Assembly (NCBI GenBank): GCA_001817055.1
Contig: MHHP01000021.1
Coordinates: 1 to 36,016 of the forward strand
Origin: Candidatus Andersenbacteria bacterium RIFCSPHIGHO2_02_FULL_45_11
GTDB lineage: Bacteria > Patescibacteriota > Andersenbacteria > UBA10190
Length of the DNA stretch: 36,016 bases
Direction of reading: 5' to 3'
The position numbers were made by a program, and so were the translations under genes. Positions 1 to 36,016 of this stretch are shown here, piece by piece. The notes beneath the pieces were generated by a model that made no database searches, had not been told where the DNA came from, and saw only the letters and a list, made by a program, of their open reading frames with translations. The first letter of the stretch is position 1. Each line of letters begins with the position of its first letter.

Positions 1-89
1 AACGATTGCTTAATACTAGACCTAGAAAGCGGCTTTCCTATCAAACGCCGAACGAGGTTTTCTCTACAAGTTGATATGCGCTTTGGTTG
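1..89 (+). mobile_element. 3' end of an IS30-family insertion sequence (transposase C-terminus, partial at the window edge)
   Basis: Frame 3 from nt 3 reads RLLNTRPRKRLSYQTPNEVFSTS* (stop 72-74). This matches the conserved C-terminal tail (LNxRPRKxLgyxTPxEvF) of IS30-type DDE transposases. It abuts the point where the pyrC reading frame is cut. The right IS boundary (about 75-105) cannot be fixed without the left end. Confidence 0.6.
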
Positions 90-287
90 TTAATTGGCGA
101 GTGCACTGCCTATTTCCCTTTGATATCTGCTCACGTCATCGGGAGTGCAGATTGGTGGATGCGTGTTTGGCATCACAAGGGCGTACGAGAACTGGTCGGC
201 AGTATGCCGAACAACTTGTTTCAGCATGTCGCCTTGTCTGAAATGCACGTGCATATCAAACGGTTTTGGAATTACAAGCGTTGTCAT
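90..287 (-). pseudogene. pyrC: Dihydroorotase (class II, PyrC-like), N-terminal 65-codon fragment
   Basis: PFDMHVHFRQGDMLKQVV..YALVMPNTHPPI...RYQREI aligns with E. coli PyrC residues about 12-70 (PDDWHLHLRDGDMLKTVV..RAIVMPNLAPPV..AYRQRI), including the HxH metal site. The frame stops after about 60 homologous residues, against about 345 aa expected, next to the IS30 tail. Confidence 0.75.
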
Positions 288-299
288 GGGGGGGATTCC

Positions 300-1268
300 T
301 TAGAAAAGTTCACGAGCAGCGCGGATGATACGTTTCATCCGCCAAGGACGAAGAATAGCAACAGATCCGATTTGGACACCATTAGCACCAGCGATTTTTG
401 CTTGGCGTACTGCCCAAGCAGAATCAACTCCACCGCACGCCCAAATTGGTTTCGTAAGGCCGCAACTTCGTGCATTCCTAATCCAATCACAAACGATTGG
501 CAGGAGCGGCCATCCAGATAATCCGCCGCCGCCAAGATCGGCGAGCGGGGATTTTTCAGATCCGAATAATCCATACCAATCAATCTTGTCGGGGAGCATT
601 CCCCAAGGGATTGTATTGGATATAGTAATGGCATCGCACGCAGGATGTTTCGAAACGCGAGCAACTGCCATTGGCGGAACCGTTGCATTAAATTTGCATT
701 GCAGGGGAATATTGAGCGATGCGGCAATGTCGAGTGCCAAACTTGTTTCGTTGATCAATTCAAACGGGTTAAGCCCTGCATTCGGGCAAGAGAAGTTCAT
801 CTCAAGCCCTACGGGCCCAGAAAAGTCAGCGAGATGTTGGTGGAATAACTTCACGAATGTCCCAAGTTCTTGCAGTCGTTCATCTATGGTGCTTTTGACT
901 GACATGAACGAAATAAAGAAGGGTCTAGTTCGCATTTGCCATCCTTGTTTTCCGAAGAGGGTGTATGCACCGGGGCCGGAAAGTCCAACTGCATTCAGAA
1001 GCACTCCTTTGAATGGTTTCACGATAATACATTTCGGTTGATATTCTTTTGGTGTAATACCATCTTCTTTGAGCGGCATATTTCCTGGGCGTTCATCAAG
1101 CGTTGTCGTTTTTGCGACAAAGCCGCAACGATCAAACGTCAGTCCCGCATACTTCCAGTATGCGTGGTATGGATATCCTTCACCAAAGAAGCCTTGGGCT
1201 CCTGATGCATTGCATATTGCCGGGAATGAAATTCCTCGCAACTCTACCACTCCGCTTTCTTCTAGCAT
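300..1268 (-). CDS. Dihydroorotate dehydrogenase-family (class 1-like) TIM-barrel flavoprotein
   Basis: Motifs NASG, TTLDERPGN, NAVGLSGPG, NFSCPN (Cys base as in class 1A), GGGGLSG and CGGV...GANGVQIGS are colinear with Lactococcus DHODH-A. ATG at 1268 is preceded by GAGGAGG (rc of 1271-1277). The track's longer form starts at a TTG at 1349. Confidence 0.7.
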   Translation of the reverse strand: MLEESGVVELRGISFPAICNASGAQGFFGEGYPYHAYWKYAGLTFDRCGFVAKTTTLDERPGNMPLKEDGITPKEYQPKCIIVKPFKGVLLNAVGLSGPGAYTLFGKQGWQMRTRPFFISFMSVKSTIDERLQELGTFVKLFHQHLADFSGPVGLEMNFSCPNAGLNPFELINETSLALDIAASLNIPLQCKFNATVPPMAVARVSKHPACDAITISNTIPWGMLPDKIDWYGLFGSEKSPLADLGGGGLSGWPLLPIVCDWIRNARSCGLTKPIWACGGVDSAWAVRQAKIAGANGVQIGSVAILRPWRMKRIIRAARELF

Positions 1269-1396
1269 GGCCTCCTCGCTTTCTAGTTTGATATATTCAA
1301 TTGGGAAAGGGCGACTTCTGTAGGCTTTATACTGAACAAAAAGCAGCAAAAAAGCAAAGACTTGGTGATAGGGGTTTTCCTGCTATACTTGGCGTT

Positions 1397-2080
1397 ATGC
1401 AACTCATTGCAGAATTTACTCAAACGTTGGCATCGTTTTCCAGTACCGTACCGTTGCCGCTGTTTGTAACACTTGCCGCATTTATAGAAGAGGTGATTGC
1501 GCCTATTCCGTCACCATTTGTGATGACTATATCTGGCTCGTTGATTGCAGCCCAAGGCCAAGGGTTACTATTCCTTGCTGCAATGGCGGTACTGGGGGCA
1601 TTTAGTAAGACTGTAGGCAGCTACATTATCTATTTCATTGCCGATAAATTAGAGGATGTTGTTATTAATAAATTTGGAAGATTTTTGGGTGTTTCGCATG
1701 CTGATACGGAGGGGATTGGGAAGATGTTCGGCAAAGGGATGCGCGATGATGTAACTATTTTCCTCATGCGGGCAATTCCTATTATGCCAACAGCTCCAGT
1801 GTCTGTAATTGCGGGTATTCTAAAATTCGACCTTAAAACATATTTGCTCGCGAGTTTTGGGGGCCTCATTGTGCGCAATCTCTTTTACCTCTATCTTGGC
1901 TATATCGGAATTGGGGCACTAGAATCTATCAATGACAACCTGAAAAGTCTCGAAACAATTGGCTATGTGGTGTTGTTCCTCTTATTGGCAGGGCTAACTG
2001 TATGGTTCTACAAAAAAAGACGAGCTGGAGACCACACTAAAATGTTTGATAGGGGAGAAGAAGCAAAAACAGAAAAATAG
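1397..2080 (+). CDS. dedA: DedA/VTT-domain family membrane protein
   Basis: Multi-TM protein with an EE..API PSP motif near the N-terminus and a conserved R..P..P loop, typical of DedA/SNARE-associated proteins. ATG 1397 lies 7 nt after TGCTATACT (1381-1389). Confidence 0.75.
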   Translation: MQLIAEFTQTLASFSSTVPLPLFVTLAAFIEEVIAPIPSPFVMTISGSLIAAQGQGLLFLAAMAVLGAFSKTVGSYIIYFIADKLEDVVINKFGRFLGVSHADTEGIGKMFGKGMRDDVTIFLMRAIPIMPTAPVSVIAGILKFDLKTYLLASFGGLIVRNLFYLYLGYIGIGALESINDNLKSLETIGYVVLFLLLAGLTVWFYKKRRAGDHTKMFDRGEEAKTEK

Positions 2081-2082
2081 CC

Positions 2083-3132
2083 CTATTTCTTTGAGGTTAT
2101 TTCTTCAAAGAGTCGCAAATAATTATCTACCATAATATCTTCTGTAAAGCGCTCCATTACAGCTGCGCGACAATCCTCGCGCCGTATAGTTGGGATGTCT
2201 GACAACTTTTCCAATACCTCATTGAGCGTGTCGACCACGAAACCAGTTCTACCGCTATCTATAATTTCCGGCATAGAACCTTTATTAAGAGCAATTACGG
2301 GCGTTCCGCTTGCCATAGCCTCAATTACTGATAGGCCAAAAGGTTCAGCAAAATTAATGAGATGCAAAAGAGCGTACGCCCCTCCTAGGATTTCCATTTT
2401 TTTCTTTCCGCCAACAGAGCCGATGTATTCAACTTGAACACCATCCAGGTGGGGTGCAATTTTCTCATTAAAGTATTCTTGGTTTGGTGCAATACCAGCT
2501 AATACCAATTTCATGCCAAATTGTTTGGCGATACTGATTGCTTCGGCAGCGCCCTTGTCGTGATCGATTCGTCCAAAAAGAAGTAGGTATTTTCCTGGAT
2601 TCATCTGAAATGGATAATCAGAAACGCGAATGCCATGATAGATAGTTGCTGCGTATGTAATGTCGGGATGGCGGGCCGCATTACTAATGGCTACGTAATG
2701 GCTAAATGGATTGTATTGTTTGTATATTTCCAATGCAAGGGGTTGGGTATCAAAATCAATACGTCCGCTATGTATAGTTGTTACAATAGAGGATTGGATG
2801 TGGGGAGAAAAATACAAGGGCGCAAAATTCATGTTATTATGAATAATGTCGAAATTATTCGCCTGATCGAGGCAATGAGCGATATGGAGGTATTCCCAGT
2901 AGCGGGCATTTTTTTGGATATCTCCTGAGCCATCAAACTTGTCTTCCTCGGTACCACTAGGAACAATAGCCTCTAGTCTTGCGCTGGTAATGGAATCTTG
3001 GGTGGCAAACAGCGTAACATCTTTGCCCCTTGCATGAAGCCCTTCAGCTATAGATGAGGAAAAAAACTCCCACGGCCCGTAGTGTCGCGGGGGGGTGCGC
3101 CAAGAGGATGTGGATAGAACGGCAACTTTCAT
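2083..3132 (-). CDS. Glycosyltransferase family 4 (GT-B, group 1)
   Basis: C-terminal EPFGLSVIEAMASGTPVIA motif (E-x7-E region) and an N-terminal MKVAVLS..W Rossmann start. ATG 3132 lies 7 nt after TATACT (rc of 3140-3145). Confidence 0.85.
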   Translation of the reverse strand: MKVAVLSTSSWRTPPRHYGPWEFFSSSIAEGLHARGKDVTLFATQDSITSARLEAIVPSGTEEDKFDGSGDIQKNARYWEYLHIAHCLDQANNFDIIHNNMNFAPLYFSPHIQSSIVTTIHSGRIDFDTQPLALEIYKQYNPFSHYVAISNAARHPDITYAATIYHGIRVSDYPFQMNPGKYLLLFGRIDHDKGAAEAISIAKQFGMKLVLAGIAPNQEYFNEKIAPHLDGVQVEYIGSVGGKKKMEILGGAYALLHLINFAEPFGLSVIEAMASGTPVIALNKGSMPEIIDSGRTGFVVDTLNEVLEKLSDIPTIRREDCRAAVMERFTEDIMVDNYLRLFEEITSKK

Positions 3133-3139
3133 AGTGTGA

Positions 3140-3161
3140 AGTATATACGTTGTATGATACT
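3140..3161. promoter_or_regulatory. Back-to-back -10 boxes in the 37-bp divergent GT4/GH130 spacer
   Basis: TATACT (rc 3140-3145) lies 7 nt from ATG 3132. GATACT/TATGAT (3153-3161) lies 8-11 nt from ATG 3170. Neither gene has a Shine-Dalgarno sequence. Confidence 0.45.
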
Positions 3162-3169
3162 TTTTCACT

Positions 3170-4123
3170 ATGACTCAACTTCGAGCTACGCGCTCCCCAA
3201 ACGAACCTATTATTATCCCTCGTGCAGATAACCTGTATTGGTGGGAGCGTAACGGAATTTTTAATGCAGGTGCTACGGAATACAAGGACAATATTATGTT
3301 GATTTATCGAGCATACGATGACTATCGAATGTCTCGGCTTGGGCTCGCTACAAGCAAAGATGGTGTTACCTTCAAGCTATACGATCACCCCATTATTGAT
3401 ACCGACCCTACTGATGAGTTTGAGCGTATCGGTATCGAAGACCCTAGAGTAACGAAGATTGATGATACATATTACATTGTGCATACCTCAGCTTCATACA
3501 AAAAGATTGGGGAAGTGTCAGATGTGAGCCTGAATGATTACATTCCGTGGCGGGTGCGCACAGGAATGCATAGCACAAAAGACTTTAAGCATTTTATTCA
3601 CCATGGAGTTGTGCTGCCCGATGTGCCAGCGAAAAACGCATCCCTGCTTCCAGAAAAGGTCGATGGCGCATTTGCAATGTTGTATAGGGAATTTGTTGCG
3701 GACAGCGAAGTCTTGAAGATTAGTTTTACGCATGATTTCGTATCGTGGTTTGGAGCTAAGGATATACCTTGGCCTGCAAAAGAAGATTGGACGGGCTTGA
3801 AGTTTGGCTTAGGTTCGCAGCCAATTAGTCTACCTCAGGGGTATCTGATAGTATCTCACGGTGTTGACATGAAGGGGGAGTATCGATTAGGGCTCATGCT
3901 GTTTGATAAAACAGACCCAAGCAAATTACTATGGCATACAGGTCCAATACTAGAGCCAGAAACGCCATATGAAAAAGTAGGGTTTGTACCCAACGTTGTG
4001 TATACCTGCGGCGCGTTGGTTCGGGGGGACGAACTTTGGATTTACTATGGTGGCGCCGACAGGGTTATTGGACGTGCTATTCTTTTAGTAAAGGATATTA
4101 CGCAAGCGATTGCGGAGGGGTAG
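3170..4123 (+). CDS. GH130-family glycoside phosphorylase/hydrolase (DUF377-type beta-mannoside phosphorylase-like)
   Basis: Pattern WE..GIFNAGA, YRAYD, LGLA.SKDG, IEDPRVTKIDDTYY, LPEK, GYLIVSHGV, PNVVYTCG, YYGGADRVIG is characteristic of five-bladed GH130 proteins. Confidence 0.8.
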   Translation: MTQLRATRSPNEPIIIPRADNLYWWERNGIFNAGATEYKDNIMLIYRAYDDYRMSRLGLATSKDGVTFKLYDHPIIDTDPTDEFERIGIEDPRVTKIDDTYYIVHTSASYKKIGEVSDVSLNDYIPWRVRTGMHSTKDFKHFIHHGVVLPDVPAKNASLLPEKVDGAFAMLYREFVADSEVLKISFTHDFVSWFGAKDIPWPAKEDWTGLKFGLGSQPISLPQGYLIVSHGVDMKGEYRLGLMLFDKTDPSKLLWHTGPILEPETPYEKVGFVPNVVYTCGALVRGDELWIYYGGADRVIGRAILLVKDITQAIAEG

Positions 4124-5312
4124 GCAGCGGCTTTTTCTTCGCAATAAGGGTTCGGAACAGGCTTAAATGGCTTTGGGCAACGTTTGGCCAGGTCATTAGG
4201 CGGCCAAAGCGATAGGCATTTGCTTCTATAGCTTCTTTCTTCTCGGGGTGTTGTACAAGGTCAAGCACAGCGTTTGCAATAGCCGTGGAATCACGAAATG
4301 GCACCAAGACACCTCGGTCATCGGCAAGCATCTCTTTAGAATAAATATATGGAGTTGAAATACACGCCTTACCCGCACCTATGGCATACGCCAAAGCACC
4401 CGAGGTTACCTGTTGGGGTTCGAGATACGGCGTGATGTAGATATCGATAGTTTTGAGCCAGTCAATTAATTCTGGTAATGGCAAGTACTCATTCACAAAG
4501 CGTACATTGTCAGCGATGTCGAGTTCACGAATACGCTTTTTTAAAAAATTGCGGTACGACTCGCCCTTTTGCCGAACTACTTCGGGATGTGTTTGTCCGA
4601 TAATAACATAGAGCACTTCAGGGACGGTCTTTTTAATCTCCGCCACTGCTTCGAGCGCATACTCTATTCCTTTGTTGCTATCAAGCAAGTTAATGTTGCC
4701 GAGAACAAGCCGGTTACTCATTTTGCGCTTTCGTTTATGGGCGTAGGCAGAGTTAAAGGGAATATCAGGAACGCCATGGGGAATAACAACAATCTTGTTT
4801 CGAGGTATTCCATAGTGCTTCACTAGGCGGTGAGCAATATCTTCCATCATAACAACAACAACCTTGGATTTTTCAGCGATTCTGCGCAAGATCTCCGCTT
4901 GCTTCCCCGTGTAGTCAGTAACTACCGTATGAAATGTTGTGACCAATGGAACTTCCAATGCCTCTACAAAGGGTAAGATATATTCTCCGCATTCGCCGCC
5001 GAAAAGGCCAAATTCATGTTCGAGCGATACTATGTCTGCATGAGACTGGTTTACGTATTCGGCAGCCGTTAGGTATGTTGATAGGTCGTTGTGAGTGATT
5101 TTAAACTTAGCTTCCCAGGGGTATTCAAGGCTTTCTTCTGGGTGATTAATAACTAGTATCTCGGCCAACGAGCGGGTATTCAGCAGGTTAATGGCATTTG
5201 TAAGGTCTTTGGTATAGGTGGCTATGCCGCATTTACGGGGGATATAAGAAGAAACGTAAATCACGTTTACGCGACGTTGCTGTTTTGTAATGATTTGCTG
5301 AAAGTTACTCAT
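4098..5312 (-). CDS. Glycosyltransferase family 4 (group 1)
   Basis: N-terminal VSSYIPRKCGIATYTKDL and C-terminal PYLEPQQVTSGALAYAIGAGKACISTP GT-B motifs. ATG 5312 lies 8 nt after TGCTATTGT (rc 5321-5329). There is a 26-nt convergent overlap with the GH130 gene. Confidence 0.85.
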   Translation of the reverse strand: MSNFQQIITKQQRRVNVIYVSSYIPRKCGIATYTKDLTNAINLLNTRSLAEILVINHPEESLEYPWEAKFKITHNDLSTYLTAAEYVNQSHADIVSLEHEFGLFGGECGEYILPFVEALEVPLVTTFHTVVTDYTGKQAEILRRIAEKSKVVVVMMEDIAHRLVKHYGIPRNKIVVIPHGVPDIPFNSAYAHKRKRKMSNRLVLGNINLLDSNKGIEYALEAVAEIKKTVPEVLYVIIGQTHPEVVRQKGESYRNFLKKRIRELDIADNVRFVNEYLPLPELIDWLKTIDIYITPYLEPQQVTSGALAYAIGAGKACISTPYIYSKEMLADDRGVLVPFRDSTAIANAVLDLVQHPEKKEAIEANAYRFGRLMTWPNVAQSHLSLFRTLIAKKKPLPTPPQSLA

Positions 5313-5354
5313 ACGTTTTGACAATAGCAATAAAGTACCATATAATAAATAATT

Positions 5355-6413
5355 ATGCAACTGCAAAAAGAATTGCTTGATCACTTTAAAGCGATGATGG
5401 GGCCACATGGGTTGTATCAGCATGCAACTATTCGGGAGCCGCTTTTATCCGAAGGATACTGTACAGACGATAACGCGCGTGCAATGCAGATGCTGGTTCG
5501 GCTTACACCACTAATTTCTTCTGACCTAAAGCCTATTGTCCAAACATTGTTTCAGCGTTGCTGGGATTTTATATGCCAAGCTCAAATCCGACCTGGGTAT
5601 TTCACTAACTTTCGCAGTGCAACAGGGGAGTGGTTGCCGCAGGGCTTGGTAGAATCTGAAGATATGTATGCGCGTTTAATACGAGCATTGGTTGAAGTGA
5701 TGCATTCTCCTGCATACGCTCATTATCACGCTGAAGCCGCAAGCATGCTTGAGCCGTTGCTCACGCGTGCTTCCGAAATGAACGCACCTCGATTTTGGGC
5801 GGAGTATTTGATTGCGACCAAAGATATGCCGAACTCAGACCCTAAAGCACTGCAAACGCTGGTAAGCCTATGGGAGCAGAATGCATCAGAAGATTGGCCC
5901 TGGTTCGAGTCAAGTATGACATACGCAAATGCGCTATTCCCGCATGGCTTACTATGCGCACTTCATAAAAAGAATGATGAGCATACTGAGCGTATTCTTC
6001 ATCAAAGCGCCCGTTTTGTTATCAGCTCCACTATTCGTAACGGCATATTTATTCCCATTGGAAGTAACGGATGGTATCCGAAGGGTGGAGCTCCATCAGC
6101 AGATAACCAGCAGGCCATCGAGGCAGGTGTAATGCTTGATTTTATGATCGACTATCAGCGTGCGTATCCGGATCGTGTACGAGTAGAAGATATTGCAGCT
6201 GTGTATTTATGGTTTTTCGGGAAAAATACGAACAGTGTACTCATGGCAGATGAAAAAACAGGAGCGTGCTTAGATGGAATTTTCCTTACGGGCCCTAACC
6301 TAAATAACGGGGCAGAATCTATGTTGGCGTACCAATGGGCAGAGATTCGACTCTATGAAGCATCGCAGGGTGTGCAGCAATATGTAGTAAAGCAGAAATC
6401 GCTTATTTCTTGA
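5355..6413 (+). CDS. Hypothetical protein of the glycan cluster (helical, possibly an (alpha/alpha)6-type carbohydrate-active fold)
   Basis: 352-aa ORF divergent from the GT4 gene, with TATAAT (5341-5346) 8 nt before the ATG. The GYCTDDNARA motif and W/Y-rich helices are suggestive only. No family was recognised with certainty. Confidence 0.55.
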   Translation: MQLQKELLDHFKAMMGPHGLYQHATIREPLLSEGYCTDDNARAMQMLVRLTPLISSDLKPIVQTLFQRCWDFICQAQIRPGYFTNFRSATGEWLPQGLVESEDMYARLIRALVEVMHSPAYAHYHAEAASMLEPLLTRASEMNAPRFWAEYLIATKDMPNSDPKALQTLVSLWEQNASEDWPWFESSMTYANALFPHGLLCALHKKNDEHTERILHQSARFVISSTIRNGIFIPIGSNGWYPKGGAPSADNQQAIEAGVMLDFMIDYQRAYPDRVRVEDIAAVYLWFFGKNTNSVLMADEKTGACLDGIFLTGPNLNNGAESMLAYQWAEIRLYEASQGVQQYVVKQKSLIS

Positions 6414-6966
6414 TCATTCGTCTTCCGAGTAAGTTCGAAATCATAATTCCGATACACACAACAGCAAAATACCCCAGCATAATTTCTGTATAGCTTGCAG
6501 TAAGGCCGCGCCAGCCACCGAGGATAAGCGTGGAATACCACGATGCTGCGGAAACTGCGCCAGCAGAAAATACGATTGGCGATTTTTGACTGAACGCAGG
6601 AGTTGCATATGGTTTGCCGAGGCGTTTTGCAAATAAGGGGAGAACTACGCGATGTAGTACGAATCCGTTGGCAACTAAAATACATACTATTGTCAGCTTC
6701 GCCCACATTTTATCTAGGCTGTACGTATTTTGAACTGATCCGTATCCGGACATATATAAGAAGACAAATCCAAACCCGCTAATCAGTAAAATAAATAAGC
6801 CTATCCACACAACGTTCGCTACGGCCTTGAGTGTTGCAAAACCGTCCTTTGTTAATATTCCTTTGCTTGTAAATCTGAAAAAAAGGTAATCGCTTACCGT
6901 GGCTGCCCCAACACCAAGCGCCGTGCCAATGATGTGAAGAATAATAAGCGCATTTCGAATATCCAT
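6403..6966 (-). CDS. Integral membrane protein, unknown function
   Basis: 187 aa with about 5 hydrophobic helices. ATG 6966 lies 6 nt after TGTTATACT (rc 6973-6981). Confidence 0.65.
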   Translation of the reverse strand: MDIRNALIILHIIGTALGVGAATVSDYLFFRFTSKGILTKDGFATLKAVANVVWIGLFILLISGFGFVFLYMSGYGSVQNTYSLDKMWAKLTIVCILVANGFVLHRVVLPLFAKRLGKPYATPAFSQKSPIVFSAGAVSAASWYSTLILGGWRGLTASYTEIMLGYFAVVCIGIMISNLLGRRMIKK

Positions 6967-6995
6967 GCAAAAAGTATAACACGATAAAAGGGAGC

Positions 6996-7027
6996 AAAGA
7001 AAAATCCCGGCCAGGTGACTGGTCGGG
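6996..7027 (-). terminator. Rho-independent terminator downstream of purC
   Basis: On the minus strand, cccgaccag-tcac-ctggccggg (7027 to 7006) is followed by atttttcttt. Confidence 0.6.
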
Positions 7028-7047
7028 TGTGAGAAAGATCAAAAGAG

Positions 7048-8037
7048 TTACGCGTGAATGTCCATCCACATTTGTTGAAATTCTGCGAGTGCCATTCCAA
7101 CCAGTCTTTGGAAGATGGCATGATACTTATCCGAGGTTTCTTGCAACACAAGTGGTGGCACGAACAGTTTTCTGACGTAATCTTGGTCATCGGAATTGCA
7201 TGGATCAAGTTTTGGTATTCCGAAGCCCTTGCCCCAATTGCGCAGATGCTGCTTGTCGTAGGATGGAGGCGAGGTGCCTGATTCGTTTGCGATTGCCCAT
7301 TCGGCGCTATCCCAAAATCTGCTGGAGTCCGGAGTGCCAACTTCGTCGGCAAGCGTACCAACCTTCGCAAACTCAAACTTTGAGTCAGCAAGTAGAACAC
7401 CTCGGCTTTCGGCGAATTGTGATATTGCTTGGAACGCAACGAGAGATTTGGTTGTAAGCCAGGTACCATGCTCTGCAATCACATCAGCAGTGGGAAGATG
7501 TTCATCGTGCCCCTCTAGTGCTTTTGTTGTGGGGGTAAAGATTGGCTCTGGTAGTTGGGAACCATCATGAAGACCATCTGGTAACCTAATTCCACATACA
7601 TGGCCATGCTCTTTATAGCTAGCCCATCCAGAGCCTGTGAGGTAGTGGCGAACAATGCACTCTACAGAAAGCATGTCGAACTTTTTCACAACAATACATC
7701 GTTTTCGAAGTACGCCACTTTGGCGAAGTGTAGGCGGCAGGAACAGGTCAATCTCATTACCAAAGGCAACGAGGTGGTGAGCGAGACTACCTGGCAGCAC
7801 CTCTGTGAGCCAGAAGATTGTCATCGCAGTAAGGATTTCTCCTTTGCCCGCAATTGTAGCCGGGATTACAAAGTCGAAAATACTCACGCGATCCGTCGCC
7901 ATCACCAGCAGCAGGTCGTCGTGATTAGGGAGAATGTAGGTGTCCCGAACCTTGCCCTTGTGCGACAAGGTGAGACCAGCTTTTGCAAGTGCGGCGGGAA
8001 TAGCAGCCTCGAGGATTCCTTGGGCTGTAGTTGCCAT
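7048..8037 (-). CDS. purC: Phosphoribosylaminoimidazole-succinocarboxamide synthase (SAICAR synthetase)
   Basis: GKVRDTY, ATDRVSIFD, VECIVRHYLTGSGW, FTPTTK, LADSKFEF and DEVGTPDSSRFW motifs. ATG 8037 has AGGAG (rc 8046-8050) 8 nt upstream. Confidence 0.9.
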   Translation of the reverse strand: MATTAQGILEAAIPAALAKAGLTLSHKGKVRDTYILPNHDDLLLVMATDRVSIFDFVIPATIAGKGEILTAMTIFWLTEVLPGSLAHHLVAFGNEIDLFLPPTLRQSGVLRKRCIVVKKFDMLSVECIVRHYLTGSGWASYKEHGHVCGIRLPDGLHDGSQLPEPIFTPTTKALEGHDEHLPTADVIAEHGTWLTTKSLVAFQAISQFAESRGVLLADSKFEFAKVGTLADEVGTPDSSRFWDSAEWAIANESGTSPPSYDKQHLRNWGKGFGIPKLDPCNSDDQDYVRKLFVPPLVLQETSDKYHAIFQRLVGMALAEFQQMWMDIHA

Positions 8038-8167
8038 GAGAGGTACTCCTAGCGAAAAGTTCAAGAAAATTGGAAAGGGTACACGTAGGCACACTATATG
8101 TGTAAGGGGGCGCATGTTGCAAGTATATGCGTTGTCAACGGGTGGTTTCCTCTATAGTATGAGCAAT

Positions 8168-8698
8168 ATGACTGAATCAATATTGGAACCGGACCTTGTA
8201 GGGAAACTCTTTATGTTTGCGCACGATGCGCATACTAATCATAATCTGCGGGGCGAAGATCATGTTATTCGCAGAGGGTTATACCCGTACATTATCCACC
8301 CTATGTGGGCGGCCGGAACGCTTGTTGCAGATCCTACATTGCCGAAAGAAGAACGAATACTTGGGTATCAAATACTAGTTTTGCATGACGTGCTTGAAGA
8401 TACTTCTATAAAACTGCCCGAATGGGTAAGCGAAGAAGTGAAATCCGGAGTGCAGGCGTTAACACATGACAATTGGGAAGAAGAACAAGATGCAGTTACA
8501 CACTACACGCCCTTTTTAAAGCTTTTGAAACTCTGCGACAAAATCCAAACAATGTATGAACTTGCAATAGTAGATCCAAAAAAGGCACATGAATGGAAAC
8601 AGTTAATTGAACGCTTAGTGGTTGATGTTGAGGCGCACTACGGCAAAACGCGCGTAGTCGTGATTGCAAAGGCACTGCTTGAAGATACGGACTGGTAG
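8168..8698 (+). CDS. HD-domain hydrolase, SpoT/Mesh1-like ((p)ppGpp pyrophosphohydrolase-type fold)
   Basis: RRGLYPYIIHPMWAAG...LVLHDVLEDT matches the RxxGxPYxxHPLxVA...LLHDxxEDT signature. The start is ambiguous. ATG 8168 lies 9 nt after TATAGT (8153-8158). In-frame ATGs also occur at 8159 and 8114. Confidence 0.65.
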   Translation: MTESILEPDLVGKLFMFAHDAHTNHNLRGEDHVIRRGLYPYIIHPMWAAGTLVADPTLPKEERILGYQILVLHDVLEDTSIKLPEWVSEEVKSGVQALTHDNWEEEQDAVTHYTPFLKLLKLCDKIQTMYELAIVDPKKAHEWKQLIERLVVDVEAHYGKTRVVVIAKALLEDTDW

Positions 8699-8845
8699 CG
8701 TCGCGCTCCCTTCTCCTGTTTTGGGAGAAGGTTAGCTTTGCCTTTGTGCAAAGCGCGGATGAGGGGAAGTGAATAGCAGCTAACGCCCCTCACCCCTGCC
8801 TGCCGGCAGGCAGGCTAGCCCTCTCCCAGAACGGGAGAGGGGAAC
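8699..8845 (+). repeat. Composite GC-rich hairpin repeat, family B, copy 1 (fills the convergent HD/comFC spacer)
   Basis: Four modules are present: hairpin ccttctcc/ggagaagg (8709-8731); an extra hairpin gctttgc/gcaaagc (8735-8754); gagggg...cccctc; and a perfect 20-bp palindrome cctgcctgccggcaggcagg (8795-8814), followed by hairpin ccctctccc/gggagaggg (8819-8841). It is colinear with 23487-23596 and with the reverse complement of 14259-14378. Confidence 0.85.
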
Positions 8846-8854
8846 GGCCAATTC

Positions 8855-9625
8855 TCACCCTCTCGCTACCACCGCGCCCCAGATTTGTGCGTTGGGAATA
8901 CTTGGTAACACCGATGCCGCCGACGAAAGCGTTGAGCCCGTTGTGGTGACATCGTCTATGATAATTACAATGGATTTTTGCTGGACAAGAGTTTTGTACG
9001 CTTCTTCTGATATCGCTAACGAAAACGCATCTTTCATGTTTTCGCTTCGAAGCGTATGTGGCAAGTTTGCTTGCGAAGATGTGGAAACGGTGCGCTGTAG
9101 AATAGGCGCAACTTGAATATTGCAGATGCGCCCAATTACATTGGCGATATCTTCACTTTGGTTAAAGCCTCGTGTACGCTGGCGCCACGAATGTAGGGGG
9201 AGGGGGACAAGTACAGCGTGTTCTGATAGCTCTTGTATGGGCGCAATAGTTGTAATGCGTGGAATGAGGAGCGCTGCCATAATCTCTGCAAGTGGCCGGA
9301 TGCCTTTAAATTTGAGCCATTCAATACCACGCTGCAACGCTTGATTGGAATATGTGCCTACGCTTACGACGCCCGTGAGAACAGTTTCCTCACGGCATGC
9401 AATGCATGTTGTGCCGCGAAATCGCTCTTCTTTGCATATAATGCACGTAAGAATATGGGGCGGCACGGTTGCCCTGCACTCTTTGCAATACCATGTTCCT
9501 TCTAGTAGGCACTGGATACACCGCGCAGGGGCCAGCGCATCACGCAAGCCCTCTGCTAATTCAACGAGATGCTGATACGGCTTCAACCTGTGCAACAACA
9601 ATAGAGCTTCCTGATTTGCGCGCAT
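8855..9625 (-). CDS. comFC: ComF-family protein (ComFC-like phosphoribosyltransferase-domain competence protein)
   Basis: N-terminal Cys-rich CxxC...CxxC zinc-finger region, LVPLPLH..R...RGFNQ motif and a C-terminal PRT motif IIIDDVTTTGSTL. The start is uncertain. ATG 9625 overlaps the clpC 3' end by 65 nt, and the longest form starts at 9673. Confidence 0.75.
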   Translation of the reverse strand: MRANQEALLLLHRLKPYQHLVELAEGLRDALAPARCIQCLLEGTWYCKECRATVPPHILTCIICKEERFRGTTCIACREETVLTGVVSVGTYSNQALQRGIEWLKFKGIRPLAEIMAALLIPRITTIAPIQELSEHAVLVPLPLHSWRQRTRGFNQSEDIANVIGRICNIQVAPILQRTVSTSSQANLPHTLRSENMKDAFSLAISEEAYKTLVQQKSIVIIIDDVTTTGSTLSSAASVLPSIPNAQIWGAVVARG

Positions 9626-12185
9626 TGAGTACGTGCCCTTCTCCAAATTCTTTATTAATAATGGAGTGGGCAATAGGGTCTTCTAATAGTTCCTGTACGA
9701 TACGGCGGATCGGTCGTGCTCCTTTTCCTTCTGTAAATGCACGCTGCGCGATTTCGGTAATGACGCCTTTAGATACTTCAAGCGTAATATCTTTACTCAG
9801 GAGAATATTTTGCAGTTCTCGTACGTTGTTCTTAGAAATCTTTTCCATGTCTTGCTTTGTGAGGGGGGAGAAGACGATTACTTGATCAATACGAGACAGC
9901 AGCTCGGGAGACATTTGGTTATGGAGCTCTTTAATAACAGAGTCTTTGAGCTGCTCGTACTTCTGTTGCGCGTCATCTTTTTCGTCTGATTCCTCCGGCA
10001 TTGCAAAACCCATTCTCGCTTGCTGAGATAATTCGTGCGATCCGATATTGCTTGTCATAATAATGATGGTGTTGCGGAAGTTCACCTTGCGTCCGTGAGA
10101 ATCTGTGAGCTCACCTTCATCTAGTATTTGCAGCAAGATATTCCATACGTCTCGATGCGCCTTTTCTATTTCATCAAAGAGAATGACGGAGTATGGTTGG
10201 CGTCGCACTGTTTCTGTTAGCTTTCCGCCATCTTCATATCCTACATAGCCTGCAGGTGCTCCAATTAATCGTGATACTGAGTGCGATTCCATAAACTCAG
10301 ACATATCTACGCGCACCAGCGCATCTTCATTTTCAAATACTTCACGAGCCAATACTTTGGCCGTTTCTGTTTTGCCAACACCAGTAGGGCCTAAGAAGAT
10401 AAAGGATCCAAGTGGCCGGTTTGGGCTAGCAATTCCTGCGCGCGATCTGCGCACATACCGTGCAACTGCGTGGATCGCGTGTTCTTGCCCAATGATGAAC
10501 TTATGCATTACATCTTCTAGGTTCGCGAGTTTCTTGGATTCTTCTTTAAGAATATTACCTGCAGGAATGCCGGTACTTTCTGCAACTACCTGTGCAATAT
10601 GCTCTGCGTTAATAGAGAGGCGCTTTGCATCGTTCTTTGCAGATATTTTTCTTGAGTATGCGGCAAGCTCTTCATTCAAAAGGTCTTCTTGTCGTTTTGC
10701 TGCAAGCGCATCTTCGTAATGCTCGGCCTCAATTGCAGTTTCTTTCTTTTGTCGAAGTGTCGCAAGCTCGCTTTTTAGTGTATTCGCTTTTTTCGCTTCT
10801 TCCGTACCTGCAATTTTCAGCTGCAGTGTTGCTGCTGCTTCATCTAATAAGTCGAGTGCTTTGTCTGGTAAAAATCTATCTGGAATATATCGGATACTCA
10901 TTTCAACAGCAGCTTGGATTGCCTCATCGGTAACGGTAAGCCCATGGTGCGCTTCATATGCTTCGCGCGCGCCTTGCAAAATTGCAGTCGTTTCTTCTGG
11001 AGTTGGCTCCTTTACTTGCACAGGCTGGAACCGGCGTTCAAGCGCAGCATCTTTTTCGATATGACGGCGATATTCATCCAGGGTTGTTGCGCCAATCACA
11101 GAAACTTCTCCGCGCGCCAGTACTGGTTTTAGCATGTTTGCCGCATCCATGCTGCCACCAGAAGACCCTGCGCCTACAATGGTGTGGATTTCATCTATGA
11201 ATAATATAGTGTCGCGGTTTTCTTCGAGTTCACGCATGAGTTCCTTAATTCGTTCTTCAAACTCTCCTCTAAATGTTGTTCCTGCTAATATGCCTGCCAT
11301 ATCTAACGAGAGGATTCGTTTGCCCGTAAGCTTTGCAGGCACATTCCCGTCTGCAATCCGTTGTGCCAAGCCGATGACAATCGCAGTTTTTCCAACACCT
11401 GGCTCACCAATTAAGATTGGATTATTTTTATTCTTCCGATTCAGAATACTCATTACGCGGTCCACTTCTTTTGCTCGGCCAATGACAGGGTCGAACTTAC
11501 CGCTCAATGCCATTGCTGTTAAGTCTTGTGTAAAGAAATCAAACGCAGGGGTTTTTTGTTTCTTTGATCCAGTGTGGGAGCCAGGCATTCCAGATGCGCC
11601 GGAAACCATACCTGCCTGTCGGTCAGGCAAGCCGGCAGCTTCTGGTAAAATAATACCACCTCTTTCTTTGTGTTCTCCGGACAGGCCTTCTTCTTGTCCG
11701 CCTTTTCCTGCATTGCCGCCCAGTAAGTTCGAAAGATCGGGGAAGTGGGATGTACTCTTAAGTACAATCTGCACTTGCTGCATCAGGGACTTTACGTCTA
11801 CAGGAGATTTCTCTAGCAGCCTGTACCCAACAGAATCCTTCAGCGTAAGAATTCCATATAGGATATGTTCTGTGCCGATGTAGCGATGATGATACTGAAA
11901 GGCAGTACGCGCACCTTTTTCAAACGCGGCGCGAGTATGTGCGGATAGTTCCTCTTTCCATCCGTTTCCTTTATCCATTACTTCAAGTTCAGTGCGAATA
12001 AATTCTGGTGTGAGGCCAAACTTTTTCAAGATACTGTATGCAAGCGAACCGGATTCTTGGAGCATGCCATAGAGCATATGCTCTGTTCCGATATGACGGT
12101 GCGATAATTCTTGCGAAACTTTTGATGCGGACGCAAGCACGCTCTTAAGGCGAGATGTGAGTTTGTCTTGAATTGGTTTTTCCAT
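9561..12185 (-). CDS. clpC: ATP-dependent Clp protease ATP-binding subunit ClpC (class I AAA+ with two Clp_N repeats)
   Basis: Two Clp_N repeats, Walker A GEPGVGKT and GPTGVGKTE, DPVIGR, sensor motifs and a C-terminal D2-small domain. ATG 12185 lies 6 nt after TATACT (rc 12192-12197). The track's TTG at 12203 is unlikely. Confidence 0.9.
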   Translation of the reverse strand: MEKPIQDKLTSRLKSVLASASKVSQELSHRHIGTEHMLYGMLQESGSLAYSILKKFGLTPEFIRTELEVMDKGNGWKEELSAHTRAAFEKGARTAFQYHHRYIGTEHILYGILTLKDSVGYRLLEKSPVDVKSLMQQVQIVLKSTSHFPDLSNLLGGNAGKGGQEEGLSGEHKERGGIILPEAAGLPDRQAGMVSGASGMPGSHTGSKKQKTPAFDFFTQDLTAMALSGKFDPVIGRAKEVDRVMSILNRKNKNNPILIGEPGVGKTAIVIGLAQRIADGNVPAKLTGKRILSLDMAGILAGTTFRGEFEERIKELMRELEENRDTILFIDEIHTIVGAGSSGGSMDAANMLKPVLARGEVSVIGATTLDEYRRHIEKDAALERRFQPVQVKEPTPEETTAILQGAREAYEAHHGLTVTDEAIQAAVEMSIRYIPDRFLPDKALDLLDEAAATLQLKIAGTEEAKKANTLKSELATLRQKKETAIEAEHYEDALAAKRQEDLLNEELAAYSRKISAKNDAKRLSINAEHIAQVVAESTGIPAGNILKEESKKLANLEDVMHKFIIGQEHAIHAVARYVRRSRAGIASPNRPLGSFIFLGPTGVGKTETAKVLAREVFENEDALVRVDMSEFMESHSVSRLIGAPAGYVGYEDGGKLTETVRRQPYSVILFDEIEKAHRDVWNILLQILDEGELTDSHGRKVNFRNTIIIMTSNIGSHELSQQARMGFAMPEESDEKDDAQQKYEQLKDSVIKELHNQMSPELLSRIDQVIVFSPLTKQDMEKISKNNVRELQNILLSKDITLEVSKGVITEIAQRAFTEGKGARPIRRIVQELLEDPIAHSIINKEFGEGHVLNARKSGSSIVVAQVEAVSASR

Positions 12186-12201
12186 GCCATAAGTATACAA
12201 C

Positions 12202-12234
12202 AAAAAAAATATGCCACCAGGATTTCCGGGTGGC
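12202..12234 (-). terminator. Rho-independent terminator after the 151-aa orphan gene
   Basis: On the minus strand, gccacc-cggaaatcct-ggtggc is followed by atattttttttg. Confidence 0.6.
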
Positions 12235-12241
12235 GATTTGG

Positions 12242-12697
12242 TTACTTGATTGATTCAAGATAGGCGAGTGCAGCATGCGCATCTTGTGCTTCGAAGGATT
12301 CAAAACTTTCAAATTCGGAATCAAGGTTTGCATAGAACGTCAGGAGTCTTGGGACCAGCAGTTTTTTGATTTTTCCGTTCGGCATACCTGCGAGTGATGT
12401 CTGAAGAGCATGATGGTGACTATGGTGAGCATCGTGATTGATACGCCGATACTCAATCTGCAAAATCGATGGACGGATCTCTTCGGGAGTGTTATCCGTG
12501 ATGAAATACAGATCGTTGTTTGGGTCATATCCAAACGATAGTGCCATGTCTGGAACCGGATCTGACTCCGCGCTGATGAGTATGTATGAGTGGAATTTTC
12601 CGTCGCATCTGAATCTGGGACATCGATCTTTATCTGGCCTTACTGCGTGTGCCTGTAGCCACATCGAACGTTGTTGAGCTGTTGGTAGCGCGAGCAT
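12242..12697 (-). CDS. Hypothetical protein (151 aa, His-rich patch HDAHHSHHHA, acidic C-terminus)
   Basis: Self-contained unit: a sigma70-like promoter (12756-12784), GAGGAG 8 nt before ATG 12697, and a terminator at 12202-12234. No recognisable family. Confidence 0.7.
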   Translation of the reverse strand: MLALPTAQQRSMWLQAHAVRPDKDRCPRFRCDGKFHSYILISAESDPVPDMALSFGYDPNNDLYFITDNTPEEIRPSILQIEYRRINHDAHHSHHHALQTSLAGMPNGKIKKLLVPRLLTFYANLDSEFESFESFEAQDAHAALAYLESIK

Positions 12698-12755
12698 ACG
12701 AATGTCTCCTCAAAAAGGAATTTCGTTGAATTGGCAAGAGAGCAAAACTGCGGCA

Positions 12756-12784
12756 AGCATAGTGCGAAACAGGGGAGTGGTCAA
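12756..12784 (-). promoter_or_regulatory. Sigma70-type promoter of the 151-aa orphan gene
   Basis: The minus strand reads TTGACC-17 nt-TATGCT. This leaves a leader of about 50 nt carrying a GAGGAG Shine-Dalgarno sequence. Confidence 0.5.
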
Positions 12785-12793
12785 GGCGTTCGT

Positions 12794-12889
12794 AGATTTC
12801 TCCCCCTCGTATGAGGGGGAGCGAGAGGGGGTGCGTTGCTTGCTACGTACTGACCCCACCTCGCCTCCCCTCATATGAGGGGAGGAAAT
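12794..12889 (+). repeat. GC-rich double-hairpin repeat, family A, copy 1 (intergenic, upstream of recX)
   Basis: tttctccccctcgtatgagggggagcgagagggggtgcg...ctacgt.ctgaccccacctcgcctcccctcatatgaggggaggaaat. It has the same architecture as the 95-bp copies at 24625-24719 and 25241-25335, and its 3' half is nearly identical to theirs. Confidence 0.85.
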
Positions 12890-12908
12890 ACGCTACAATC
12901 TATATATT

Positions 12909-13343
12909 ATGCAAAAATCATCGGAAAAATCTGCGCGTCATATTGCGATTGATATTTTATCCCGGCGGGATAATAGCGTGCGAGAAGTGCGGCAGAAGCT
13001 GAAGAAGAAGGGGATTGCCGAAGAAGATATTGCTGAAACAGTAGATTGGCTGCAAGAAAAAAAGCTATTAGACGATAGCGTCTTTGCTCAGAAAAAAGCT
13101 GAAAGCATATATCGAACCAAGCTGGTAGGCCCTTCATATATAAGGATGAAATTAAAATCAGCAGGAATTGAAGACTCTACAATAGAGATAGTATTGGACG
13201 ATCTGGCTGATAATCAGCAGTGGCAAGACCGTGCCAGGCAGGCAATAGCGCAATGGAAAAAAGCGCATCCTAAACACGCAGAAGACAAAACCCGCCACAT
13301 GCGGTTTTTAGCATCAAGAGGATTTGATCTATATCTCTCGTAA
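12909..13343 (+). CDS. recX: Recombination regulator RecX
   Basis: 144 aa of three-helix repeats: A..IL.RR..S..E...KL..KGI.EE.I...V..L....LLDD..FA......, with C-terminal ..FL.SRGF. TACAAT (12894-12899) lies 9 nt before the ATG. Confidence 0.8.
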   Translation: MQKSSEKSARHIAIDILSRRDNSVREVRQKLKKKGIAEEDIAETVDWLQEKKLLDDSVFAQKKAESIYRTKLVGPSYIRMKLKSAGIEDSTIEIVLDDLADNQQWQDRARQAIAQWKKAHPKHAEDKTRHMRFLASRGFDLYLS

Positions 13344-14243
13344 TCGCTTGATTCGTTCTTCTAGCGGCGGATGAGTTGAAAGTAAGCCAGAAAAGGAACT
13401 CCCACCCCCTCTAACTCCCCCTCGGGCAGGGGGAGAACCAAACGGGTTTGCAATAAACAGGTGTGCCGTTGCATTGCTCGCAGTTTCTAGTGGGCTGCTA
13501 TGAGCGATTTTTTCTAATGCCCGCGCTAATCCTTCCGGGTAGCGTGTTAATAGTGCACCGGAAGAATCTGCCAAGTATTCCCGTTGGCGAGAAATCGCAA
13601 GTTGGATAATTTGCGCAATGATGGGGGATATAAGGAGGAGAACAATGCTGATAATTGCAATAAGTGCATTACTTTGATTGTTATCTCGACTTCTACGCCC
13701 ACCTCCAAAGAACATTGACCTGCCCACCAAGTCAGACAAAATCACAATGAACCCAACAAAGATTGCAACGAGTGTAGAAAATCGGATGTCATAATTTTTT
13801 ACATGAGATAGTTCGTGCGCAAGTACGCCTTCAAGCTCAGATTGCTCTAGTGCATGTAATAATCCTGTAGTTACTGCAATAGATGCATGCTCCGGGTCGC
13901 GCCCTGTTGCAAATGCGTTCATGGCAGGGGATTGGATAATATATATCTTTGGTGTTGGTACGCCTGCTGTAATTGCCAAGTTTTCAATAATGCGCGTAAG
14001 TTCCGGCGCTTCTTCTTTGGTAACCGCCTGTGCACGATTTGCAGCTAGTGCAATTTTATCTCCCGTATAGTAACCGATGAGCGAAGAAGGGATAGCGAGT
14101 ATAGCAGCGAGTATAGCGAGCGAAAAGTCTTGGTATCGAGAATACGAATACAGTGCGACAACACCGATTACGAATACAAGAACAATTACAACGAGAAAAA
14201 TTGATTTTCGCTTATTCGAAGAAATTTGTGAGTAGATGGTCAT
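13329..14243 (-). CDS. htpX: Zinc metalloprotease HtpX (M48 family)
   Basis: HELSHVKNYD (HExxH), four TM segments and a C-terminal LSTHPPLEERI motif. A repeat-derived insert (SPPARGGVRGGGS) sits just before STHPP. Confidence 0.9.
   Translation of the reverse strand: MTIYSQISSNKRKSIFLVVIVLVFVIGVVALYSYSRYQDFSLAILAAILAIPSSLIGYYTGDKIALAANRAQAVTKEEAPELTRIIENLAITAGVPTPKIYIIQSPAMNAFATGRDPEHASIAVTTGLLHALEQSELEGVLAHELSHVKNYDIRFSTLVAIFVGFIVILSDLVGRSMFFGGGRRSRDNNQSNALIAIISIVLLLISPIIAQIIQLAISRQREYLADSSGALLTRYPEGLARALEKIAHSSPLETASNATAHLFIANPFGSPPARGGVRGGGSSFSGLLSTHPPLEERIKRLREI
13399..13436 (-). repeat. GC-rich hairpin repeat, family C, copy inside htpX
   Basis: The reverse complement tctccccctgcccgagggggagTtAgagggggtgggag differs from the pheT copies at 2 positions in the core. 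It is in frame and is translated as SPPARGGVRGGG. Confidence 0.85.
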
Positions 14244-14258
14244 TGTTTATATAGTTAT

Positions 14259-14378
14259 CCCCTCGCCCCGGATGGGGAGAGGGTTAGCCTGCCTGCCGGC
14301 AGGGGTGAGGGGCCGTTAAGTCGACTAATTTCCCCTCATCCTCGCCTTCTCCCCGTCAGGGGAGAAGGGAGCGGCTAC
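14259..14378 (-). repeat. Composite GC-rich hairpin repeat, family B, copy 2 (lemA-htpX spacer, inverted orientation)
   Basis: The reverse complement reads gctcccttctcccctgacggggagaaggcgaggatgagggga...cccctcacccctgccggcaggcaggctaaccctctccccatccggggcgagggg, colinear with the copies at 8699 and 23487. Confidence 0.85.
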
Positions 14379-14379
14379 G

Positions 14380-14931
14380 CTAAAACTTCACCTCCGGAAC
14401 GGCTCGTTCACTTTCATCGTCAAGTTCAAAGAACTCTCGTTGTACAAATCCGAACATGGAAGCGATTACGTTGCTTGGCACAGTTTCAATTGCAGTATTA
14501 AAGTCTCGCACCACGCCGTTATAGAAGCGCCTAGATGCCTGAATCTTATTCTCCGTATCAGATAGTTCGCGCTGCAATTCCAAGAAGTTCGTATTTGATT
14601 TCAAGTCTGGGTAATTTTCTGAAACTGCAAACAGTGACTTCAAGGTTGAAGAAAGTGCGTTTTCTGCCTGTGCATGCTGTGCAGGAGTTTGTGCCGCAAG
14701 TGCCTGGGTGCGAGCTGCGGTTACAGAATCTAGTGTTGCGCGTTCATGTGACGCATATCCTTTTACCGTTTCAATGAGGTTAGGAATTAAGTTGTGACGA
14801 CGTTTTAATTGTACGTCGATATCGCTCCACGCTTCTTGTGCGCGATTTTTCTGCCGCACTAATGAGTTGTATGCGAATAGGATATACGCAACAACTGCAA
14901 CGATAATTCCGATAATCCAAGATGTAATCAT
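14380..14931 (-). CDS. lemA: LemA family protein
   Basis: N-terminal TM helix, then YNSLV...AWSDIDVQLKRRHNLIPNLIETVKGYA.HE and RR.YN..V..FN, typical of LemA. Confidence 0.9.
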   Translation of the reverse strand: MITSWIIGIIVAVVAYILFAYNSLVRQKNRAQEAWSDIDVQLKRRHNLIPNLIETVKGYASHERATLDSVTAARTQALAAQTPAQHAQAENALSSTLKSLFAVSENYPDLKSNTNFLELQRELSDTENKIQASRRFYNGVVRDFNTAIETVPSNVIASMFGFVQREFFELDDESERAVPEVKF

Positions 14932-14936
14932 ATAAT

Positions 14937-14946
14937 TATGATACTA
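14937..14946. promoter_or_regulatory. Overlapping face-to-face -10 boxes in the 22-bp lemA/pilM divergent spacer
   Basis: TATGATACT (14937-14945) lies 8 nt before pilM ATG 14954. TAGTAT (rc 14941-14946) lies 9 nt before lemA ATG 14931. There is no room for a leader or a Shine-Dalgarno sequence. Confidence 0.45.
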
Positions 14947-14953
14947 TCGTATC

Positions 14954-16066
14954 ATGGCATTTTTTGGAAGCCCAACATCATATATAGGAGTTGATCTCGG
15001 CACGTCTACGTCAAAAATCGTAGAGCTTGTGGATCGTAGACGCAGAATCGAGCTTACAACGTACGCGGAATCGAACATGCGTAACTTGCTGGTGAATCCG
15101 CCTAATGGGGATGCAGACGCAATTTCTCGTACTGCTGAAATTCTGCACCAAATGATGGAGCGTGCAGGCACCGTTGCAGATTCCGCCGTTGCGGCACTTC
15201 CTGGGGGCGTCGTATTTTCTACCGTGCTTATGATGCCTCGTATACCGGATTCAGAAATGGAAAAAGCAGTTCGCTTTGCCGCAAGAGATGTAGTGCCTGC
15301 CGACATTGATGAAATGGTTTTGGGCTGGAGTCGTGTAGGCAGTGGACCTCATATGACAACAGACCATGCAGACGCTGCACTGTCTGCAGATACTGAAAAG
15401 ACGGCAGCATCACCAGATGGCCCCATGCCTGTATTTATTACAGCAGCTCCAAAAGATATTGTGTCCCGCTACATTGCAGTGTTTGAGAATATGCAAATTA
15501 CATTGCTCGCATTAGAAGTGGAAACGTTTCCACTTGTGCGTTCGCTTGTGCATAGCGCTGATGCATCAACGCTAGTAGTAGATATCGGTTCTCGCGCCAC
15601 TACATTCCATATTATAGATGGTGGCACGCCCAGAGTTTCTCATACGATTGATTTTGGCGGTTACGATATTACCTCGGCCGTTGCGCAATCTCTTGGAATT
15701 GCAGAAGGCGATGCAGAGCTTCGTAAAGTTGAGCATGGGTTGCTTGCAGAGCAAGACGATGCTGCACGAAGTGCGATTGAATCTGCAGTGGTGCGCCAAG
15801 CAGAAAAAGCAAAAGATTTATTAAACCTCTATGAACAAAAAGAACACAAGCGCATTACAAAAGCTGTATTAATAGGAGGCGGAGCAAACTTACAGGGCTT
15901 GTCAGAATATTGGAGTCGTACTGTCGGAGTGCAAACCACCGTCGGCAATCCGTGGAAAGGATTAGCGTATTCGCAAAAGCTAGAAGACGTGCTTACTGAG
16001 ATTGGTCCGCGGTTCGGAGTTGCGGTTGGATTGGCATTGCGCGGTTTTGCACATGTGCCTTCGTAA
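14954..16066 (+). CDS. pilM: Type IV pilus assembly protein PilM (actin-like ATPase fold)
   Basis: IGVDLGTSTSKIVEL N-terminus, VDIGSRATT, and GGGANLQGL...VGNPW at the C-terminus. Confidence 0.85.
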   Translation: MAFFGSPTSYIGVDLGTSTSKIVELVDRRRRIELTTYAESNMRNLLVNPPNGDADAISRTAEILHQMMERAGTVADSAVAALPGGVVFSTVLMMPRIPDSEMEKAVRFAARDVVPADIDEMVLGWSRVGSGPHMTTDHADAALSADTEKTAASPDGPMPVFITAAPKDIVSRYIAVFENMQITLLALEVETFPLVRSLVHSADASTLVVDIGSRATTFHIIDGGTPRVSHTIDFGGYDITSAVAQSLGIAEGDAELRKVEHGLLAEQDDAARSAIESAVVRQAEKAKDLLNLYEQKEHKRITKAVLIGGGANLQGLSEYWSRTVGVQTTVGNPWKGLAYSQKLEDVLTEIGPRFGVAVGLALRGFAHVPS

Positions 16067-16107
16067 TCTGTATGTGGTATAGTCAGTACTAGTATCCTTC
16101 TTTATTT

Positions 16108-16686
16108 ATGCCAAGTATTAATCTTGCACCAGGTACCCAGTACATTATTGCCGCGCGTAAGCGCCGTGTACGGCTGTATGGCATTGCAGTGCTTGTAGTT
16201 TTTTTGTTTGCAGCTGCATGGGCAGCGCTGTACGCATACCACCAGGCATTGAGTAAAAATAACGAAGATATCGAAACAAAGATTAAAACTGCAAAGGCAC
16301 AAATCGAAACTCTGCGTTCTGACGCAGTTCGCGTTTCATTATTCGAAAAACGATTAGGTGAAGTAAGTACACTCCTTAAAAGTCATGTGCGTTGGAACGC
16401 TGTGTTTGCCGATCTTGAACGCCTGCTTCCTGTTGATACTGTGCTTACGAATTTTGAAGCTGCAAGCGATGCATCAACGATTACCGTACAAGGAATAACC
16501 GCCCAGGTAGATCAGGTATCGCTTGCAATTGCTAGCCTCACAGCATCCGAAGCTCATCCTTCCGTATTTGCTAGCGGCAGTATAAAAAACATTCAGCGGC
16601 AGGAGCAAAAAAATGGGGAAGAGGCATCTGTTATATATGGATTTACCATGACGTTAACTTTTGATCCGAACATTCTATGGCAATAA
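16108..16686 (+). CDS. pilN: PilN-like pilus assembly protein
   Basis: N-terminal INL.P motif, a single TM helix, a coiled coil, and its position directly after pilM. Confidence 0.65.
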   Translation: MPSINLAPGTQYIIAARKRRVRLYGIAVLVVFLFAAAWAALYAYHQALSKNNEDIETKIKTAKAQIETLRSDAVRVSLFEKRLGEVSTLLKSHVRWNAVFADLERLLPVDTVLTNFEAASDASTITVQGITAQVDQVSLAIASLTASEAHPSVFASGSIKNIQRQEQKNGEEASVIYGFTMTLTFDPNILWQ

Positions 16687-17279
16687 ACACCTCATTAAAC
16701 ACGCCGTACTTAGTACTCACCGGAGTAGTGGTGATTGCAATTGCGTTCCTTTTTACCGTACTGCAGCCATTGATGGATTCTATTAGTACGGCTAAAAGCA
16801 GCATTGAAAGCAATACTAGTTCACTTGCAGAAAAAGAAGCATTTTTACAATCGCTGGATGCAAAGATAAACCAATTGCGTTCTCAGCCAGATATTGAACG
16901 GCAGCTTGCGGCAGTGATTCCAGAAACAGAGCGCTCTCAAGATATTATCCGTGTTGTAGATCAGTACGCAAAAGAATCTGGCGTTACACTCACTGCAATT
17001 ACGAACAATGCTTCTCAAACAAAAGCGCGCGCAAACGCAAGTAAGGCAAGAGGGGATTTGAACTTGGTGCCGGAAGGTATTCAGATTATAACGTTGCAGC
17101 TAGGAGTTTCAGGTAACTACCAGCAGGTGCGCGCCTTTCTCGCAGGTCTTGAGAAGTCGCCCCGTATTGTTGATGTGGCTCGTATCACAATCAGCAAAGT
17201 CCCAGAGCAGCCAGAAGCTGTTACGGCATCTTTAGTAATCCAGCTGTACGCAAGAGCAGAAGAAACTCCAAGTTCATAA
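16677..17279 (+). CDS. pilO: PilO-like pilus assembly protein
   Basis: Single N-terminal TM helix, a coiled coil, then a ferredoxin-like C-terminal part. It overlaps pilN by 10 nt. Confidence 0.55.
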   Translation: MAINTSLNTPYLVLTGVVVIAIAFLFTVLQPLMDSISTAKSSIESNTSSLAEKEAFLQSLDAKINQLRSQPDIERQLAAVIPETERSQDIIRVVDQYAKESGVTLTAITNNASQTKARANASKARGDLNLVPEGIQIITLQLGVSGNYQQVRAFLAGLEKSPRIVDVARITISKVPEQPEAVTASLVIQLYARAEETPSS

Positions 17280-17288
17280 TATATCTCT

Positions 17289-17588
17289 ATGGAAACTGCA
17301 TCACCACAACGAATGACAATCATTATCCTCGGGGCAGTATTGCTTGCTGCGGTTGCAGTAGGCGCAGTGATTTACTTTACTCCAACATTAAATGTGGGTC
17401 CGGAAACAGCAGTAGTATCGGAGGATCAGGGGTCTGCCGTAAGTCGTGACGAAGTCGCTACTTCAGGGTTTGACACGGCAGTATTATCGCAGCCCAATTA
17501 CACTTCATTAGATGCAACCTTGTTTGCGCGAGGCCTTCTTCCAGTACAGCCGCCAGCAACAGCAGGCAAGCCGAATCCATTTCAATAA
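17289..17588 (+). CDS. Small single-pass membrane protein of the pilus operon, unknown function
   Basis: 99 aa with one TM helix (IIILGAVLLAAVAVGAVIY) and a Pro-rich C-terminus. It lies between pilO and pilB with 2-9 nt gaps. Confidence 0.5.
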   Translation: METASPQRMTIIILGAVLLAAVAVGAVIYFTPTLNVGPETAVVSEDQGSAVSRDEVATSGFDTAVLSQPNYTSLDATLFARGLLPVQPPATAGKPNPFQ

Positions 17589-17590
17589 AC

Positions 17591-19330
17591 ATGGACAGTA
17601 ACGATCAACTTCTCGCAGTCTTGGTAGAGCGCGGGAGTGTAACGCAAGAGCAGCGTACTCATATAGAGGAGCGCATGAAGGCAGATGGCATATCTGCTAA
17701 GGCTGTTATATTGAGCGAGAAGATTATTTTATCGGAAGATCTTGCAGTCATTCAGGCCCAGTTGCTCGAGGTGCCATATGTAGATTTAACTAAGGTGCCG
17801 GTTCATGGCGAAGCGATGCACGATATATCGCGTAAAGCAGCTGCAACATATAGGTTTGTCGCTTTTGATAAAAAAGGAACAACGCTCCTGGTTGCAATGG
17901 AATCACCAGATGATTTTCAGGCTGCAGAAGCCGTAAAGTTTATCGCAAAGCGGAAAGGGTTAACTCCTCAAATATATTTGGCATCTTCAGATGCTATCGA
18001 CCAAGCGCTTGGTGGCGCAGGTGCAGTAGAGGCAGAAATTGGGGGAGCACTCAAAGAATTTTCTCAAGAACTCAAAGAAGCGGGTGAAGGGGAGAAGACA
18101 GGTGCAAGCATTGAGCGCATTGTAGAAGAAGCTCCTGTTACAAAAGTTGTTGCCGTGATGATACGCCACGCAATTGAAGGGCACTCGTCCGATATCCATA
18201 TTGAGCCTACTGAGAAAGAAGTGCGTATTCGGTATCGGATAGATGGAAAATTGCACACATCACTTGTGCTGCCGCTTAAAGTCCACGCAGCTATTATTTC
18301 TCGCATCAAGATTTTATCAAATCTCAAAATCGATGAATCTCGACTACCTCAAGATGGGCGCTTTTCTGCAACGGTGGATAGTCGCTCGTATGATTTCCGC
18401 GTTTCCACCATGCCAACAACATTCGGCGAAAAGGTGGCAATGCGTATTTTGGATAAATCGAGCGGAGCACCATCCTTTGAAGAGCTGGGCTTGCGAGGAA
18501 AGATGCAAGAAGTATTTGCGCAGTACTTGCATTCACCGTATGGCATCATCTTAATATCTGGCCCTACTGGCTCTGGGAAATCCACTACGCTTTTTACGTC
18601 GCTCTCGCTGCTCAATAGCCAGGAAGCGAATATCGTAACACTAGAAGACCCAGTAGAATACGAAATTATTGGTGTAAATCAAACTCAGGTGCAGCCAGAA
18701 ATTGGGCTTACGTTTGCCTCGGGCTTGCGGAGTATTCTGCGCCAAGATCCAGATATTATTATGGTGGGGGAAATTCGAGATAGAGATACCGCAGAACTTT
18801 CCGTGCATGCAGCATTAACCGGCCACCTTGTACTCTCTACCATTCATACCAACGGTGCAATTGGCGCAATTCCTCGTTTAATCGATATGGGGATTGATGG
18901 ATTCTTGTTATCTGCAAGTGTTCGCTTGCTTGCGGCACAGCGCCTTGTTCCGCGGCTGTGCCAGGCGTGCAAAGAAGAGGTGCCGATGGCAGACGCAATA
19001 CGAGAAAAGGTGCTCTCTGAACTCGCAACGCTTCCTGCCGACTATATGGTGGAAGAAAACCAGCGTACTCCAAGAGTATTCTATAAAAGCCCCGGGTGCC
19101 CGGAATGCAAAGAAATGGGTATTTTAGGGCGCTTGGCAATTTTTGAAGTAGTGCCCATTTCTCGTAAAATGCGTACGGCAATCAATGATTTTTCGGATTT
19201 TGACACGCTTTCTGCTATTGCAAAGAATGAGGGGATGGTCACGATGCGCCAAGATGGGCTCTTAAAAGCTCTTACCGGGGAAGTTCGATACGAAGATGTG
19301 ATGCGAGTGACTTCAGAAACTGAAGTTTAA
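17591..19330 (+). CDS. pilB: Type IV pilus assembly (extension) ATPase PilB / GspE family
   Basis: N-terminal GSPII_E_N-like domain, Walker A GPTGSGKSTT, Asp box, Walker B, His box, and a tetracysteine motif CQAC...CPEC. Confidence 0.9.
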   Translation: MDSNDQLLAVLVERGSVTQEQRTHIEERMKADGISAKAVILSEKIILSEDLAVIQAQLLEVPYVDLTKVPVHGEAMHDISRKAAATYRFVAFDKKGTTLLVAMESPDDFQAAEAVKFIAKRKGLTPQIYLASSDAIDQALGGAGAVEAEIGGALKEFSQELKEAGEGEKTGASIERIVEEAPVTKVVAVMIRHAIEGHSSDIHIEPTEKEVRIRYRIDGKLHTSLVLPLKVHAAIISRIKILSNLKIDESRLPQDGRFSATVDSRSYDFRVSTMPTTFGEKVAMRILDKSSGAPSFEELGLRGKMQEVFAQYLHSPYGIILISGPTGSGKSTTLFTSLSLLNSQEANIVTLEDPVEYEIIGVNQTQVQPEIGLTFASGLRSILRQDPDIIMVGEIRDRDTAELSVHAALTGHLVLSTIHTNGAIGAIPRLIDMGIDGFLLSASVRLLAAQRLVPRLCQACKEEVPMADAIREKVLSELATLPADYMVEENQRTPRVFYKSPGCPECKEMGILGRLAIFEVVPISRKMRTAINDFSDFDTLSAIAKNEGMVTMRQDGLLKALTGEVRYEDVMRVTSETEV

Positions 19331-19331
19331 G

Positions 19332-19340
19332 TGGTATACT
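19332..19340 (+). promoter_or_regulatory. Extended -10 element (TGGTATACT) 7 nt upstream of the receiver gene ATG
   Basis: Reads TGnTATACT. The ATACTTTTCACTATG context recurs upstream of the GH130 gene (3157-3172). Confidence 0.4.
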
Positions 19341-19347
19341 TTTCACT

Positions 19348-19743
19348 ATGAGTACCAAAGCATTCATCTATTTAGTAGAAGACGATTCGTTTATCTCTGG
19401 CATGTACCAGACAAAGCTGAAAAATATGGGGTATACCGTAGAGCTTGCAGCAGATGGTGAAGTTGCTTGGGCACGTTTGCAACAAGAGCCGCTTCCAGAT
19501 CTTGTGCTGCTTGATGTGGTATTACCGAAAAAGGATGGATTTGAAATTTTAGAAGAGCTGCGTGCAAATGATCGCACACGGAATCTTCCTGTAATTCTGC
19601 TTACAAATCTTGGGCAAAAGCCAGACGTAGAGCGTGGGGTAAAGCTTGGTGCTGACGACTATATTATTAAAGCGCACTACACCCCTTCTGAAGTGATGGA
19701 AAAAGTTGAGAAGATTTTACGGGCAAAGCATGAGGGCGATTGA
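19348..19743 (+). CDS. Stand-alone response-regulator receiver (CheY/PilH-like)
   Basis: Acidic pocket EDD, phospho-acceptor in LLDVVLP, LLTN (Thr) and IIKA (Lys). There is no output domain. Confidence 0.85.
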   Translation: MSTKAFIYLVEDDSFISGMYQTKLKNMGYTVELAADGEVAWARLQQEPLPDLVLLDVVLPKKDGFEILEELRANDRTRNLPVILLTNLGQKPDVERGVKLGADDYIIKAHYTPSEVMEKVEKILRAKHEGD

Positions 19744-20779
19744 TGACTTGCTCCGTGAGGCGCAAGAATACGGTGCTTCAGATGTGCATATTAGTTTTGC
19801 ACGCCCTCCGTTTTTCCGTATCGATGGGAAGTTAGCTCCTGTAGGGGAGAAGCCAATCGATGCTGCGGAGCTTGCAGCCATGATGGAGCATTTACTTGGC
19901 TCAGGTGAGCAGCACGGCAAAACGCTTGCGCGTGACCGCCAGGTTGATTTTTCGTATGCGTTAGAAGGTGGCGTGCGGTTTCGTGTTAACGTCTTCTATC
20001 ACGTAGGTCAGCTGGCCGCGGCGCTTCGTCTCATCCCTTCAACTATTCAAATGGTGCATGAGCTCAATTTGCCTCCACAGATTCTTCAGTTTGCAGAATT
20101 TAAGCAGGGGTTCGTACTTGTAGTTGGCCCTGCTGGGCACGGTAAATCTACAACACTCGCTGCACTTATTGAGTATATAAATACCAATCGTCGCGAGCAT
20201 ATTATTACAATTGAAGACCCCATTGAGTTTTTGTTTACCGATAAGCAGTCCATTATAGATCAGCGTGAAGTGGGAGAGGATGCGCCATCGTTTGCTGATG
20301 CAATCCGCGTAACACTTCGGCAAGACCCAAACATCATAATGATCGGGGAAATTCGTGATCAGGAATCTATGCAAACAGCGCTCACTGTTGCAGAAACGGG
20401 GCATTTGGTGTTTGCGACGTTGCATACTAACGATGCGGGCCAAACGATTGAACGTATTATCGACTCATTCCCATCAGAGCAACAGCAGCAAGTGCGCGGG
20501 CAGCTTGCAAATGCGCTATCTGGTGTTATATCTCAGCGCTTATTGCCTTGGGTTTCTGGGGGGCGTATTCCTGCCGTGGAAATCATGATGGCCACAACTG
20601 CTATTCGTAACGTTATTCGTGAAGGTAATGTGCATCAAGTGGCCGGAATTATTCAGACAAGTTCCGATGTAGGAATGCAAACTATGGACTCAAGCTTGCA
20701 GGCGTTGGTAGACGCGGGGGCAGTGCGGCTAGAAGATGCCAGGGCGTATTTTTCTTCCTCAAAACGGATGCTGCGCTAA
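19730..20779 (+). CDS. pilT: Type IV pilus retraction ATPase PilT
   Basis: ASDVHI, Walker A GPAGHGKSTT, ITIEDPIEF, GEIRD, and HLVFATLHTNDA (His box). ATG 19730 overlaps the receiver gene by 14 nt. Confidence 0.9.
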   Translation: MRAIDDLLREAQEYGASDVHISFARPPFFRIDGKLAPVGEKPIDAAELAAMMEHLLGSGEQHGKTLARDRQVDFSYALEGGVRFRVNVFYHVGQLAAALRLIPSTIQMVHELNLPPQILQFAEFKQGFVLVVGPAGHGKSTTLAALIEYINTNRREHIITIEDPIEFLFTDKQSIIDQREVGEDAPSFADAIRVTLRQDPNIIMIGEIRDQESMQTALTVAETGHLVFATLHTNDAGQTIERIIDSFPSEQQQQVRGQLANALSGVISQRLLPWVSGGRIPAVEIMMATTAIRNVIREGNVHQVAGIIQTSSDVGMQTMDSSLQALVDAGAVRLEDARAYFSSSKRMLR

Positions 20780-20806
20780 AAAGTCATGGTATACTGCATA
20801 TAATCT

Positions 20807-22015
20807 ATGGCTACTTTTGCATACAGAGCTCGCCAAGCAGATGGGGCATTAACGCGCGGTACTCTCCGTGCTGCAAATGAAGAGCGCGCTAGTAGTCTGT
20901 TGCGCACACACGGGCTAACTCCAATTTCATTTGAGCGCGTAGAAGAACAATCGGTTCTGCATCGCTCGCTATCGTTTGGTACTGTAAGCACTAAAGAGCT
21001 CATTGTCTTTTTCCGAGAAGCTTCATCTATGATTATGGCTGGCGTGCCTGTTCTCGAAACGCTCAAGGCTCTCCAGGTGCAGTCCAAAAAAGAACGATTC
21101 ACAAAAGTCATCCGTGAAATTATTTATGATATTGAATCGGGCGAATCGCTCTCTATTGCATTAAGTAAACATGCCACCACCTTTAACCCGTTTATCCTTG
21201 GCATTGTTCGCACGGGTGAGGCGAGTGGAAAACTTGGCGATTCTCTCACTGCTATCGCAAATCAGCTGGAAGAGGAATACGGCTTTCAGCGCAAAGTGCG
21301 TGCCGCTCTAATCTACCCGGCATTCGTATTGGCGCTAGTAGTTATACTCGTTATTATTATGTTTACGTTCGTACTGCCGCAGTTGGTAGGGCTGTTCGCA
21401 GATGCAGGGGTACAGTTGCCACTTGCCACAAGAATCTTGATCGCCATTACAAATTTCTTAACAAACTATTGGGCGGTTTTGCTTGTTTGTGCCGTAGCGT
21501 TAGGCCTGCTATTTCGTTCGTGGATTAAAACTGCAGAAGGCCGATACACATTTAGCAGTATGATGCTCAATATTCCGCTGCTACGTGAAGTTATTCAAAA
21601 AGTATATTTGGCGCGTATGACGAGCGCCCTCGCAACGCTGTTTGCGAGCGATGTGCCGGTAATTGAGGCGTTGTCGCTCGCTCGCGAATCTATTGGTAAC
21701 CGCGTGTATCAAAGAATATTGGATGATACGGTGCAGTCTATTAAAGACGGCGCATCTATTTCGTACGTATGGGAACAAGAGCCTCATATTCCGGCCATGT
21801 TAACCACAATGGTAAATGTGGGGGAGAAGAGTGGGGAAGTTTCCAAAGCATTTACACAAGCAAACAAGTTTTTCTCACGAGATGTTGCAGATATTTTGGA
21901 GACGATCACGATTTTACTCGAGCCAATCCTGATTATTATTCTTGGTATCGGCGTTGGTATTATTGTTGGTTCCGTATTGTTGCCGATCTACAATCTTGTG
22001 CTTGTTATTGCATAA
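20807..22015 (+). CDS. pilC: Type IV pilus platform protein PilC (GspF family)
   Basis: Two T2SS-F repeats, three TM segments, 402 aa. Confidence 0.9.
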   Translation: MATFAYRARQADGALTRGTLRAANEERASSLLRTHGLTPISFERVEEQSVLHRSLSFGTVSTKELIVFFREASSMIMAGVPVLETLKALQVQSKKERFTKVIREIIYDIESGESLSIALSKHATTFNPFILGIVRTGEASGKLGDSLTAIANQLEEEYGFQRKVRAALIYPAFVLALVVILVIIMFTFVLPQLVGLFADAGVQLPLATRILIAITNFLTNYWAVLLVCAVALGLLFRSWIKTAEGRYTFSSMMLNIPLLREVIQKVYLARMTSALATLFASDVPVIEALSLARESIGNRVYQRILDDTVQSIKDGASISYVWEQEPHIPAMLTTMVNVGEKSGEVSKAFTQANKFFSRDVADILETITILLEPILIIILGIGVGIIVGSVLLPIYNLVLVIA

Positions 22016-22019
22016 TATG

Positions 22020-22028
22020 TGGTATGCT
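22020..22028 (+). promoter_or_regulatory. Extended -10 element (TGGTATGCT) upstream of the major pilin gene
   Basis: Reads TGnTATGCT, about 48 nt upstream of ATG 22077. The leader carries GGGAGG (22062-22067). This is one of the few Shine-Dalgarno-led genes in the window. Confidence 0.35.
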
Positions 22029-22076
22029 TGCATGTAATATGTGGACAACACAAACGATGAAGGGAGGTGAGTGTAT

Positions 22077-22532
22077 ATGAATAAAACAAATAAAGGGTTT
22101 ACACTCATCGAATTGCTCGTAGTAATTGCAATTATCGGTATCTTGGCGAGCTTGGTGCTCGTAGCACTCGGAAATGCAAGGAACAAGGCTAGCGATGCTC
22201 GTGTGAAGTCAAACATCTCTCAGTTGCGAACACTCGCAGAGCAGATTTATGACAACGCAGGATCTTCGTACGCTACGGTCGCAGATTGTTTTGGAACAGC
22301 AACTCCATTGACAGGGCCGTGCGAAGGTTCACACACTAGCGTTGATGCATTGCAAACAGATTTAACTGCTGCAAATGGAGTCGCAGACCCAGGATTGGCT
22401 GCAGTTGACTCTGCGACAGGATACTGCGTTTCGGCTCAGCTAAAGAGTGATACTGCAAGTTATTTCTGTGCTGATAGCACGGGAGTTGCAAAAGTAACAG
22501 CAGCTGCATGCACCTTAGTAACATGTCCGTAA
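22077..22532 (+). CDS. pilA: Type IV major pilin (prepilin with class III signal peptide)
   Basis: MNKTNKG|FTLIELLVVIAIIGILASL, six Cys in the C-terminal half, a strong Shine-Dalgarno sequence and a strong terminator. Confidence 0.85.
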   Translation: MNKTNKGFTLIELLVVIAIIGILASLVLVALGNARNKASDARVKSNISQLRTLAEQIYDNAGSSYATVADCFGTATPLTGPCEGSHTSVDALQTDLTAANGVADPGLAAVDSATGYCVSAQLKSDTASYFCADSTGVAKVTAAACTLVTCP

Positions 22533-22558
22533 TTCGATAATTTCGGATAGTACTATAC

Positions 22559-22593
22559 CTAACCCCGTCTGCAGGCGGGGTTAGTTTGTTTTT
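22559..22593 (+). terminator. Rho-independent terminator after the major pilin gene
   Basis: ctaaccccgtc-tgca-ggcggggttag is followed by tttgttttt. Confidence 0.75.
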
Positions 22594-22613
22594 AGTCGTG
22601 CTATGATGCACAT

Positions 22614-23462
22614 ATGCTTGAAACTGTATTTACTATATTCATTCTCTTCGCTCTCGGCGCTGCAATCGGCAGTTTTTTGCATGTAGTTGCAGAGCGATAT
22701 ATGGACGCTCTAACCTCCCCTAACCCCTCCTTCGTAAGGAGGGGAATGCGACGCGTTCTCTCCCCCTTACGAAGGGGGAGCTGGAGGGGGTTAGTCTTAG
22801 GGAGGTCGTACTGCCCACATTGCAAGAAGCAATTAACTGCCCGCGAACTCGTACCCATTTTTTCGTATATATTTCAAAAAGGACGATGCAGAGGATGTGG
22901 TGTGCGCATTCCAATGCACTACGCAGTACTGGAGGTGCTATCAGGAATTTTGTGTGTCGCATTCATTGCGCCTGCATTCGTAGCAGGTCAGCTATTAACT
23001 ATTCCCATATTGCTCTACATAGCAGCATGTATATTGATTATATTAATTCACATAGATGCGCGCAGTATGATGCTGCCTGATGTGTTTATTTTGATACTTG
23101 GAATTATTGCGCTCGTAATCGCCAGTATTTCCGGGCTATCTGGTGATAGTATGGCGTTTGGCGCGCTTGTGGGTGCGGGGGTGATCTATGCAATATGGCT
23201 CGCAACTGCAGGGCAGGGTATAGGATTTGGGGATGTAAAGCTGATGATCCCGCTCGGCATCTTATTCGGGTTTCAGGGCGTGGTAACGTTGCTTTTTATT
23301 GCCTTTCTAGTTGGAGGGCTTGTAGGGGTAGTGTTACTTGCAACTAACAGCGCAACACGGAAAACCGCAATCCCATTTGGGCCATTTTTAGCTGGCGCTG
23401 CCCTTGTGCTTATGGTATTTCCATCTATTTCTGATCGGTTTTTTGTGCTTTTAGGGGTATGA
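22614..23462 (+). CDS. pilD: Prepilin peptidase PilD (A24 family) carrying a repeat-derived insert of about 30 aa
   Basis: GSFLHVV, CPHC...RCRGC zinc motif, GFGDVKLM and PFGPFL active-site Asp motifs. TGCTATGAT (22599-22607) lies 6 nt before the ATG. Confidence 0.9.
   Translation: MLETVFTIFILFALGAAIGSFLHVVAERYMDALTSPNPSFVRRGMRRVLSPLRRGSWRGLVLGRSYCPHCKKQLTARELVPIFSYIFQKGRCRGCGVRIPMHYAVLEVLSGILCVAFIAPAFVAGQLLTIPILLYIAACILIILIHIDARSMMLPDVFILILGIIALVIASISGLSGDSMAFGALVGAGVIYAIWLATAGQGIGFGDVKLMIPLGILFGFQGVVTLLFIAFLVGGLVGVVLLATNSATRKTAIPFGPFLAGAALVLMVFPSISDRFFVLLGV
22709..22806 (+). repeat. MITE-like GC-rich element (family C variant) in frame inside pilD
   Basis: Two 9-bp-stem hairpins: cccctcctt-cgt-aaggagggg (22724-22744) and ctccccctt-acg-aagggggag (22760-22780). 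Imperfect inverted termini: acctcccctaa..cccctcc on the left, ggagggggtt..ttagggaggt on the right. The 3' half tctccccctt.cgaagggggagctggagggggt matches the pheT/htpX core. Confidence 0.8.
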
Positions 23463-23469
23463 TTAGGGT

Positions 23470-24168
23470 ATGAAGTTCGTGACATTCGTTCGCGCTCCCT
23501 TCTCCCCAGACGGGGAGAAGGCGAGGATGAGGGGGTATCGTCGCGCCCATTTTCCCCTCACCCCAACCCTCTCCCCGTCCGGGGCGAGGGGGGCTACGAT
23601 GGGCTTTTCCCTCGTCGAATCTCTCGTTATCATTTCCATTATCAGTATATTGGCTTCGTTGTCTTTGGTTGCCCTTCCGGCTGCGCGTGCGCACCAGCAG
23701 CTTATTTCGGATACTGAACTGATACAGTCGTTATTGCTAGATACAAAAGAGCGTGCATTAAATCAGGTACGCCCAGAAGGGTGCCTACGAGATGATTCAA
23801 ATCCAGAATCGGCAGATCGCGCTGCCTGTTCAGATGTAGGGATTATATTTGAAGGCGGTAAAGTTATGCAGTTCGCTAATATTGCAGGAGGAACAGAAGA
23901 AGATCCGGACTATGTCTATAGTGGTGACACAGAGCATCCTATTGTAGAGCACCAACTTCTTACGTCTGTAGTTGAGGAGGAAGAGGGTGGCGTAAGGCAA
24001 ATCCTGTTTCGGTCTGTTCCGCCATCCGTTGAGACGTATAAAGATGGGGCAGTTATGGAGCCGAAAGATACTGCACATATAACGCTCAAAGCGAGTAATG
24101 GAGAATTACGCAAGCTCGCGGTGAGTCAGTTTGGTACACTAGATATTGTTAATGATTATGCAAAATAA
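23470..24168 (+). CDS. Minor (pseudo)pilin with a prepilin N-terminal motif
   Basis: G|FSLVESLVIISIISILASL. The long form starts at ATG 23470, giving a 44-aa leader encoded almost wholly by repeat B3. An alternative ATG at 23599 gives MG|FSLVE, with a GAGGGGGG element from the repeat upstream. Confidence 0.7.
   Translation: MKFVTFVRAPFSPDGEKARMRGYRRAHFPLTPTLSPSGARGATMGFSLVESLVIISIISILASLSLVALPAARAHQQLISDTELIQSLLLDTKERALNQVRPEGCLRDDSNPESADRAACSDVGIIFEGGKVMQFANIAGGTEEDPDYVYSGDTEHPIVEHQLLTSVVEEEEGGVRQILFRSVPPSVETYKDGAVMEPKDTAHITLKASNGELRKLAVSQFGTLDIVNDYAK
23487..23596 (+). repeat. Composite GC-rich hairpin repeat, family B, copy 3 (5' end of a minor pilin gene)
   Basis: cgcgctcccttctccccagacggggagaaggcgaggatgaggggg...cccctcaccccaaccctctccccgtccggggcgagggg. 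It lacks the 20-bp palindrome module present in copies 1 and 2. Confidence 0.85.
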
Positions 24169-24601
24169 AGGGTTTACACTTGTAGAAGTATTAATCGGAC
24201 TGTCTATTGCCACAGCTGCTGCGGTATCTGTTGCATATACAATCGCAAATACGAATAAAGTTGCCGATGCGGGAAAGCAAACATTTATTGCAACTAACTT
24301 AGCGCATGAAGGATTGGAATTAACGCGGGCATTGCGTGATGATATATGGTTTACGGAAGGTGTGCAGGAGGATGCTGATTGGTCCGATGAAATAGTGGTG
24401 AGTGAAGATATTAATAAAACTATAATTTTTGATCAAGACCCAACAGAATTCATTCGTACGGTTATGATAACTCAAGATGATGACCATGATGAGTATATTA
24501 ACGTGACTTCGAAAGTGGACTGGACAAGTGCTCGGGGAGAGGGGAAAAACGTTGAAATAAAAGAAAAGCTTTATAATTGGTATGTAACGCCAACACCATG
24601 A
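24158..24601 (+). CDS. Minor pilin (prepilin-type N-terminal cleavage/methylation domain)
   Basis: MQNKG|FTLVEVLIGLSIA. It overlaps the upstream gene's stop. An alternative ATG lies at 24152. Confidence 0.75.
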   Translation: MQNKGFTLVEVLIGLSIATAAAVSVAYTIANTNKVADAGKQTFIATNLAHEGLELTRALRDDIWFTEGVQEDADWSDEIVVSEDINKTIIFDQDPTEFIRTVMITQDDDHDEYINVTSKVDWTSARGEGKNVEIKEKLYNWYVTPTP

Positions 24602-25230
24602 AAACGAAATCAAAGATTAACGTCGCGTATTTCTCCCCCTTGGATAAGGGGGAGCGCGAGGGGGTAGTAACGCTACGTCCGACCCCACCTCGCCTCCCCT
24701 CATATGAGGGGAGGAAATCTGCTGCGTTCACGCTGATCGAATTATTAATCGCCATGGGCATATTTGCCGTATTTATTACGATTATTACGGGGGTGTTTAC
24801 GAACTTTATCCAAGTTCAACGCCACGCCATTGCGCAAGGGCAATTAATTTCAGACATGCGGTCTGCAATGGAGGCGTTTATAAAAGAAGCGCGAACAGGC
24901 TACGGGTCTACGTATGCAGCTGAGGGGGACGCAGTTGTATTTGTGAATCAAAATAATGATTGTATTACGTTCCGAGTTATTGACGGTCAATTCAAGCGTG
25001 CAGATGCGGGGGAGCAAGATGTGTGTAGCGCTGAGGATTCCGATAGTAATCGTTTTAGCCCTATCACGAGTAAGGCGACAGAAATTATTGGCCTTGAGTT
25101 TAGCATTCCCGTTGACCGTGTTATCACAATCAAGCTCACGGCTACATCTAAAAAAGACGGCATTCCGCCAATTAGCATTCAAAATTCTATAACATCTCGC
25201 CAAATGGAACCATATGCGCAGAACCAATAA
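24598..25230 (+). CDS. Minor pilin with the family A repeat in its leader
   Basis: ATGA start/stop overlap with the upstream gene. The sequence reads MKTKSKINVA-[YFSPLDKGEREGVVTLRPTPPRLPSYEGRKS]-AAFTLIELLIAMGIF. No in-frame ATG, GTG or TTG lies between the repeat and the FTLIELL motif. Confidence 0.7.
   Translation: MKTKSKINVAYFSPLDKGEREGVVTLRPTPPRLPSYEGRKSAAFTLIELLIAMGIFAVFITIITGVFTNFIQVQRHAIAQGQLISDMRSAMEAFIKEARTGYGSTYAAEGDAVVFVNQNNDCITFRVIDGQFKRADAGEQDVCSAEDSDSNRFSPITSKATEIIGLEFSIPVDRVITIKLTATSKKDGIPPISIQNSITSRQMEPYAQNQ
24625..24719 (+). repeat. GC-rich double-hairpin repeat, family A, copy 2 (in frame, minor pilin leader)
   Basis: 95 bp, identical to 25241-25335. Hairpins ctccccctt-ggat-aagggggag and cctcccctca-ta-tgaggggagg. 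Confidence 0.9.
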
Positions 25231-25687
25231 AAAATATACAGCGTATTTCTCCCCCTTGGATAAGGGGGAGCGCGAGGGGGTAGTAACGCTACGTCCGACC
25301 CCACCTCGCCTCCCCTCATATGAGGGGAGGAAATCGGCTCAGCGTGGCTCAGTCGTCATTACTATTGTTTTATTTATGATTATCCTCATGACGTCTTCTG
25401 CCGTAGTGTTATCTGGCACACTCTCTCGCCACATTCGTGCATCACAAGACTATTTATCGTCAGAAAAAGCTTTTGCAGGGGCAAATACCGGCATGGAAGA
25501 AATACGATACAAGGTAAAGCAGGGTGATTATGAGCCTATTAAAGATGCTGAAATGGCATACGATGGCCAAGTAGTTACATATAACGCATCAGCAGAGAAC
25601 GATGGCGCCTGCATTATTTCATCTGGAACATTTAAAAATCTTGTACGTCGCGTGCAGTTCGGGGGAGAAGGGTGTAATCAACAATGA
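25214..25687 (+). CDS. PilX-like minor pilin / pilus assembly protein with the family A repeat in its N-terminus
   Basis: MRRTNKKYTA-[the same 31-aa repeat peptide]-AQRGSVVITIVLFMIILMTSSAVV, a QRGS + TM helix as in PilX N-terminal domains. It overlaps the upstream gene by 17 nt and ligA by 4 nt (ATGA). Confidence 0.6.
   Translation: MRRTNKKYTAYFSPLDKGEREGVVTLRPTPPRLPSYEGRKSAQRGSVVITIVLFMIILMTSSAVVLSGTLSRHIRASQDYLSSEKAFAGANTGMEEIRYKVKQGDYEPIKDAEMAYDGQVVTYNASAENDGACIISSGTFKNLVRRVQFGGEGCNQQ
25241..25335 (+). repeat. GC-rich double-hairpin repeat, family A, copy 3 (in frame)
   Basis: Identical over 95 bp to 24625-24719, and read in the same frame. Confidence 0.9.
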
Positions 25688-27672
25688 CAAAGGAGCAGGC
25701 AAAAAAGCGTGCGGAACTTTTGCGGAAAGAAGTGGATCGTCACCGATACCTCTATCATGTTCGCGATACGCAAGAAATATCTGATGCGGCACTCGATAGC
25801 TTAAAAAATGAGCTGCAAGAAATAGAGCGGCAGTATCCTGATTTAATTACTCCTGACTCACCTACTCAGCGCGTAGGCGGAGCAGTGCTACCAGAATTTA
25901 CACCCGTTCCACATAGCAGCCGCATGCTCTCGCTCAATGATATGTTCTCGGCGGAAGAGTTGCTTGCGTGGGAAAAACGAAATCAGAAAATAGTGCCAGG
26001 GGAGTATGAGTATTTTGTAGAGCTCAAAATAGACGGCGTTGCCGTATCGCTTATTTATGAAGACGGACTGCTTGTTCGTGCTGCAACGCGTGGAGACGGT
26101 ACGATGGGCGAAGATGTAACGCAGAATATTAAAACGATTGAAGCAATCCCGTTGGCTTTGCAAAAAAAGATTGATGGCATAGTAGAAGTGCGCGGGGAAA
26201 TATATTTTCCAAAGAAAGAGTTTGAAAAGATGAATGCCCTTCGACAAGCTCAGGGCGAATCGCAATTCGCAAACCCTCGAAATATTGCCGCAGGCTCTAT
26301 TCGGCAGCTAGATCCGGCAATTGCGGCATCTCGCCCGCTTAAGTTTTTTGCATGGGAAATAACACGGGGAGTGGATATTGTAACCAGGCAAGAAGAATAT
26401 GAGATGCTCCAAGAGATTGGATTTCCCGTTCCTCCCGGAGGCATGCTATGTAAGACAATGCATGAGGTTGTTGCTGTAGTTACGAAAGAAGAACGCAAGC
26501 GCTTACATTATGCGTTTCAAGTTGATGGCCTAGTGGCCAAGATACAAGACATCACCGTTTCCAAGAGGCTGGGGATAGTAGGGAAGGCTCCGCGCGGATC
26601 CGCTGCCTTCAAGTTTAAAGCAGAAGAAGCTACGACAATTGTTGAAGATATTGTGGTGCAAGTAGGCCGTACTGGGGCGCTTACGCCCGTTGCGCATTTA
26701 ACGCCGGTGCGAGTTGCGGGTACTATCGTGTCTCGCGCAACATTGCATAATGCAGACGAGGTAGCGAGGAAAGATATCCGCATTGGCGACACGGTCATTA
26801 TTCGCAAAGCAGGAGATATTATTCCGGAAGTTATTGCGAGCTTACCTACGCTTCGCAAAAAAAACGCAAAGCCGTTTATAATGCCTGTGAAATGCCCAAT
26901 GTGTGGATCTGCTGTAACAAAAGACCCGGAAGGTGTAGTAATGCGATGCAGTAACAAAGACTGCTTCCCACAACAACGGGAACGAATCTTGCATGCTGTT
27001 GGCCGCTCCGCATTCGACATTGAAGGCTTGGGCGATAAAATAGTGGAGCAGCTGCTGCAAGAGGGCCTTATCAAAAACGTAAGCGATTTATGGGAATTAA
27101 CAGAAGGGGATTTAACGCCACTAGAACGTTTTGCAGAAAAATCTGCCAAGAATTTAGTAAACGAAATTCAGGCAAAAAAAAATATATCGTTTTCCCGATT
27201 TATAGTTGCACTAGGAATTCCGCACGTAGGGGTAGTAACGGCGCAAGATTTGGCGCGGGAGTACAAGACGCTTGGTTCGTTTACGGGCCTTAGCGAAGAA
27301 GGTTTATTGCGTGTTGAGGGGATAGGCGAAAAGGTTGCCCATGCAATTATTGCATATTTTGCCAGCTCGGAGACAAAGAAGATTTTGGAAAAATTTGAAG
27401 CACTAGGCATTACTGTACAAAAAGAACAGGCTGCAGGCGCGCTTGATGGTAAGACATTTGTCTTTACAGGATCGTTGTCTACAATGACGCGTGAAGAAGC
27501 AAAACAGCGCGTGCAAGCAGTAGGGGGAAGAATTGCATCTACTGTTGGAAAGGGTGTTGATTATGTAGTAGTTGGGGAAGATGCGGGCAGCAAAGCTGTA
27601 AAGGCAGAGGCGCTGGGCCTTACAGTAATTAACGAGACAGCATTTGCGTCTCTTGTAACACCAACGCTATAG
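25684..27672 (+). CDS. ligA: NAD-dependent DNA ligase
   Basis: KxDG adenylation site (ELKIDGVA), OB fold, Cys4 zinc finger (CPMCGS...C..C), HhH repeats and a C-terminal BRCT (GKTFVFTGSL). Confidence 0.95.
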   Translation: MTKEQAKKRAELLRKEVDRHRYLYHVRDTQEISDAALDSLKNELQEIERQYPDLITPDSPTQRVGGAVLPEFTPVPHSSRMLSLNDMFSAEELLAWEKRNQKIVPGEYEYFVELKIDGVAVSLIYEDGLLVRAATRGDGTMGEDVTQNIKTIEAIPLALQKKIDGIVEVRGEIYFPKKEFEKMNALRQAQGESQFANPRNIAAGSIRQLDPAIAASRPLKFFAWEITRGVDIVTRQEEYEMLQEIGFPVPPGGMLCKTMHEVVAVVTKEERKRLHYAFQVDGLVAKIQDITVSKRLGIVGKAPRGSAAFKFKAEEATTIVEDIVVQVGRTGALTPVAHLTPVRVAGTIVSRATLHNADEVARKDIRIGDTVIIRKAGDIIPEVIASLPTLRKKNAKPFIMPVKCPMCGSAVTKDPEGVVMRCSNKDCFPQQRERILHAVGRSAFDIEGLGDKIVEQLLQEGLIKNVSDLWELTEGDLTPLERFAEKSAKNLVNEIQAKKNISFSRFIVALGIPHVGVVTAQDLAREYKTLGSFTGLSEEGLLRVEGIGEKVAHAIIAYFASSETKKILEKFEALGITVQKEQAAGALDGKTFVFTGSLSTMTREEAKQRVQAVGGRIASTVGKGVDYVVVGEDAGSKAVKAEALGLTVINETAFASLVTPTL

Positions 27673-27680
27673 TTCAAGCT

Positions 27681-27992
27681 ATGAGTATAATTACCCCCGA
27701 AGAAGTTCGTAAAATTTCAGCTTTGGCTCGGCTTTCGCTTACTGACGATGAGGTATCTTCCGCAACGCGAGACTTATCTGGTATCTTGAATCACTTTTCT
27801 GCAATTGGAAACATTGATACTGCGGATGTTCCGGCAGCAGACGCTGTATCTGGGCTTTCTAATATTTCTCGTCAAGATGTGGCGCAGCCAAATACACTAT
27901 GCAAACCGGAAGATCTGCTTGCTCGAGCACCAAAAATAAAACAAGGCTACGTTCAAGTTCCGGGAGTATTTGAAGAATCATCCGTATCATGA
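27681..27992 (+). CDS. gatC: Asp/Glu-tRNA(Asn/Gln) amidotransferase subunit C
   Basis: 103 aa, V.K.A.LARL.L.DDE, immediately upstream of gatA with an ATGA overlap. Confidence 0.85.
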   Translation: MSIITPEEVRKISALARLSLTDDEVSSATRDLSGILNHFSAIGNIDTADVPAADAVSGLSNISRQDVAQPNTLCKPEDLLARAPKIKQGYVQVPGVFEESSVS

Positions 27993-29353
27993 AGACACCA
28001 CATACAGTTCAGGAGAGTCGTGATGCAATTGCTGCTTGGGAGCCGCATATCCATGCATTTCTCGAAACATTTGAAGCGCCTGAAGTATTAGAAGGCGTAC
28101 TTGCGGGTAAACCAATTGCCATCAAAGACAATATCGTAACCAAATTTGGCCATACGAGTGCAGCATCAAAGATGCTCGAGAATTTTCAGTCTCCATATAA
28201 TGCAGCGGTAGTTGAAAAACTGATTGATGCCGGTGCTGCTATTGTCGGCAAGGCAAATTTGGATGAATTCGCGATGGGTTCGAGTACTGAATATTCGGCA
28301 TTTGGAGTTACAAAAAATCCTTGGGACATATCTCGTGTTTCAGGAGGAAGTAGCGGCGGATCTGCTGCCGCAGTCGCAAGCGGGGAAGTGTGGGGTGCAA
28401 TTGGCACAGAAACAGGAGGTTCAGTACGGCACCCAGCTAGCCTGTGTGGTGTGGTGGGGGTAAAGCCAACATATGGCCGCGTAAGTCGCCATGGCCTTAT
28501 CTCATACGGAAGCAGTCTCGACCAGGCTGGCCCAATGGCACGCACAGTAAAAGACGCAGCACTGCTACTTGAGATTATTGCAGGGAATGACCCGTACGAT
28601 GCAACGTCTTCTCAAGAGCCGGTAGGCATGTATGTGCATGCATGCGACAAAGATATTACAGGCATGAAGATCGGGGTGCCGGAAGAATTTTTTGGCGTGG
28701 GCATACATCCAGAAGTTGAAAAGCTTGTTCGTGCAGCAGTTGAATCTCTAAAAGACCAGGGAGCAATCATTACTCCTATTTCCTTATCGCTAACATCTGC
28801 TGCTATCCCTGTGTATTACCTGATCGCAAAGGCGGAAGCGTCTACGAATCTTTCACGATACGACGGACTTCGGTATGGGGACATGGATGTACATGACGTG
28901 TCGCTCTTAGAGCATTACATCCACGCACGTGGGAAAGGGTTTGGTCCCGAAGTAAAGCGTGCAATCTTAATGGGCACGTACGCACTCTCTGCAGGATATG
29001 TGGATGCATGGTATAAGCAAGCATCAAAAGTTCGCACCCTTATTCGTCGTGAATATGAGGAGGCGTTTAAAGCAGTGGATGTAATCGCAGGGCCTGTTAC
29101 GCCGGAGCCAGCATTCCCAATTGGTAGCAAGATGTCAGATCCGCTGCAGATGTACTTAGCCGATGCGCTTACCGTGCCTGCAAACCTAGCAGGTGTTCCC
29201 GCACTCTCTGTTCCTTGTGGATTTACGAGCGAGAACTTGCCGGTAGGTCTGCAGGTTATAGCGTCACACTTTCAAGAAGAGAAGATGTTTTCTGCTGCTG
29301 CTGCATACGAGAAGCAACACGACTGGCACACAAGATTTCCAGAACTACCGTAG
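27989..29353 (+). CDS. gatA: Asp/Glu-tRNA(Asn/Gln) amidotransferase subunit A (amidase signature)
   Basis: KDNI, GGSSGGSAAAVA and GTETGGSVR amidase-signature motifs, 454 aa. Confidence 0.95.
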   Translation: MKTPHTVQESRDAIAAWEPHIHAFLETFEAPEVLEGVLAGKPIAIKDNIVTKFGHTSAASKMLENFQSPYNAAVVEKLIDAGAAIVGKANLDEFAMGSSTEYSAFGVTKNPWDISRVSGGSSGGSAAAVASGEVWGAIGTETGGSVRHPASLCGVVGVKPTYGRVSRHGLISYGSSLDQAGPMARTVKDAALLLEIIAGNDPYDATSSQEPVGMYVHACDKDITGMKIGVPEEFFGVGIHPEVEKLVRAAVESLKDQGAIITPISLSLTSAAIPVYYLIAKAEASTNLSRYDGLRYGDMDVHDVSLLEHYIHARGKGFGPEVKRAILMGTYALSAGYVDAWYKQASKVRTLIRREYEEAFKAVDVIAGPVTPEPAFPIGSKMSDPLQMYLADALTVPANLAGVPALSVPCGFTSENLPVGLQVIASHFQEEKMFSAAAAYEKQHDWHTRFPELP

Positions 29354-30931
29354 CGAAGCAAGAAGAGAGACGCCTGTCATCGCTGGCGGCTTTTCAATTT
29401 TCAATACATCCAGGATTGTAGGAGCAATATCTGCAAGTACGCCGATCGGTGTTGTTAAAATACTAACCATTTCCTGATCGCTTTTTGGGGTGGAGCGTTG
29501 TAGGCGTGCAGATACTAAATGAAGTGGAACAGGGTTCGTAGTGTGGTCTGTTTCCACCTGTCCGGTACTCGGACTTATTTTTTCCTCCGCATTTCCATGA
29601 TCCGCCGTTACCATTAATGTTCCGCCAGCTGCAAATACTGCATTGTGAATTTTTGTAATGCAACTATCTACAAATGAGCATGCTTCTATTGTCGCGTTAA
29701 AATCTCCGGTATGTCCAACCATGTCCGCATTCGCGAAGTTGATAAAATACACGTCGTAGATGCCTTTTGAAATTTCCTCCACCACTCGATTCGCAATTCC
29801 ATCAGCTTGCATATGGGGCTCATCTGCAAAACTAGAAACATTAGAAGAGGGTATAAGGACATTTTCTTGCCCAGGATACGGCGTTTCATTTCCGACGTTT
29901 AAATAGTAGGTGACGTGCGCATACTTTTCTGTTTCTGCAATATGGAGTTGTTTGAGCCCTGCATTTGATAGCACGCGTGCAAGAGGAAATTCAGATACAT
30001 CTTCGAGAAACGCGAAGGGGGTGGGGATAGCTGGGTCGTACTGGGTCATGCTGGCAAAGTACAGGTTTTGTATTTTTTTGGCAGGGAAGCCAACTGTTTC
30101 CGGTTGTACCAAAGCTTCTGTTAGCTGCCGTGCTCGATCTGGCCTGTAATTAAAGAAGATAACAGCATCGTTGTCTTGGATGGTTGCCGTTGGTTCACCG
30201 CCACGAGTAATTACGGTCGGAACGATGCGCTCATCAAAGATTTGTTTTTGGTACGACTGCGCAATGGCGCTTGTTGCGCTCGGCGCCCCTGCTTTGCGCG
30301 GCCCGCCGGTTAACATCTCGTACGTTGCCTGTGTACGGTCCCAGTTCTTATTGCGGTCCATGGCATAAAAGCGTCCAGTTACCGACGCAATCTTTCCTAC
30401 GCTATATTTTCCAATTGCATCTTCTATTGCTTTCAAATACCCAGCCGCTCCTGTGGGGGGAGTGTCTCGTCCGTCGGTGATAAGGTGAATATATACTCGC
30501 TCATGCATGTTCTGGCTTGCTGCAAATTCGAGCAGTGCAATTAAATGGTTGATATGTGCGTGCACGCCTCCAGGTGAAGCTAGTCCAAGTAAATGCAAGT
30601 TTGAATTATACTGCGTAACGTGCGCAACGGCATTTAAAAATGCCGGGTTCGTAAAAAATGAACGGTCTGCAATTGCCTTATCTACTTTTGGCAGTACTTG
30701 GTACTGCACTTGCCCCGCTCCAATATTTCGGTGCCCTGTTTCAGAATTTCCAACCTCTCCCCACGGCAACCCAACTTCAATTCCAGATGCGCTGATTGCG
30801 GCAGTGGGGTAGGTACGGGCATACGTATCCATAGTGGGAGTATTGGCTGCAAAAATAGCGTTTCCTTTTCGAATTAAGCTAATACCCCACCCATCGAGAA
30901 TAATCACGACTAAAGGACGAGGACGATCCAT
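29345..30931 (-). CDS. gpmI: 2,3-bisphosphoglycerate-independent phosphoglycerate mutase
   Basis: ILDGWG, GNSETGH (catalytic Ser), ITDGRDT, ADHGNAE, 528 aa. The ATG lies 1 nt downstream of the tRNA 3' end. Confidence 0.95.
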   Translation of the reverse strand: MDRPRPLVVIILDGWGISLIRKGNAIFAANTPTMDTYARTYPTAAISASGIEVGLPWGEVGNSETGHRNIGAGQVQYQVLPKVDKAIADRSFFTNPAFLNAVAHVTQYNSNLHLLGLASPGGVHAHINHLIALLEFAASQNMHERVYIHLITDGRDTPPTGAAGYLKAIEDAIGKYSVGKIASVTGRFYAMDRNKNWDRTQATYEMLTGGPRKAGAPSATSAIAQSYQKQIFDERIVPTVITRGGEPTATIQDNDAVIFFNYRPDRARQLTEALVQPETVGFPAKKIQNLYFASMTQYDPAIPTPFAFLEDVSEFPLARVLSNAGLKQLHIAETEKYAHVTYYLNVGNETPYPGQENVLIPSSNVSSFADEPHMQADGIANRVVEEISKGIYDVYFINFANADMVGHTGDFNATIEACSFVDSCITKIHNAVFAAGGTLMVTADHGNAEEKISPSTGQVETDHTTNPVPLHLVSARLQRSTPKSDQEMVSILTTPIGVLADIAPTILDVLKIEKPPAMTGVSLLASLR

Positions 30932-30932
30932 G

Positions 30933-31004
30933 TAGCGGGGGCTGGGATTGCACCAGCGATCTCCTGGTTATGAGCCAGGCGAGATACTACTTCTCCACCC
31001 CGCG
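30933..31004 (-). tRNA. tRNA-Met (CAT), initiator-like
   Basis: Cloverleaf CGCGGGG-TG-GAGA-AGTAGTA-TCTC-G-CCTGG-CTCATAA-CCAGG-AGATC-GCTGG-TGCAATC-CCAGC-CCCCGCT-A. It has a C1:U72 mismatch, A11:U24 and the same 5' CGCGGGG as E. coli tRNA-fMet. Atypical features: the D-loop lacks GG, the T-loop is TGCAATC, only two G:C pairs close the anticodon stem, and CCA is not encoded. Confidence 0.7.
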
Positions 31005-31016
31005 TTATGTGAAAGG

Positions 31017-31025
31017 AGCATAGCA
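31017..31025 (-). promoter_or_regulatory. Extended -10 element (TGCTATGCT) 12 nt upstream of the initiator-like tRNA
   Basis: The reverse complement of agcatagca is TGnTATGCT. It would drive a tRNA-gpmI transcript. Confidence 0.4.
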
Positions 31026-31179
31026 GAATATATGCTCTTGCGCAATAAAGTAGAAGAGGAAGAATGGAAGTACGACCACTGGAGGAACTCGAAGACTGAT
31101 GCACACAGATCTGTCGAAGTTAGACCACTAGTGAGTCCTTTGGAGCATCCGGCCTCATTTTTATGAGAAACCGGCTTAA

Positions 31180-31209
31180 CAGCGCCGACCTCGGCGCTGT
31201 TTTATTTTT
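31180..31209 (+). terminator. Rho-independent terminator (plus strand) with no assigned upstream gene
   Basis: cagcgccga-cc-tcggcgctg is followed by ttttattttt. Confidence 0.7.
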
Positions 31210-31237
31210 GCTCATCCTATGTATAATGCCCTGTATT

Positions 31238-31311
31238 GGTGACGTAGCTCAGTCGGTTAGAGCGTGGGACTCATAAGCCCGAGGTCGGAGGTTCGATTCC
31301 TCCCGTCACCA
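31238..31311 (+). tRNA. tRNA with CAT anticodon, elongator type (Met; lysidine-modified Ile2 not excluded)
   Basis: GGTGACG-TA-GCTC-AGTCGGTTA-GAGC-G-TGGGA-CTCATAA-GCCCG-AGGTC-GGAGG-TTCGATT-CCTCC-CGTCACC-A. G1:C72 is paired. TATAAT (31222-31227) lies 10 nt upstream. Confidence 0.85.
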
Positions 31312-31357
31312 CAAATTTCTTTACAAACACATAGATTTCGGTATCTTATGTAGTACT

Positions 31358-31434
31358 GGGCTTGAAGTGTAACGGTTTTGCATGTCTCCCTGTCACGGAG
31401 AAGGCAGCGGGTTCGACTCCCGTCAGGCCCGCCA
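31358..31434 (+). tRNA. tRNA-Asp (GTC), CCA encoded
   Basis: GGGCTTG...TCTCC-CTGTCAC-GGAGA...GCGGG-TTCGACT-CCCGT-CAGGCCC-G-CCA. Confidence 0.9.
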
Positions 31435-31452
31435 ATAGTGTAGTATACAATT

Positions 31453-31866
31453 ATGACAGTCAAAGCATTTGGGCTTGGGTCCTTTATTACCGCCCTTATT
31501 TCCTGGGGAATTTTGTTTCTGATCATTAATTGGATCGACCCTACTAAAAGTGCCGCGGCTGCATTTATTCTCTTTTTTCTCACACTCTTTTTAGCCGTTG
31601 CAGCAACGGCAGGCTTAATTGGGTACATTGCCCGTACCATATTTATGCGTCATCAGCTCCCGGCATATCGCGTGCGCCCATCCCTTCGGCAAGGAGTATT
31701 TTTAGGAGTATTTGTTGATCTGCTCCTCTTTTTACAATTGGAGAGGATTTTAGTATGGTGGGTAAGCGCGATTATCGTTCTACTCTTTATTGTGATTGAA
31801 TTAGTATTTACGTCATATGACCGACATGGAGCAACAACTCGAGGATCTACAGAAGCAAGCCAATAA
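31453..31866 (+). CDS. Small integral membrane protein, unknown function
   Basis: 137 aa with four hydrophobic helices. TAGTAT (31441-31446) lies 6 nt before the ATG. Its 3' end overlaps the pheS start by 50 nt. Confidence 0.6.
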   Translation: MTVKAFGLGSFITALISWGILFLIINWIDPTKSAAAAFILFFLTLFLAVAATAGLIGYIARTIFMRHQLPAYRVRPSLRQGVFLGVFVDLLLFLQLERILVWWVSAIIVLLFIVIELVFTSYDRHGATTRGSTEASQ

Positions 31867-32932
31867 AGAGCTTGCAGAAGTTTCGGATGCATCTGCCTTA
31901 GAGGCATGGCGCGTTTTATATATCGGGCGAAAGGGAAAACTCCCTGAGCTGCTTCGTGGTGTTAAGGATTTAGGCGATGAAGAAAAGAGAGTGATTGGTA
32001 AAGCGGCGAATATATTAAAGAGAACACTTGAAGAAGCATATTCTGTAAAACAAGAGTCGTTTATCGCATCCGCACCTAATAAGCTAATGAAAGCCCTGCC
32101 TGCCGGCAGGCAGGTACAAGCTAACGAAGCTAGCGTAGGCCATTTGCATCCGATCACACTTACGATTGAACGTGTGCAAAATATTTTTGCGGCTATGGGC
32201 TTCATTATCGCCGATGGCCCGGAAGTGGAAGAGGCAAGATATAACTTTGATGCACTAAATATTCCGTCAGATCATCCTGCTCGTGGAGAAGGGGATACGT
32301 TTATGATTGATCCTAAGAGTGTGAGTGGGGAACAGGATGTAGTGCTGCGTACGCAAACATCGCCGATGCAGATCCGATCCGTGGAAACGATGCGCCTCAC
32401 CCCGCCATTTTATGTAATTGCTCCAGGCCGAGTATATCTAAGGGAAAAAGTAGATGCAACACACGAATCAACGTTTTATCAATTTGAGGGCTTAGGAATA
32501 GGGGAGGATATAACAATTGCAGATTTTAAGGGGGTTATTGCTGCATTCTTTTCTACATTCTTTCAAAAAGACGTAACCGTGCGTCTACGTCCTTCATACT
32601 TTCCGTTTGTCGAGCCTGGATTTGAAGTTGATATGAGTTGCGTTTTTTGTGCTCAAAAAGGGTGCAGGGTTTGTAAGTACACAGGTTGGATTGAAGTAAT
32701 GGGTGCTGGCATGGTACATCCGAACGTACTCAAAAATATGAATATTGATCCAACGAAGTATCAGGGCTTCGCCTTCGGTGGCGCTATTGATCGGCTTACA
32801 ATGATCCGACATGGTATTAACGATATTAGGATGTTTTGGAGTGGAGATATTAGGTTTTTACGACAGTTCTCGAACTGTCATTCCGGCCCCCGAGCCGGAA
32901 TCCACGTGGATGCCGGATCAAGTCCGGCATGA
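31817..32932 (+). CDS. pheS: Phenylalanine--tRNA ligase alpha subunit, with a repeat-derived C-terminal extension
   Basis: HPARGEGDTF, RTQTSPMQIR, FRPSYFPFVEPG and GAGMVHPNVL class II motifs. The conserved end ..GDIRFLRQF is followed by 20 extra codons (SNCHSGPRAGIHVDAGSSPA) and a stop from a palindromic element. An alternative ATG lies at 31826. Confidence 0.9.
   Translation: MTDMEQQLEDLQKQANKELAEVSDASALEAWRVLYIGRKGKLPELLRGVKDLGDEEKRVIGKAANILKRTLEEAYSVKQESFIASAPNKLMKALPAGRQVQANEASVGHLHPITLTIERVQNIFAAMGFIIADGPEVEEARYNFDALNIPSDHPARGEGDTFMIDPKSVSGEQDVVLRTQTSPMQIRSVETMRLTPPFYVIAPGRVYLREKVDATHESTFYQFEGLGIGEDITIADFKGVIAAFFSTFFQKDVTVRLRPSYFPFVEPGFEVDMSCVFCAQKGCRVCKYTGWIEVMGAGMVHPNVLKNMNIDPTKYQGFAFGGAIDRLTMIRHGINDIRMFWSGDIRFLRQFSNCHSGPRAGIHVDAGSSPA
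32095..32114. repeat. Perfect 20-bp palindrome cctgcctgccggcaggcagg inside pheS
   Basis: Identical to 8795-8814 (a module of repeat B1). A 16-bp version lies at 14288-14303. Here it is translated as (A)LPAGRQV. Confidence 0.85.
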
Positions 32933-32936
32933 CAAG
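32875..32936. repeat. Nested palindromic element (family D) at the pheS-pheT junction
   Basis: tgtcat-tccggc-ccccga-gccgga-atccacgtggat-gccgga-tcaagt-ccggc-atgaca. The outer stem is tgtcat/atgaca, enclosing two inner hairpins and a central 12-bp palindrome. It supplies the pheS stop (32930-32932). Confidence 0.8.
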
Positions 32937-32944
32937 CTGTTACT

Positions 32945-34789
32945 ATGAAATTCTCGTACCAAAAAATTAAAAAAATAATTCCAAGCCTCACACTATCTCC
33001 AAAAGAGTTGGCAGAGCTTCTTACCATGCATGCGTTTGAAACTGTTGTTGATCGCGAGTACGTAATAGATCCAAGCATGACGGTTGTAAAAATTCTCAAG
33101 CTCGATCCTCATCCAAACGCAGACCGTCTTCGTCTTGCAACAGTAACCGACGGAACGAACGAAATCCGAGTTGTATGTGGTGCGCTAAACATTGAAGTGG
33201 GGCAGATTGTCCCGTACGCACCTCCGGGAGCACGTGTGTATGATGAGCACGGTGAATTATTTACCTTGAAAGAAGCAGTGATTCGAGGAGAGACAAGCCC
33301 CGGAATGTTAAATTCTGTCCGAGAACTAGGGATATCAGACGATCATGGCGGAATCCTGATTCTTCCCGAAGATACCCTCATTGGGTCAAAGCTTGCTCTG
33401 CATATTCCAAGCGATACGATATTTGACGCTGATGTGCTACCTGATCGCGCGCACGATGTGCAATCAGAAGAAGATATTGCGCACGAAATCGCAGCACTTC
33501 TTGGGCTTGCAAAATCATCTGACCGAAAGATGGGTACGCACACAATTGCTTTTAATCCAGATAGTCCAAGTAAAATTGCGGGGGTAAACATTTCTCATGA
33601 AGAAGTGCGGGATATTTTGGAACGATTAGGGTTTATAATCTCTCCCCCTGCCCGAGGGGGAGCTGGAGGGGGTGGGAGTGGCGACGTGTGGTCTGTGACC
33701 GTCCCGTCTGCGCGCCCTGATGTGCTGGGCGAGCATAATTTGGTTGATGAAGTTGTTCGCGTGCACGGACTTGATGCAATTCCACCGTCTACAATGGATT
33801 TCTCAAAGCCATTACCCGTATCACCATCAGTATATTGGATTGGACTCATTCGTCGCACACTTGCAGAATCAGGATTTACAGAAACGTATAGCTATTCGTT
33901 TGAAGATGAACGATTTGCGAAATTGGTGAACACAGAAATTCATCCGCACGTTGAGCTTTCAAACCCTATGGCACCGGAGCTGAAGAATCTCAGGTACTCG
34001 ATGCTGCCAGGGCTAATTTCTGCAATGGTGAAAAGTCGAGATGACATTCATCGGACAAAGAAAAATCAGGAGAGGGCCCTGTTTGAAATAGGGCGTGTAT
34101 ATCATCGGGGCGATGAGGGTGTAGTGCCTGGTATTATTGAGCGGCCTGTTATCGCAGGCATCGCGGTAGGGGATGAGGTAACACTACAAAATATCGTTGA
34201 TCGCATTCGAGAATTGTTTCAGATAGAAGCGCTCACTGTTATTCCTGCAGAAAAGCCATTTGCGAAATACAGTCTTTTGAAATACGCGGATGAATTTTTC
34301 GGTATTGGATATATATTCAGCAATGAACTCCTGAAAAAGATGAAATACAGAATGCCGGTCATTGCGTTTGAAATAAGTTTCAACGCGCTCATGAAGCATG
34401 CGCCAGATGTGGAAATTCCTGTGCGGACACTGGACGAGATTCGAAATACACTAGAAACTCCCGCGCAATTCGTCGAACTGCCAAAATATCCAAGCGTATT
34501 TCGAGATATATCAATGCTCGTACGTCCGGAAGTAACCGTCGAGCAAGTCCAAGAAATTATTGAGCGTATTGGAAAAGGGTTAGTCGTAGACGTGGATCTC
34601 TTTGATGAATTTACGCCTCTCCCCCTGCCCGAGGGGGAGCTGGAGGGGGTGGGAGTGGCGCGAAAATCTCTGGCGTTTCATATTGAATATAGATCTTCAG
34701 AAAAAACCCTTACCGATACAGAAATAGCAGAATTGCACTCAAAAATCGAACACGCCCTCAAGAAAGAATGTAACGCCGAAATACGGTAA
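32945..34789 (+). CDS. pheT: Phenylalanine--tRNA ligase beta subunit (short form, B3/B4 editing domain missing, two repeat inserts)
   Basis: tRNA-binding (EMAP-like) domain DPHPNADRLRL..VVCGA, B5 domain (VTVPSARPDV..LVDEVVRVHGLD), B6/7, and a C-terminal FDX-ACB domain (KYPSVFRDIS...KSLAFHIEY). It is 614 aa, against about 795 aa in E. coli. Confidence 0.9.
   Translation: MKFSYQKIKKIIPSLTLSPKELAELLTMHAFETVVDREYVIDPSMTVVKILKLDPHPNADRLRLATVTDGTNEIRVVCGALNIEVGQIVPYAPPGARVYDEHGELFTLKEAVIRGETSPGMLNSVRELGISDDHGGILILPEDTLIGSKLALHIPSDTIFDADVLPDRAHDVQSEEDIAHEIAALLGLAKSSDRKMGTHTIAFNPDSPSKIAGVNISHEEVRDILERLGFIISPPARGGAGGGGSGDVWSVTVPSARPDVLGEHNLVDEVVRVHGLDAIPPSTMDFSKPLPVSPSVYWIGLIRRTLAESGFTETYSYSFEDERFAKLVNTEIHPHVELSNPMAPELKNLRYSMLPGLISAMVKSRDDIHRTKKNQERALFEIGRVYHRGDEGVVPGIIERPVIAGIAVGDEVTLQNIVDRIRELFQIEALTVIPAEKPFAKYSLLKYADEFFGIGYIFSNELLKKMKYRMPVIAFEISFNALMKHAPDVEIPVRTLDEIRNTLETPAQFVELPKYPSVFRDISMLVRPEVTVEQVQEIIERIGKGLVVDVDLFDEFTPLPLPEGELEGVGVARKSLAFHIEYRSSEKTLTDTEIAELHSKIEHALKKECNAEIR
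33641..33683 (+). repeat. GC-rich hairpin repeat, family C, copy 1 in pheT
   Basis: tctccccctgcccgagggggagctggagggggtgggagtggcg, with hairpin ctccccct-gccc-gagggggag. It is translated as SPPARGGAGGGGSG. Confidence 0.9.
34618..34660 (+). repeat. GC-rich hairpin repeat, family C, copy 2 in pheT
   Basis: 43 bp identical to 33641-33683, but read in a different frame as LPLPEGELEGVGVA. Confidence 0.9.
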
Positions 34790-34840
34790 AAAGGCCTGGC
34801 GTTTAGGCTGGTTTCCTGCTACTGTAGCTAAATATTCTCT

Positions 34841-36016
34841 ATGGCTAAAGCATCTAAAAAATCAGCAGCTTCTTCATACGGCGCATCAGCAATCACAGTA
34901 TTAGAGGGGTTGGAACCTGTCCGAAAGCGCCCGGGAATGTATATTGGTGGTACGGGGCTGGATGGCTTGCACCACCTTATTTGGGAAGTTGTAGACAACT
35001 GTATCGACGAAGCCATGGGCGGCCATGCTAATCGGGTGGATGTGCGCTTAATGCCTGATAACGTCATTTCCGTACAAGATAACGGCCGTGGTATCCCTGT
35101 TGAAAAGCATCCTAAAACGAAAAAGTCTACACTGGAAACTGTACTTACAGTTCTGCATGCCGGAGGTAAATTCGGTGGAGAAGGGTACAAGGTATCTGGT
35201 GGTCTGCATGGAGTGGGTGTTTCTGTAGTAAACGCTTTGTCTGAATGGCTGACTGCAGAAGTAGAGCGAGATGGTGGAAAGTTTACGCAATCATTTAAGC
35301 GTGGTGCTGCTCAGGGCGATGTAAAAAAGCTTGGTACATCTAAGAAAACAGGAACAACTATTACCTTTAAGGCCGATAAAGAAATCTTTCAAGAAATCGA
35401 CTATAGCTGGACTAAGATTCTCCAGCACTTGCGCCAGCAGTCCTACTTAACTCCTGGGGTCCGTGTTCAAATTACAGACGAACGAGATTCTGGAAAAGTA
35501 CATTCGTATACATTCTATTTCGAAGGAGGAATTGCTTCGTATGTACATCAGCTCAATCTTGGAAAAGATGTAAAAAATGAAGATATTTTTTACACAAAGC
35601 GCGAGTTTGAGGACGATAATATGGTTGAGATTGCGTTGCAGTATACCGATGCATATACCGAATCTATCTTAACGTTTGCGAACAATATTCATACAACAGA
35701 GGGCGGAACTCATTTGACTGGATTTAAGACAGCGCTTACTCGCACTATTAATGAATACGCACGCAAGAATGGGTTTTTAAAAGAAAAGAAAGATGAAAAT
35801 CTCACTGCAGAAGACGTGAACGAGGGCTTAACTGCAATCATTAGCGTAAAGCTCCGTGACCCTCAATTTGAAGGCCAAACAAAAGCGAAGCTAGGGACGC
35901 AAGAAATGCGCGGATACGTAAATCAGGTTATGGGCGATGGGTTTGCAATGTATTTGGAAGAGAACCCTCGCGATGCGCGCGCGATCATTGAAAAGGTTGC
36001 ACTTGCAGCGAAGGCT
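34841..36016 (+). CDS. gyrB: DNA gyrase subunit B (N-terminal 392 codons; continues past the window end)
   Basis: An open frame from ATG 34841 to the window end reads ITVLEGLEPVRKRPGMYIGGTG..LHHLIWEVVDNCIDEA..DNGRGIPV..LHAGGKF...YKVSGGLHGVGVSVVNALS (GHKL ATPase). It is absent from the ORF track because no stop is reached. Confidence 0.95.
   Translation, partial: MAKASKKSAASSYGASAITVLEGLEPVRKRPGMYIGGTGLDGLHHLIWEVVDNCIDEAMGGHANRVDVRLMPDNVISVQDNGRGIPVEKHPKTKKSTLETVLTVLHAGGKFGGEGYKVSGGLHGVGVSVVNALSEWLTAEVERDGGKFTQSFKRGAAQGDVKKLGTSKKTGTTITFKADKEIFQEIDYSWTKILQHLRQQSYLTPGVRVQITDERDSGKVHSYTFYFEGGIASYVHQLNLGKDVKNEDIFYTKREFEDDNMVEIALQYTDAYTESILTFANNIHTTEGGTHLTGFKTALTRTINEYARKNGFLKEKKDENLTAEDVNEGLTAIISVKLRDPQFEGQTKAKLGTQEMRGYVNQVMGDGFAMYLEENPRDARAIIEKVALAAKA

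Follow-up and report, generated by a model that had tools for sequence, protein, structure and literature searches.

Three composite hairpin elements are found in a 36,016-nt stretch of DNA from Candidatus Andersenbacteria bacterium RIFCSPHIGHO2_02_FULL_45_11 (hereafter the window), which is contig 21 of an 884-kb, 45% G+C, 95.6%-complete assembly. Examination of the sequence alone had described them as copies of one modular repeat, family B, with REP/BIME-like behaviour in an AT-leaning genome (with 45% G+C measured, it leans only mildly), and had suggested that their stacked hairpins could act on transcripts. What are these elements made of, and which activity, if any, could have dispersed them and kept them in the genome?

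Inspection of the sequence located the three copies in the window (Table 1), and the order of modules first proposed holds in each of them: hairpin A, a box, a spacer of about 19 nt, a second box and hairpin C. Written in one orientation, hairpin A of the three copies is CCCTTCTCC(C/T)-loop-GGAGAAGG; it is followed by the box GGATGAGGGG, by the spacer, then by the box CCCCTCACCCC. Hairpin C is CCCTCTCCC-loop-GGG(A/C)GAGGG and terminates in GGGGAACG. The differences announced between copies are also there: copy 1 has an extra hairpin, named X hereafter, and a 20-nt palindrome, named P, copy 2 has a 16-nt form of P, and copy 3 has neither. Folded as single-stranded DNA, the three copies did far better than shuffled sequences (z-scores -5.4, -4.4 and -2.1), and the prediction gives two competing structures, either stacked local hairpins or a long stem joining one arm to the other. 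An Rfam scan of the window returned only tRNAs, and no known RNA family at the elements.

Table 1. Positions of family-B copies, their parts and related features. Positions refer to the window unless a contig is named.
Feature	Position	Strand	Remarks
Copy 1, entire insert between stops of two convergent genes	8699-8854	+	TAG 8696-8698; TCA 8855-8857 (TGA on minus strand)
Copy 1, hairpin A of left arm (CCCTTCTCC / GGAGAAGG), first two blocks (pyrimidine, purine) of left triplex-type unit	8708-8731	+	8/9 pairs invariant
Copy 1, optional hairpin X (GCTTTGC-CTTTGT-GCAAAGC), second loop of left unit	8735-8754	+	compensatory changes
Copy 1, box GGATGAGGGG, third (mirror-image) block of left unit	8757-8766	+	
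Copy 1, central variable spacer	8767-8785	+	site of DUF559 gene in gene-bearing cassettes
Copy 1, box CCCCTCACCCC, complement of right unit's third block GGGGTGAGGGG	8786-8796	+	
Copy 1, palindrome P (CCTGCCTGCCGGCAGGCAGG), second loop of right unit	8795-8814	.	20 nt, perfect
Copy 1, right-arm hairpin C (CCCTCTCCC / GGGAGAGGG)	8819-8842	+	then terminal AACG
Copy 2, whole lemA-htpX spacer	14244-14379	-	
Copy 2, hairpin A	14345-14369	-	
Copy 2, boxes	14332-14341, 14302-14312	-	
Copy 2, shortened palindrome	about 14288-14303	-	
Copy 2, hairpin C	14259-14283	-	
Copy 3, in frame inside prepilin leader	about 23485-23598	+	no X, no P
Copy 3, hairpin A	23497-23521	+	
Copy 3, boxes	23525-23534, 23554-23564	+	
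Copy 3, hairpin C	23567-23591	+	
Strict TMECO match, copy 3 right arm	23555-23590	-	
Solitary palindrome P	32095-32114	.	outside any family-B element
Other solitary P sites	contigs C4 7687, C8 2770, C12 1310 and 12284, C14 20583, C22 6801, C26 7365, C33 9814, C40 12209		
Solo right arms with extended flanks	contigs C34 (587, 6952, 12264, 20221), C20 3273, C37 14051		
RAYT-like Y1_Tnp gene (about 217-265 aa for the two)	contig C8 5107-5331	+	locus L020
RAYT-like Y1_Tnp gene	contig C17 13593-13814	-	locus L021

The proposal of a repeat family hinged on further copies elsewhere in the genome, and these were found. Searches by BLAST and by motif, along with a covariance model derived from an alignment of 22 full copies, yielded 23 full copies of 95 to 165 nt, together with about 20 half copies reduced to the right arm; the model itself gave 106 strand-hits in the genome. 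In the alignment of the 22 full copies, 45 columns are invariant and the flanks are unconserved. Conservation stops at CG-N-TC on the left side and at GGAACG on the right side, so that the termini of family B are themselves inverted. The spacer is homologous among copies yet strongly diverged, the closest pair of copies being 93% identical and the median being 73%. Invariant arms around a diverged spacer mean that the arms are held constant while the middle drifts, and the alignment thus shows a sequence constraint acting on the arms. Given that even the best pair reaches only 93% identity, there is no sign of recent movement in this genome. Among 13 congeners with genomes of similar size, 10 contain family B, and model hits range from 0 to 76 per genome.

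The 20 solo arms indicate that units persist without their partner arm. Six of them share flanks (CGATA before, CG(A/G)TAGAAGGAA after) and form a distinct half-element sub-family. Hybrid elements were also observed on contigs C17 (12435-12602) and C31 (20343-20533), where a left arm from a foreign family (CCTCCCCTC..GAGGGGAGG plus GGTGGGGT) is joined to a family-B right arm over 80-130 nt.

The likeness to REP/BIME elements holds for the general behaviour, since copies are dispersed, modular and mosaic, with modules gained and lost, but the arms themselves are not REPs: they are triplex motifs of the BoxC/PIT/TMECO type. Repeats of this type have been known since the 1990s and are present in hundreds of genomes. 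The class was reportedly described by Bergler in 1992 and by Hoyne et al. in 2000, and to our knowledge neither a function nor a partner protein has been assigned to this class of repeats. The search of the genome made use of the consensus published for TMECO, CCCTCNCCC-N3-6-GGGNGAGGG-N3-GGGNGAGGG (Holder et al. 2015, PMC4666352). It has 29 strict matches in this genome versus 0 in 20 shuffles, and 11 further matches when a longer second loop is allowed. These matches correspond to family-B right arms read on the other strand, including the TTA second loop and the one-mismatch variant of the published motif. The strict match of the window falls on the right arm of copy 3, and copies 1 and 2 fit the consensus once the second loop may hold the palindrome. 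The left arm, present at 22 sites, follows this design with a variant sequence, CCTTCTCC / GGAGAAGG / GGATGAGG.

The third block of each arm reads as the mirror image of its purine stem, save for one A changed to T: GGGAGAGGG is followed by GGGTGAGGG in the right arm, and GGAGAAGG by GGATGAGG in the left arm. A mirror block with this A to T change is what an antiparallel purine-motif triplex requires. Overall, about 159 triplex-type units belonging to several stem classes were counted in 884 kb, and none in a shuffle. As both arms follow the triplex-type design, family B shows up in these comparisons as a dispersed, tail-to-tail inverted dimer of BoxC/PIT/TMECO-class units. Each unit runs from a pyrimidine stem through a first loop, a purine stem and a second loop to the G-rich mirror block, and the G-rich blocks of the two units meet head-on with the spacer of about 19 nt between them. 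The gatgagggg...cccctcacccc stem of the sequence-only reading consists of these two third blocks.

The same design gives a place to the optional modules. X is lodged in the second loop of the left unit, and P in that of the right unit. Among 59 copies from ten species, 46 have a hairpin in slot X; stems of at least 11 kinds enclose a conserved CTTTGT loop there, and several other hairpin types occur as well. The slot between CCCCTCACCCC and hairpin C accommodates at least 4 different hairpins. Covariance of the stems, which had been proposed as a check, is informative for X, where 6 of 9 pairs change on both sides. It is not for the three core stems, which never vary in the alignment of full copies and are therefore silent about pairing. 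These pair counts exclude one covariance-model alignment (A3), in which both strands of the quasi-palindromic copies are mixed. Palindrome P (CCTGCCTGCCGGCAGGCAGG, centre GCCGGC) has 16 sites in the genome, of which 4 are in family-B second loops, 2 in the second loop of another repeat family, and 10 solitary; it is an independent small dispersed repeat. Identical spacers were found joined to different arm subtypes, as in copy 2 and the element at contig C1 39346, which shows that modules are reshuffled between copies.

Where do these elements sit? Orthologous sites devoid of the element were found in congeners for all three loci of the window. Copy 1 fills the gap between the stops of two convergent genes, as had been stated for HD and comFC; the ComF label is borne out (E 3e-24), but the HD label relies on a weak match (E 3e-4). 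These stops are 156 nt apart here, and they abut in congener G013 (TAG directly followed by CTA), the C-termini being the same. Copy 2 fills the gap between lemA and htpX, again as described, with an insert of 136 nt. In G001 and G005, lemA and htpX overlap by a GTGA stop/start; in G004 they are separated by a 55-nt spacer from which the element is absent; in G011 and G012, the site holds different dimers in the opposite orientation. The lemA stop is TAG in the present genome versus TGA in the two GTGA-coupled congeners (loci L040 and L041).

Copy 3 was found within a gene rather than between genes: it is located in frame in the leader of a prepilin gene, between the ATG at 23470 and the GFSLVE motif at 23602. 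The pilin gene of relatives starts with an ATG located 4-8 nt past the pilD stop, and its leader has 3-8 residues. With the ATG of 23470 at the equivalent place and the element in frame, the pilin leader has been lengthened to 45 residues; the ATG at 23599 is a possible restart. The orthologous pilin gene of G011 (contig C40, L177), also located downstream of pilD, carries in its leader another hairpin, rich in G+C and inserted in frame (MSENNSKQK-GLPREAPPVGGSKW-GFSLVE). With two leaders containing an in-frame hairpin, prepilin leaders seem to be a recurrent, tolerated landing place.

Another full family-B copy was found in frame (contig C34 8221-8324) within an ORF for a membrane protein of 826 aa. 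This ORF (contig C34 6959-9436, minus strand) has at least four in-frame repeat-derived segments, and it ends inside a solo right arm (tail ...RYPSPHPSPRLGRGR, then stop). Apart from these in-frame exceptions, at least two in number, copies are mostly intergenic, and most lie 1-35 nt past a stop codon. In tandem gene contexts, hairpin A is beside the upstream stop in about 11 copies, versus 3 in the reverse orientation. No target-site duplication common to more than 4 of the 23 copies was detected when all offsets were considered for lengths of 3-8 nt, and no defined cut site was found at the termini of the same 23 copies. At the level of sequence, filled and empty sites show that family-B copies were inserted at gene boundaries, and in a lineage-specific way.

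Such positions could reflect a role in RNA: the host would keep stacked hairpins in 3' untranslated regions as terminators, attenuators or stabilisers of mRNA. The proximity of most copies to a stop codon, the preferred orientation of hairpin A towards the upstream stop, the strong folds and the compensatory changes that preserve pairing in slot X all speak for such a role. However, no U-tract follows the hairpins, and a scan for intrinsic terminators gave a single weak match among the three copies, in copy 1, with a regional count not above that of shuffles. Congeners lack an insert at the corresponding intergenic sites, their genes even overlapping or abutting there, and this argues against a needed local role; some copies are moreover in frame inside coding sequence. 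The mirror third block would have no role in an RNA hairpin. E. coli PIT elements showed neither promoter nor terminator activity, and purine-motif triplexes do not form in RNA (PMC4666352). We thus do not retain the role as terminator or attenuator that had been suggested, and consider an RNA-level explanation unlikely.

Alternatively, the triplex units could be of use to the host as DNA structures, be it as rearrangement hot spots, replication pauses or sites for nucleoid proteins, with the DUF559 nuclease introduced below processing or repairing them. The TMECO motif forms a triplex in vitro, and its sites are tied to raised local rearrangement in E. coli strains (Holder et al., PMC4666352). 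The invariance of the arms next to drifting spacers would fit with this, as would the lemA-htpX site, which holds different elements in three species. Yet in E. coli, footprinting carried out in vivo gave no support for a stable triplex (PMC4666352). Congeners whose genomes are similar in size have anywhere from 0 to 76 model hits, which speaks against a function that the host needs. Copies inside genes, for their part, look like tolerated damage. Altogether, we find a host-serving structure quite improbable.

A gene was nevertheless found to share the arms of family B. The genome holds three intact DUF559 genes, all bracketed by inverted triplex-type arms. Their products match PF04480 with E values of 1e-30 to 3e-33, above the Pfam cut-off, and PDB entry 3HRL with an E value of 2e-15. 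Residues D42, E53, D55 and H59 are invariant among them, and they are 39-56% identical to each other: DUF559 is single-copy for each arm type, and each lineage is diverged. The gene on contig C14 has the family-B hairpin C and GGGGTGAGGGG at both ends, along with a second-loop hairpin similar to that of two family-B copies. None of the three genes carries the left-arm type. A DUF559 cassette of congeners G013, G009 and G007, however, has the exact right arm of family B on its 5' side and the left arm on its 3' side. Family B read backwards is thus a cassette without its gene, and the comparison of arms shows it to be the gene-less form of a roughly 0.5-kb cassette for a DUF559 nuclease, predicted to be Vsr/PD-(D/E)xK-like. 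Some family-B spacers resemble the 5' junction of the cassette, e.g. TTAGTTGCGA...TTAATT. Beside one DUF559 cassette, a UvrC-like ORF (L024 214-1452, plus strand, contig C18) was noticed to contain, in frame, a segment derived from a repeat (..SLPLSQGGVGGGEV..), as well as a masked stretch of N.

We then looked at the distribution of both partners among 40 relatives. DUF559 is present in 8 of the 8 relatives with at least 20 model hits, and Y1_Tnp, the transposase domain of RAYTs, in only 4 of those 8. Among the 24 relatives without any model hit, a strong DUF559 match was found in 3 and a weak one in 2; the three strong carriers may serve other arm families. Four relatives have 2-4 family-B model hits and no detected DUF559. 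As these genomes are kin, the co-occurrence of DUF559 and family B among them is not independent evidence. A scan with one genome per species gave more than 594 relatives of the DUF559 proteins, in many phyla. In loci taken across phyla, a triplex-type unit flanks DUF559 in 69 of 96 cases, and does so on both sides in 41 of 96. The mirror rule, by which G answers to G and A to A or T, holds across 25 stem types near DUF559 genes of many phyla and breaks down once tails are exchanged between loci: it is perfectly followed in 41 of 368 cases, versus 43 of 1840 in the control with swapped tails. A DUF559 locus of Rufibacter (Bacteroidota) reads GTTCCTTCTCCC-TCA-GGGAGAAGG-TTA-GGATGAGGGG, which is almost the left arm of family B, and in two DUF559 loci, proteobacterial or acidobacterial, the corresponding slot of the second loop is occupied by a small hairpin. 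The motif class is already in print; in the literature searched, we found described neither the pairing of DUF559 with repeats nor a dimer with second-loop slots.

A more classical partner, namely a RAYT or IS200-type transposase, had been proposed as the enzyme to look for. Two RAYT-like Y1_Tnp genes are present in the genome and flanked by inverted repeats, but these repeats (TTCCAAGG..CCTTGGAA hairpins; CAACCCTTACCTTCGAAGTA) bear no relation to family B, and only 5-7 dispersed copies of each exist. Judging from these repeats, the Y1_Tnp genes make up a separate small REP-like system. Could family B still be an ordinary REP/BIME system mobilised by a RAYT, i.e. an IS200-like tyrosine transposase? 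The dimer has a REPIN-like layout and, as REPINs, makes no target duplication, and triplets resembling TAG or GTAG are often found just outside its termini. These outer TAG/TAA triplets, however, are at a variable distance and mostly are the stop codons of neighbouring genes, and the arms differ from the GTAG and CGTC families of REPs described so far. In addition, no Y1_Tnp gene was detected in four congeners rich in repeats, G003, G007, G009 and G012, although the genome of G012 is 99% complete. We regard mobilisation by a RAYT as very improbable.

Classification of family B as a GTAG- or CGTC-tagged REP was considered separately and rejected: its termini, CG-N-TCCC and GGGAACG, do not fit the described families, and the CGTC families have A/T pairs at stem positions one and two as well as CCA tails, unlike family B.

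The reading that best accounts for these observations jointly, with a probability that we estimate at roughly 60%, is that family B is a selfish-type, non-coding dimer of triplex units, the gene-less version of a DUF559 cassette, inserted at gene boundaries or in frame in dispensable parts of coding sequence, and that DUF559, we infer, would copy or maintain it. This nuclease would be the best candidate enzyme for maintaining or spreading the repeats. Such a scheme would start with the folding of the arms in single-stranded DNA. The nuclease, encoded by a single-copy gene, would recognise these structures and nick near the CG-N-TCCC termini, and nicking would lead to the copying or maintenance of gene-less dimers without target duplication. 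The relation of DUF559 to the dimers would parallel that of RAYTs serving REPINs, with an unrelated enzyme. Several observations go against DUF559 as a mover: no recent copies, no cut site found, many solo arms, and low-copy occurrences of family B without detected DUF559.

In the main rival explanation, DUF559 is a passenger, or a homing-type parasite, lodged in the spacer of a pre-existing dimer. Dimers would then spread or persist through recombination, through replication errors at folded DNA, or thanks to another host enzyme. Vsr-like nucleases are indeed known as homing endonucleases (I-Bth0305I), which we count in favour of a passenger, and solo arms and gene-less dimers far outnumber DUF559 genes. 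Four relatives have family B at low copy number and no detected DUF559, and the likeness of some spacers to the cassette 5' junction fits the insertion of a gene as well as its deletion. On the other hand, one would expect a homing gene to have left several near-identical copies among so many targets. DUF559 is single-copy in each lineage, with 39-56% identity between lineages and, on a qualitative match, an arm type proper to each, and this argues against a passenger; moreover, all repeat-rich genomes carry DUF559. A passenger DUF559 is therefore, to our mind, rather doubtful.

The role proposed here for DUF559 in copying or maintaining family B can be extended beyond this genome. DUF559 proteins may be the dedicated partner enzymes of BoxC/PIT/TMECO repeats, forming a RAYT/REPIN-like system of Vsr fold across phyla. 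They would recognise the arm hairpin together with its mirror block, the hairpin with the CTTTGT loop being accessory, and dimers would be copied or maintained without target duplication, even into reading frames. We put forward this wider proposal tentatively, as a possibility that we do not favour at present.

If DUF559 does act on the arms, a very large protein family of "unknown function" and an orphan class of repeats would explain each other. The present locus offers a compact case, in 0.9 Mb, of REPIN-like dimers whose optional modules can all be placed at a single point of the structure, namely the second loop. Sister species allow filled sites to be set against empty ones down to the codon, and the hypotheses of a RAYT or of a DUF559 partner can be separated by their distribution across genomes. 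There is also a consequence for annotation: the elements cause false ORF extensions and in-frame inserts, for instance in pilin leaders, and gene callers should recognise them.

How does family B compare with known systems? The BIMEs of enterobacteria are mosaics of REPs and other motifs. Family B is likewise a modular mosaic, with optional motifs between palindromic units, and is mostly located after genes, but its units are triplex-type motifs and not REPs. The palindromic elements of Rickettsia (RPEs) are palindromic repeats that Ogata et al. reportedly found, in 2000, to be tolerated in frame within protein-coding genes, and we know of no partner gene for them. The in-frame copies of family B, in the pilin leader (copy 3) and in the membrane protein of contig C34 (8221-8324), are reminiscent of RPEs; in contrast to these, most family-B copies are intergenic, and there is no sequence relation between the two. 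MITEs are non-autonomous derivatives that arise from IS elements by deletion. As these, family B is short, has inverted terminal arms and resembles a gene-bearing element minus its gene; in contrast to them, no target-site duplication was found around it, and the gene-bearing form with the same arms encodes a DUF559 nuclease in place of a DDE or other known transposase.

With BoxC/PIT/TMECO repeats, family B shares the three-block layout (pyrimidine, purine, mirror purine), the multi-copy and mostly intergenic state, and the lack of a transposase nearby. It differs from them in that its units come in inverted pairs around a homologous spacer, the left one of each pair being a sequence variant, in that its second loop often has an extra hairpin, and in that some copies are in frame inside genes. 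Its host, with a 0.9-Mb genome, belongs to the Patescibacteria. Family-B arms also bracket DUF559 genes, whereas Holder et al. found no mobility genes beside TMECO sites (PMC4666352).

The closest parallel is the REPIN-RAYT system (Bertels and Rainey 2011, PMC3116915; PMC3337134). As in that system, we found hairpins in an inverted doublet around a variable spacer, singlets alongside doublets, many gene-less copies together with one gene, in single copy, between repeats of the same kind, and no target duplication. Inheritance also appears to be mostly vertical, and copy numbers are very unequal among relatives. Two differences set family B apart from REPINs: the gene flanked by its arms encodes a Vsr-like DUF559 nuclease instead of an HUH tyrosine transposase, and these arms have a third, mirror block.

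Follow-up and report, generated by a model that had tools for sequence, protein, structure and literature searches.

The prepilin peptidase gene pilD in the window (the whole 36-kb stretch of Andersenbacteria DNA analysed here) carries, in frame, an inserted palindromic element of ~94 nt. We judge, with a probability of about 0.75, that this insert is a non-coding selfish palindromic repeat residing in a gene that is still functional, and that a DUF559 nuclease is its most likely partner.

The pilD gene (22614-23462, + strand; 282-aa ORF) is part of a pilB-pilT-pilC-pilin-pilD operon. Its product has the features of an A24 prepilin peptidase, namely an N-terminal domain with Cys motifs (Pfam A24_N_bact, 1.5e-24) and a Peptidase_A24 domain (3.6e-14) with two catalytic Asp residues. 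An alignment with 105 homologues indicated that D148, D207, C67, C70 and C95 are invariant and that C92 is conserved in at least 90% of the sequences; neither the catalytic Asp nor the Cys residues are disrupted by the insert. The A24_N_bact domain spans residues 14-118, whereas the profile has only 80 positions. The segment from R28 to S65, between the first transmembrane helix (TM1) and the CxxC motif, has 9-12 residues in 84 of the 105 homologues (mode 11) but 36 in the window PilD, in agreement with the short spacing that a first-pass annotation of this DNA had given for other A24 peptidases. Protein alignments placed the surplus, DALTSPNPSFVRRGMRRVLSPLRRGSWRGLVL, at residues 31-62.

At the DNA level, three orthologues (L002, L003 and L005; 78-84% DNA identity) have an empty site, TATATGGC/AGGGGAGAATCCGTTTTTGGG (the slash marks the junction), with no element. 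Compared with these, the window pilD is longer by a net 75 nt (25 codons). The element itself (~22705-22798, + strand) encodes most of residues 31-62. The empty and filled sites, in DNA and in protein, bear out the earlier claim of an in-frame palindromic element with inverted arms in the cytoplasmic TM1-CxxC loop, as does the alignment of orthologues for the indel; its dimensions were revised, from 30 codons to 25 net and from 22709-22806 to ~22705-22798. The predicted peptides that span the junctions in the window protein are ...YMDALTSPNPSFVR and GSWRGLVLGR. In about 14 of the 105 homologues, the same loop is occupied by other inserts, which are of several unrelated kinds; judged from the alignment, the loop is a recurrent insertion site, and other taxa have no conserved segment there. 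An AlphaFold model of the window PilD (mean pLDDT 91.4, pTM 0.88) had low confidence only in the insert (pLDDT 54-57 over residues 41-60, 86-98 elsewhere), and the inserted peptide is thus predicted to be disordered. A Foldseek search of the PDB with this model returned nothing significant (FlaK, 3s0x, ranked only 19th, E 3.4), and a promoter scan around the insert found none.

The insert is a doublet of two inverted units, each consisting of a poly-C/poly-G hairpin and a G-rich tail, with the hairpins facing inward. From left to right, all on the + strand, it comprises a left outer tail (CTAACCTCCCCTAA, 22710-22723), which is the reverse complement of the G-rich tail type TTAGGGGAGGTTAG; a left hairpin with a 9-bp stem (CCCCTCCTT-CGT-AAGGAGGGG, 22724-22744); a central spacer (AATGCGACGCGTTCT, 22745-22759); a right hairpin with a 9-bp stem (CTCCCCCTT-ACG-AAGGGGGAG, 22760-22780); and a right outer tail (CTGGAGGGGGTTAG, 22781-22794). 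The G-rich tail of each unit repeats the 3' stem arm. Both hairpins lie where the first-pass annotation had drawn them, and the imperfect inverted ends that it described correspond to arms of 36 nt each (22710-22745 and 22759-22794) that are 78% complementary. The whole insert was predicted to fold into a long hairpin, at -56 kcal/mol as RNA (z -3.5) and -29 kcal/mol as DNA (z -4.6); none of 200 shuffles matched the real sequence. Rfam assigned no family to the insert at gathering thresholds, and permissive E-values gave only spurious hairpins resembling miRNA precursors. Two of the six frames are open, the sense frame used by pilD among them.

At least ten related copies are present in the window, in both orientations and in genic and intergenic DNA, and the pattern TCCCC-N5-14-GGGGA occurs there 11 times against 0.13 expected. 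Their building block, a hairpin-plus-tail unit of 35-45 nt, occurs solo, as a doublet with the hairpins inward or as a doublet with the hairpins outward. About seven of the ten copies are in-frame coding copies, in pilD, htpX, pheT (twice) and the N-termini or leader peptides of three pilin-type genes. The 3' half of the pilD insert is 75% identical to the two pheT copies, and its reverse complement matches the htpX copy (13398-13436), in line with the sequence sharing noted earlier. The two solo units in pheT (+ strand) lie in the B5 domain (33640-33683, read as SPPARGGAGGGGSG) and the FDX-ACB domain (34617-34660, read as LPLPEGELEGVGVA), where the PDB homologue 6p8t has gaps of 9 and 8 residues, respectively; their 44 nt are identical and are translated in two different frames. 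The solo unit in htpX, which encodes an M48 peptidase, lies in the C-terminal part of the gene (13396-13440, - strand) and encodes SPPARGGVRGGGS.

Related repeats had also been reported in three pilin-type genes beside pilD, and all three proved to be full elements with the hairpins outward (+ strand). The first (23493-23594) lies in the leader peptide of the minor pilin after pilD, where the window reads MKFV...GATMG/FSLVESL and the empty orthologues read MSNQSG/FSLVESL (L002) and MNTG/FSLVESL (L004). The second (24625-24723) lies in the leader of a pilin with the FTLIELL motif, where the window reads MKTKSKINVAYFSPLDKGE...RKSAA/FTLIELL and both L004 and L205 read MRNTLQKQG/FTLIELL. The third (25241-25339), at the N-terminus of the ORF 25214-25687, is a 99% identical copy of the second. 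That the pilin copies lie within leader peptides that PilD removes had been missed in the first-pass annotation, as had the cross-phylum family and the recurrent insertion in the PilD loop.

The intergenic copies, for which no strand is given, include a full element with the hairpins outward upstream of recX (12796-12894), a composite element between htpX and lemA (14259-14373) with a nested CCTGCCTGCCGGCAGG mini-palindrome, and a second composite element of that kind (8750-8841) with none of its six frames open. Intragenic copies use open frames and intergenic copies have at most one, a sign of filtering by selection. Another Andersenbacteria genome (L046) has a near-identical doublet of the pilD type, hairpins inward and with a different central spacer, in a different gene. 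Since this doublet occupies a different gene, the identical 44 nt in pheT are read in two frames and copies occur in both orientations, the copies are a DNA element and not a protein motif.

The exact unit, to which the right outer tail of the pilD insert belongs, was found in more than 117 GTDB contigs from many phyla, against less than one expected. Inside long ORFs lay 29 of 104 cross-phylum copies (28%), and the unit was found within purL, uvrA (L118), ftsK and other genes of unrelated phyla. It was present in one of 2.9 million viral contigs, and phage carriage therefore does not explain the cross-phylum spread.

The relative L001 also has the pilD insert, at identical junctions. A three-gene tree indicated that the window and L001 are not sister lineages, and a single ancestral insertion common to both was not supported by it. 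Identical pilD junctions in non-sister lineages are hard to derive from random insertion and selection. Between the window and L001, the left half of the insert, including the left hairpin, is identical at 44 of 46 positions (76-78% in the flanking coding sequence), the htpX unit is identical at 45 of 45 (82% in the rest of htpX), and the right hairpin of L001 (CTTCTCC/GGAGAAG) has two fully compensated stem changes. In-gene copies are thus conserved above their flanking coding DNA, which is not what is predicted for neutral junk.

Only one gene recurred between such arms, that of a DUF559 nuclease of the PD-(D/E)XK type with 110-130 aa. In L001, a DUF559 gene lies between arms identical to those of the hairpins-outward elements in the window; the element at 24625-24723 has these arms, and the one at 12796-12894 has them with no gene. 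Orthology of the L001 element with 12796-12894 was rejected, as recX is found there in the window; only arm identity is claimed, and no synteny. Both arms of the pilD copy equal those of the DUF559 gene in L043 except in the loop, in the opposite arrangement, and the tail type TTAGGGGAGGTTAG flanks that gene.

We then considered 80 metagenomic DUF559 loci, sampled independently as the best-scoring subset of one DUF559 subfamily. Hairpins of the repeat type lay within 200 nt of the gene in 68 of the 80 loci and on both sides in 41, and their density was 4.97 per kb near the gene and 0.20 per kb further off, a 25-fold enrichment. Of 66 scorable arms, 56 had the tail pointing toward the gene, and the similarity of the arms followed that of the proteins (rho 0.32, reached by none of 500 permutations). 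A class of DUF559-flanked palindromic elements, with inverted arms and tails toward the gene, is proposed, to which L001, L043 and 68 of the 80 loci belong. From the side of the repeats, 4 of 14 ORFs with units on both sides encoded DUF559 and none a transposase (0.87 Mb of unit-selected loci; eight scanned against Pfam).

DUF559 is a very common domain of unassigned function, and we know of no activity for it. Its profile matches PDB 3hrl (5e-30) and the homing endonuclease I-Bth0305I (3r3p, 8e-5). Like EDxHD/Vsr-like homing endonucleases, to whose fold it belongs, the gene between the arms is small and free-standing. I-Bth0305I resides in a group I intron and has one conserved gene as its target, whereas the DUF559 gene described here is enclosed by palindromic arms, of which many copies are scattered. 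Neither the 36-kb window nor a further 8.8 kb of its contig contained a DUF559 gene. The association could also run in the reverse direction, with DUF559 genes homing into pre-existing palindromes. The hairpins of the pilD insert face inward, opposite to the DUF559 arrangement, which leaves the copying of such doublets and of solo units unexplained by DUF559.

We propose that a palindromic doublet landed in the cytoplasmic loop of PilD between TM1 and the zinc-binding CxxC motif, and that three things let it stay: the net number of nucleotides gained is divisible by three, the frame used by pilD is one of only two without stops, and the loop tolerates extra residues. As part of the pilD transcript, the insert would be translated into a flexible loop of 25 residues, rich in Pro, Gly, Arg and Ser, probably neutral in effect and leaving the aspartyl protease core unaffected. 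Other permissive coding segments of this compact genome, in htpX, in pheT and in the leader peptides that PilD cleaves, have been colonised by the same family. The units appear to act like REP/REPIN sequences and unlike MITEs of the DDE type, as they occur without target-site duplication, solo and in both kinds of inverted doublet. The likeliest mobilising partner is the Vsr-like DUF559 nuclease, which is related to I-Bth0305I, and copying may proceed by nuclease-initiated break repair, gene conversion or hairpin-directed strand transfer.

More tentatively, and with the odds somewhat against it, the family could be an undescribed cross-phylum class of REPtron-like mobile elements, in which a DUF559 nuclease replaces the tyrosine transposase and recognises and spreads hairpin-plus-tail arms. 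If so, it would explain gene-less arms in frame within essential genes, in phyla that range from Patescibacteria to Bacteroidota and Proteobacteria, and insertion would be at least partly site-directed, which would explain why lineages that are not sisters share the element at one pilD position. A search of the literature outside subscription journals, on DUF559 with repeats and on palindromic inserts in Patescibacteria, found no earlier description.

An ordinary REP/REPIN family, moved by a tyrosine transposase of the Y1 (HUH) type (RAYT or TIRYT) whose gene lies elsewhere in the genome and with DUF559 as a frequent neighbour or secondary invader, would share much with these repeats, yet we consider it improbable. 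REP, REPIN and BIME sequences are likewise imperfect palindromes of 20-45 nt that lack target-site duplications and occur as singlets, as in pheT and htpX, and as inverted doublets in both arrangements (inward in pilD and L046; outward at 12796, 24625, 25241 and 23493); in REP/RAYT systems a small nuclease-type gene is also flanked by repeats. Intragenic GTAG/CGTC REPs are known, as are RAYT-like genes with terminal inverted repeats that contain a GGGGWSAS motif (PMC3733652), and some window units (GGGGAGAGGG at 14274) fit this motif. As with intragenic REPs, dimers within genes encode 20-30 residues, and uvrA, a known REP host, carries the present unit as well. However, no Y1 transposase was found among the 14 unit-flanked ORFs (0.87 Mb), where DUF559, a PD-(D/E)XK and not an HUH protein, was the sole recurrent cargo, and divergence of the arms goes along with that of the DUF559 protein. 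A GTAG or CGTC head is not consistently present: some copies (24661) have GTAG after the tail, and the pilD, pheT and htpX copies do not. In addition, most window copies (~7 of 10) lie within ORFs and not in extragenic DNA as REPs do, and RAYT-associated REPs are lineage-specific, whereas the same exact unit occurs here in many phyla.

The insert might instead have been exapted, either as a hairpin in the mRNA, tuning the translation or stability of pilD, or as a peptide that modulates the peptidase or N-methyltransferase region. The high conservation of the left half and of the htpX unit relative to their surroundings, the compensated stem changes in the right hairpin and the great stability of the predicted RNA hairpin are what such a function would leave behind. 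Against it, the closest orthologues function without the insert, unrelated inserts occupy the same PilD loop in other lineages, and the model predicts disorder for the inserted peptide. The conservation is explained equally well if master copies were the source of recent or repeated copying, and the element in the htpX-lemA spacer is replaced in L001 by a different one at the same spot instead of being conserved. We therefore regard exaptation as unlikely.

The first-pass annotation had called the insert MITE-like. Inverted termini, small size, the lack of an own ORF and a multi-copy state support this description, and MITEs such as Correia, ERIC and BOX are small, non-coding and sometimes fused in frame to ORFs (PMC10969869), as some copies are here. 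A classical MITE, that is, an internally deleted derivative of an IS with a DDE transposase that is moved in trans, is nevertheless very unlikely, even though ~94 nt with 36-nt imperfect inverted arms would suit one. We found no target-site duplication at the pilD copy, the L046 copy or the other full copies (12796, 24625 and 25241 among them), the pilD comparison being blurred by ~20% divergence from the empty sites, and no parent IS or transposase with matching ends in the loci examined, including the 14 unit-flanked ORFs. Solo half-units are common (pheT, htpX), and the arms flank a 110-130-aa PD-(D/E)XK nuclease instead of a transposase.

Least credible, to the point of being negligible, is an origin without mobile DNA (a loop lengthened in one lineage by slippage or duplication, an error of assembly or a pseudogene in decay), which could appeal to a GenBank product that begins past the insert but conflicts with the recurrence of this DNA elsewhere, at many loci and in further genomes, an ORF intact through the insert with only two of six frames open, conserved TM1 residues upstream of it, an identical protein on nine contigs from two sources (JGI and ENA) and the insert in L001. 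An intein, an intron and programmed bypass were rejected, as the insert is too short, lacks splicing motifs and keeps a continuous frame. The CTAAC...GTTAG ends fit, by eye and only approximately, what we take to be the R''/R' consensus of attC, and an attC site was rejected because the poly-C/G stems are unlike attC.

The selfish repeat that we favour most resembles, in its setting, the Rickettsia palindromic elements (RPEs), ~100-nt palindromes found in frame in housekeeping genes (Ogata et al., 2000, as described in PMC10969869). As in RPEs, palindromes of about 100 nt lie in frame in unrelated housekeeping genes of a small genome and add a peptide at fold-compatible positions, which is the case for the pilD, htpX and both pheT copies. 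The present family differs in occurring in Patescibacteria and many other phyla, in having, in all likelihood, no sequence relation to the Rickettsia lineage, in its poly-C/poly-G units of 35-45 nt that also stand alone and in its arms that flank a DUF559 nuclease gene. To our knowledge, no partner gene of RPEs has been reported. Judged from the poly-C/G composition and the host phylum, homology to RPE families is unlikely.

In-frame selfish palindromes have long been seen mainly as a Rickettsia curiosity, together with scattered intragenic REPs. Here they occur in a Patescibacteria genome that has hardly any intergenic space, and they affect the type IV pilus machinery that these episymbionts rely on, including the leader peptides that PilD removes. 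This shows where a very small genome can harbour such DNA. The arms around DUF559 genes give this domain a testable role, as a candidate mover of REP-like repeats without a RAYT. Such inserts also mislead gene callers and inflate the apparent novelty of proteins in metagenomes. A second NCBI assembly of the same strain (GCA_001817035.1) differs from the window by 3 nt over a 13-kb overlap that begins at 22945, past the insert; in the GenBank gene call for the strain, PilD is truncated to 182 aa and starts at Met101, downstream of the insert.

An alignment of 105 PilD homologues bore out the in-frame extra segment proposed in the first-pass annotation, which had described a MITE-like element of about 95 bp with inverted termini (22709-22806) in pilD. 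The stretch between the invariant residues R28 and S65 was 9-12 residues long in 84 of the 105 homologues (mode 11) and 36 residues in the window. Three orthologues with an empty site (L002, L003 and L005; 78-84% identity) encoded ERYM-AGE(N/S)PF(L/V)GN-S-x-CPHC, and their DNA read TATATGGC followed directly by AGGGGAGAATCCGTTTTTGGG. At this site, the window read TATATGG-ACGCTCTAACC...GGGGGTTAGTC-TTAGGG; relative to the empty orthologues, it had gained 75 nt net. The extra DNA (~22705-22798) consisted, in order, of a tail (CTAACCTCCCCTAA), a hairpin (CCCCTCCTT-CGT-AAGGAGGGG), a 15-nt spacer, a second hairpin (CTCCCCCTT-ACG-AAGGGGGAG) and a last tail (CTGGAGGGGGTTAG). Its halves were inverted copies of each other (36 nt, 78% complementary), and the whole insert folded as a single long hairpin (RNA, -56 kcal/mol, z -3.5; DNA, -29 kcal/mol, z -4.6). 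The identical PilD protein was found on nine contigs from two sources; thus, the insert is not an assembly accident. The window belongs to a Patescibacteria genome, and the database hits of PilD carried the name Candidatus Andersenbacteria. The same-strain NCBI assembly GCA_001817035.1 (L207; contig MHHO01000003.1) differed from the window by 3 nt over 13 kb.

The pilD gene (22614-23462; 282 aa, both A24 domains by Pfam) belongs to a type IV pilus operon at 17.6-25.7 kb, comprising pilB, a response regulator gene, pilT, pilC, the major pilin gene, pilD and four small pilin-type genes, and followed by ligA. Its N-terminal A24 domain spanned 105 residues versus 80 profile positions in Pfam. Upstream of pilD, after the major pilin gene, there is a strong intrinsic-terminator-like hairpin with a T-run (22559-22584), which is kept in L001, L002, L004 and L005, so pilD would require read-through or its own promoter; a promoter scan found no sigma-70-like site for pilD.

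We analysed the effect of the insert on the protein with an AlphaFold model of PilD (mean pLDDT 91.4, pTM 0.88). Confidence was low across the insert alone: the ten-residue blocks from residue 31 to 70 averaged 76, 54, 57 and 82, and the remaining blocks 86-98. The catalytic residues D148 and D207 and the cysteines C67, C70, C92 and C95 were conserved. From topology work on TcpJ and PilD, we take the insert loop and the active site to be cytoplasmic. On these grounds, we read the insert, presumed to be translated, as a tolerated flexible cytoplasmic loop. Element inserts appear to mislead gene callers: in the GenBank annotation of L207, PilD (called at 1-518) starts at Met101, downstream of the insert (182 aa), versus the full 282 aa in ENA. 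The next pilin (called at 655-1224) likewise starts beyond the element in that annotation, at 189 aa versus 232 aa.

The window contained at least 10 related copies, and the minimal stem pattern occurred 11 times, versus 0.13 expected. Each module (35-45 nt) comprised a poly-C/poly-G hairpin and, after it, a G-rich tail in which the 3' stem arm was repeated. Modules stood alone in pheT (two) and htpX, formed a hairpins-inward doublet in pilD, and formed hairpins-outward doublets at 12796, 23493, 24625 and 25241. The two pheT units (33640-33683 and 34617-34660), 44 nt long and 100% identical within one essential gene, were read in two different frames (SPPARGGAGGGGSG and LPLPEGELEGVGVA), and both fell at gaps (9 and 8 residues) in the solved homologue PDB 6p8t. 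The htpX unit, on the other strand, encoded SPPARGGVRGGGS. Another Andersenbacteria genome (L046, MHHS01000008) carried an in-frame doublet whose arms were those of the pilD copy and whose spacer differed; its host was an unrelated membrane protein, at the N-terminal tail. The repeat is a DNA element, not a protein motif. Intergenic copies had 0-1 stop-free frames, the pilD copy two of six and the pheT unit all six, and intragenic copies used a stop-free frame; such a pattern is expected if random-phase insertions had passed through a selection filter.

The related repeats reported earlier in three pilin genes near pilD proved to be full palindromic elements (23493-23594, 24625-24723 and 25241-25339), located in frame in the leader or N-terminal peptides, upstream of the G/F or A/F site. 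The orthologues in L002, L004 and L205 had short leaders without elements. The minor-pilin leader 3' of pilD read MSNQSG/FSLVESL or MNTG/FSLVESL in two relatives; in the window, L001, L003 and L205 it held palindromic inserts, four different ones, each of them ahead of the G/F cleavage site. The FTLIELL pilin leader showed the same insert pattern. These copies lie in peptide segments removed by PilD, a coding location that could hardly be more harmless. The -1 residue was Ala instead of Gly in both insert-bearing FTLIELL-pilin alleles.

Inserts of 23-43 residues, of several kinds, were present in the PilD loop of about 14 of the 105 homologues. Homologues P0062 and P0073 carried the same unit family, inserted independently and reading ...PPDKGG(L/Q)GGV; P0006, P0012 and P0078 carried a different palindrome (AACGCTTGGGGTT...AACCCCAAGCGTT), P0007 carried a non-palindromic insert, and those of P0030, P0043 and P0089-P0091 were seen at the protein level only. 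A different palindrome family (CGCGCCTCCTCAACGCTTGGGGTT...AACCCCAAGCGTTTTCCCGGCG) was observed at the same loop position in L004 (~858-915) and L204 (~555-620), which are not sisters (PilD identity just 58%); its arms resembled each other much more closely than the flanking gene did.

Comparison of the window with its close relative L001 (GCA_034680565.1) showed identity at 44 of 46 positions in the left half of the pilD element and at 45 of 45 in the htpX unit, versus 76-82% in flanking coding DNA; the right pilD hairpin had two stem changes, fully compensated. The htpX-lemA spacer held different elements in the two genomes (14259-14373 in the window, 1617-1693 in L001), indicating that intergenic copies turn over, whereas the in-gene copies of pilD and htpX were nearly identical. 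In a three-gene tree with moderate support, L002, which has no insert and the ancestral AGENPF loop, fell within the window and L001 clade, and these two were sisters in 0.4% of bootstraps. The conservation of the copies and the tree suggest that the element was copied repeatedly into the same pilD site, or that master copies homogenised it. One old pilD insertion followed by drift appears less likely, and neither the conservation nor the tree fits simple neutral junk.

A DUF559 gene of L001 (197-559, 120 aa), beside htpX, lay exactly between inverted hairpin-plus-tail arms (162-197 and 575-613), which were nearly identical to the hairpins-outward elements of the window (the left arm differed at one position). 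This gene was followed at 575-690 by another doublet, with its hairpins inward and a nested insertion. The unit-selected loci contained five DUF559 genes, every one of them directly flanked by units. In a gammaproteobacterial MAG (L043), the two arms were the unit variants that make up the pilD copy, differing in the loop alone, and stood in the opposite arrangement. We then analysed an independent sample of 80 metagenomic DUF559 loci, chosen by protein only. Hairpins of this kind were located within 200 nt of the gene in 68 loci and on both sides in 41, with a density of 4.97 per kb near the gene versus 0.20 per kb beyond 300 nt. Tails pointed toward the gene in 56 of 66 scorable arms, and arm similarity correlated with protein similarity (rho 0.32, reached by 0 of 500 permutations). 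Among 14 ORFs with units on both sides, four were DUF559, and the rest were unrelated housekeeping genes or had no Pfam match; none was a Y1 transposase. At the sequence level, these results argue strongly for an association between DUF559 genes and the units. RAYT genes flanked by REPs are a close parallel; however, the nuclease fold differs, DUF559 being a Vsr-like PD-(D/E)XK domain whose profile matches PDB 3hrl and the homing endonuclease I-Bth0305I. A literature search outside subscription journals found no published description of DUF559 between such repeats.

The exact unit pattern (25 specified bases), scanned in GTDB species representatives, was found in more than 117 contigs, with a chance expectation below 1 by our own calculation. 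The listed matches included Gallionellaceae, other Proteobacteria, Bacteroidota, Planctomycetota, Poribacteria, Omnitrophota, Nitrospiraceae, cyanobacteria, Ignavibacteria and many Patescibacteria; the exact unit was almost absent from viral contigs. Long open frames contained 29 of the 104 copies with enough flank. Pfam-confirmed hosts with the exact unit in frame were Prevotella purL (L053, 2808-2839), uvrA (L118, 1138-1168), Nomurabacteria ftsK (L030, 726-757), two U32 peptidase genes (L038 and L027), an MmeI-type methyltransferase gene (L006) and a GH18 protein gene (L019). These in-frame copies in conserved genes of unrelated phyla show that in-frame residence characterises the family and is not confined to the genome of the window.

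The first-pass annotation was correct in its observation and, in substance, in its reading of a mobile palindromic repeat residing in frame in a permissive PilD loop. No target-site duplication was visible at any copy and no transposase lay between matching ends, which places the insert outside the strict definition of a MITE; we replaced the label with "REP/RPE-like hairpin-unit doublet". The unit organisation is like that of REP/BIME elements, but the present units have neither a GTAG nor a CGTC head and lie mostly within genes. In-frame palindromic repeats are already known in the form of RPEs and intragenic REPs, which makes the pilD copy by itself of moderate interest; that interest is raised by the recurrence at the pilD site and in prepilin leaders, by a unit that is identical across phyla and by the strong sequence-level association with DUF559 nuclease genes.

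Other repeats were observed in and beyond the window. A second, tiny palindrome (CCCTGCCTGCCGGCAGGCAGG) lay in frame in the inter-domain linker of pheS (32094-32114), encoding ALPAGRQ; it was also nested in hairpin units at 8794-8814 and 14287-14307, and occurred in the loops of the arms around a DUF559 gene in L099 (~1400-1450). A third palindromic repeat type (TTCCGGCCCCCGAGCCGGAA / ATGCCGGATCAAGTCCGGCAT) at the 3' end of pheS (32881-32930) encoded the last ~18 PheS residues (CHSGPRAGIHVDAGSSPA), and this C-terminal extension looks repeat-derived. Past the right end of the window, L207 contained more units (16905-16926 and 18235-18321): one within the second of two tandem thymidylate-kinase genes, and a doublet separating two neighbouring dCTP-deaminase/dUTPase ORFs (140 and 190 aa), which may be one gene split by the element.

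Follow-up and report, generated by a model that had tools for sequence, protein, structure and literature searches.

In-frame palindromic repeats in minor prepilin leaders and other genes of a Candidatus Andersenbacteria genome

Two adjacent minor pilin genes in a 36,016-nt stretch of the genome of an uncultured Candidatus Andersenbacteria bacterium from groundwater (the window) carry almost the same palindromic repeat in their N-terminal leaders, which raises the questions of what this repeat is, whether it is translated, and how it came to lie twice within one operon. A sequence-only reading of this DNA had proposed answers, and its interpretation was partly supported by the analysis reported here.

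Twin repeats in two prepilin leaders

Self-comparison of the window agreed with the earlier claim that positions 24625-24719 and 25241-25335 are identical (95 nt exact) and are read in the same frame. Specifically, the identity of both pilin-leader copies runs on to 24723 and 25339 and reaches 98/99, with a single T/G difference. The block is 99 nt (33 codons) long in both prepilin genes, begins 27 nt past the ATG in each (24598 and 25214), and is read in both as (A)YFSPLDKGEREGVVTLRPTPPRLPSYEGRKS(A). The genes and repeats are as follows; a slash within a peptide marks the predicted processing site.

24598-25230, plus strand: gene 1, a minor type IV prepilin, with the N_methyl motif at residues 39-63
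25214-25687, plus strand: gene 2, a PilX-like minor pilin (QRG/SVVITIV...)
24625-24723, plus strand: copy 1, a palindromic element of 99 nt (33 codons) whose core, ATTTC...GAAAT, spans 24629-24718, in the leader of gene 1 between MKTKSKINV and A/FTLIELL
25241-25339, plus strand: copy 2 (98/99 to copy 1), in the leader of gene 2 between MRRTNKKYT and QRG/SVVITIV

The twin-repeat observation is confirmed. Assemblies from NCBI, JGI and ENA (two from the last) contain both leader copies at 99.9% identity, the identical protein is encoded in three NCBI MAGs, and unique coding sequence flanks the copies. A short contig (L004) breaks off within copy 2, which is typical assembler behaviour at repeats, but the same arrangement in at least four assemblies shows that it is not an assembly artefact, and the chance of a collapse or duplication, which had been raised earlier, is practically negligible.

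Gene 1 has the traits of a class III signal peptide: it matches PF07963 (N_methyl), F44, T45 and E48 are invariant in 23 orthologs, the leader has a net charge of +5, and the cognate PilD (an A24 peptidase) is encoded 1.1 kb upstream. Its atypical traits are a leader of 43 aa, against the usual length of about 6, and Ala at position -1. The latter had been singled out before; the residue is indeed present, but it is not specific to the insert, being found also in an insert-free paralog of a relative (MNNKA/FTLVEVL).

Several features suggested that the repeats are translated, as the earlier reading had argued. The inserts are open over 33 codons. The ATG of gene 1 overlaps the upstream stop codon (ATGA), and the spacing of the upstream ATGs from the gene before them (ATGA or 8 nt) is conserved in all orthologs. 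In addition, dN/dS values of 0.09-0.21 for gene 1 and 0.14-0.18 for gene 2 (mature parts) indicate that the host genes are under purifying selection. The claim that no in-frame start follows either repeat needs amendment, since in-frame ATGs occur at about 24751 (gene 1) and 25376 (gene 2). These lie inside the hydrophobic helix only, and no ATG, GTG or TTG stands between repeat and processing site in either gene; the earlier point that this interval offers no usable start therefore stands.

That the element-bearing genes are dead, or start at a non-canonical codon downstream of the repeat, is very unlikely. The automatic annotation of the NCBI MAG does place the starts of gene 2, PilD and a third prepilin-like gene (gene 3, below) after the inserts. 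Gene 3, alone among them, also offers an alternative start, an in-frame ATG at 23599 right after its element, preceded by the Shine-Dalgarno-like GAGGGGGG and directly followed by G/FSLVES (its orthologs read MNSG/FSLIES and MNNTG/FSLVES). For genes 1 and 2, however, later starts would remove the F/T/E motif or half of the helix; their inserts are exactly 33 codons and stop-free, and they have conserved upstream starts that are coupled to the gene before. The low dN/dS also stands against this explanation, and the essential PheS and PheT carry in-frame units as well.

Under translation, the ribosome would start at the conserved upstream ATG and read through the hairpins, adding 33 hydrophilic, net-positive residues to the cytoplasmic leader. 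The peptides that the inserts encode have a hydrophilic GRAVY of about -0.8 and a net positive charge, and the predicted leader peptide of filled alleles contains the stretches EGVVTLRPTPPR and LPSYEGR. PilD would then cut the 43-45-aa leader between G or A and F in gene 1 and between G and S in gene 2; because this predicted cut falls after the insert, the mature pilins would be unchanged.

A dispersed repeat family, often inside genes

The leader copies belong to a family of repeats that is dispersed in this genome and its relatives. Its members are GC-rich palindromes of two inverted hairpin-plus-tail units with the core ATTTCTCCCC...GGGGAGGAAAT, more fully ATTTCTCCCCC-loop-GGGGGAG-CGN-GAGGGGGT ... 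ACCCCACC-TCG-CCTCCCC-loop-GGGGAGGAAAT. Each unit is a GC hairpin followed by a G-rich tail, the two 22-nt hairpins stand in inverted orientation, GAGGGGGT is the conserved unpaired motif, and both singlets and doublets of the unit are present. In six aligned copies, those of three relatives included, mean column identity was 80%, with invariant hairpins and termini; the terminal inverted repeats ATTTCTCCCC and GGGGAGGAAAT were unchanged in every aligned copy, and the ninth stem pair showed a compensatory change from T-A to C-G. GTAG/CTAC or (A)GTCGCG occurred in a subset of flanks only and did not adjoin the stems. Micro-hairpins of the type CCTGCCTGYCCGGCAGGCAGG were also found, a 20-nt one being nested within the large element in many of its copies. 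Shuffled sequence yields 0-1 perfect GC-rich hairpins and the window 18, which excludes a chance origin of the hairpin density, and 31 unique loci of the same subfamily were found in related metagenome contigs.

The earlier reading had added a third copy upstream of recX and held the unit not to be pilin-specific. The former is an intergenic, gapped copy, and copies in the window far exceed three; the latter is borne out by the dispersed family. What had been missed is a genome-wide, RPE-like invasion of coding sequence: at least eight intragenic in-frame insertions lie in the window, in three prepilin leaders, PilD, PheS, PheT (twice) and an M48 protease. The further copies are these:

12796-12889, plus strand: intergenic copy of the same subfamily, 94 nt and so not a multiple of three, flanked by GTAG...CTAC, lying 20 nt upstream of recX with a minus-strand ORF on its other side; ungapped identity is only 62% owing to a 4-nt indel in the spacer
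23491-23598, plus strand: second repeat family, with the hairpins CCTTCTCCCC-AGAC-GGGGAGAAGG and CCCTCTCCCC-GTCC-GGGGCGAGGG, in the leader of gene 3 (23470-24168)
22713-22791, plus strand: tail-out doublet in PilD, CCCCTCC-TTCGTAA-GGAGGGG and CTCCCCC-TTACGAA-GGGGGAG-CTG-GAGGGGGT, inserted in frame immediately ahead of the first CxxC motif, with a net gain of 23 codons
33640-33683, plus strand: single hairpin-plus-tail unit in the PheT B5 domain, in frame, read as ISPPARGGAGGGGSGD
34617-34660, plus strand: 44-nt unit in the PheT FDX-ACB domain, identical to the preceding one and read in a different frame as PLPLPEGELEGVGVAR
13398-13436, minus strand: unit read as GSPPARGGVRGGGS, in the 3' portion of the gene for the M48 peptidase (13329-14243, minus strand); in another metagenome, an M48 homologue has a unit at this position too
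32095-32114, plus strand: stand-alone 20-nt micro-hairpin CCTGCCTGCCGGCAGGCAGG in PheS, in frame (KALPAGRQV)
8750-8845, strand not assigned: intergenic composite of family-B hairpins and a micro-hairpin
14260-14373, strand not assigned: intergenic composite of family-B hairpins and a micro-hairpin, with the M48 peptidase and LemA genes on either side

Separately, a genuine TGTC-type REP lies at the 3' end of pheS.

A census of the 31 subfamily loci showed that 15 of them span long ORFs, i.e., the family is not predominantly extragenic. Lengths that are a multiple of three were found in 13 of these 15 copies and in 5 of the 16 intergenic ones (Fisher p = 0.003; binomial p = 3e-5), a test that is partly circular, as a gene-breaking copy would score as intergenic. 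The ORFs concerned are genuine genes (GT9, GT1/GT4, Wzy_C, DHFR and M48), and the intragenic copies use only the three open frames, in both orientations. Thus conserved genes hold about half of the copies, which are stop-free there and multiples of three in length, and the use of both orientations there means that nothing points to a regulatory role.

Regulation by the hairpins had been suggested for the minor pilins. In this explanation, the repeats would be kept because they form structures in the mRNA, 27 nt past the start of the coding sequence, that co-tune genes 1 and 2 by slowing elongation, setting mRNA half-life or binding a factor. Copy 1 indeed folds very stably (RNA -54.6 kcal/mol, z -4.6, one long hairpin; DNA -29.8 kcal/mol, z -5.3, separate hairpins), the sequence is the same in two adjacent genes of one operon, the distance from the ATG is equal in both and 28-30 nt in orthologs, and the gene-1 leader is occupied in most relatives. 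The proposed exposure of GGAGG did not hold, as this motif of the right hairpin is base-paired in the stem and no start codon follows at working distance. Moreover, predicted accessibility of the initiation region was alike in filled and empty alleles (0.66 vs 0.70/0.62; 0.53 vs 0.58/0.59). Copies of the family, in either orientation and in three frames, also occur between genes and in unrelated housekeeping genes; gene-1 orthologs carry unrelated element types or none and the gene-2 copy is lacking in a 99.9%-identical strain. We therefore consider regulation improbable as the reason for the repeats.

Filled and empty alleles and the spread of the element

Comparison of orthologous pilin operons, as had been recommended, revealed empty sites and varied leader elements. 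The empty forms read MKTKQG/FTLIELL and MNTNSQG/SVVITIV, and two relatives (L005 and L173) are empty in both genes. Copy 2 was missing from gene 2 in all seven relatives examined, including L175; PilD and gene 3 were empty in L006 and L007, and the PilD doublet was also missing in L158 and L161. Across orthologs, the gene-1 leader holds at least four different element types, or none. In about ten related loci, every element in a pilin gene lay in the leader and none in the mature part, a pattern that fits the earlier proposal that removal of the leader could make the insertion silent.

The gene-2 copy is very recent: it matches the gene-1 copy, 616 bp away, at 98 of 99 positions and is missing in a strain (L175) of 99.9% identity. 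The segment that varies between these strains is larger than the element:

25212-25345, plus strand: strain-variable segment of 134 nt, made up of a new start codon, a new leader stretch of 27 nt, the element and CAGCGTG; the empty allele has 21 nt (...CCTATGAACACTAACTCCCAAG...) in its place

L175 and the window are 99.96% identical upstream and 99.88% downstream, with five SNPs clustered just past the junction that match other lineages; L175 could be a chimeric assembly. For both pilin genes, filled alleles hold 15-29 extra nt beyond the element and show no clean junction, which makes recombination of a leader cassette as possible as transposition.

In such an account, the leader cassette of gene 2, and perhaps of gene 1, was imported from another strain or a paralog by homologous recombination or gene conversion, and the identity arose without an active element. 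The replaced segment with its new start codon and leader, the SNP cluster beside the junction and the lack of a target-site duplication agree with this, as does one locus (P0027) in which a different leader is joined to a 100%-identical mature protein. However, the 99-nt block matches the neighbouring gene-1 copy, whereas a donor search found no second copy of the extra 27-nt flank among the collected loci, and dozens of dispersed copies at non-homologous sites are beyond recombination alone. Import of a cassette as the whole explanation is thus unlikely.

We consider it probable that the element is a non-autonomous, selfish REPIN/RPE-like repeat that is translated and tolerated, with prepilin leaders as recurrent safe harbours, presumably because PilD removes them. 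Most simply, the gene-1 copy would have been duplicated locally into gene 2. Where, as in this CPR genome, there is hardly any intergenic space, cleaved leaders may be among the few spots where insertions survive, which would explain why elements are found in three of the window's five prepilin-like genes and in most gene-1 orthologs.

Spread may have proceeded by a cut or copy mechanism without target duplication, through either a HUH/RAYT-type enzyme or template switching and recombination. No consistent direct repeat was found in 30 flank pairs; GCGT (4 nt, 99 apart) is repeated at gene 1 only, and for gene 2 a duplication of the 6-bp CAGCGT was discarded, as its 101-nt spacing would break the frame. 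The window contains housekeeping genes only and no transposase, no parent insertion sequence with matching ends was seen in the collected loci, and phmmer with an IS608 TnpA query, a weak test, gave no match among the ORFs of these loci (about 1.2 Mb), nor was any RAYT found there with it.

Relation to known repeats and wider meaning

The element is a fresh case of an already known type, the palindromic in-frame repeat. In-frame REP and RPE insertions, including those in N-termini and tRNA synthetases, were documented earlier (PMC3733652; PMC10969869), and intragenic in-frame REPs are known in Opitutus, Rickettsia and other genera (PMC3733652). RPEs (Ogata et al. 2000, 2002) are described in PMC10969869 and PMC3733652 as palindromes about 100 nt long, from a reduced genome, with about half of the copies in conserved genes, where they are in frame and stop-free and encode a hydrophilic peptide that leaves the gene functional. 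The present element shares with them the in-frame position in conserved genes without disruption, with tRNA-synthetase and N-terminal insertions in both. It shows no evident kinship to them in sequence and differs in its C5/G5 GC-rich hairpins in a 46% GC genome, set apart by description from the AT-start stems of the CGTC-type RPE-4/6, in its CPR/Patescibacteria host, and in its modular build of hairpin-plus-tail units, doublets and nested 20-nt micro-hairpins. In addition, RPE families are Rickettsia-specific, whereas the Andersenbacteria unit occurs in many phyla. The relation to RPEs thus appears to be a likeness in working, not membership.

REPs and REPINs are moved by RAYT tyrosine transposases (Bertels & Rainey 2011, PMC3116915; Di Nocera et al. 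2013, PMC3733652). As in REPINs, the unit is a short imperfect palindrome with a conserved motif unpaired on one side, and it occurs as singletons and as inverted heterodimers folding into one long hairpin; as with REPs, there are many dispersed copies and no target duplication was seen. Unlike in REPs, the intragenic fraction of about 50% is far higher than typical, and GTAG or CGTCG motifs mark only a subset of flanks. Membership of the main element in CGTC families 1-4 was rejected, its stems having no AT start and no CCA tail, and GGGGGAG motifs were not present in the text-readable supplements of PMC3733652.

Bacterial MITEs (Correia/CREE, ERIC and QMITE of Coxiella) are small, with terminal inverted repeats and occasional in-frame ORF fusions (PMC10969869, PMC5896051). 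All three traits recur here, but the target-site duplication and matching-end parent insertion sequence of classical MITEs were not seen. The cyanobacterial SDRs that Elhai and colleagues reported in 2008 are said to be hairpins of 20-27 nt that enter larger MITE-like repeats at fixed positions. The CCTGCCTGYCCGGCAGGCAGG micro-hairpins likewise nest in larger repeats; their sequences and host differ, and unlike SDRs they also stand alone, in frame in pheS. Rfam searches of the window and 18 cross-phylum loci, at gathering and permissive thresholds, returned only tRNAs and meaningless miRNA-hairpin matches. An exact-sequence full-text literature search did not find the element, and a literature search for CPR with REP, MITE or in-frame repeats gave nothing relevant.

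The hairpin-plus-tail unit was found in at least 12 bacterial phyla, including Patescibacteria, Pseudomonadota, Bacteroidota, Cyanobacteriota, Planctomycetota, Poribacteria, Omnitrophota, Chloroflexota and Nitrospirota. It is multi-copy within genomes and often in frame in conserved genes, for example in LigA, ClpB, PheT, PilD and methyltransferases. As a pattern control, viral contigs gave 12 matches for the real pattern and 2 and 0 for patterns with scrambled tails. Tentatively, and with more doubt than confidence, CTCCCCC-loop-GGGGGAG-YYR-GAGGGGGT and the asymmetric inverted doublet may form one horizontally spreading, pan-bacterial micro-element family moved by a widely shared enzyme.

These findings have practical sides. 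Gene callers mis-start prepilin genes after such inserts, and the near-isogenic filled and empty alleles of the window and L175 offer a handle on the translation and processing cost of the hairpins. Cleaved signal-type leaders appear tolerant of insertion, a natural neutral landing pad that would be useful for engineering. Furthermore, Rickettsia has been the best-known case of in-frame palindrome invasion, which is now seen at high density also in the CPR/Patescibacteria, a reduced and host-dependent lineage. If the cross-phylum units are one family, the element would be an undescribed pan-bacterial "coding palindrome" rather than a lineage-specific REP.

Element structure and the twin pilin-leader copies

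The element, a GC-rich palindromic repeat of ~99 nt built of two inverted hairpin-plus-tail units, belongs to a dispersed palindromic family with strain-level presence and absence, in-frame tolerance and conserved hairpins.

Genes, copies and related units in the window
24598-25230 (+), gene 1, minor type IV prepilin
25214-25687 (+), gene 2, PilX-like minor pilin
23470-24168 (+), gene 3, third prepilin-like gene
24625-24719 and 25241-25335, twin copies in the leaders of genes 1 and 2
12796-12889, core of a third copy 20 nt upstream of recX, with the hairpins and ends of the pilin copies
22713-22791, related unit in PilD (prepilin peptidase), in frame, net +23 codons, immediately before the first CxxC
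23491-23598, unit of a second hairpin family (family B) in the gene 3 leader, in frame
33640-33683 and 34617-34660, PheT units, same DNA, each in frame, in two different frames
13398-13436, unit in an M48 peptidase gene, in frame
32095-32114, bare 20-nt micro-hairpin CCTGCCTGCCGGCAGGCAGG in PheS, in frame, read KALPAGRQV
8750-8845 and 14260-14373, intergenic composites

The twin 95-bp copies are identical and share one frame, as the sequence-only reading had claimed; extended to 24723 and 25339, they agree at 98 of 99 positions, with a single T/G mismatch. Each block comprises 33 codons, starts 27 nt past its ATG (24598 and 25214) and encodes AYFSPLDKGEREGVVTLRPTPPRLPSYEGRKSA. The copy upstream of recX, likewise confirmed, differs from them by one changed loop and a 4-nt spacer indel. 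An assembly artefact was ruled out as the source of the twins: both were present at 99.9% identity in contigs of NCBI, JGI and ENA assemblies, and three NCBI MAGs (Candidatus Andersenbacteria bacterium RIFCSPHIGHO2_12_FULL_45_11 and sisters) encode an identical 210-aa protein.

The core is a 90-nt imperfect palindrome, ATTTCTCCCC...GGGGAGGAAAT. Its left half comprises a 9-bp GC hairpin (CTCCCCCTT-GGAT-AAGGGGGAG), CGC and the tail GAGGGGGT; the right half, ACCCCACC-TCG-CCTCCCCTCA-TA-TGAGGGGAGG, is its mirror minus one C. The RNA is predicted to fold into one long hairpin (-54.6 kcal/mol, z = -4.6) and the DNA into separate hairpins (-29.8 kcal/mol, z = -5.3). Stem pair 9 is T-A or C-G among copies, with a T·G intermediate once, and many copies carry a nested ~20-nt hairpin (CCTGCCTGYCCGGCAGGCAGG and others) at one fixed internal position. 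Three of six reading frames are open; they encode hydrophilic peptides (GRAVY about -0.8) with a net positive charge and abundant Pro, Gly, Ser, Arg and Glu.

Units in other genes and the family census

The window is a housekeeping stretch. Its type IV pilus operon encodes PilM/N/O, two ATPases, PilC, the major pilin and PilD, together with four minor prepilin-like genes; 18 perfect GC-rich hairpins occur in the window versus 0-1 in shuffles. Units in PilD, PheT, PheS, the M48 peptidase and intergenic DNA bear out the earlier view that the repeat is not pilin-specific. The PheS micro-hairpin recurs at 8795-8814 and, nested at one fixed position, in many large-element copies. In the related contig L007, the PheT ortholog (12541-14040) carries a unit at the window's first PheT site (PPPYQGGVGGG versus SPPARGGAGGGG) and also the LPLPEGELEGVG unit at a third site, unoccupied in the window; thus, one unit type occupies differing sites in orthologous essential genes.

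The pheS 3' end (32876-32932) holds a TGTC-tagged REP, TGTC-ATTCCGGC-CCCCGA-GCCGGAAT-CCA, in agreement with the CGTC-family description (PMC3733652), then a hairpin, ATGCCGGA-TCAAG-TCCGGCAT. Together they supply a 19-aa C-terminal extension, NCHSGPRAGIHVDAGSSPA, plus the stop codon; the L007 ortholog terminates in RFLKQFS. Outside the repeat family, a 9-bp GC hairpin separating pilD from the major pilin gene (22559-22584, CTAACCCCG-TCTGCAGG-CGGGGTTAG) may be an attenuator or terminator that sets how much major pilin is made relative to the downstream genes. Three tRNA genes (30933-31431; one minus, two plus strand) have between them a 10-bp hairpin, AACAGCGCCG-ACCT-CGGCGCTGTT (31178-31201).

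Scanning metagenomes for the right-hand hairpin yielded 35 matches, ~31 unique loci having both ends. Length was divisible by three for 13/15 ORF-spanning copies versus 5/16 intergenic ones (Fisher p = 0.003). The comparison is partly circular, since any copy that broke a frame would score as intergenic, yet it shows that genes with element copies stay intact. Host ORFs were genuine GT9, GT1/GT4, Wzy_C, DHFR and M48 genes whose domain matches flank the insert on both sides, and intragenic copies lay in either orientation, using each of the three open frames. A 465-codon heptosyltransferase-like GT9 ORF (L140, Ga0209542_10000569) contained four or more distinct element-derived segments (ISSPHMRGG...SKGEK at the N-terminus, SPPYQGGAGGGV, NFLPSYEGRR...KGEK and YFSPSYEGEPACPAGRREGV...SKGEK), its PF01075 match being retained on either side. 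GTAG/CTAC or GTCGCG motifs occurred in a subset of flanks. The census flanks displayed no consistent target-site duplication, and a classical MITE was therefore rejected.

Filled and empty sites in related operons

Orthologous operons were retrieved via gene-1 homologs. In the closest insert-free relatives (L173, ~92% DNA identity, and L005), gene 1 begins MKTKQG|FTLIELL and gene 2 MN(T)N(S)QG|SVVITIV. Contig L175 matches the window at 99.96% identity on one side and 99.88% on the other; it has the gene-1, gene-3 and PilD inserts and an empty gene 2, where 21 nt stand in place of window 25212-25345 (134 nt); only five downstream SNPs were found, all within ~45 nt of the junction. The simplest origin of the gene-2 copy would be the gene-1 copy, 616 bp away. 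Filled-allele junctions are not clean: gene 1 has 15 extra nt and gene 2 has 29. Recombinational uptake of a leader cassette, instead of transposition, is therefore still a live alternative. A phmmer search of ~1.2 Mb of window and related-locus DNA with an approximate IS608 TnpA query, a weak test, gave no transposase match.

Element-derived leaders were present in gene 1 at 7 of 8 loci (and in 8 of 22 homologs, alignment A1), in gene 3 at 2/5 and in gene 2 at 1/7, and never in the major pilin or fourth prepilin among eight loci. The gene-1 leaders comprise at least four element types: A-type doublet, B-type doublet, single B hairpin and composite. The mature part of P0027, a gene-1 homolog (SRR3989338), is 100% identical to that of window gene 1, and its leader differs: MKMKLGNSVSRRASFSLDGERGTTTG|F, a single family-B hairpin with Gly at -1, identical to the leader of L160, a 63%-identical species. 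Either recombination has swapped leaders or the assembly is chimeric. Ala at -1 was also seen in a relative's paralog without insert.

At every locus, the start codons upstream of the inserts are still tied to the preceding gene by an ATGA overlap or an 8-nt spacer, and dN/dS of the mature regions is 0.09-0.21; this comparative evidence supports the proposal that the repeat is translated. No element lay in the mature part of these pilins in the operons compared, which favors the earlier suggestion that insertion is probably silent through leader cleavage. The ribosome would initiate at the conserved ATG and read through the element, and the leader, lengthened to 43-45 aa with a net charge of +5 to +7, would remain cytoplasmic and be removed by PilD; leaders would therefore be safe harbours, intergenic space being almost nil. 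The sequence-only reading had also proposed that the hairpins, one exposing GGAGG, modulate translation. Nothing supports such a regulatory role, though the hairpins might still affect elongation: predicted accessibility of the initiation region does not differ between filled and empty alleles, and GGAGG is base-paired with no start codon behind it.

In L001, a deposited NCBI MAG annotation, starts of PilD, gene 3 and gene 2 are placed downstream of the inserts (182, 189 and 103 aa versus 282, 232 and 157), and the conserved N-terminal parts are thereby truncated. This is systematic mis-annotation caused by the repeats.

Known systems and distribution across phyla

In-frame palindromic repeats are already known as Rickettsia RPEs, and intragenic GTAG/CGTC REPs from Opitutus, Rickettsia, Xanthomonas and others, N-termini and tRNA synthetases included (PMC3733652; PMC10969869). 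The Andersenbacteria family behaves like both and would be non-autonomous selfish DNA of REP/REPIN or RPE type. Unlike REPs, it is not mainly extragenic and has no clear GTAG/CGTC tag. The approximate IS608 TnpA query, a weak test, found no RAYT. No publication on the element sequence or on such in-frame repeats in CPR bacteria was found in a literature search of incomplete coverage.

Species-representative genomes were scanned with CTCCCCC-N6-9-GGGGGAG-NNN-GAGGGGGT, which matched at least 117 stretches (at least 126 matches) in at least 12 phyla, finished isolate genomes included; on viral contigs, scrambled tails gave 2 and 0 matches versus 12 with the real pattern. No Rfam family covers the unit. 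Among the matches listed, NNN is mostly YYR, several genomes hold multiple copies, the asymmetric doublet occurs in Lysobacteraceae, Gallionella/Sideroxydans, Gemmatales, Peribacteria, Doudnabacteria and Andersenbacteria, and in-frame units lie in LigA (Bacteroidales), ClpB (Gracilibacteria) and methyltransferases (Gallionellaceae, Paludibacter). Cyanobacterial matches (L046, L048, L068, L076, L089, L093, L095, L108, L116 and L124) have a second hairpin, CCCCCCTTGCAAAGGGGGG, before the unit and a conserved motif, (C)TTGTGTGTACAC(C/G)GTAG, after it, with no Rfam match, which suggests a larger conserved composite element in cyanobacteria. The cross-phylum unit may be one horizontally spreading family, and it is the part of these findings that could prove new.

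Follow-up and report, generated by a model that had tools for sequence, protein, structure and literature searches.

A Palindromic Repeat Related to Ssn-Type Hairpin Motifs Probably Inserted at the pheS Stop Codon of an Andersenbacteria Genome

In the genome of Candidatus Andersenbacteria bacterium RIFCSPHIGHO2_02_FULL_45_11 (G000), the C-terminal tail of PheS and the stop codon of pheS are, to judge from the corresponding junctions of related genomes, derived from an inserted palindromic repeat that those junctions lack. Taken as a whole, the evidence makes it probable in our view that a gene-less doublet of Ssn-related motifs (SRMs) was inserted at the pheS stop codon, that this doublet is a MITE-like form of the ssn cassette, and that it is tolerated by its host. 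In what follows, "the window" denotes the whole stretch of DNA that was analyzed, 36,016 nt in length.

Results

Structure of the Element at the pheS–pheT Junction

The element occupies positions 32876–32934 of the window (59 nt) and reads tgtcat / tccggc-ccccga-gccgga / atccacgtggat / gccgga-tcaag-tccggc / atgaca. It is a head-to-head doublet of two hairpin modules of 27/28 nt, without a gene, and its parts are listed in Table 1. The pheS product is 68–85% identical to PheS of the same genus, and the reading frame ends ...GDIRFLRQFSNCHSGPRAGIHVDAGSSPA followed by the TGA that lies in the second module. From this stop codon, 12 nt separate pheS from the ATG of pheT. The two genes happen to share a frame in the window, with the TGA and four codons between them. 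Module A has identical or near-identical copies at C5, C12, C8, C9, C1, and C28, and module B has exact copies at C9, C22, C30, and C38; a second genome (G010), which is described below, has the identical 30 nt at its own pheS–pheT junction. At the left edge, the AACT ahead of GTCAT is common only to the closest copy in the genome (C9:14237-14299), and in the copies at C12 and C30 the two halves of the doublet stand 14–22 nt apart.

Table 1. Coordinates of the features discussed in the text (positions in the window, except for the last row)
Feature	Position	Strand	Basis and remarks
pheS (PheRS alpha subunit)	31817..32932	+	ORF; 371 codons including the repeat-encoded tail
Hairpin gacagtt-ctcg-aactgtc	32862..32879	+	RNA minimum-free-energy fold; gacagtt belongs to the native pheS codons, aactgtc to the left edge of the insertion
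DNA absent from relatives, outer bound	32873..32940	+	Junction comparison
Module A, GTCAT-TCCGGC-CCCCGA-GCCGGA-ATCCA	32877..32904	+	Pattern match; forward Ssn-related motif, CCGG type
Central palindrome atccacgtggat / ATCCACGTGGAT	32900..32911	.	Formed where the 3' flanks of modules A and B abut
Module B, TGGAT-GCCGGA-TCAAG-TCCGGC-ATGAC	32907..32933	-	Pattern match; same module type inverted, CTTGA loop type
New pheS stop codon TGA, inside the terminal ATGAC of the element	32930..32932	+	Window sequence and ORF
pheT (PheRS beta subunit)	32945..34789	+	ORF; start intact
SsnA-like GIY-YIG gene	C29:2596-2886		96 aa; PF01541 at 63 bits; Y6, Y17, and E64 at positions mutated in SsnA

The folding calculations agreed with this modular layout. 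The RNA of positions 32855–32950 folded at −36.2 kcal/mol (z = −4.5; none of 200 shuffled sequences was as good), folding as DNA gave z = −3.4, and both folds consisted of two adjacent 8-bp hairpins, with the outer tgtcat/atgaca pairing competing with the extension of each hairpin. The original prediction, which was made from the sequence, had described a nested palindrome at this site. The stretch it reported, the inverted repeats, the position of the TGA, and the 12-nt gap to pheT were all as read in the window sequence, and the further hairpin it had placed at the native C-terminus appeared in the minimum-free-energy fold of the RNA. Its repeats are present, but not as a nested closed structure: they form two adjacent hairpins of a head-to-head doublet. 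Neither this modular doublet nor the repeat family had been recognized in the original prediction. A tRNA-like cloverleaf, which the T-arm-like TCAAG loop had brought to mind, was discarded on the evidence of the same folds, which give two independent hairpins.

No terminator-like site (a GC-rich hairpin with a run of T) was found in 32500–33300, no promoter-like site was found at the pheS–pheT junction, and a search of the junction against Rfam returned no family at its threshold; a match to M23 RNA at 19.5 bits, against a threshold of 41.2, was taken as chance. No Shine-Dalgarno-like sequence precedes pheT in this genome or its relatives, so the translation of pheT probably depends on ribosomes that have completed pheS. 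In an AlphaFold2 model, PheS was predicted with confidence except for its loops and the tail residues 353–371. These tail residues scored below 50 in pLDDT and formed no secondary structure, which makes it probable that the tail is a disordered appendage.

Comparison With the Junctions of Relatives

We compared the C-terminus of PheS with those of related genomes. In 12 of the 13 genomes of the same genus, PheS ends ..RFL(R/K)QFS, and the stop codon is followed by a single base and then by the ATG of pheT (e.g., TAAtATG). The ending QFS-stop also occurs in most of the genomes searched in the same family, and QF-stop occurs in more distant relatives. In public genomes and metagenomes, 134 pheS loci of Patescibacteria were compared: 99 terminate at QF and 32 one residue later (131 of the 134 within 0–1 residue). 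Of the remaining three, one has six extra residues, and the other two, with 28, are records of a single organism, Candidatus Andersenbacteria RIFCSPHIGHO2_12_FULL_45_11b (G010). Its tail, DRVIPAKAGIQVDPPSRRAGVDAGSSPA followed by a stop, is encoded by palindromic modules of the same family, and its stop codon is the same ATGAC-borne TGA.

These comparisons bear out the original prediction that the tail and the new stop derive from the palindromic element, since the relatives have neither the tail nor the palindrome. It had named a conserved extension without the palindrome as the contrary case; none was found, and the tail of G010 is likewise module-encoded. The tail of 20 residues that it had described is encoded in the sequence, but its size was adjusted: because relatives end in QFS-stop rather than QF-stop, PheS has gained 19 or 20 residues, according to where the boundary of the insertion is placed. 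As the arrangement in the relatives shows, the insertion abolished an ancestral stop-T-ATG overlap of pheS and pheT.

Two readings of the insertion boundary stand, with no exact empty site, because no relative closer than 75–85% identity was found; the best candidates among closer relatives sought for this purpose were 74–85% identical in genome contigs and 75% identical in metagenome contigs. On one reading, 68 nt (32873–32940) would have entered after the codon for Ser352, and the old stop codon would now be TAC at 32941–32943. On the other, 65 nt (32870–32934) would have entered after Phe351, and the old AGC TGA would now be AGC TGT at 32935–32940, which is taken as what is left of an AGC TGA such as the one in a relative (G012).

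Copies of the Modules in the Genome and in the Phylum

The original prediction had proposed a genome-wide search with the element, and a 71-nt query showed it to be a dispersed repeat: in the 884-kb genome BLAST gave 41 matches, of which about six were full doublets and the rest halves. We then described the unit by the pattern GTCAT-N-CCGG(N7-8)CCGG-N-ATCCA (27/28 nt). This CCGG-type pattern gave 35 copies in G000 and none when reversed, and it was found in 52 of 401 genomes sampled from the phylum, which belong to 37 of 320 genera; one of them (G111) has about 100 copies (98 by pattern). In another genome (G218), 22 of the 23 copies were identical, which suggests a recent burst of copies there. 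When any stem of at least 5 bp was allowed, 55 GTCAT-hairpin-ATCC modules of the wider superfamily were counted in G000, against none in the reversed control, and six of the 55 carried the exact Neisseria NTS core TCCCGCGAAGGCGGGA.

All 35 CCGG-type copies run from GTCAT to ATCCA, in agreement with the GTCAT-type upstream flank and the cytosine-containing 3' flank (..ATCY..) of oriented Ssn-related motifs, and the base at −1 is T or C in 33 of them. Two variable positions of the stem are paired in 33/35 and 34/35 copies, in the pair types T-A, C-G, and G-C, and this covariation was matched by none of 10,000 shuffles; such a pattern indicates that the module hairpin is under constraint. The doublets are 57–73 nt long and are built of modules of 27–28 nt, and the GTCAT and ATCCA columns of their alignment are invariant. 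Their inverted termini TGTCAT/ATGACA are conserved, and no target-site duplication common to the flanks of the six doublets was found.

Assignment to the Ssn-Related Motifs and the GIY-YIG Nuclease Gene

The superfamily is recognized by GTCAT conserved on the 5' side, ATCCA(C/G) conserved on the 3' side, and a covarying, GC-rich hairpin between them that starts ATTCC../..GGAAT. On these features the modules are assigned to the NTS/dRS3-type "Ssn-related motif" superfamily, in which the window element is a CCGG stem variant and not a canonical NTS. The Neisseria NTS has been defined as CGTCATTCCCGCGMAVGCGGGAATCYRG and contains the dRS3 repeat, and the broader class of Ssn-related motifs was defined in the same study (Chenal et al., Nat Commun 2025, PMC11893778). 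SsnA is a 94-aa single-domain GIY-YIG protein that binds the hairpin only as single-stranded DNA and cuts a few nucleotides upstream of it, and the gene is laid out as NTS-ssnA-NTS in Neisseria; what was demonstrated is a role in transformation, and mobilization driven by Ssn was put forward only as a hypothesis (PMC11893778). The published degenerate pattern of the SRMs, HGTCWYN(0-2)YYVSBRHN(0-5)WNVSBRGN(0-2)RNCYNB, had no match in the contig of the window and 21 matches genome-wide, against five in the reversed control; one of these, C29:2555-2582, lies beside a GIY-YIG gene and is NTS-type. The window module misses the pattern because its CCGG stem breaks the R position, and the assignment was kept despite the failed literal match because the flanks, the structure, and the gene association fit.

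The gene association was as follows. G000 has four small GIY-YIG genes, and the one that resembles ssnA (Table 1) is preceded at 15 nt by a forward module and followed at 8 nt by an inverted one, these modules having stems of the types TCCCGCG and CCCCGGG rather than the CCGG type. Its product gave only weak GIY-YIG matches in NCBIfam, and its best match in the PDB was UPF0213 BH0048 (E = 2.5e-4). For 30 homologues across the phylum, a module was found upstream in 21, downstream in 21, and on both sides in 18, and the flanks of these modules were constant while the stems varied; the gene of a genome of the same genus (G003) is bracketed by CCGG-type modules like those of the window. An Ssn-like gene was present in 41 of the 52 module-bearing genomes and in 131 of the 349 others, an odds ratio of 6.2 that is only indicative because related genomes are not independent. 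At E ≤ 1e-8, no Ssn-like gene was found in 11 of the 52 module-bearing genomes, including G218 with its 23 near-identical copies.

Modules in Other Genes

The 39 units of G000 make up 33 elements. About 15 of these are intergenic, 8–9 lie inside long ORFs, several of which were confirmed as genes by Pfam, and 3–4 overlap the 3' ends of genes; about 40% of the copies touch coding sequence. Modules are read in an open frame in PrmC, 6-phosphogluconate dehydrogenase (6PGD), a PMT_2 glycosyltransferase, a Wzy_C ligase, a YfhO-like protein, GrpE, and PheS, and they occur inside coding sequence on either strand. GrpE offers a second case of a replaced terminus: in G000 it ends ..VTAELSSRPVSRDPDHPADVDSGSSPE with the TGA of ATGAC as its stop, and its relatives end ..RPAKVKVGK-stop or similar. 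The 3' end of grpE carries other repeats in G010, G006, and G011. One loop of PheT contains a palindromic family of a different kind in G000 and G011, and in G010 the same loop contains the pheS-type module family in another reading frame (VIPAPEPESRSMWMPDQARHD). The original prediction had added that peptides like the PheS tail are repeat-derived, and this was borne out by VIPAPEPES.., ..RGFRIKSGMT, and ..SGSSPE-stop, which come from the same modules in other genes.

Discussion

Proposed Explanation and Its Alternatives

The reading frame of pheS continues through the element as far as the TGA in its terminal ATGAC. We propose that the doublet is a non-autonomous (MITE-like) form of the module-ssn-module cassette, whose sole gene encodes the GIY-YIG nuclease of about 96 aa, an enzyme expected to cut single-stranded DNA beside the hairpin. 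Where hairpins are extruded in single-stranded DNA, this nuclease may act on them and so spread or maintain the copies. The pheS copy would survive because it does little harm, giving PheS a tail that is predicted to be disordered and supplying a stop codon 12 nt ahead of the pheT ATG. With this stop in place, a ribosome that terminates at the TGA of the element could still melt hairpin B and re-initiate on pheT.

The same structure might instead, as suggested in the original prediction, be kept as an intercistronic RNA that sets the PheS:PheT ratio through transcript stability or through gating of pheT, a role that would be compatible with a selfish origin. The strong RNA fold, the position of hairpin B, which ends 12 nt before an ATG that lacks a Shine-Dalgarno sequence, and the presence of related elements at this junction in two lineages are consistent with it. 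However, 131 of the 134 PheS–PheT junctions of the phylum do without the element, the same modules occur at dozens of unrelated sites, including coding sequence on either strand, no sequence is conserved beyond what the repeat family itself conserves, and the substrate of SsnA is single-stranded DNA and not RNA (PMC11893778). A regulatory role of this kind seems unlikely to us, and we regard the pheS copy as tolerated selfish DNA and not as a selected regulator.

A different mover was also considered. G000 encodes two Y1/HUH proteins (PF01797) whose best NCBIfam match is the REP-associated tyrosine transposase (RAYT) family, the doublet and singlet architecture of the modules resembles that of REPINs, and some module-rich genomes have no Ssn-like gene, all of which would suit a REP/REPIN-type element whose inverted doublets are copied by one of these RAYT-like enzymes. 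Yet both proteins fall below the NCBIfam cut-off (44 vs. 80 bits), the modules lack a GTAG-type REP signature, and neither PF01797 gene is flanked by GTCAT modules. One of the two is flanked by CAATTCCAAGG hairpins, present at two sites and only at that gene, and the other by a 32-nt inverted motif that has seven copies and is promoter-like in look, whereas the GIY-YIG genes are directly bracketed by GTCAT modules in 18–24 of the 30 loci. Because the Y1 genes carry these other structures at their flanks, RAYT was rejected as the mover of the modules, and we judge such an origin to be very unlikely. The tails of G000 and G010 raise a last alternative, namely that PheS was extended by one insertion before the two lineages split and that the other genomes later underwent a precise loss of it. 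The two genomes do share the same 30 nt of module B, and their right flanks are somewhat alike, but the same variant of module B is common elsewhere in both genomes, so this identity is no proof of common descent, and the left modules differ (CCGG type in G000, NTS type with a 26-nt spacer in G010). In the PheS tree, moreover, G010 groups with G005, G001, and G007 (support 90/88), whose PheS has no insertion, and G000 falls outside that group. Shared descent of the extension is thus highly improbable, and because G010 clusters with insertion-free genomes apart from G000, the pheS–pheT junction was most likely hit twice, independently in the two genomes.

Returning to the tolerated doublet, a bolder version may be offered, although only tentatively. 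The doublets may be active miniature mobile elements that are driven in trans by the GIY-YIG nuclease of about 95 residues and that survive preferentially at the gene boundaries of compact CPR operons, where their ends either stay open in frame or supply the stop codon, the TGA in ATGAC, so that the termini of essential genes such as pheS and grpE would be rewritten repeatedly and independently. If true, this would be a type of transposon without a transposase or a recombinase. In a literature search, we found no follow-up paper that demonstrates Ssn-driven mobility.

Comparison With Known Systems

The modules resemble the SRM/NTS system in their oriented hairpin of 27–28 nt with a 5' (C)GTCAT, a stem that starts ATTCC, and a 3' ATCC flank, in the single-domain GIY-YIG gene of about 95 aa between a forward and an inverted module, and in the six copies with the exact Neisseria NTS core, the tens of copies, and the wide phyletic spread. 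They differ in that the window stem is built on CCGG and does not fit the published pattern, the host belongs to Patescibacteria (Andersenbacteria), the copy is a tight gene-less doublet, and the nuclease is known here from its sequence. Furthermore, about 40% of the elements touch coding sequence in G000, whereas only 2% of the NTS lie inside genes in N. meningitidis (PMC11893778).

The in-gene behavior of the modules has its closest precedent, by analogy, in the Rickettsia palindromic elements (RPEs; Ogata et al., 2000), which are described as in-frame selfish repeats of about 100–150 bp in housekeeping genes (PMC10969869). As far as that description goes, both are palindromic selfish repeats that stand in frame in unrelated housekeeping genes of a reduced genome and are translated in tolerant parts of the proteins. 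The likeness is one of description and not of sequence, and RPEs are longer than the modules of 27–28 nt and the doublets of 57–73 nt described here. An RPE is described as sitting inside the protein, whereas the pheS copy replaces a stop codon, and in the present case a GIY-YIG gene can be seen as a candidate partner.

With the REP/REPIN-RAYT systems and BIMEs of enterobacteria and pseudomonads, the modules have in common that the palindromes are short and imperfect and keep a conserved flank on the 5' side, that inverted doublets are frequent, that a nuclease or transposase gene present in single copy stands between its own repeats, and that the hairpins are probably acted on in single-stranded form. 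In contrast, the partner here is a GIY-YIG nuclease and not a Y1/HUH enzyme, the Y1 genes carrying other hairpins, and the elements are not restricted to extragenic sites (8–9 of 33 inside Pfam-supported genes). As in MITEs, there are two terminal inverted repeats, the internal gene is missing, copies are many, and in-frame fusions to host ORFs are known; unlike MITEs, the elements have no target-site duplication that could be found, their putative autonomous form is without a DDE transposase, and their size is far below that of typical MITEs.

Implications for CPR Genomes

The 2025 description of Ssn-type hairpin repeats presents them mainly as elements between genes, in Neisseria and other Pseudomonadati (PMC11893778), and a literature search for in-frame palindromic repeats of Patescibacteria gave no paper on the subject. 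Our analysis indicates that the same class of repeat pervades an ultra-small CPR genome and reshapes its coding sequence, among other places at the C-terminus of an essential aminoacyl-tRNA synthetase subunit and where the gene of that subunit meets its partner gene. So far as RPEs are described in the source cited above, the pheS element is one instance of an RPE-like, genome-wide invasion of coding sequence. For annotation, this means that in CPR genomes unusual C-terminal tails, and peptides annotated as "hypothetical" of the kind ..SGPRAGIH.., ..VIPAPEPES.., or ..DSGSSPE-stop, derive from repeats. The gene-less doublets, together with the module-ssn-module cassettes, offer a testable case of a nuclease that may spread its own recognition sites.

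Repeats at and Within the pheS Gene

The pheS and pheT genes share a reading frame, with nothing but the TGA and four codons between them (window 32930–32947), and read-through of the TGA at 32930–32932, if it occurs, would yield a fusion of the alpha and beta subunits. At the corresponding junction of G010, a genome of the same genus (L020, G010:C44), the 9 nt AAACTATCT 3′ of the ATGAC of the element are the same as the 9 nt 3′ of the pheT ATG; this repeat is a local duplication adjoining the insertion.

The pheS gene also carries a perfect palindrome, CCCTGCCTGCCGGCAGGCAGG, which has a second site in the window and belongs to a repeat family other than the GTCAT modules. The PheS region around it corresponds to a gap in most relatives, and residues 86–108, in which it lies, have low confidence in the AF2 model.

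Other Nuclease and Transposase-Like Genes and Module Copies

The companions of two further small GIY-YIG genes in the genome containing the window (G000) differ from those of the module-flanked Ssn-like gene. Two Y1/HUH genes are bracketed by different sequences: the CAATTCCAAGG-loop-CCTTGGAATTG hairpins occur, within this genome, only at the C8 gene, and the conserved ∼32-nt motif TTCAACCCTTACCTTTGAAGTAGCAATATAAT occurs in seven copies. The 3′ end of this motif is a −10-like TATAAT; it may be a promoter common to its sites.

Features of G000 outside the module family
Feature	Location	Remarks
21-nt palindrome	window 32094–32114	in frame within pheS (..KALPAGRQVQ..)
21-nt palindrome, second site	window 8794–8814	
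Small GIY-YIG gene	C4:10665–11036 (L042)	∼90-nt direct repeats on either side
Small GIY-YIG gene	C6:9180–9485 (L044)	preceded by tRNA and three tandem hairpins, type accGCGC-tga-GCGCggt
Y1/HUH transposase-like gene, first	C8:4777–5562 (L039:1171–1956)	bracketed by hairpins
Y1/HUH transposase-like gene, second	C17 (L040:1282–1935)	minus strand; bracketed by inverted copies of 32-nt motif
32-nt motif copies	C1:8597, C4:5629, C15:37705, C17:13339, C17:14068, C38:20349, C40:20987	

In G218, from another genus of the same family, 22 of the 23 modules are one and the same 27-mer, GTCATGCCGGACTTGATCCGGCATCCA, but the search for an Ssn-like gene (E ≤ 1e-8) found none and gave just two partial matches to GIY-YIG. 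This combination points to a recent burst, the driver of which may have been lost or become degenerate. Three modules at G000:C1:27676–28886 have near-identical flanks and follow one another at a spacing of 525–660 nt, and therefore lie inside a larger tandem repeat.

Repeats at the grpE–dnaK Junction

In three relatives (L255 in G006, L259 in G011, and L251 in G010), the grpE 3′ ends encode C-terminal extensions at the grpE–dnaK junction, derived from three different repeat families. Operon junctions seem in general to be places where repeats land or survive.

Follow-up and report, generated by a model that had tools for sequence, protein, structure and literature searches.

The 43-bp repeat found twice in the pheT gene of a Candidatus Andersenbacteria (CPR) genome probably belongs to a non-autonomous family of GC-rich palindromes of REP/REPIN or MITE type, being a solo terminal unit whose selfish copies are kept in loops that tolerate them. 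The source is a tiny groundwater bacterium, and the DNA analysed is a single stretch of 36 kb (36,016 nt; hereafter the window). CPR/Patescibacteria are thought to be extremely streamlined, yet these 36 kb contain palindromes in pheT (two copies), pheS, htpX, the prepilin peptidase gene and two pilin-like genes, so genome reduction is no shield, even for essential genes. The first-pass annotation, made from the letters alone, had taken the pheT repeats and a similar copy in htpX for a mobile or selfish element and not a protein motif. That reading is borne out by the use of three reading frames, by scattered indels among orthologues and by DNA that is conserved above the level of the host gene.

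The 43-mer TCTCCCCCTGCCCGAGGGGGAGCTGGAGGGGGTGGGAGTGGCG matches the plus strand exactly at positions 33641-33683 and 34618-34660, while no match was obtained in 100 dinucleotide-preserving shuffles. The two copies also agree one base further 5' (33640/34617), which extends the block from the 43 bp originally reported to 44 nt. G or C accounts for 33 of the 43 bases, and each copy forms a hairpin with a perfect 8-bp stem (CTCCCCCT/AGGGGGAG) and a 5-nt loop, as had been noted before. Specifically, the unit consists of the pyrimidine/purine hairpin CTCCCCCT-N5-AGGGGGAG, a 3-nt linker and the tail GAGGGGGT, which repeats the 3' arm of the hairpin, and in the CPR subfamily the tail is followed by an extra GGGAG. 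Units are 31-44 nt long and dimers 85-99 nt. Because the hairpin energy is ordinary for the composition (z = -0.46 versus shuffles), the significance of the 43-mer comes from its repetition and not from its fold.

Both exact copies are located in pheT (32945-34789, plus strand, 614 aa), which starts directly 3' of pheS and whose Pfam matches comprise tRNA_bind, B5 (residues 201-275), the CLM domain and FDX-ACB (residues 513-614); the B3_4 editing domain is absent. In copy 1, the hairpin (33642-33662) is followed by the linker CTG, the tail (33666-33673) and then GGGAGTGGCG. The first-pass annotation had placed the copies in the B5 and FDX-ACB regions of one open 614-aa frame, read in different frames, and this agrees with Pfam and with the codon phases: copy 1 is read in phase 0 as SPPARGGAGGGGSG (PheT residues 233-246), while copy 2, identical in DNA, is read in phase 2 as LPLPEGELEGVGVA (residues 559-572). 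The copy in htpX (13329-14243, minus strand; M48 peptidase of 304 aa; Pfam PF01435, E = 3e-37) lies on the minus strand at 13398-13436, spans 39 nt with 95% identity, and has both of its two mismatches to the pheT element in the linker, which is TTA in place of CTG. As proposed before, it is in frame, encoding SPPARGGVRGGGS (HtpX residues 270-282) just before the STHPP motif. Together with a copy in the prepilin peptidase gene, all three sense frames are used in the window, giving SPPARGG... (pheT site 1 and htpX), LPLPEGELEGV (pheT site 2) and SPLRRGSWRGL (prepilin peptidase). A conserved protein motif can thus be ruled out, since one DNA read in three frames yields three different peptides. 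The six frames of the element are all free of stop codons and the encoded peptides are flexible and rich in Gly, Pro, Glu and Arg, so that ribosomes would read through the element in any frame and thereby extend a loop.

The positions of the inserts are consistent with such loop extensions. In the predicted PheT model, both inserts are in low-confidence beta-hairpin loops: copy 1 between strands 231-233 and 249-254 (pLDDT <50 at 238-244), and copy 2 in an FDX-ACB loop between strands 547-556 and 574-582 (pLDDT <50 at 565-568). The structure mapping and orthologue alignment that had been proposed as checks both place the inserts in variable loops, where they are lineage-specific indels. Among 20 aligned PheT orthologues, P0004 alone shares copy 1 and P0013 alone copy 2: the occupied entries are P0001 and P0004 at site 1, P0001 and P0013 at site 2, and P0003, P0014 and P0016 at a third site with the same element. 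Every occupied lineage has an empty sister in the neighbor-joining tree of PheT (bootstrap 73-100%). The HtpX insert is in a loop of variable length before STHPP, and none of 43 HtpX representatives has it. The element is conserved well above its host gene: the window and P0004 share 43/44 nt of the element in genes that are 66% identical (P = 3e-7), and the window and P0013 share 40/43 in genes that are 64% identical. The net length change caused by insertion varies with the site from 24 to ~42 nt and is a multiple of three in every case, whichever site or orthologue is considered. Since the identical block of 44 nt is not a multiple of three and the net lengths vary, the insertion is not a clean cut-and-paste of fixed length. 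No target-site duplication or target motif was found at the pheT, htpX and DUF559-cassette junctions. All solo copies in the examined Andersenbacteria genes are in sense orientation; the split across phyla is ~18 sense versus 13 antisense, so an orientation bias is not claimed.

Repeats do break assemblies, and one scaffold indeed has a 100-N gap inside a 99-nt dimer, the sole difference among six assemblies of the same population. An assembly or chimera artefact, a concern raised at the outset, can nevertheless be ruled out by the independent assemblies, and we regard it as next to impossible as the source of the repeats. The window PheT matches an Andersenbacteria protein at 100% identity, 12 contigs from at least 6 assemblies (independent samples and assemblers) encode the same 614-aa PheT and show 99.9% DNA identity in the pheT region, and orthologues from unrelated projects contain the element at the same sites. 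The locus order pheS-pheT-gyrB-secE-nusG is conserved and syntenic with the orthologous contigs, and the insert-bearing pheT is, as far as can be seen, not a spare paralogue. No presence/absence polymorphism was detected among the six independent assemblies, and recent movement is therefore unsupported.

Additional forms of the family were observed beyond the 43-mer. Perfect C-run hairpins of 8 bp or more occur 13 times in the window, versus 0 in 30 mononucleotide shuffles. The family occurs as singletons (two in pheT, others in htpX and tmk) and as dimers, of which the window has three 99-nt tail-to-tail ones and one head-to-head one, some of them in pilus genes. The head-to-head dimer (22710-22801) comprises an inverted half-element (22710-22745), a 13-nt spacer and a second half-element (22759-22794), and folds as single-stranded DNA with z = -4.35. 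It lies inside the prepilin peptidase gene (22614-23462), where it is read as ..SPNPSFVRRGMRRVLSPLRRGSWRGLV..; the Pfam A24_N_bact match takes up residues 14-118 for 81 model positions, from which an insert of ~24 aa is deduced. The first tail-to-tail dimer (24625-24723, plus strand; fold z = -5.55) is arranged as hairpin-GAGGGGGT, a 16-nt spacer and ACCCCACCTC-hairpin, and occupies 33 in-frame codons of a pilin-like ORF (24598-25230), in the N-terminal leader that precedes the AFTLIELL methylation motif. The second (25241-25339, plus strand) is 99% identical to the first and lies in the N-terminal part of ORF 25214-25687, whose start is uncertain, one annotation placing it 3' of the element. 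The third (12796-12894, plus strand) is intergenic, with the same hairpins and 62% identity in register. What goes beyond the earlier annotation is the recognition of the 43-mer as the half-unit of a dimeric family, the other palindromic families, the occurrence in many phyla and the DUF559 link.

The family is not confined to the three sites first noticed. Further copies, anticipated if the element were mobile, are present in intergenic DNA of the window, in other genes of the same genome and in many other genomes. The core motif matches at least 117 genome loci from many phyla, and a hairpin core of 31 nt is common to unrelated phyla, which is unusual for REP-like repeats, normally lineage-specific. 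About 30% of the sampled copies are located in long open frames, including mfd, uvrC and glycosyltransferase genes. Phages showed no sign of being the main carriers, with only 5 matches on viral contigs.

A candidate for the mobilising activity is suggested by genes associated with the hairpins. All-versus-all clustering of ORFs among the 117 matches listed recovered the generic histidine kinases, ABC-F proteins and glycosyltransferases as well as DUF559, and no Y1 or DDE transposase family. DUF559 genes are found at 5 of these 117 matches, each bracketed by hairpins, and the bracketed genes match Pfam DUF559 (E = 1e-33), PDB 3HRL (4e-30) and 3R3P, the homing endonuclease I-Bth0305I (4e-5). 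We surveyed 80 DUF559 loci found by protein similarity alone and observed a hairpin upstream in 41/74, downstream in 38/74 and on both sides in 26/68; as the loci that supplied the seeds had been selected for the presence of the element, this association may hold for a subfamily only. A hairpin is present at 53% of DUF559 gene ends compared with 2% (2/93) of neighbouring gene ends in metagenomes. Terminal inverted repeats of 14-40 nt flank 29 of 69 loci, and the tail faces the DUF559 gene in 58 of 83 hairpins and points outward in 11. In these cassettes, found in genomes other than the source, the hairpin-plus-tail repeats are inverted and the only ORF is a PD-(D/E)XK nuclease of ~120 aa. At least 7,996 small DUF559 proteins were retrieved, and no Andersenbacteria name appeared among the best 120 DUF559 matches. 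Neither a DUF559 gene nor a Y1 or other transposase was detected when the window and a further ~100 kb of Andersenbacteria DNA were searched. We found no paper linking DUF559 to repeats.

These data suggest, at the level of sequence, that the hairpin-bracketed DUF559 genes represent the autonomous parent element. The mobilising activity may be a small DUF559 (Vsr-like PD-(D/E)XK) endonuclease, an assignment that we hold tentatively and rate slightly short of an even chance, and the nuclease would presumably be encoded elsewhere in the source genome. Its genes are bracketed in other genomes by hairpin-plus-tail units with the tails inward; in such a scheme, the 99-nt tail-to-tail dimers would be gene-less derivatives of the cassette and the pheT 43-mers its single ends. 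It is conceivable, if somewhat doubtful, that the C-run/G-run hairpins are generally the ends of an unrecognised and widespread class of ~450-550 bp cassettes with a DUF559 endonuclease as the sole gene, the nuclease working in trans to disperse dimers that lack the gene, and single ends, across many phyla and into essential genes. Transposition itself, whatever its enzymology, would paste copies into new sites, many of which would fall in coding DNA in so gene-dense a genome, and selection would keep only those that add a multiple of three bases in tolerant surface loops. Such inserts are a ready source of protein loop extensions, and also of annotation noise, alignment artefacts and broken metagenome assemblies. 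If the DUF559 link holds, a testable role falls to a very large family without known function, that of driving a novel type of mobile cassette, a nuclease-only partner is added to the REP-RAYT and MITE-transposase paradigms, and the cassette would explain a large class of low-complexity 'PPxxGG / PLxKGExEGV' segments in predicted proteomes.

In-frame insertion of palindromes is a known phenomenon, as seen for Rickettsia palindromic elements (RPEs) and intragenic REPs. The first-pass annotation had cited RPEs as a precedent, and the comparison stands for the analogy and fails for kinship. RPEs likewise lie in frame in many unrelated genes, housekeeping genes included, at fold-compatible positions in a small, reduced genome (PMC10969869; PMC3733652); however, they are ~100-150 bp long, restricted to Rickettsia and encode one conserved peptide per family, whereas the present unit measures 31-44 nt, uses three or more reading frames and is built on a GC-run hairpin core that recurs in many phyla, here in a CPR host. 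Judged by length, host and coding, the two appear unrelated in sequence. REPs and REPINs are also short, GC-rich, high-copy palindromes, either single or paired head to head or tail to tail; some are intragenic, sometimes two in one gene and with tRNA synthetase genes among their hosts (PMC3733652). A conserved, unpaired GTAG or CGTC tetranucleotide marks one end of each unit in REPs, which are imperfect palindromes of 20-40 bp; the solo copies here have no such tag, and the repeats bracket a PD-(D/E)XK gene instead of a Y1 transposase gene. The gene-less dimers resemble the internal-deletion derivatives with shared terminal inverted repeats seen among MITEs (Correia/NEMIS, ERIC, Nezha), for which intragenic in-frame fusions are known (PMC10969869), but no target-site duplication is seen, the putative parent encodes a ~120-aa nuclease and no DDE/HUH transposase, and single ends spread too. 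Vsr, DUF559 and I-Bth0305I, which the bracketed genes match, form one clade in a published classification (PMC3424549); I-Bth0305I resides in a group I intron, unlike the free-standing putative nuclease gene between hairpin inverted repeats. Neither this repeat family nor any REP or MITE element of CPR bacteria is described in the literature that we found. Yeast mitochondrial GC clusters and cyanobacterial small dispersed repeats are tiny GC-rich palindromes in genomes of lower GC, sometimes in coding or structural genes; they belong to other hosts and have other sequences, and are not known to have a DUF559 link.

Several other explanations were weighed against a selfish, mobile repeat. The inserts could be old, each pheT site having been hit once in a deep Andersenbacteria ancestor, followed by vertical descent with several deletions; gene conversion with copies elsewhere in the genome, or selection on the DNA/RNA hairpin, would then have held the sequences near-identical in place of recent re-insertion. 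We consider this unlikely, but not negligible. The junctions of the window and P0004 are the same to the base (..[A/G]TC|TCTCCCCC...GGGAGTGGCGA|..), P0003, whose lineage is sister to that of the window, has an empty site 1 (ATT TCT CCC ACT TGG) that keeps the first 6 nt of the element (TCTCCC) as a deletion footprint would, and the conservation of the core across phyla requires some DNA-level constraint in any case. The junction shared by P0001 and P0004 and the possible footprint in P0003 also fit old insertions under gene conversion. Old insertions would, however, require that site 1 lost its insert precisely and in frame at least three times, and sites 2 and 3 many more times, against 2-3 gains per site. 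Also unfavourable is that the window and P0004 genes have the same non-core tail GGGAGTGGCG, a part with no conservation across phyla. Moreover, tmk2 contains the element at different sites in two genomes, which shows that independent insertions do happen. Improbable, in our judgement, is the proposal of a classical REP system, in which a single-copy RAYT (Y1 HUH) gene elsewhere in the genome copies repeats of the GTAG type by way of single-stranded intermediates and DUF559 is a mere frequent neighbour or target. It agrees with the described REP organisation of singlets and both kinds of dimer and with the documented intragenic REPs, including two per gene and those in tRNA synthetase genes. 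Additionally, the spacer of the 99-nt dimers has GTAG and CTAC at its inner tails (GAGGGGGTAG...CTACGTCC), and such motifs also follow the cyanobacterial copies, which continue with ...ACACCGTAG. The pheT and htpX copies, in contrast, have neither GTAG nor CGTC, and the core is common to phyla where REPs are normally lineage-specific. No RAYT gene was found in the window or by clustering in the 117 matches listed, where only DUF559 and generic families recur, a weak argument given that a single-copy RAYT would rarely fall within such windows. The peptides of catalogued intragenic GTAG REPs in the available part of Additional file 3 of PMC3733652 are unlike this family, which is not among them.

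A function selected by the host appears still less probable, be it as uptake or recombination signal in a competent, piliated CPR cell, as RNA hairpin tuning translation or mRNA stability, or as selected flexible linker. The window does encode a type IV pilus and ComF-like competence genes, the intergenic copies stand between convergent and tandem genes, where terminators occur, and the sequence is strongly conserved. Against this, DNA uptake sequences are short (~9-12 nt) and species-specific, while the motif is a structured 31-nt unit in unrelated phyla; its presence is patchy among close relatives and in poorly structured loops; the three peptides from one DNA exclude selection on a protein motif; and a nuclease cassette with inverted terminal repeats points to selfish DNA. 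We give very little credence to the idea that the element is cut from the mRNA or bypassed by the ribosome, leaving a mature PheRS without the extra residues. Open frames are uninformative here, since the element is stop-free in every frame, and strong hairpins typify translational bypass sites such as T4 gene 60 and the yeast mitochondrial byp elements. The host frame is nevertheless kept across every insert, removal of a 43/44-nt repeat would shift it, and the net lengths are multiples of three throughout. Neither take-off/landing codon pairs nor an intron-like structure was seen, and Rfam at gathering thresholds returned three tRNAs over the whole window and no match at the elements. The frame conservation thus argues for translated inserts, and a junction peptide such as GGAGGGGSGDVWSVTVPSAR would be predicted for pheT.

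Several other palindromic families were observed in the window, also inside genes. A sister family forms a C-run/G-run hairpin cluster between htpX and lemA (14259-14373), exemplified by CCTTCTCCCCGTCAGGGGAGAAGG followed by a G-rich tail; a 42-nt arm of this cluster is 98% complementary to 23493-23534, part of an inverted pair of the same family (23493-23594) that lies 5' of the likely true start of a pilin-like gene (MGFSLVES). Another intergenic cluster, between convergent genes (8750-8841), contains CCTGCCTGCCGGCAGGCAGG and CCCTCTCCCAGAACGGGAGAGGG. The palindrome CCCTGCCTGCCGGCAGGCAGG in pheS (32094-32114, plus strand) is read as ALPAGRQ in a variable linker and has an exact second copy at 8794-8814, and the PheT of P0017 also contains an LPAGRQ insert. 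A double-hairpin element of another family (32876-32932, plus strand; GTCATTCCGG...CCGGCATGAC) supplies the 3' end of pheS, its final 19 codons plus the stop, whereas orthologous PheS chains stop at FS or shortly after it in four of five cases (one with FSNI). In P0016, PheT site 1 contains DNA of this double-hairpin family translated in a different frame.

The 43-mer TCTCCCCCTGCCCGAGGGGGAGCTGGAGGGGGTGGGAGTGGCG has two exact occurrences in the window, at 33641–33683 and 34618–34660; 100 shuffles of the sequence yielded none. It is rich in G+C (33/43, compared with about 46% for the window overall) and forms a perfect 8-bp hairpin, CTCCCCCT-GCCCG-AGGGGGAG; the block truly identical between the two copies is 44 nt long, starting at 33640 and 34617. 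Both copies lie in the ORF at 32945–34789, which a Pfam search assigned to PheT (tRNA_bind, B5, CLM, and FDX-ACB domains). The host frame reads copy 1 in phase 0, giving SPPARGGAGGGGSG (residues 233–246, B5 domain), and copy 2 in phase 2, giving LPLPEGELEGVGVA (residues 559–572, FDX-ACB domain). A further copy, on the reverse strand at 13398–13436, has two linker mismatches and is in frame in an M48/HtpX gene, where it encodes SPPARGGVRGGGS immediately before STHPP. The first-pass annotation had described precisely this pattern, namely an identical GC-rich hairpin element read in two frames of pheT and an in-frame, reverse-strand htpX copy with two mismatches, and its description stands. The junction peptides predicted for the element-bearing proteins include LGFIISPPAR, GGAGGGGSGDVWSVTVPSAR, and DLFDEFTPLPLPEGELEGVGVAR.

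The same Pfam search found no B3_4 domain in the window PheT (614 aa). The clade of ~620-aa orthologues to which it belongs is also devoid of this editing domain, while other Andersenbacteria PheT proteins (~805 aa) retain it; the missing domain implies that PheRS editing may have been lost in this clade.

A Candidatus Andersenbacteria MAG (CPR/Patescibacteria) from the Rifle aquifer encodes a protein 100% identical to the window PheT. Twelve contigs, derived from at least six samples and assemblers, encode the identical protein and show a DNA identity of 99.9% across the region, and the sole structural difference among these contigs is a run of N within another repeat. The locus is the conserved pheS-pheT-gyrB-secE-nusG-rplK-rplA cluster, common to orthologous contigs. 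Because the independent contigs agree and the locus is syntenic, an assembly or chimera artefact, raised earlier as grounds for rejecting the inserts, is ruled out, and the insert-bearing pheT does not appear to be a spare paralogue.

The solo copies belong to a larger repeat family: perfect C-run hairpins with stems of 8 bp or longer number 13 in the window and none in 30 shuffles. The unit has three parts, namely the hairpin CTCCCCCT-N4-6-AGGGGGAG, a linker of 3 nt, and a tail, GAGGGGGT, in which the 3′ arm is repeated. Two units can be joined tail to tail as a 99-nt dimer (single-strand fold z = −5.55), which is found in an intergenic region (12796–12894) and, in two copies 99% identical to each other (24625–24723 and 25241–25339), in the adjacent pilin-like genes at 24598–25230 and 25214–25687, adding 33 codons to the N-terminal leader of each; in the second gene the start codon is uncertain, as annotations differ. 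A head-to-head dimer (22710–22801; single-strand fold z = −4.35) lies within a prepilin peptidase gene and uses the third sense frame, giving SPLRRGSWRGL. Sister families of C-run hairpins are located at 8750–8841, 14259–14373, and 23493–23594. Close to the window, but outside it, the same genome holds an intergenic dimer and a thymidylate kinase gene with an additional in-frame copy. This is the second tmk gene of a region immediately downstream (L201, 15954–17326 and 17764–18897) in which thymidylate kinase genes, like the dCTP deaminase/dUTPase genes, come as tandem pairs.

None of the six frames of the element contains a stop codon, and the encoded peptides are rich in Gly, Pro, Glu, Arg, and Leu, so an insertion of a multiple of three nucleotides in a surface loop leaves the protein open and, probably, still folded. 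For the same reason, an open frame is by itself no evidence of translation; the evidence is that the frame is kept across every insert, which argues against excision or bypass of the 43–44-nt repeat. In the AlphaFold model of PheT (mean pLDDT 84), both inserts are placed in turns between paired β strands, where the pLDDT falls below 50. The HtpX insert is located in a loop of variable length and is missing from all 43 representative homologues compared.

An alignment of 20 PheT orthologues (46–74% identity) showed that the inserts are lineage-specific loop extensions. Site 1 is occupied in the window protein (P0001) and P0004, site 2 in the window protein and P0013, and site 3 in P0003, P0014, and P0016; site 1 of P0016 holds a different repeat family. 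In a codon alignment of six pheT genes, the elements are far more alike than the genes that carry them: window and P0004 share 43/44 nt at site 1 and 66% of the whole gene (P = 3e-7), and window and P0013 share 40/43 nt at site 2 and 64% of the whole gene (P = 1e-5). A neighbor-joining tree built from 549 ungapped columns provides an empty sister for each occupied lineage, grouping P0001 with P0002 and P0003 (bootstrap 93%), P0004 with P0005–P0010 (81%), P0013 with P0017 (100%), and P0014 with P0015 (100%).

This scattered occupancy therefore reflects either insertions that recurred at the same small set of loops, or old insertions that were precisely lost many times and kept uniform at the DNA level. 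We favor recurrent gain over ancient insertion and loss, and consider the latter rather unlikely. The elements of the second tmk gene sit at different sites in two genomes, which counts for independent insertion. What speaks for old insertions is the empty site 1 of P0003 (L207), which reads ATT TCT CCC ACT TGG and so still has the element's six initial bases; TCTCCC here could be a deletion footprint, or microhomology at the target. Insertion is not a clean, fixed-length event, because the net length change varies by site from 24 to ~42 nt while the identical block measures 44 nt. No target-site duplication was seen.

The core of the element is spread across many phyla. Specifically, the pattern CTCCCCCT-N4-6-AGGGGGAG-NNN-GAGGGGGT, with 25 fixed bases, was found in at least 117 stretches from GTDB species representatives, and the hosts among the matches listed include Gallionellaceae, Nitrosomonadales, Bacteroidales, cyanobacteria, Planctomycetota, Poribacteria, Omnitrophota, Armatimonadota, and many CPR classes. 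In these listed matches conservation covers the core but not the flanks, inverted dimers are frequent, and ~30% of copies lie deep within long open frames in either orientation, with mfd, uvrC, U32 peptidase, and glycosyltransferases as recognizable host genes. Viral contigs gave only five matches. In cyanobacteria (L037, L039, L057, L071, L075, L077, L088, L096, and L103), the element is followed at a near-constant distance by a conserved ...ACTTGTGTGTACACCGTAG, which suggests that these copies may be part of a composite repeat that is larger and has a GTAG end in this phylum.

When the ORFs of the 117 listed loci were clustered, the single specific recurrent family was DUF559 (a Vsr-like endonuclease of ~120 aa), found in five loci of different phyla (L035, L045, L067, L076, and L108), with hairpins bracketing it within tens of bases in 5/5. 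A further sample of 80 metagenomic DUF559 loci (L121–L200), fetched by protein similarity alone, was scored for perfect C-run hairpins (7 bp or more) no farther than 150 nt from the gene. Such hairpins are present upstream in 41/74, downstream in 38/74, and on both sides in 26/68, against a background of 0.025 per window at least 300 nt away; that is, 53% of DUF559 gene ends carry one, versus 2% (2/93) for neighboring genes. Terminal inverted repeats of 14–40 nt occur at 29/69 loci, and the G-run tail points toward the gene in 58/83 hairpins and outward in 11/83. Gene and hairpins look like compact cassettes of ~500 bp; the window's 99-nt tail-to-tail dimers have the same arrangement but no gene. 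In the Paludibacter locus (L035, 1–1973, minus strand), cassette and flanking hairpins sit inside a DNA methyltransferase-like ORF, whose 657-aa frame is open throughout.

Matches to the DUF559 profile include PDB 3HRL (4e-30) and the homing endonuclease I-Bth0305I (3R3P, 4e-5), and a published classification places Vsr, DUF559, and I-Bth0305I in one clade (PMC3424549). At least 7,996 small DUF559 proteins were retrieved, many on very short contigs, as expected because repeats break assemblies. From these sequence data, DUF559 is a candidate autonomous partner of the repeat family. Neither the window nor the other Andersenbacteria DNA searched yielded a DUF559 gene, so we infer its link to the genome of the window.

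In-frame insertion of REP- or RPE-like elements is a known phenomenon, established for the Rickettsia palindromic elements (PMC10969869) and for GTAG and CGTC REPs, of which one gene may hold two and which have tRNA synthetase genes among their hosts (PMC3733652). The present element shares this behavior but belongs to neither group: RPEs are much longer, the GTAG/CGTC tag is missing from its solo copies, and its core is common to many phyla. None of this family was seen among the REP-encoded peptides examined in Additional file 3 of PMC3733652, and our literature search found no paper tying DUF559 to repeats and no description of REP or MITE elements in CPR bacteria. The earlier reading of the element as selfish DNA is supported. 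Its conserved core across phyla, how densely it populates the genes of a "streamlined" CPR genome, and the hairpins bracketing DUF559 endonuclease genes are worth following up.

Additionally, pheS houses two palindromic families unrelated to the 43-mer unit. One, CCCTGCCTGCCGGCAGGCAGG, occurs at 8794–8814, 14287–14307, and 32094–32114, two copies being intergenic and one inside pheS, where the palindrome CCTGCCTGCCGGCAGGCAGG is translated as ALPAGRQ; the PheT of P0017 has an LPAGRQ insert. The other is a double hairpin, GTCATTCCGG...CCGGCATGAC (32876–32932), with which pheS ends: it provides the stop and the 19 codons before it. This double-hairpin family yields the peptide types HSGPRAGIH..VDAGSSPA and MPDQARHD, and another frame is used inside the pheT of P0016 (L208), from another Andersenbacteria genome. 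Three tRNA genes lie at 30933–31431, and the mechanically called ORF at 31257–31640, which overlaps two of them, is probably spurious.
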